From contig JANYCO010000056.1 in the NCBI GenBank assembly GCA_025360235.1, forward strand, positions 1 through 13,791: DNA of 13,791 nucleotides. The letters run 5' to 3'. The notes below the pieces were generated by a model. The model did not search any database, was not told where the DNA came from, and was given only the letters and a program-made list of their open reading frames with translations. Below, piece after piece: positions 1-13,791 of the stretch. Numbering within the stretch: the stretch's first letter is position 1; every line of letters starts with the position of its first letter. Both the position numbers and the translations under genes were made by a program. The stretch comes from Cytophagales bacterium. Lineage in GTDB: Bacteria; Bacteroidota; Bacteroidia; Cytophagales; Cytophagaceae.

Positions 1-2
1 CC

Positions 3-734
3 TGGAAAAAAAATGAAACAGAATTACATCGAACTATTGGCATTTCATTTCAGGAAACAAAATTTATGGATAAGCTTTCTGTTAAAGAAACACTCCAGAT
101 GTTTGCTTGTTTTTATAAATTAAATGAAACAAGAGTAGAGGAAGTATTGGAATTGGTAAATCTTCAATCCAAACAAAAAAGTTATACGGTAAATTTATCC
201 GGAGGCCAGCGTCAGCGTTTAGCGCTCGGGGTGGCATTGCTTCATAAGCCCAAAGTACTTTTGCTCGATGAACCTACTACTGGTCTGGATCCCACAGCCA
301 GACGGGAAGTATGGAATATTTTAGAAAAATTAAAACGGGAAGAAAACACTTCTATGATTCTTACTACTCATTATATGGAAGAAGCAGAATTTCTTTGCGA
401 CCGCATTGTGATCATGGATCAGGGGCGGTTTATAGCTCAGGGGACGCTGGAAGAATTAGTATCCAAATACAGTGAAGGGGAAGTTATTGAATTTAATCTT
501 GGACAAACATTACCCGAAGATCCGCAAACCTTTATTAAAGGAGTAAAGGGAATCATCTGGGATATTCCTTTGAAAAGAGGGAAGATGAACGTTGAAAGTA
601 TTTCAAGAACACTCCCATTATTTATTCAATACCTAACTGATCATCAAATTTCAATAACGGAATTAGAATGCAGGAAAATGAGGCTTGATGATTTGTTTAT
701 TTCTATGACAGGAAGGAGTTTGAATGAAAACTAA
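3..734 (+). CDS. ABC transporter ATP-binding protein (ABC-2/CcmA-type exporter ATPase), 5'-partial
   Basis: The reading frame is open from the window edge, so the ATG at 66 is internal. ABC signature LSGGQRQR, Walker B LLLDEPTTGLD and H-loop TTHYMEE are present. A ~90-aa C-terminal extension ends in ...RLDDLFISMTG, as is typical of ABC-2 exporter ATPases. The Walker A motif would lie upstream of the window. Confidence 0.9.
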   Translation, partial: WKKNETELHRTIGISFQETKFMDKLSVKETLQMFACFYKLNETRVEEVLELVNLQSKQKSYTVNLSGGQRQRLALGVALLHKPKVLLLDEPTTGLDPTARREVWNILEKLKREENTSMILTTHYMEEAEFLCDRIVIMDQGRFIAQGTLEELVSKYSEGEVIEFNLGQTLPEDPQTFIKGVKGIIWDIPLKRGKMNVESISRTLPLFIQYLTDHQISITELECRKMRLDDLFISMTGRSLNEN

Positions 735-1788
735 TCCTCTTGTTTCTCTTGTCGTAATAAATTTCAAAAATTTCTTTCGGGAACCAGGGGCACTGTTTTG
801 GTCATTCGCCTTTCCGATAGCAATGGCGTGGATTCTAGGGGTTGCCTTTTCAGGAACTCCTGCAAAGAAATATAAAGTATTACTATCAGGAGACAGTACC
901 CTTTCACAAATATATCCCAACGAGAAGAAAAAAGATTTTATAAAAGAAATTGCGACCGGAACCGGAATGTCAGTAACTGCCGTCTTTGAAACTGTTTCGT
1001 TAGAAAAAATAAAGGAAGCCCTCCAAAAGGGAGCTTGTATTTTATACATTGATCTGCGCAATGGGCAACCTGTATTTCATTATGATGCCAGTAATTCAGA
1101 TGCAGCAAACCTTTATGTGTTGCTGGAAAGAGATATCGCACTAGTAGCGGGTAAAAAAAGTTTTCCAATAGCACAGATCACCACAAAAGGAACGAGGTAT
1201 ATTGATTTTCTTATACCAGGCTTATTGGCCATGGGTATTATGAATTCCTGTGTATGGGGAATAAGCTGGTTTTTGATCGAACTCAGAATAAAAAAATTAT
1301 TAAGGAGAATGGTTGCTACACCAATGAAAAAATCAGATTTTATACTTTCCCATTTTATAGGAAGATTATTATTAACCTTATTTGAGGCTTCGGTATTATT
1401 CTTTTTTTCCTGGCTTTTCTTCGATTTGGAAATAACCGGAAGTTCAGTGGCTTTAATTCCTTTGTTTTTTTCAGGGATTCTGGCTTTTGGGGGAATAGGT
1501 TTGATCTTAGCCTCCCGCACCCAAAGTACTTATGTTGGGAATGGGCTTATTAATGCCGTAGTTCTACCTATGACCATCGTTTCGGGGATTTTCTTTAGTT
1601 ATGAAGGGTTCCCAAATTGGTTGATTCCTATTATTAAGATATTGCCACTCACCATTCTAACTGATTCTATTAGAGCGGTCTTTAATGAAGGAGCCGGTTT
1701 TTCGGAGATCTTTTGGCCTTGTTCAATACTGACTTTACTGGGATTAATCTTTTATTACACGGGCTTGAAATTGTTCAAATGGTATTGA
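724..1788 (+). CDS. ABC-2 family transporter permease
   Basis: Its ATG at 724 overlaps the upstream stop (ATGAATGA), indicating translational coupling with the ATPase. It has an N-terminal TM helix, a ~130-aa extracytoplasmic loop, and then five to six hydrophobic helices, which matches YadH/NosY-like ABC-2 permeases. Confidence 0.85.
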   Translation: MKTNPLVSLVVINFKNFFREPGALFWSFAFPIAMAWILGVAFSGTPAKKYKVLLSGDSTLSQIYPNEKKKDFIKEIATGTGMSVTAVFETVSLEKIKEALQKGACILYIDLRNGQPVFHYDASNSDAANLYVLLERDIALVAGKKSFPIAQITTKGTRYIDFLIPGLLAMGIMNSCVWGISWFLIELRIKKLLRRMVATPMKKSDFILSHFIGRLLLTLFEASVLFFFSWLFFDLEITGSSVALIPLFFSGILAFGGIGLILASRTQSTYVGNGLINAVVLPMTIVSGIFFSYEGFPNWLIPIIKILPLTILTDSIRAVFNEGAGFSEIFWPCSILTLLGLIFYYTGLKLFKWY

Positions 1789-1832
1789 GGTGGCTATTAA
1801 GAAAAGAATTATTCGCCTTTTTTTATTACAAA

Positions 1833-1870
1833 TCCTTGAAATTTTTATTTTTTCTGCTAATATTTGGTAA
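1833..1870 (+). promoter_or_regulatory. Candidate Bacteroidetes-type promoter (-33 TTG, -7 TAatATTTG-like) for the solute-binding-protein gene
   Basis: A TTG at 1836-1838 and TAATATTTG at 1858-1866 are spaced ~19 bp apart, resembling the Bacteroidetes sigma-A consensus TTTG / TAnnTTTG. The match is inexact. Confidence 0.2.
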
Positions 1871-1940
1871 CTTAAATCCCACAAATGGGAATGACCATTT
1901 GGGTTTGACTAACAATTCAATTTTTTATTAAAAATTTAAA

Positions 1941-3692
1941 ATGAAAAAGACATTAATTTCTTTTCTTTCGGTTGCTTTACTTGTAAGCGCTTGTGGCCCT
2001 TCAAACGATAGCAACGTAGATCCAAATGCATTAGTAGAAGCCAAAGGTGGCAAATATTATGGCGGTACTTTCATAGTGAATGAATCCGATTATATTAAAA
2101 ACCTATTCCCTCATAATATCATAGATGCGATCTCTTACCGAGTGGCCTCTCAGATCTATGAAGGGCTTATGAAATTTGATCAAAAAGACTTAAGTCTTAA
2201 AAACGGTATTGCAGAAAGCTATACCGTGGATTCTTCGCAAACAGTGTACACCTTTAAATTAAGAAAAGGGGTTATGTTTCATGACGATGAATGCTTCTCA
2301 GGCGGCAAAGGCAGAGAAGTGACTGCAGAGGATGTAAAATATTGCTTTACGTTACTATGTACTCCTAGCGTAACCAACCAAGGGTTTAGCTGTTTGGACG
2401 GTATTGTAAAAGGAGCCAAGGAATATTATGTTGCTGCTAAGGATGGCAAAAAGCCAGGATTTGAAGTAGAAGGTATCAAGGTAATTGATGCATCAACAAT
2501 TCAATTCACGCTTACTGCTCCAAATTCTATCTTCCTTAATAACTTAGCGCGACCATTTACCTTTATCTTCCCAAAAGAAGCATATGAGAAATACGACAAA
2601 GAAATGAGGATAAAAGCAGTTGGTACTGGCCCATTCTCTATTTCTAAAGTGGAAGAAGGAAATGTTGTTGTACTTAAGAAAAACGAAAACTATTATTTGT
2701 CCGATAAAGACGGAAATAAACTTCCTTATTTGAATGGAATAAAAGTTAAATTTTTAAAAGACAAAAAATCTGAACTGTTAGAATTTAAAAACGGTCGTTT
2801 GAATATGATGTACCGTATGCCTACAGATTATATTATAGAAATAGAAGAACAAACTGCACAGAAAACAGGTGTATATGGAGAATACGAACTTCAGAGAACT
2901 CCTGAAATGGCAACGCACCTTTTATGTTTCCTGAACAATGGAAAAATGTTCAGCAACAAAAATCTAAGAAAGGCAATCTCTTATGCAATCAACAGAAAGA
3001 AAATTCTTGAAGCAGTATTGAATGGAGAAGGCTACTGGCATGCTATCTATGGCATCACTCCGGTAGATGCTTTCAAAGGATACGATGTTAAAAAAATAAA
3101 AGGATACGACCTGAACTTGGATTCAGCTAATATGTATTTGAAAAAAGCTGGGTTCAAAAAAGGAGCTGATGTTCCTAAAATCACGCTTGAATTAAACTCT
3201 GATGGTGACAGAAACATTGCAGTAGCAGAAGAAGTAAAAAAACAACTTAAAGAAAATCTTGACATTAATGTCGACATCAATGTGGTTACAACTCCGGCAT
3301 TGGCAGAGATCATGCAGAGTGGGAAAAGTGATTTCTTTCGTTTAGGTTGGTTTGCCGATTATCCAAGTCCTGAAAACTTCCTTTGGTTCTTCTACGGTAA
3401 AAATGTACCTGCTACAATGGATGAAATTTCTTATCCAAACTTTACAAGATACGTGAATCCTAAGTTTGATGAATTGTACGAAGCAGGCTTAAGAGCAAAA
3501 ACGCAGGAAGAGGCGTATGGCTATTTCTTAAAAGCAGAACAAATTGCAATGGATGATGCACCTGTTATTGCCCTTTGGTATGATGAAGGATACAGATTGC
3601 TTCAATCTACAGTAAGGGGATTGGACAACAACGCTATGCAGTTTAGGGATTTTACCGGAGTGTATTTTATACCTGGAACAAAAAAGAAATAG
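1941..3692 (+). CDS. Extracellular solute-binding protein family 5 (OppA/DppA-like) lipoprotein
   Basis: It has a lipoprotein signal peptide with the lipobox LVSAC (Cys18). The mature protein is ~565 aa and opens with GGTFIVNESDYIKNLFPH...YEGLMKFD, which is typical of cluster-C/family-5 peptide or nickel binding proteins. No cognate OppBCDF-type permease genes are nearby. Confidence 0.85.
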   Translation: MKKTLISFLSVALLVSACGPSNDSNVDPNALVEAKGGKYYGGTFIVNESDYIKNLFPHNIIDAISYRVASQIYEGLMKFDQKDLSLKNGIAESYTVDSSQTVYTFKLRKGVMFHDDECFSGGKGREVTAEDVKYCFTLLCTPSVTNQGFSCLDGIVKGAKEYYVAAKDGKKPGFEVEGIKVIDASTIQFTLTAPNSIFLNNLARPFTFIFPKEAYEKYDKEMRIKAVGTGPFSISKVEEGNVVVLKKNENYYLSDKDGNKLPYLNGIKVKFLKDKKSELLEFKNGRLNMMYRMPTDYIIEIEEQTAQKTGVYGEYELQRTPEMATHLLCFLNNGKMFSNKNLRKAISYAINRKKILEAVLNGEGYWHAIYGITPVDAFKGYDVKKIKGYDLNLDSANMYLKKAGFKKGADVPKITLELNSDGDRNIAVAEEVKKQLKENLDINVDINVVTTPALAEIMQSGKSDFFRLGWFADYPSPENFLWFFYGKNVPATMDEISYPNFTRYVNPKFDELYEAGLRAKTQEEAYGYFLKAEQIAMDDAPVIALWYDEGYRLLQSTVRGLDNNAMQFRDFTGVYFIPGTKKK

Positions 3693-3750
3693 ACCACTGA
3701 TTGAACGGATTAAGTGATTTCGCGGATTCCTTTATAAGATAAAAAAATAA

Positions 3751-3782
3751 AAAAAGAGCAACCTTTGGTTGCTCTTTTTTTA
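3751..3782. terminator. Bidirectional rho-independent terminator between convergent genes
   Basis: The stem GAGCAACC (3756-3763) pairs with GGTTGCTC (3767-3774) around a TTT loop. It is followed by T7 (3775-3781) and preceded by an A-run (3741-3755), so it reads as a terminator on both strands. Confidence 0.75.
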
Positions 3783-3813
3783 TAAAATCGGAGAAATCCC
3801 TAATTTCATTTAA

Positions 3814-4386
3814 TCAACGATAAAAGAGTTTTTTATGAATATACGCCTCAACTTGTTCTGTCACCAGATAACGAATAGATTTCCCTTCTTTTATATTGCT
3901 TCTGATATAGGTAGCAGAAATATCTAACAGAGGGGCAGGAACAAATTTTACTTTCGGATGCTCGGAAAGGTTTGTTTTTTCTGCGGCTGGTCTTGGGTAT
4001 ACATACAATTCATAATACTCAAGAATTTTATCGTAATTTTTCCATTTAATAAAAGAAGCCAGATTATCTTCACCAATGATAAGCACAAACTGATGTTGAG
4101 GATATTTTTCAGATAGATAGGTAAGCGTATCGATGGTGTAGCTTGGCTTGGACAAATGAAACTCTACATCAGTGACTTTTAATTTATAGCTGTCGTTTAC
4201 TGCTAACGAAACCATTTCATAACGGTCAAACTCATGAAGGAGGCTTGCATTTTTTTTTAAAGGATTTTGAGGAGATACTACTAACCAAACCTCTTGAAGA
4301 TCGGAGTTCTCAGCCATTGTATTGGCAATAATTAAATGACCAATATGGATAGGATTAAAAGAGCCGAAAAATAAACCAATCTTCAT
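3814..4386 (-). CDS. nadD: Nicotinate-nucleotide adenylyltransferase
   Basis: The N-terminus MKIGLFFGSFNPIHIGHL carries the (H/T)xGH nucleotidyltransferase motif, and the C-terminal ISATYIRSNI is an ISSTxxR-like motif. The ORF-track start at 4392 is a TTG, so the ATG at 4386 is taken as the true start. Confidence 0.9.
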   Translation of the reverse strand: MKIGLFFGSFNPIHIGHLIIANTMAENSDLQEVWLVVSPQNPLKKNASLLHEFDRYEMVSLAVNDSYKLKVTDVEFHLSKPSYTIDTLTYLSEKYPQHQFVLIIGEDNLASFIKWKNYDKILEYYELYVYPRPAAEKTNLSEHPKVKFVPAPLLDISATYIRSNIKEGKSIRYLVTEQVEAYIHKKLFYR

Positions 4387-4391
4387 TTTCA

Positions 4392-4450
4392 ATTTTGAGT
4401 TATGAATTTTGAGTTATGAATTAATAGTTCAACATTCATAACTCAAAATT
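4392..4450. repeat. Perfect 16-bp inverted repeat (ATTTTGAGTTATGAAT-N12-ATTCATAACTCAAAAT) plus a third direct half-site copy, placed between the SDR stop and the nadD start
   Basis: TTTTGAGTTATGAA occurs at 4393-4406 and 4407-4420. Its reverse complement occurs at 4436-4449. Confidence 0.6.
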
Positions 4451-4452
4451 AT

Positions 4453-5181
4453 TTATACGCAATATCCTCCATCTATATTCAGCACTGTGCCTGTAATATA
4501 GTTGGCTTCGTCAGAAGCAAGGAAGAAGTAGGCATTAGCAATATCTTCAGCTGTACCGATTTTTCTTGCTGGGATTTTTTCCTTGATCGACTTAATAACC
4601 ATTGCTGTATTTTTATTGATGTACTCGCTGTCTATATAGCCAGGAGCAATTGTATTTACAGTTATATTATGTTTGCTAAGTTCCAATGCCCAAAGTTTTG
4701 AAATGCCTATTACACCATTTTTTACTGCTGAATAGTTTGCCTGATTTACATCTCCGTATAAACCTAGAAGCGCCGTAGTATTAATAATTCTTCCATAATT
4801 ATTAAGAAGCATATAAGGGGAAACTGCTTTGATACAATTCATAACGCCACTAAGACTTTTGTCGATCAATTTTGACCAATCACTCTCCCCAGCATCTATA
4901 CTGGAGGCTGCATTATTGATTAGGATATCTATGCGTTGGTATTTTTCGTAAATTTCTTTTGCTCTTTTTTCTGTCTCTTCAAGATTTGTATTGTCTACTT
5001 TCTGAAAATCTACGGTGCATTTTTGAGCCTTTAGATTGGCTACTACGATTTTTCCTTTTTGTTCGTCGGTGTCCCAGAGAATAACTTTAGCGCCTGACTT
5101 ACAAAATTTATTAATGGAGGCGGTGGCTATGCTATCTGCCCCTCCACTTATAATGACAATTTTGTTTTCTGATTTTCTCAT
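4453..5181 (-). CDS. Short-chain dehydrogenase/reductase (SDR) family oxidoreductase, FabG-like
   Basis: It is ~240 aa with a glycine-rich N-terminal dinucleotide-binding segment (ISGGADSIATA), an NNAA motif, and the catalytic YSAVK (Yx3K). Its ATG overlaps the menA stop (ATGA). Confidence 0.85.
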   Translation of the reverse strand: MRKSENKIVIISGGADSIATASINKFCKSGAKVILWDTDEQKGKIVVANLKAQKCTVDFQKVDNTNLEETEKRAKEIYEKYQRIDILINNAASSIDAGESDWSKLIDKSLSGVMNCIKAVSPYMLLNNYGRIINTTALLGLYGDVNQANYSAVKNGVIGISKLWALELSKHNITVNTIAPGYIDSEYINKNTAMVIKSIKEKIPARKIGTAEDIANAYFFLASDEANYITGTVLNIDGGYCV

Positions 5182-6092
5182 GATACAGCCAGAAGTATTC
5201 CTGTTCCAAAACTAAAAACAAAGACAAGTGTGCTTATTGCCATTTGTTTTAGATAAGGGTCTAGATCTCGGGAATCGAGTGTTTTAACTTTTACAATATT
5301 AATAATAAAAAGCGGAACTGAAACTAAAAACAACAGCTGCCATGGATTTTTATAGGTAATAATGATATAGATCACCGCACAAAGAAAGCCTGCAGAAAGC
5401 AGTACAATATGGTACAAGACGGCTTTTTCTCTCCCAAGCCTTGAAGGAATGGTTCGTTTTCCTGCTTCAGTATCTGATACAATATCCCGGATATTATTTA
5501 TGTTCAGAACACCTGTTGCGAAAAGTCCACATGAGGTGGCTGGTAAGATAGTTGCAGCATATAATTCACCTGTTTGAAGAAAAAAACTTCCGCAAACTCC
5601 TACCCATCCAAAAAAGATAAGAACAGAAATATCTCCCAGACCAGAATAACCATAAGGGTTCTTTCCTGCAGTATATTTTATAGAAGCTATAATTGCAAAT
5701 ACGCCAAGTACAAGAAAAAAGCCGAAGGTATTGATCGATTGAAAAGTGTCGCTGATGTATAGTAATGTTATTCCGGTAGCAAAGGATAAGAATGAAAACA
5801 ATACAATAGCATTTTTCATTGCAGCAGGACTTATCTCTCCTGATTGCACTGCTCTTTCCGGGCCAATACGGCCGATCAGATCAGCGCCGTTTACATAATC
5901 GCCATAGTCGTTGGCAAGGTTGGATAATATCTGAAGGAGTATTGTTGTGAGAATGCACAATAAGAAGATCTCTAATTTAAAACTTCCATAAGCCGCCGCC
6001 AGAAATCCTCCCATACCAATACTTGCTACAGCGAGGGGTAGTGTTCGAAGACGGAATGCTTTTAACCAGGCGTTAGTGGATCCTTTGGCCAT
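5178..6092 (-). CDS. menA: 1,4-dihydroxy-2-naphthoate octaprenyltransferase (UbiA superfamily)
   Basis: LLQILSNLANDYGDYVNGADLIGRIGPERAVQSGEIS closely matches the E. coli MenA active-site region (LLQILSNLANDYGDAVKGSD..RIGP). The N-terminus has RLRTLPLA, and the protein has multiple TM helices. Confidence 0.9.
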   Translation of the reverse strand: MAKGSTNAWLKAFRLRTLPLAVASIGMGGFLAAAYGSFKLEIFLLCILTTILLQILSNLANDYGDYVNGADLIGRIGPERAVQSGEISPAAMKNAIVLFSFLSFATGITLLYISDTFQSINTFGFFLVLGVFAIIASIKYTAGKNPYGYSGLGDISVLIFFGWVGVCGSFFLQTGELYAATILPATSCGLFATGVLNINNIRDIVSDTEAGKRTIPSRLGREKAVLYHIVLLSAGFLCAVIYIIITYKNPWQLLFLVSVPLFIINIVKVKTLDSRDLDPYLKQMAISTLVFVFSFGTGILLAVS

Positions 6093-6093
6093 A

Positions 6094-7314
6094 TTATGAA
6101 ACTTGTTTTACTTTAAATGAGACCAGAATACAAGCCACCAGAGCCACAATAGAGATGATGCCACAAATACCGAAATTTTCCAGAGAACCATTATTATTTT
6201 TCACTATAATAGCTCCAGCGGCAAGAATGGCAAGAGAGGATGAAAATTGTTGTATGGATGAATTGATACTCATAAAACTTCCTCTCTGACGAAGTTCAAC
6301 ACTGGAAGTCATCATCGACATGGCAGGAACGAAACGTGCTCCAAAGAAAATAAAAAAGATACTACTCATTGTGAGTATCCAGGTATAGCTTGAAGCAGGT
6401 AGATGTGTCATAATGTATACGGGTATAACAGAAATAATTCCTGCAATTAAAAACACTCTTGGTTTCCCGAATTTATCCGCTAATCGTCCTGTTAAAGGTC
6501 CTGATATTGCAGTAGCTATACCTCCAAAGAAATAAACGAGATAAAGATCTCCTTTGCTTAATCCAGCATTTTTTACAAGATAATCAGAAAGGAAAGGTAC
6601 TACCGTAAGGCCTGAGATCATTAGTAAGGACATAAATAAAAACGACCAACGAACATTTGGATTCAGGAATAGGCCTTTAATTTTTTGTAGAGTGCCACTG
6701 AAATCAAGATTGGTTACATGTGAAGTAATGGAAGGCATTTTGAACCATGTAAATAATAATACGATAAGACTTAGTAGTGTAATAAAATAAAAGGGAGCAT
6801 GCCAATCAAATACATCGGCAAGTAGAATACCTATCGGGAGTCCGATAACGGAGGCAGCAGAAAAGGCAGCCATTACAATGCCTGTTGCTTTGCCTCTTCT
6901 TTCCTGAGGAATAACATCACCAACTACGGATAGAATTACAGAGCCTAATACACCTCCAAAAGCACCAGCAAGAATTCTGGAAGTCATTAAGGAATAATAC
7001 TCAGGTGAAATGGCACAGGCAAAATTGCTGATGGTAAATCCGGAATACAGGAAAATAAGAGTAGTGCGTCTGTCGAATTTGTCCACGAAGAATGCCCCTG
7101 CAATTCCTGCTACCCCTGCGCTTAATGCATAGGAAGCCTGAAGTAAGCTGAATCGTTGCGGACTAAGGGATAGAGCTTCAGTTAAGAATGGATTGAGTGG
7201 TGCCATAATCACGAAATCCATAATATGGGTAAAGTTGATTGCTGCCAGAATGAATAGTAGTAAGCCTTCTTTTATTGGAACAGCTGGTGTTGAGTTTGTA
7301 TTTTGAATTGACAT
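6094..7314 (-). CDS. MFS transporter
   Basis: It is 406 aa with ~12 predicted hydrophobic helices and a GRLADKFGKPR-type loop motif between TM helices (MFS motif A-like). Its stop lies 1 bp from the menA start. Confidence 0.85.
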   Translation of the reverse strand: MSIQNTNSTPAVPIKEGLLLFILAAINFTHIMDFVIMAPLNPFLTEALSLSPQRFSLLQASYALSAGVAGIAGAFFVDKFDRRTTLIFLYSGFTISNFACAISPEYYSLMTSRILAGAFGGVLGSVILSVVGDVIPQERRGKATGIVMAAFSAASVIGLPIGILLADVFDWHAPFYFITLLSLIVLLFTWFKMPSITSHVTNLDFSGTLQKIKGLFLNPNVRWSFLFMSLLMISGLTVVPFLSDYLVKNAGLSKGDLYLVYFFGGIATAISGPLTGRLADKFGKPRVFLIAGIISVIPVYIMTHLPASSYTWILTMSSIFFIFFGARFVPAMSMMTSSVELRQRGSFMSINSSIQQFSSSLAILAAGAIIVKNNNGSLENFGICGIISIVALVACILVSFKVKQVS

Positions 7315-7335
7315 AAAATTAGTTAAAAATTCTGT

Positions 7336-7971
7336 TTAACATTTCCTTCGTATTCTTTTTCTCCCTTTGCCGTTACAATTATAACAGATAATTTTTTCCT
7401 TTAACGTTCCTTTGCATACCGTGCATTTCACTATTTTTTCTCCATTACAACGATGGCAGGTGTGAAAAGTATTTCCAAAACTATTGCTGGCCGTAGCTAC
7501 ACCACTTCCTTTACAAAGAGGACAAATTTCGACGCCTTTTCCTTTACAGTGCCTGCAAGCGATTTCAACGGTTGAATCCCCATAACAAATATCACATTCC
7601 ATATAAACATCATGATAGCCAGTCTCCTTGCAGTCTGCCTGAATAAGCGCTTCGTGTGCTTTGTGAGAAAGAGGACCTTCTTCCCCTTGCAGCATTATAT
7701 ATTTATTAAGGGCTGCACGACTCTGAGCATATTTGTTTAGATTAAGTAAAGTATAGCCATAAAAATAAGCGAGTTCATCAGGAACAGCGGTTTTAAGAGC
7801 AAAGATTTTTTTGAAAATATCGTTCGCCTCAGAAAATTTTTTCTCTTCTACTTTCTGTTTTGCCAGTTCAAGATAATGGTTAGCTAAAGTATCTTTAGGT
7901 GTTTGTCCAAAAGATAAGTTAAAGCCTGTTATAAGGAAACTGCAATAAAAGACCAGAATAAAACGCTTCAT
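7336..7971 (-). CDS. Secreted TPR-like / DnaJ-type (CxxCxGxG) zinc-finger protein
   Basis: It has the signal peptide MKRFILVFYCSFLITGFNLSFGQ and a helical TPR-like N-terminal half. The C-terminal half has six CxxCxG repeats (CRHCKGKG, CPLCKGSG, CYNCNGKG and others) like the DnaJ cysteine-rich domain. Its stop is 21 bp from the MFS start. Confidence 0.7.
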   Translation of the reverse strand: MKRFILVFYCSFLITGFNLSFGQTPKDTLANHYLELAKQKVEEKKFSEANDIFKKIFALKTAVPDELAYFYGYTLLNLNKYAQSRAALNKYIMLQGEEGPLSHKAHEALIQADCKETGYHDVYMECDICYGDSTVEIACRHCKGKGVEICPLCKGSGVATASNSFGNTFHTCHRCNGEKIVKCTVCKGTLKEKIICYNCNGKGRKRIRRKC

Positions 7972-8007
7972 GCAAAAGATACTTTACCTAAATATAGTAA
8001 AAATTCA

Positions 8008-8358
8008 CTATATAAGATATGTCCCTAAATCGATTATTTTACCCTCTGTAAAGCTAAAATCGCCTTCCTGTTCAGTATCAATATCATCTAACAAAGGACT
8101 TATAAAGAATTCTTTACCCTCTCTGTAAACTTTAAAATATAGATCAGGGAAAGTTTCAAAGGGAGAGTCGGCAGATTTTATTTTATCAAGGTCAAATTTA
8201 ATCATGACATTTCCTTCCTTGTCTGGTTTTGCTTCGCCAAGAAAGTCGTCTTCTATTGGATCTTTGTCGTATAGCCTTACAGAAATAGTATCTCCGGAAA
8301 GTGCAGCGCCTGTTCCTTTTTCAGTGAGTTGAATTTTAGTATGAATGAAAATGCCCAT
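8008..8358 (-). CDS. Hypothetical acidic cytoplasmic protein (116 aa)
   Basis: It is a clean ATG ORF with no signal peptide. It is rich in D/E with alternating hydrophobic residues, suggestive of a beta-sandwich fold. No family is recognised. Confidence 0.55.
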   Translation of the reverse strand: MGIFIHTKIQLTEKGTGAALSGDTISVRLYDKDPIEDDFLGEAKPDKEGNVMIKFDLDKIKSADSPFETFPDLYFKVYREGKEFFISPLLDDIDTEQEGDFSFTEGKIIDLGTYLI

Positions 8359-8393
8359 AAGTGGATTATTTTGTTTTTTTGTAAAGATAGAAT

Positions 8394-8436
8394 AAAAGGA
8401 GGAAAGAAGAAAAGGAGAAAGGGAGAAAAGAAGAAG
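8394..8436. repeat. 43-nt pure polypurine (plus strand) / polypyrimidine (minus strand) tract
   Basis: The tract AAAAGGAGGAAAGAAGAAAAGGAGAAAGGGAGAAAAGAAGAAG contains only A and G. It lies in the 109-bp gap between the rsuA-like stop and the 116-aa gene start. Confidence 0.9.
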
Positions 8437-8467
8437 TCATGCACCTCTTATGGTTTTCTGAAAAATG

Positions 8468-13791: not shown

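Follow-up and report, generated by a model that had tools for sequence, protein, structure and literature searches.

Oppositely oriented tandem heptamer arrays at the SDR-nadD junction of a Cytophagaceae operon: a candidate intercistronic RNA element within a dispersed repeat family

The window analysed here, a stretch of 13,791 nucleotides from a Cytophagales bacterium of the Cytophagaceae (contig JANYCO010000056.1), carries an MFS-UbiA-SDR-nadD operon, and a repeat element sits within it, precisely between the SDR stop and the nadD start (Table 1). The ATG of nadD at 4386 was confirmed by a database protein of 190 aa with 100% identity. The upstream junctions of the operon measure 21 nt, 1 nt and a 4-nt overlap, and its sole canonical terminator lies after nadD; this marks the end of the operon and shows that terminators of the ordinary kind are in use in this organism. 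The spacer between the SDR stop (4453-4455) and the nadD ATG (4386-4384) is 66 nt long; the first heptamer begins 2-3 nt beyond the TAA at 4455-4453, and the repeats occupy the spacer save for 2-5 nt at each end. The original prediction of a 60-bp gap filled throughout was thus nearly right about the filling and somewhat short in length.

Table 1 Features of the SDR-nadD junction and related heptamer arrays in the window
Feature	Position	Strand	Character	Evidence
SDR gene	4453..5181	-	242 aa	Pfam adh_short_C2 1.1e-49; ORF list
Hairpin 5' arm on mRNA, AAUUUUGAGUUAUGAAU	4434..4450	-	U/G-rich, heptamers UUUUGAG + UUAUGAA	Inverted repeat 17 nt, 100% complementary; folds
Loop of the 17-bp hairpin, GUUGAACUAUUA	4422..4433	-	Degenerate heptamer pair	Inverted repeat 30+30 nt, 87%; used in minimum-free-energy structure
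Proximal 3' arm on mRNA, AUUCAUAACUCAAAAUU	4405..4421	-	C/A-rich, G-free	Inverted repeat; folds
Distal copy, UCAUAACUCAAAAU + UGAAA	4387..4404	-	Reaches nadD AUG	TRF period 14; alternative folds; ortholog tails
nadD, nicotinate-nucleotide adenylyltransferase	3814..4386	-	190 aa	Pfam CTP_transf_like 7.6e-23; named homologues
Canonical intrinsic terminator 3' of nadD	3747..3783	-	17-pair stem + T-run	Terminator scan
Second, solo family member	9200..9227	+	TTCACAA CTTAAAA CGCATAA CTCATAA	Sequence; partial 12-mer match
Related heptamer array	11737..11763	+	GAATTAA, ~4 copies	TRF period 7, 4.7 copies; sequence

The repeat unit in the nadD spacer is the heptamer TTTTGAG/TTATGAA (consensus TKWTGAR), arranged as a forward array followed by an inverted one. 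Read on the minus strand, as in the mRNA, the spacer runs TAA-ata-ATTTTGAG TTATGAA TGTTGAA CTATTAA TTCATAA CTCAAAA TTCATAA CTCAAAA TTGAAA-ATG. Its self-match was 0.62 at lag 7, 0.71 at lag 14 and 0.53 at lag 21, compared with about 0.3 at other lags, and TRF reported a period of 14 with 2.3 copies at 4391-4422. The window holds three copies, and no more, of the 12-mer TTGAGTTATGAA, at 4395-4406 and 4409-4420 on the plus strand and at 4435-4446 on the minus strand, in agreement with the two direct copies and one inverted copy described originally. The perfect inverted repeat reported upstream of nadD is also real, with a length of 17 rather than 16 bp: AATTTTGAGTTATGAAT at 4405-4421 faces ATTCATAACTCAAAATT at 4434-4450 across 12 nt, and a third, direct copy of the 17-mer lies at 4391-4407. 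Because the hairpin 'loop' is itself a degenerate repeat copy, the whole of 4391-4450 also reads as one palindrome of 30+30 nt with 87% complementarity, and the loop at 4422-4433 permits the 60-nt fold as an imperfect 30-bp stem. In 60 dinucleotide-preserving shuffles of the window, with loops of up to 40 nt, the longest perfect inverted repeat was 12 bp versus the 17 bp observed; the palindrome is not due to chance.

RNA folds of the spacer and its orthologs were computed in unconstrained and 'tail free' versions. The spacer RNA was predicted to fold at -22.2 kcal/mol (z = -7.5), and none of 200 shuffles was equally stable. The 5' arm could pair with either of the two identical 3' copies. In the proximal register the predicted hairpin (-18.1 kcal/mol) leaves the leader free, with 18 nt ahead of the nadD AUG, and in the distal register the leader would be sequestered in a stem (-22.2 kcal/mol) whose outer part ends 3-6 nt from the AUG. 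Depending on the register, 4387-4404 is therefore either a single-stranded C/A-rich leader or the outer portion of the stem. With two alternative 3' partners for one 5' arm, the third copy, which is present as first described, is therefore read as the leader part of the 3' array and not as an extra operator half-site. An Rfam 15 scan of the whole window returned nothing at gathering threshold, generic hairpins of eukaryotic miRNA models scoring 22-31 bits versus 53-230, and the spacer hairpin belongs to no known RNA family.

The proposed comparison of nadD upstream regions found a heptamer hairpin in seven SDR-nadD spacers (the window, L147, L148, L125, L149/L150, L168 and L169), and the hairpin was missing from four related spacers (L003, L124, L126/L167 and L127/L146); the nadD relatives P0002 (90% identical) and P0006 stand outside this comparison. 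Across the seven hairpin-bearing loci, nadD is 80-89% identical and the flanking coding DNA only about 70-79%. All seven spacers share a common layout, in which the stop codon is followed by the hairpin, then by a tail of C/A-rich, G-poor heptamers 17-19 nt long, and lastly by the ATG, the constant tail being measured on these seven sequences, window included, with the proximal pairing register chosen. These spacers folded with z values from -3.4 to -7.6, and in some orthologs the stem is only 9-11 bp. The arm heptamers differ, with TTATGAA/TTTTGAG in the window, TTTTAAG/TTTTGAA in L125 and TATTGAG in L149 and L168; the L148 spacer carries (TAACTCA)3, and arm lengths vary by whole heptamers between orthologs and between copies. 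Pairing was compared arm by arm because the MAFFT alignment of the spacers slips in heptamer steps. Every arm difference between orthologs was two-sided (two in L125, one or two in L148 and four in L149), with no one-sided change. That the heptamers differ and both-arm changes keep the pairing speaks for an element defined by its structure rather than for an operator recognised by its sequence. Compensatory-looking changes of this kind can also stem from template switching at the DNA level or gene conversion between arms, without selection on the RNA. The hairpin state is spread over the entire nadD clade, within which the losses in L003, L124 and L126 are nested. The comparison shows that a hairpin of the heptamer type has persisted at the nadD junction across a clade of species, its sequence turning over and its layout staying constant, and that the hairpin is dispensable, given the four relatives without it.

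These comparisons leave very little room for the operator of an NAD-metabolism regulator that the original prediction considered. A DNA operator of the NadR, NiaR or NrtR type controlling nadD would account for the palindromic symmetry and the position adjacent to nadD. However, the orthologous spacers conserve pairing and not sequence, the identical 17-mer lies beside unrelated genes in DATLOZ01, another Cytophagaceae genome, and in other phyla, and a by-eye comparison found no match to the NadR (TGTTTA-N6-TAAACA) or NrtR (21-bp palindrome, GT-N7-AC) consensus (PMC2330246). Furthermore, the reported Cytophaga NrtR regulon consists of prs-nadV and nadE without nadD, no regulator gene lies within the window, and the site is an intra-operon junction rather than a promoter region. 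A sigma-70 scan, which does not model Bacteroidota promoters, found no promoter-like site toward nadD in the spacer. By eye, TAATTTTG at 4451-4444 on the minus strand fits TAnnTTTG; an internal promoter there, though conceivable, was not adopted, as the match is not kept in the orthologs.

The absence of a U-tract 3' of the stem, noted originally, holds, the downstream sequence being UCAUAACUCAAAAUUGAAAAUG, and the terminator scan did not call the element at 4391-4450 whereas it called 3783-3747. A transcript-boundary element, either a terminator without a U-tract or a site for the double-strand-specific RNase III that parts nadD from the MFS-UbiA-SDR message, seems to us quite unlikely. The duplex of 17 perfect or 30 imperfect base pairs starting right after a stop codon would suit such a role, as would the family members found between convergent genes and abutting stop codons, and once cleaved or trimmed, the nadD mRNA would be stabilised by a 5'-terminal hairpin with a leader of ~19 nt. 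On the other hand, only three of the 17 pairs in the stem 4405-4421/4434-4450 are G-C, the ortholog stems of 9-11 bp are short for RNase III, and the organism has canonical terminators in use (3747-3783 and ~11773-11806). Family arrays moreover co-occur with canonical terminators, which they enclose or precede (L064 3861-3975, L004 and 11737-11806 of the window), suggesting that the arrays themselves are not terminators. The broader proposal of a processing site or attenuator uncoupling nadD from the upstream message would be compatible with the conserved layout, and of the possible kinds of function we regard it as the likeliest.

Within the 13.8 kb of the window there are one strong array, at nadD, and two weaker ones; it is the latter two, together with the arrays of a different genome, that point to dispersal in this organism. 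The C/A-rich array at 9200-9227 lies ~40 nt upstream of a vault-like ORF, on the coding strand of that ORF, and the array at 11737-11763 lies directly 3' of its stop, ahead of the canonical terminator at ~11773-11806. GATACCR and GAATTAA heptamers make similar arrays or hairpins. The search for further copies proposed originally yielded at least eight exact 17-mers in DATLOZ01, in seven blocks, together with many hairpins of this kind and 15 array clusters within 56 kb, all intergenic; in ~66 kb from the closest relatives, arrays were found at the nadD junction only. TRF detected a period of 7 or 14 in the window, the orthologs and the DATLOZ loci. Elsewhere, 17-mer matches in genomes came from many phyla, with 46 of 113 inside the same kind of array, and between the window and SMAG_U13839 the match was confined to the repeat itself. 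Viral contigs served as a control for chance matches, giving 16 matches, of which two had array context and 14 had none; these look like true chance matches, and the 16 matches gave no evidence of a phage vehicle. A BLAST search of PLSDB plasmids with the spacer returned no match, to which the low-complexity filter may have contributed. Cultured carriers among the matches are Parabacteroides distasonis An897, Dysgonomonas gadei ATCC BAA-286, Splendidivirga corallicola BMA10 and Arcicella gelida DC2W. Taken at the level of sequence, the element is shown to belong to a heptamer-array family that is scattered through one other Cytophagaceae genome at least and is present in many phyla. The suggestion of a small REP-like element was therefore apt as to kind, dispersed hairpins of heptamer arrays, and less so for this clade, in which the element has long been resident at the nadD junction; the nadD-only arrays of the relatives speak at least as strongly for an element tied to this locus as for a REP-like one.

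Dispersed copies, inverted ends and variable, sometimes GC-rich centres are also what a mobile element of the MITE type would display, and the cross-phylum distribution suggests horizontal spread. We nevertheless give this explanation scant credence. The flanks of 29 elements contained no target-site duplications, no conserved core and no termini distinct from the heptamers, the loops, 0 to 102 nt long, bear no relation to each other, and arm lengths vary by slippage. The element also stayed in place at the orthologous nadD junction, and solo arrays show the same gene-end polarity as the paired ones.

This polarity was pronounced. Array pairs were ordered forward-then-inverted rather than the opposite in a ratio of 29:1, with the adjacent stop codon at a median distance of ~6 nt. 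For solo arrays, the nearer coding-sequence boundary was the one on the 3' side of the C/A-rich strand in 32 cases and the opposite one in 12, and a start codon is what 16 of the 32 face; the C/A-rich array reaches the nadD ATG in the window and in six orthologs. The positions of the arrays show that the U/G-rich strand lies shortly after stop codons and the C/A-rich strand, which is free of G, shortly before start codons.

Could the element simply be neutral simple-sequence DNA, in which slippage and template switching generate quasi-palindromes that renew themselves, do no harm and play no role in nadD expression? We hold this to be unlikely, though the least so of the rival explanations. 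It would accommodate the change of arm lengths by whole heptamers among orthologs and copies, the loss of the element in several relatives and the comparable arrays or hairpins that GATACCR and GAATTAA form, and the heptamer is the commonest long simple-sequence-repeat unit in prokaryotes according to Mrazek 2007, as cited in PMC4679880. It agrees less well with the persistence of the element at one junction where coding DNA is only 70-79% identical, with a stem-to-AUG distance constant at 17-19 nt where 7-nt steps would be expected, and with the strict polarity toward stop and start codons (29:1 and 32:12).

We consider it probable, on the strength of these sequence comparisons, that the spacer encodes an intercistronic RNA hairpin with an unstructured leader, through which the translation of nadD or the fate of the mRNA is determined. 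The element would act on the transcript rather than as a protein operator, through an inverted pair of tandem heptamer arrays, TTTTGAG/TTATGAA and then the complements TTCATAA/CTCAAAA. The stem would form 3-4 nt past the SDR stop, where hairpins of the REP type are known to influence the preceding cistron and to shield the 3' end; REPs less than 15 nt from a stop codon cause ribosomes to stall and reduce translation, according to Liang et al. 2015 as cited in PMC12306157. On the nadD side, the G-free A/C-rich tail may serve as an unstructured landing site for the Bacteroidota ribosome, which works without a Shine-Dalgarno sequence; initiation in Bacteroidetes needs low mRNA structure and upstream adenines, and AUG is depleted near their start codons (PMC6847099). 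Units of 7 nt gained or lost by slippage would then reset the balance between the free and the sequestered leader.

A wider and more tentative possibility, which we think improbable, is that TKWTGAR arrays are a coherent, horizontally spread cross-phylum family acting as 'punctuation' at coding-sequence boundaries and pairing into hairpins where both types share a spacer. U/G-rich arrays, with UGA in all three frames, would then follow within ~6 nt of stop codons, G-free C/A-rich arrays would lead into start codons, and paired arrays would sometimes clamp a canonical terminator. Such a family would imply either a shared mechanism generating the arrays or a common reader that binds single-stranded heptamers, perhaps a protein with a cold-shock or S1 domain, and the nadD junction would be one long-lived regulatory instance.

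Reading the spacer as an intercistronic hairpin removes a tempting but wrong annotation, that of an NAD operator, and offers a model of how the last gene of an operon, one essential for NAD synthesis, may be expressed without a Shine-Dalgarno sequence, by means of a hairpin abutting the upstream stop codon and an unstructured heptamer leader that changes in length by 7-nt steps. Heptamers near start codons have hitherto been unexplained in Beggiatoaceae, cyanobacteria and a few Bacteroidetes. Added here are a second widespread heptamer family with strict polarity to stop and start codons, its inverted pairing into predicted hairpins, and an orthologous locus with persistent structure and sequence turnover; the cultured carriers could open the question to experiment.

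Among known systems, intrinsic terminators likewise place a stem-loop directly after a coding sequence, but the nadD element has neither the G+C-rich stem nor the U-tract. NAD operators likewise place a palindrome beside an NAD gene, from which the element differs in consensus (NadR/NrtR), in its non-conserved sequence, in not being gene-specific and in its intra-operon site. [quoted passage not shown] REPs are G+C-rich imperfect palindromes of 20-40 nt that carry a conserved head, GTAG or CGTC, and are linked to a RAYT transposase, whereas the nadD element is A+T-rich, built of tandem heptamers and devoid of a conserved head or known partner gene. Neither a GTAG or CGTC head with a G+C-rich stem was found in the element, nor a RAYT gene within the window.

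Tandem heptamers are also dispersed between genes in cyanobacteria, as STRR and as the (TTCAAAA)3/(TTTTGAA)3 repeats of Nostoc PCC 7120. STRR1-3 (CCCCAGT, TTGGTCA and CAACAGT) have other sequences, whereas TTCAAAA/TTTTGAA of Nostoc is one of the family's own units (L125 nadD spacer and L117 Nostoc). In Nostoc PCC 7120, (TTCAAAA)3 occurs upstream of recF, and a translational or post-transcriptional role has been proposed, not proven, for the repeats near start codons (bioRxiv 10.1101/2022.06.06.494920). The cases in that preprint are direct arrays rather than inverted pairs, and the host here is a member of the Cytophagaceae. The TAACTGA repeats (MacGregor 2015, PMC4679880) resemble the element in their tandem 7-nt intergenic units, lying forward a few nucleotides upstream of starts without a Shine-Dalgarno sequence, in the stop codons of the forward reading, in indels of 7-nt steps between relatives and in a scattered distribution that includes Cytophagales. 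Heptamer repeats immediately 5' of start codons are reported there for Beggiatoaceae, Cyanobacteria and Bacteroidetes, including the Cytophagales member Flexibacter litoralis (PMC4679880), and the nadD-proximal arrays in the mRNA sense, TAACTCA/AAATTCA, are one base from TAACTGA. The set of heptamers differs here (TKWTGAR, complement YTCAWMA). For the TAACTGA repeats, only one indirect set is reported next to 169 direct sets, and no predicted structure (PMC4679880), whereas the array at nadD pairs with an upstream inverted array into a stable predicted hairpin, and a second rule places the U/G-rich strand directly after stop codons. On the best reading, the nadD element extends the known class of intergenic heptamer repeats, to which the TAACTGA repeats and cyanobacterial STRR belong, and may behave like a REP element.

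The 66-nt spacer between SDR and nadD on the minus strand is occupied almost entirely by repeats, as the original prediction had claimed, although it gave the gap as 60 nt. The window contains exactly three copies of the 12-mer TTGAGTTATGAA, two direct and one inverted as predicted, while the perfect inverted repeat formed by AATTTTGAGTTATGAAT and ATTCATAACTCAAAATT measures 17 bp instead of 16, with arms 12 nt apart. A 30+30 nt palindrome with 87% complementarity covers the whole repeat region. In mRNA sense the spacer reads TAA ata ATTTTGAG TTATGAA TGTTGAA CTATTAA TTCATAA CTCAAAA TTCATAA CTCAAAA TTGAAA ATG: a short U/G-rich heptamer array (consensus TKWTGAR) followed by a longer, complementary C/A-rich array without G. 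Self-similarity of positions 4386-4455 peaked at lags of 7, 14 and 21, and TRF reported a tandem period of 14. The three 12-mers are the best-kept portion of this heptamer pattern, and the copy described as an extra direct half-site exists as part of the 3' array, which overruns the 5' array up to the nadD start codon. The inverted repeat is not a product of chance, since the longest perfect one reached 12 bp, against the 17 observed, when the window was shuffled 60 times with dinucleotides preserved, and the spacer RNA fold (-22.2 kcal/mol) gave z = -7.5.

Features of the window at the SDR-nadD junction and in its surroundings
Feature	Position	Strand	Basis or description
SBP_bac_5 gene	end 3692	plus	
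Canonical terminator after nadD	3783-3747	minus	terminator scan
nadD	3814-4386	minus	Pfam; ATG at 4386 backed by a database protein of 190 aa with 100% identity
Palindrome	4391-4450		
12-mer, copy 1	4395-4406	plus	
12-mer, copy 2	4409-4420	plus	
12-mer, copy 3	4435-4446	minus	
Inverted repeat, first arm	4405-4421		AATTTTGAGTTATGAAT
Inverted repeat, second arm	4434-4450		ATTCATAACTCAAAATT
SDR	4453-5181	minus	Pfam
211-aa ORF	7336-7971	minus	weak match to DnaJ-type CXXCXGXG zinc finger
116-aa ORF	8008-8358 (start 8358)	minus	no Pfam match
Purine-rich repeat	8389-8435		AGAAGAAA; period 8 or 16, ~6 copies
94-aa ORF	8851-9135	minus	
9-mer repeats	9159-9195	plus	CGCAAAGAT; period 9, ~4 tandem copies
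Heptamer array	9200-9227		TTCACAA CTTAAAA CGCATAA CTCATAA
Vault-like ORF, 821 aa	9271-11736	plus	Pfam MVP_shoulder 2.6e-26, Vault_3 3.7e-07
Heptamer array	11737-11763		(GAATTAA)4

The element is intercistronic, because MFS, UbiA (menA-like), SDR and nadD are co-linear in this order on the minus strand (successive junctions: 1 nt, an overlap of 4 nt, 66 nt) and the canonical terminator was found only after nadD. That terminator has a perfect stem of 17 bp, preceded by A-runs and followed by T-runs; nadD and the SBP_bac_5 gene converge on it, and it is probably a bidirectional intrinsic terminator. The 211-aa and 116-aa ORFs are kept upstream of MFS-UbiA-SDR-nadD in the relatives L001, L149, L167 and L169, possibly as part of one operon with these genes. 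The element itself was not called by the terminator scan; its stem contains only three G-C pairs and, as the original prediction stated, is not followed by a U-tract. Rfam returned only sub-threshold generic hairpin matches for it.

Homologues of nadD at 78-90% identity came from uncultured Cytophagaceae-like bacteria, those of Emticicia, Jiulongibacter and other cultured relatives being ~70-74% identical, and the gene order UbiA-SDR-nadD was conserved among relatives. When the spacer between SDR and nadD was compared across eleven distinct relatives, six had a heptamer-array hairpin at the position it has in the window: L147 (nadD identity 89%, partial; window-like heptamers), L148 (87%; TTTTAAG/TTATGAG, with (CTCATAA)n), L125 (85%; TTTTAAG/TTTTGAA), L149, equal to L150 (85%; TATTGAG), L168 (83%; TCCTGAG/TATTGAG) and L169 (80%; TTATGAG/TTATGAA/TTTTGAA). 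All seven hairpin spacers, the window's included, folded with z of -3.4 to -7.6 against shuffled controls, and in each the main stem ended 17-19 nt before the AUG and was followed by a tail of G-poor, C/A-rich heptamers; the window's distance was taken from the proximal register (-18.1 kcal/mol), in which the 5' arm pairs with the nearer of two 3' copies. Compared arm by arm with the window, L125, L148 and L149 carried two, one to two and four two-sided stem changes, respectively, and no one-sided change. The other spacers are hairpin-less: the C/A-rich array is reduced to remnants in L126/L167 and L127/L146 and absent from L003, and the L124 spacer is longer and unrelated; z was about +0.6 for L126 and L003. 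In a neighbour-joining nadD tree the hairpin state ran throughout the clade, with hairpin-less spacers nested inside, and coding DNA of the region was 70-79% identical among these genomes. Hairpin and leader have thus persisted in this Cytophagaceae clade, at the junction with nadD, as an architecture that outlived its sequence, the opposite of the pattern expected from a protein operator. The suggested operator for an NAD-metabolism regulator was rejected on this ground and because the element matches neither the NadR nor the NrtR consensus; the Cytophaga NrtR regulon as reported does not include nadD (PMC2330246). The proposed attenuator was partly right and is compatible with the layout kept at this junction; the stem may also mark a processing site.

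Other copies, the search for which had been suggested, were found in a 17-mer scan of 185,579 species-representative genomes, which gave at least 120 matching stretches. The genome of Cytophagaceae bacterium SMAG_U13839 (DATLOZ01) held at least eight exact 17-mers in seven separate 8-kb blocks, and these 56 kb contained 15 clusters of the same heptamers, nine being forward-then-inverted hairpins. All 15 were intergenic, between co-directional or convergent genes; the hairpin loops, of 6 to >100 nt, were mutually unrelated, and the window resembled these blocks in nothing but the repeat. Chance matches had been expected elsewhere, yet in 46 of the 113 other matches listed the 17-mer lay inside the same kind of array. 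Among these were Acidobacteriota, Cyanobacteria, Bacteroidales, Chloroflexia, Ignavibacteria, Leptospiraceae, Cloacimonadota, Thermodesulfobacteriota and other Deltaproteobacteria, and Ca. Thiodiazotropha. Only two of 16 matches in viral contigs had any array context, which pictures true chance matches.

The window holds two further arrays, one upstream of the vault-like ORF, a predicted bacterial protein resembling major vault protein, and one between its stop codon and a canonical terminator. The 9-mer repeats, which could be regulator binding sites, occupy part of the intergenic region from which this ORF and the 94-aa ORF diverge, and the purine-rich repeat sits just beyond the 116-aa ORF start, in the gap towards the 94-aa ORF. 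Forward-then-inverted hairpins are also built from another heptamer type, the G+C-richer GATACCR, in DATLOZ01 and in the genome of the relative whose nadD is 85% identical (L124 10874-10948; L080 7483-7549; L004 1467-1491 and 7956-7989; L006 491-523); its copies in L124 and L080 share 80% identity over 75 nt. The habit of forming inverted heptamer arrays is thus general in these genomes and extends beyond a single sequence. In several members, including some from G+C-rich genomes, A+T-rich heptamer arms surround a short G+C-rich inner hairpin (L064 3861-3975; L039 7502-7571; L049 114-199; L008 7415-7572). The inner hairpin of L064, from DATLOZ01, is a canonical G+C-rich terminator; the heptamer arms resemble a clamp placed on an ordinary terminator stem.

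The family is polar relative to genes. Over all loci, a forward array was followed by an inverted one within 150 nt in 29 cases against one in the opposite order, which was no more than the space separating two neighbouring elements; independent events are fewer than 29, as nine pairs came from DATLOZ01 and four were nadD-junction orthologues. The median distance was ~6 nt to the neighbouring stop codon and approximately 27 nt to the neighbouring start codon, starts being taken from a crude ORF caller (that of nadD is homology-supported). For solo arrays of at least three units, the nearer CDS boundary lay 3' of the C/A-rich strand in 32 cases versus 12, the 32 comprising 16 same-strand start codons and 16 stop codons of opposite-strand genes. 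In mRNA sense, the U/G-rich arrays come after stop codons and the C/A-rich ones ahead of start codons, so a co-directional junction carrying both forms a hairpin automatically. Of all results, this polarity across phyla of the dispersed family to which the element belongs is the most interesting and also the least explained.

We infer, with moderate confidence, a local function of the nadD-junction element, which would act on the transcript. REP stems shield upstream mRNA from 3' exonucleases, as in the E. coli malE-malF case. REP hairpins ≤15 nt from a stop codon are reported to stall terminating ribosomes and lower upstream-gene expression (PMC12306157); the stem here starts 3-4 nt past the SDR stop codon, and similar effects on SDR may occur. 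In Bacteroidota, ribosomes start translation without Shine-Dalgarno pairing; initiation depends on a weakly structured mRNA locally and on adenines upstream, and AUG is depleted around start codons (PMC6847099). The tail before nadD, being A-rich, free of G and AUG, and with A at -3, is a plausible ribosome landing site whose limit the stem would set 17-19 nt upstream. Since the two 3' copies are identical in the window, the 5' arm has a choice of partner: the predicted fold leaves the leader free with the proximal copy (-18.1 kcal/mol) and buries it up to 3-6 nt from the AUG with the distal one (-22.2 kcal/mol). The balance between the two folds would change with slippage in steps of entire heptamers.

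Among known systems, a MITE is very unlikely, neither target-site duplication nor a conserved core being found in a comparison of 29 elements. The REP-like reading is partly right: this is a dispersed intergenic hairpin family and REP/BIME elements are its functional analogue, but their defining G+C-rich stem and GTAG or CGTC head are absent. Closest in the literature are the TAACTGA heptamers, described from Beggiatoaceae, Cyanobacteria and five Bacteroidetes, among them Flexibacter litoralis of the Cytophagales. These are direct repeats that lie within a few nt of the start codon that follows and vary by 7-nt indels between relatives, and a role in translation has been proposed for them (PMC4679880); the nadD-proximal units are TAACTCA/AAATTCA in the same register. 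Likewise, (TTCAAAA)3 lies upstream of Nostoc recF and about twenty other genes (preprint, bioRxiv 10.1101/2022.06.06.494920), and TTCAAAA is also a unit of the TKWTGAR family. A literature search for the heptamer strings returned nothing beyond these two reports, neither of which contains the inverted pairing, the rule of arrays after stop codons or the TKWTGAR heptamer set, all of which appear new. The element thus belongs to a known class of intergenic heptamer repeats, as a variant with a hairpin and a leader.

What the first reader, a model, noticed from the sequence alone, without database searches (positions are those of the whole stretch)
7336..7971. Secreted protein combining a TPR-like domain with a DnaJ-type CxxCxGxG zinc-finger cluster
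DnaJ cysteine-rich (CR) domains are normally cytoplasmic and part of Hsp40. Here six CxxCxG repeats follow a signal peptide and a TPR-like helical region in a 211-aa protein. The gene is the first in the long minus-strand string containing MFS-menA-SDR-nadD. A zinc-binding holdase or redox-sensing function in the periplasm or on the cell surface is plausible but undescribed.
Basis: partly seen in the sequence, partly recalled or inferred. Interest (0 to 1): 0.5.

Follow-up and report, generated by a model that had tools for sequence, protein, structure and literature searches.

The report
Exported TPR plus DnaJ-like zinc-finger protein
This gene encodes a small protein, probably exported to the periplasm of a Cytophagales bacterium, that joins a short TPR protein-binding domain to an unusually long DnaJ-type zinc-finger hairpin; it belongs to a sizeable, uncharacterised family whose function is still a guess.

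Summary
Window 7336..7971 (-) is a real, conserved 211-aa gene. It encodes a Sec-type signal peptide (predicted cleavage G22|Q23, fitting the Bacteroidetes Q-rule), a 2-repeat TPR domain with a capping helix (residues 25-117), and six CxxCxG motifs (126-203) flanked by lone Cys114 and Cys211.

With a 66-sequence alignment AlphaFold gives pLDDT 94. The Cys-rich part is one long mirror-symmetric beta-hairpin: every ligand pair sums to 325. That implies three Cys4 rungs, one more than DnaJ or BSD2, plus a C114-C211 clasp.

Family profiles match E. coli DnaJ CR (7.6e-7), BSD2 (2.7e-6) and consensus TPR (5e-12). There is no J domain, so this is a stand-alone DnaJ-like zinc-finger protein, not an Hsp40.

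The family has about 680 clusters at 50% identity, and the named members are Cytophagales. The ligand Cys are nearly invariant. The substitutions seen (Cys to His, and a terminal CxH) argue for metal binding rather than disulfides.

The order target-(MFS)-menA-SDR persists down to 33% identity. A sister clade is instead coupled to a membrane-anchored Endonuclease_NS gene.

Function is inferred only: most likely a periplasmic, ATP-independent holding or assembly factor. It is a new variant of a known kind, of moderate interest.

The parts
7336..7971 (-). Complete CDS, 211 aa plus stop codon: exported TPR + DnaJ-like zinc-finger protein
   Evidence: ORF listing. 22 close homologs at 47-90% identity. 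About 680 family representatives.
7906..7971 (-). Predicted Sec/SPI signal peptide, residues 1-22 (MKRFILVFYCSFLITGFNLSFG), with cleavage before the invariant Gln23
   Evidence: n-h-c layout with S at -3, G at -1 and Q at +1. Q23 is invariant in A1. 97 of 111 family members have the hydrophobic core and 86 have an AxA|Q site. There is no family-wide Tat motif or lipobox. Bacteroidetes Q-rule: PMC5837995.
7621..7899 (-). TPR domain, residues 25-117: five helices, i.e. two TPR motifs plus a capping helix. Cys114 lies in the last helix.
7339..7620 (-). Cys-rich DnaJ-CR-like zinc-ribbon hairpin, residues 118-211: eight beta-strands, mirror-symmetric
   Evidence: Pfam DnaJ_CXXCXGXG 6.8e-6 and BSD2_CRD 6e-4. 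59 of 66 family members hit PF00684. The A2 profile hits 1exk at 7.6e-7 and BSD2 at 2.7e-6. Foldseek top hits are 2ctt and 6ekb. AF2 strands are 119-125/204-210, 134-138/191-195, 147-149/180-182 and 158-163/166-171.
7573..7596 (-). CxxCxG motif 1 (C126, C129). Predicted outer Zn site together with motif 6.
   Evidence: 126+199 = 129+196 = 325. C126 is replaced by His in 10 of 131 family members.
7534..7557 (-). CxxCxGxG motif 2 (C139, C142). Predicted middle Zn site together with motif 5. Aligns to BSD2 motif 1.
7501..7524 (-). CxxCxGxG motif 3 (C150, C153). Predicted inner Zn site together with motif 4. Aligns to E. coli DnaJ motif 2 (CPTCHGSG).
7435..7458 (-). CxxCxG motif 4 (C172, C175)
7402..7425 (-). 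CxxCxG motif 5 (C183, C186)
7363..7386 (-). CxxCxGxG motif 6 (C196, C199)
7630..7632 (-). Cys114 codon: one half of the predicted clasp with C-terminal Cys211
   Evidence: 114+211 = 325. The family shows either C...C or CxxC...CxH at these two places: 52 and 64 members, with 7 exceptions.
7339..7341 (-). Cys211 codon (last residue): the other half of the clasp. It is preceded by the conserved basic tail GRKRIRRK.
6094..7314 (-). Downstream MFS transporter (406 aa), 21 nt after the target
   Evidence: Pfam MFS_1 1.3e-65. Adjacency is kept in 9 of 11 close loci and in L017 and L019.
5178..6092 (-). menA (1,4-dihydroxy-2-naphthoate polyprenyltransferase)
   Evidence: NCBIfam NF004750, 370.8 bits, above the cutoff of 346. 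It follows the target in every close locus long enough to show it, and in L019.
4453..5181 (-). FabG-like SDR, overlapping menA by 4 nt
3814..4392 (-). nadD (nicotinate-nucleotide adenylyltransferase), last gene of the string
   Evidence: TIGR00482, 178.7 bits, above the cutoff of 112.45.
3747..3783 (-). Intrinsic-terminator-like hairpin (17 bp stem followed by a T-run) that closes the minus-strand string
   Evidence: It is the only minus-strand terminator-like site between 3600 and 9300.
8008..8358 (-). Conserved 116-aa ORF of unknown family, 36 nt upstream on the same strand
   Evidence: No Pfam, NCBIfam, PADLOC, PHROGs or PDB match. Present at 64-75% identity upstream of the target in 8 of 12 close-relative loci.

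Best explanation
The gene encodes a Sec-exported protein, cleaved by signal peptidase I and therefore periplasmic, in a Cytophagales (Bacteroidota) bacterium.

The mature protein (residues 23-211, predicted N-terminal pyroGlu) has two parts. The first is a rigid 2-repeat TPR domain. Its capping helix runs directly into the second part, a long two-stranded DnaJ-CR/BSD2-type zinc-ribbon hairpin.

The six CxxCxG knuckles pair across the hairpin as 1+6, 2+5 and 3+4. This gives three Cys4 zinc sites, against two in DnaJ and BSD2. Cys114 in the last TPR helix and the C-terminal Cys211 clasp the open end of the hairpin, probably as a disulfide. In a sister clade this position is a fourth CxxC...CxH site.

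Because export is through Sec (there is no Tat motif), zinc must be acquired after translocation.

By analogy with J-less DnaJ-like zinc-finger proteins (BSD2/ZnJ2, PSA2, LQY1), the protein most likely acts as an ATP-independent protein-binding factor in the cell envelope, either a holdase or an assembly factor. The TPR groove would provide partner specificity.

Shown here: gene, domain architecture, homology, conservation and predicted fold. Inferred: export, zinc occupancy, rung pairing and the C114-C211 bond. Speculative: the chaperone or adaptor role and its clients.
For: Gene and conservation.

Export: the n-h-c signal peptide with SFG|Q and an invariant Q23. 97 of 111 family members have the hydrophobic core and 86 have an AxA|Q site. 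There is no family-wide Tat motif or lipobox. The Q-rule is documented for Bacteroidetes SPI substrates (PMC5837995, PMC10653852).

CR homology: PF00684 hit in 59 of 66 members, best 1.1e-9. The family profile hits E. coli DnaJ CR 1exk at 7.6e-7 and BSD2 at 2.7e-6. The top Foldseek hits are the DnaJA3 zinc finger and BSD2. Residue alignments place motifs 2-5 on the four BSD2 motifs.

Hairpin and rungs: the eight AF2 strands pair symmetrically, and all seven Cys pairs sum to 325.

Metal rather than disulfide: the ligand Cys are conserved in 119-131 of 131 members (125-131 apart from position 126). The only recurrent substitution is Cys126 to His (10 of 131). The end site is CxxC...CxH in 64 members and C...C in 52, with 7 exceptions.

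Chaperone analogy: ZnJ2/BSD2 bind zinc through CxxCxGxG motifs and hold unfolded clients without a J domain or ATP (PMC5818400). PSA2 is lumenal (PMC4806229).

Generic rather than pathway-specific role: different clades are coupled to different membrane-associated partners. These are MFS-menA-SDR and a membrane-anchored Endonuclease_NS. The same SP+TPR module also occurs fused to FGE-sulfatase domains.
Against: No experiment and no dedicated signal-peptide predictor was available, so export rests on sequence rules.

Cys4-zinc sites are unusual in an oxidising periplasm, where CxxC pairs could be oxidised.

AlphaFold does not model zinc, and the coordinates could not be inspected. The rung pairing is therefore inferred from secondary structure, sequence symmetry and homology.

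The window protein alone scores below the Pfam gathering threshold (26.7 vs 32.7 bits).

No client, partner or phenotype is known for any family member. The persistent linkage to menA down to 33% identity is not explained by a generic chaperone role.
Confidence: 0.45

Rival explanations
1. The Cys-rich hairpin is redox-active. The protein would be a periplasmic thiol-disulfide oxidoreductase or isomerase, or a zinc-release redox switch in the manner of Hsp33. It might exchange electrons with the menaquinone pool whose prenyltransferase gene menA it accompanies.
For: CxxC motifs lie in an oxidising compartment. E. coli DnaJ CR and plant DnaJ-like zinc-finger proteins (CYO1, LQY1, PSA2, OR) are reported to have disulfide isomerase or reductase activity (PMC4806229, PMC5818400 introduction, PMC9225386). 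The target-(MFS)-menA-SDR order is kept in 11 close loci and in L019 at 33% identity. menF, menD and a thioesterase lie 2-4 kb away in L021.
Against: There is no thioredoxin fold. ZnJ2 holds clients without using its thiols and is not an oxidoreductase (PMC5818400). The Cys-to-His replacements and the CxH end site point to structural metal ligands. The menA linkage is absent in most other clades and may simply reflect inherited gene order.
Confidence: 0.2
2. The protein is a periplasmic metal buffer or sequestration protein (Zn, Cd or Cu). The Cys4 sites would serve as storage sites rather than structural ones.
For: There are 14 Cys in 94 residues, and three to four predicted tetrahedral sites. 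The adjacent MFS most resembles a metallophore exporter (MxcK-like, 272 bits, below the cutoff).
Against: The regular CxxCxGxG spacing, the invariant Gly residues and the homology to DnaJ CR and BSD2 indicate a structural zinc ribbon. Periplasmic metal-binding proteins typically use His and Met (general knowledge). A conserved TPR domain has no role in buffering. No metal-responsive regulator or transporter is consistently nearby.
Confidence: 0.08
3. The Cys-rich domain is metal-free once outside the cell. The paired CxxC knuckles would form a ladder of disulfides that simply stiffens an extracytoplasmic stalk, and the protein would be a structural TPR adaptor.
For: The location is exported and oxidising. 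The Cys count in the mature protein is even (14). The C114/C211 pair in this clade cannot bind a metal tetrahedrally.
Against: Cys126 to His in 10 of 131 members, and the conserved terminal CxH in 64 members, keep a metal ligand but cannot keep a disulfide. The Gly-rich knuckle signature of zinc ribbons is conserved. All solved homologs bind zinc (1exk, 2ctt, 6ekb).
Confidence: 0.12
4. The protein is not exported. The N-terminal hydrophobic segment would be an uncleaved membrane anchor, with the TPR and zinc-finger domains in the cytoplasm, as in LapB/YciM (TM + TPR + rubredoxin-like zinc finger).
Against: The basic residues (MKR) precede the hydrophobic core and the following segment is near neutral, which gives an N-in/C-out orientation. 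A canonical -3/-1 site and the invariant +1 Gln of Bacteroidetes SPI substrates are conserved family-wide (PMC5837995). The hydrophobic core is short, about 18 residues.
Confidence: 0.05

Closest known systems
BSD2 / ZnJ2 (chloroplast J-less DnaJ-like zinc-finger chaperones; PDB 6ekb, 9ci1)
   Same: Both are stand-alone CxxCxGxG hairpin domains without a J domain. Motifs 2-5 of the window protein align residue-by-residue to the four BSD2 motifs. The family profile hits BSD2 at E 2.7e-6, and it is a top Foldseek hit. ZnJ2 binds zinc and acts as an ATP-independent holding chaperone (PMC5818400), which is the mechanism proposed here.
   Different: BSD2 has four motifs and two zinc sites; this protein has six motifs and three predicted sites plus a Cys clasp. 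BSD2 is stromal, in a reducing compartment; this protein is predicted to be periplasmic. BSD2 has no TPR domain, and its client (RbcL) has no counterpart here.
DnaJ (type I Hsp40) cysteine-rich domain, PF00684 (PDB 1exk, 2ctt, 1nlt)
   Same: Both have the CxxCxGxG repeat and the hairpin with zinc sites formed by outer and inner motif pairs. The first Cys of the two central motifs are 22 residues apart (C150 to C172), and the CPLCKGSG...TCHRCNG segment aligns to E. coli CPTCHGSG...TCPHCQG. The family profile gives E 7.6e-7.
   Different: There is no J domain, G/F region or C-terminal substrate-binding domain. An extra rung is present. The protein is exported. The single sequence scores below the Pfam gathering threshold (26.7 vs 32.7 bits).
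PSA2 and LQY1 (thylakoid DnaJ-like zinc-finger proteins)
   Same: These are J-less CR proteins that work in or at a compartment topologically equivalent to the periplasm (PSA2 is in the thylakoid lumen). They act as assembly or repair factors for membrane complexes (PMC4806229).
   Different: They are eukaryotic and plastid proteins with four motifs and no TPR domain. No direct sequence comparison was made here, so the relationship is through the shared CR superfamily only.
LapB/YciM (E. coli; TM anchor + TPRs + C-terminal rubredoxin-like zinc finger)
   Different: LapB faces the cytoplasm, has about nine TPRs and has a single rubredoxin-type site. Here the predicted topology is opposite, there are two TPRs, and the zinc domain belongs to the DnaJ-CR type.
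Anti-TRAP (RtpA, Bacillus)
   Same: It is a small bacterial stand-alone DnaJ-CR-derived zinc-binding protein. Weak hits were found (PF15777 in 6 of 66 members; 3lcz E 9.7e-4).
   Different: Anti-TRAP has a single zinc site of about 53 aa, is cytoplasmic and is a dedicated inhibitor of TRAP. NCBIfam RtpA scores 14.4 bits against a cutoff of 65.

Membership tests
Type I Hsp40 / DnaJ | N-terminal J domain (PF00226, HPD motif) | tested here: not met
   No J-domain hit even at E<=10. The N-terminus is a signal peptide followed by a TPR domain.
Type I Hsp40 / DnaJ | C-terminal substrate-binding domains (DnaJ_C) flanking the CR domain | tested here: not met
   The protein ends at Cys211, directly after the sixth motif. 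No DnaJ_C hit. NCBIfam DnaJ models score 10-18 bits against cutoffs of 338-548.
DnaJ-CR / DnaJ-like zinc-finger superfamily (PF00684, BSD2_CRD) | Tandem CxxCxGxG motifs | tested here: met
   Six CxxCxG motifs, three of them full CxxCxGxG. 0 of 100,000 shuffles reach this. Cys and Gly are conserved across 131 members.
DnaJ-CR / DnaJ-like zinc-finger superfamily (PF00684, BSD2_CRD) | Significant sequence-profile similarity to known CR domains | tested here: met
   The single sequence is below Pfam GA (26.7 vs 32.7 bits, E 6.8e-6). However, 59 of 66 family members hit PF00684, best 1.1e-9. The family profile hits 1exk at 7.6e-7 and BSD2 at 2.7e-6.
DnaJ-CR / DnaJ-like zinc-finger superfamily (PF00684, BSD2_CRD) | Two-stranded hairpin fold with zinc sites formed by symmetric motif pairs | tested here: inconclusive
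   The AF2 model (pLDDT about 97 in this region) has eight mirror-paired strands. The Cys pairs all sum to 325. The top Foldseek hits are 2ctt and 6ekb, but with low TM-scores (0.30-0.41 by target) and E 1.4e-3 to 7e-3. The model coordinates could not be inspected.
DnaJ-CR / DnaJ-like zinc-finger superfamily (PF00684, BSD2_CRD) | Zinc binding by the Cys4 sites | not testable with these tools
   Indirect support only: Cys126 to His in 10 of 131 members and CxxC...CxH end sites in 64 members.
Tetratricopeptide repeat (TPR) proteins | Helix-turn-helix 34-residue repeats forming a right-handed superhelix, with the TPR sequence signature | tested here: met
Bacteroidota Sec/SPI substrates (Q-rule) | n-h-c signal peptide, small residues at -3/-1, Gln at +1 | tested here: met
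   MKR + 18-residue hydrophobic core + S-F-G|Q. Q23 is invariant in 23 sequences. 86 of 111 family members carry an AxA|Q site. Rule: PMC5837995.
Bacteroidota Sec/SPI substrates (Q-rule) | Actual cleavage, pyroglutamate formation and periplasmic location | not testable with these tools
   This needs N-terminal MS or fractionation. SignalP was not available.
Thioredoxin-fold oxidoreductases (DsbA/DsbC/PDI) | Thioredoxin fold carrying the CxxC active site | tested here: not met
LapB/YciM | About nine TPRs plus a C-terminal rubredoxin-type CxxC-x(n)-CxxC site, facing the cytoplasm | tested here: not met
   Only two TPRs plus a cap. The zinc domain is of the DnaJ-CR type. Charge distribution and the SPI site predict the opposite topology.
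Lipoproteins / T9SS cargo | Lipobox Cys after the signal peptide, or a C-terminal Por_Secre_tail domain | tested here: not met
   Cys10 lies inside the hydrophobic core and is not conserved. Lipobox-like strings occur in only 3 of 131 members. No CTD hit.

The most novel reading that the evidence does not exclude
This would be the first bacterial family of extracytoplasmic DnaJ-CR-type zinc-finger proteins, a periplasmic counterpart of the thylakoid-lumen PSA2/LQY1 factors. It would have to load three or four Cys4-zinc sites after Sec export in an oxidising compartment. It would work as a redox-gated holdase or assembly factor for membrane-associated clients, and in this clade its function would be tied to the menaquinone prenyltransferase operon.
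Probability: 0.15. Interest if true: 0.65.

Novelty: new variant of a known kind. Interest (0 to 1): 0.4.

Why it matters
Gram-negative periplasmic chaperones known so far (SurA, Skp, Spy, DegP, HdeA/B) contain no zinc-finger holdase, as far as I know. Cys4-zinc sites are generally assumed to be incompatible with the Dsb-oxidising periplasm.

This is a sizeable family: about 680 clusters at 50% identity, 144 of them at E<1e-10. Its members are exported, and its ligand substitutions point to metal binding. If that holds, zinc-ribbon modules can be assembled and kept outside the cytoplasm in Bacteroidota. It would also extend the J-less DnaJ-like zinc-finger chaperone idea, so far essentially a plastid story, to the bacterial envelope.

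The three- or four-rung hairpin is also a clean natural example of how the DnaJ CR fold can be lengthened by adding symmetric motif pairs.

If the protein turns out to be a plain structural adaptor, the finding is only an annotation improvement for proteins now labelled 'hypothetical' or, misleadingly, 'molecular chaperone DnaJ'.

Tried and rejected
- The first AF2 run, with only the 23 close homologs, left the Cys-rich domain at pLDDT below 50. It was resolved only with the 66-sequence alignment.
- The search for related loci with the diverse alignment failed because no stretch was conserved enough. With the close alignment it returned only close relatives plus L013.
- The second homologous-protein search, with the profile, added little because of its word-index limit.
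- The afdb50 and afdb_sample fold libraries were unavailable.
- Sigma-70 and Bacteroidetes -7 (TAnnTTTG) promoter scans were at chance level, so the 5' end of the transcription unit is undefined.
- PADLOC gave nothing, and PHROGs gave only two unannotated weak hits, so no defence or phage link was found.
- Literature searches for exported or periplasmic DnaJ-like or CxxCxGxG zinc fingers in bacteria found nothing relevant. The eLife conflict-systems paper (PMC7159879) mentions FGS and TPR domains but not this architecture.
- Rejected readings: a true DnaJ/Hsp40 (no J domain), anti-TRAP (far below cutoff), a lipoprotein or T9SS cargo, a Tat substrate, and a thioredoxin-like oxidoreductase.
- The conserved 116-aa upstream ORF could not be assigned to any family.
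Full report
**1. The observation**

Window 7336..7971 (minus strand) is an ATG-initiated ORF of 211 codons. Its product begins MKRFILVFYCSFLITGFNLSFGQTPKD. It continues with a helical, Lys/Glu-rich segment and ends with six CxxCxG motifs:
- C126DIC129YG
- C139RHC142KGKG
- C150PLC153KGSG
- C172HRC175NG
- C183TVC186KG
- C196YNC199NGKG

Two further cysteines, C114 and the C-terminal C211, flank the motifs. In 100,000 shuffles of the whole protein, or of residues 114-211 only, no shuffle reached six CxxCxG; the maximum was three.

The gene is real and under selection. 22 homologs of 47-90% identity are on record, all 203-221 aa long. All 14 cysteines of the mature protein are invariant, as are M1, Q23 and many TPR-signature residues.

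One detail in the finding is inaccurate. A conserved 116-aa ORF (8008..8358) and a frameshifted pseudouridine-synthase gene (8468..9135) lie upstream on the same strand, so the gene is not first in the string here.

**2. Domain identity**

The single sequence gives sub-threshold Pfam matches: DnaJ_CXXCXGXG (E 6.8e-6, 26.7 bits against GA 32.7), BSD2_CRD (6e-4) and TPR_19 (0.009). There is no J domain.

An exhaustive profile search found 679 cluster representatives at E<=1e-3 and 144 at <=1e-10. Most are 200-250 aa with full-length matches. Of 66 diverse full-length members, 59 hit PF00684 (best 1.1e-9) and 34 hit BSD2_CRD.

A profile of these 66 sequences hits three kinds of solved structure:
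- consensus TPR proteins at 5e-12;
- the E. coli DnaJ CR domain (1exk) at 7.6e-7;
- BSD2 at 2.7e-6.

Residue alignments put motifs 2-5 of the window protein on the four BSD2 motifs. They also align CPLCKGSG...TCHRCNG to the E. coli DnaJ segment CPTCHGSG...TCPHCQG.

**3. Structure**

With only close homologs, AlphaFold left the Cys-rich half unmodelled (pLDDT below 50). With the 66-sequence alignment the model has mean pLDDT 94.3 and pTM 0.72. Its elements are:
- a signal-peptide helix (residues 2-22);
- five helices (25-42, 46-58, 66-77, 81-95, 102-117);
- eight beta-strands that pair symmetrically: 119-125 with 204-210, 134-138 with 191-195, 147-149 with 180-182, and 158-163 with 166-171.

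Foldseek's best PDB hits are the DnaJA3 zinc-finger domain (2ctt) and BSD2 (6ekb).

Simple arithmetic on the sequence shows that every predicted ligand pair sums to 325: 114+211, 126+199, 129+196, 139+186, 142+183, 150+175 and 153+172. This is what one continuous antiparallel hairpin would give, with motif 3 facing 4, motif 2 facing 5 and motif 1 facing 6. DnaJ and BSD2 use the same principle with two rungs; this protein has three.

I could not inspect the model coordinates. The pairing is therefore an inference from secondary structure, symmetry and homology.

**4. Zinc or disulfides?**

In 131 family members the ligand positions are Cys in 119-131 cases, and in 125-131 at every position except 126. 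The only recurrent replacement is C126 to His (10 of 131). The knuckle glycines are also conserved.

The positions equivalent to C114 and C211 exist in two states. 64 members have CxxC near the end of the TPR cap together with a C-terminal CxH. 52 members, including the window's clade, have single Cys at both places. Seven members are exceptions. The Fisher p-value of 3e-26 is not phylogenetically corrected.

These two ends therefore meet in space. In one clade they form a Cys3His site, and in ours a two-Cys clasp that can only be a disulfide or a vestigial pair.

His substitutions and CxH preserve metal ligation but cannot preserve disulfides. I therefore favour zinc sites: three here and four in the sister clade. 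Metal binding itself is not testable with these tools.

**5. Export**

The N-terminus has the following features:
- a basic n-region (MKR);
- an 18-residue hydrophobic core;
- S and G at positions -3 and -1;
- Gln at +1, invariant in all 23 aligned sequences.

Of 111 family members with at least five CxxC, 97 have the hydrophobic core and 86 have an AxA|Q-type site. Most of the exceptions look like N-terminal fragments or use another +1 residue.

A +1 Gln that is converted to pyroglutamate is the documented hallmark of signal-peptidase-I substrates in Bacteroidetes (PMC5837995, PMC10653852).

There is no family-wide twin-arginine motif (2 of 131) or lipobox (3 of 131), and no T9SS C-terminal domain. 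The prediction is therefore a Sec-exported, SPI-cleaved, soluble periplasmic protein. It would have to acquire zinc after translocation. The charge distribution also argues against a LapB-like cytoplasm-facing anchor. SignalP was not available, so export remains a prediction.

**6. Taxonomy and annotation**

Named members come from Sporocytophaga myxococcoides, Fulvitalea axinellae, and Cytophagaceae or Cytophagales MAGs. They are annotated 'hypothetical protein', 'tetratricopeptide repeat protein', or, misleadingly, 'molecular chaperone DnaJ'.

Four literature searches for exported or periplasmic DnaJ-like or CxxCxGxG zinc fingers in bacteria found nothing.

**7. Genomic context**

In the window the gene is followed by:
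- an MFS transporter, 21 nt downstream;
- menA (NF004750, above cutoff);
- a FabG-like SDR, overlapping menA by 4 nt;
- nadD;
- a strong terminator-like hairpin at 3783..3747.

tblastn of these proteins against all fetched loci shows the same order in every close relative with enough flank. Two loci (L007, L012) have lost the MFS but keep target-menA.

The cassette target-MFS-menA-SDR also exists in L019. There the target is only 33% identical, the MFS is 51% identical, and the target and MFS genes overlap by 4 nt. Sporocytophaga keeps target-MFS only. The cassette is absent in L013, L018, L020 and L021. L021, however, has menF, menD and a thioesterase 2-4 kb away.

In three diverged members of the seven-CxxC clade (L014, L015, L022), the gene instead overlaps the 3' end of a membrane-anchored Endonuclease_NS homolog. 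These nucleases are 24-29% identical to each other.

The same signal-peptide+TPR module is fused in other bacteria to FGE-sulfatase domains or RHS repeats.

Context therefore gives two clade-specific linkages to membrane-associated partners, not one family-wide pathway. The menA linkage is real. It is deeper than trivial synteny, but it remains unexplained.

**8. Mechanism**

Best explanation: a periplasmic, ATP-independent protein-binding factor (holdase or assembly adaptor). The TPR groove would select a partner. The rigid zinc-ribbon finger would provide the client-holding surface, as shown for the J-less ZnJ2/BSD2 proteins. Those bind zinc through CxxCxGxG motifs and prevent aggregation without DnaK (PMC5818400). 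PSA2 does related work in the thylakoid lumen (PMC4806229).

My confidence in the architecture (exported TPR + three-rung DnaJ-CR-type hairpin) is about 0.85. My confidence in the functional reading is about 0.35. The overall figure is 0.45.

Rivals:
- a redox-active oxidoreductase or zinc-release switch, possibly linked to menaquinone (0.2);
- a disulfide-only structural stalk (0.12);
- a metal buffer (0.08);
- a cytoplasm-facing, LapB-like anchored protein (0.05).

**9. Comparison and novelty**

The protein is not an Hsp40: the J domain and C-terminal domains were tested and are absent. It is a member of the DnaJ-CR / DnaJ-like zinc-finger superfamily on three grounds. Motifs and profile similarity are met, and the fold is consistent though weakly scored. 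Zinc binding was not tested.

What is new is the combination: a bacterial protein, predicted to be exported, fused to a TPR domain, with a lengthened three- or four-rung hairpin closed by a clasp onto the TPR cap.

That makes it a new variant of a known kind and an uncharacterised family, not a new category. Interest is moderate (0.4). It would be higher if zinc occupancy in the periplasm or a redox-gated chaperone function were demonstrated.

Noticed in passing
window 9271..11736 (+): An 821-aa ORF (TTG start) is a bacterial homolog of the eukaryotic Major Vault Protein. Pfam gives MVP_shoulder 2.6e-26 and Vault_3 3.7e-7. phmmer vs PDB gives E about 2e-15 over query 446-787, matching rat MVP 443-803. 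It has no NCBIfam or PADLOC hit. It is transcribed divergently from the minus-strand string.
   Followed up: partly
window 8468..9135 (-): An RluF/RsuA-type pseudouridine synthase is split into ORFs of 94 aa and 125 aa by a 1-nt frameshift near 8846-8853. Restoring one base at 'cct att tcc cta ta ggc aga ttg gat' would read PISL(I)GRLDKESEGLLL, which looks like the conserved GRLD motif of these enzymes (from memory, not tested). It is either a sequencing error or a pseudogene.
   Followed up: partly
window 8008..8358 (-): A 116-aa ORF without a signal peptide lies 36 nt upstream of the target. It has no match in Pfam, NCBIfam, PADLOC, PHROGs or PDB. It is nevertheless conserved at 64-75% identity in the same position in 8 of 12 close-relative loci, and absent from more distant loci.
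   Followed up: partly
L014 6066-7025, L015 5939-6916, L022 4030-5013: In the seven-CxxC (CxxC...CxH) sister clade, the TPR-zinc-finger gene overlaps the 3' end of a membrane-anchored Endonuclease_NS-like gene. This occurs in three diverged loci whose nucleases are 24-29% identical to each other. At the site where L022 has FDCGHLAP, L014 aligns YRWVPLVP, which may mean a lost catalytic His.
   Followed up: partly
P0130, P0157, P0160, P0171, P0159 (family search): The N-terminal signal-peptide+TPR module (motif LPPEIxADxYL) occurs without the Cys-rich domain. In those proteins it is fused to FGE-sulfatase (formylglycine-generating-enzyme-like) domains or RHS repeats.
   Followed up: partly
L007 and L012: Two close relatives (74-75% identical target) lack the MFS gene. 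Their target gene is followed directly by menA, so the menA adjacency is more persistent than the MFS adjacency.
   Followed up: yes
L021 1-3017: In a 26%-identical family member, the menaquinone genes menD (TPP enzyme), menF (chorismate-binding) and a 4HBT thioesterase lie 2-4 kb upstream on the opposite strand. This is a second, differently arranged proximity to menaquinone biosynthesis.
   Followed up: no
P0141 (1145 aa; cluster member P0190 is 2876 aa), P0161 (386 aa): Large signal-peptide-bearing proteins carry about 20 CxxCxG motifs. One is annotated as an Ig-like domain-containing protein of a Clostridia bacterium. Exported arrays of DnaJ-type knuckles are therefore not confined to Bacteroidota.
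   Followed up: no
window 3747..3783 (-): A 17-bp-stem terminator-like hairpin with a T-run follows nadD. It is the only such site on the minus strand between 3600 and 9300, which suggests one transcription unit running from at least the target gene to nadD.
   Followed up: yes
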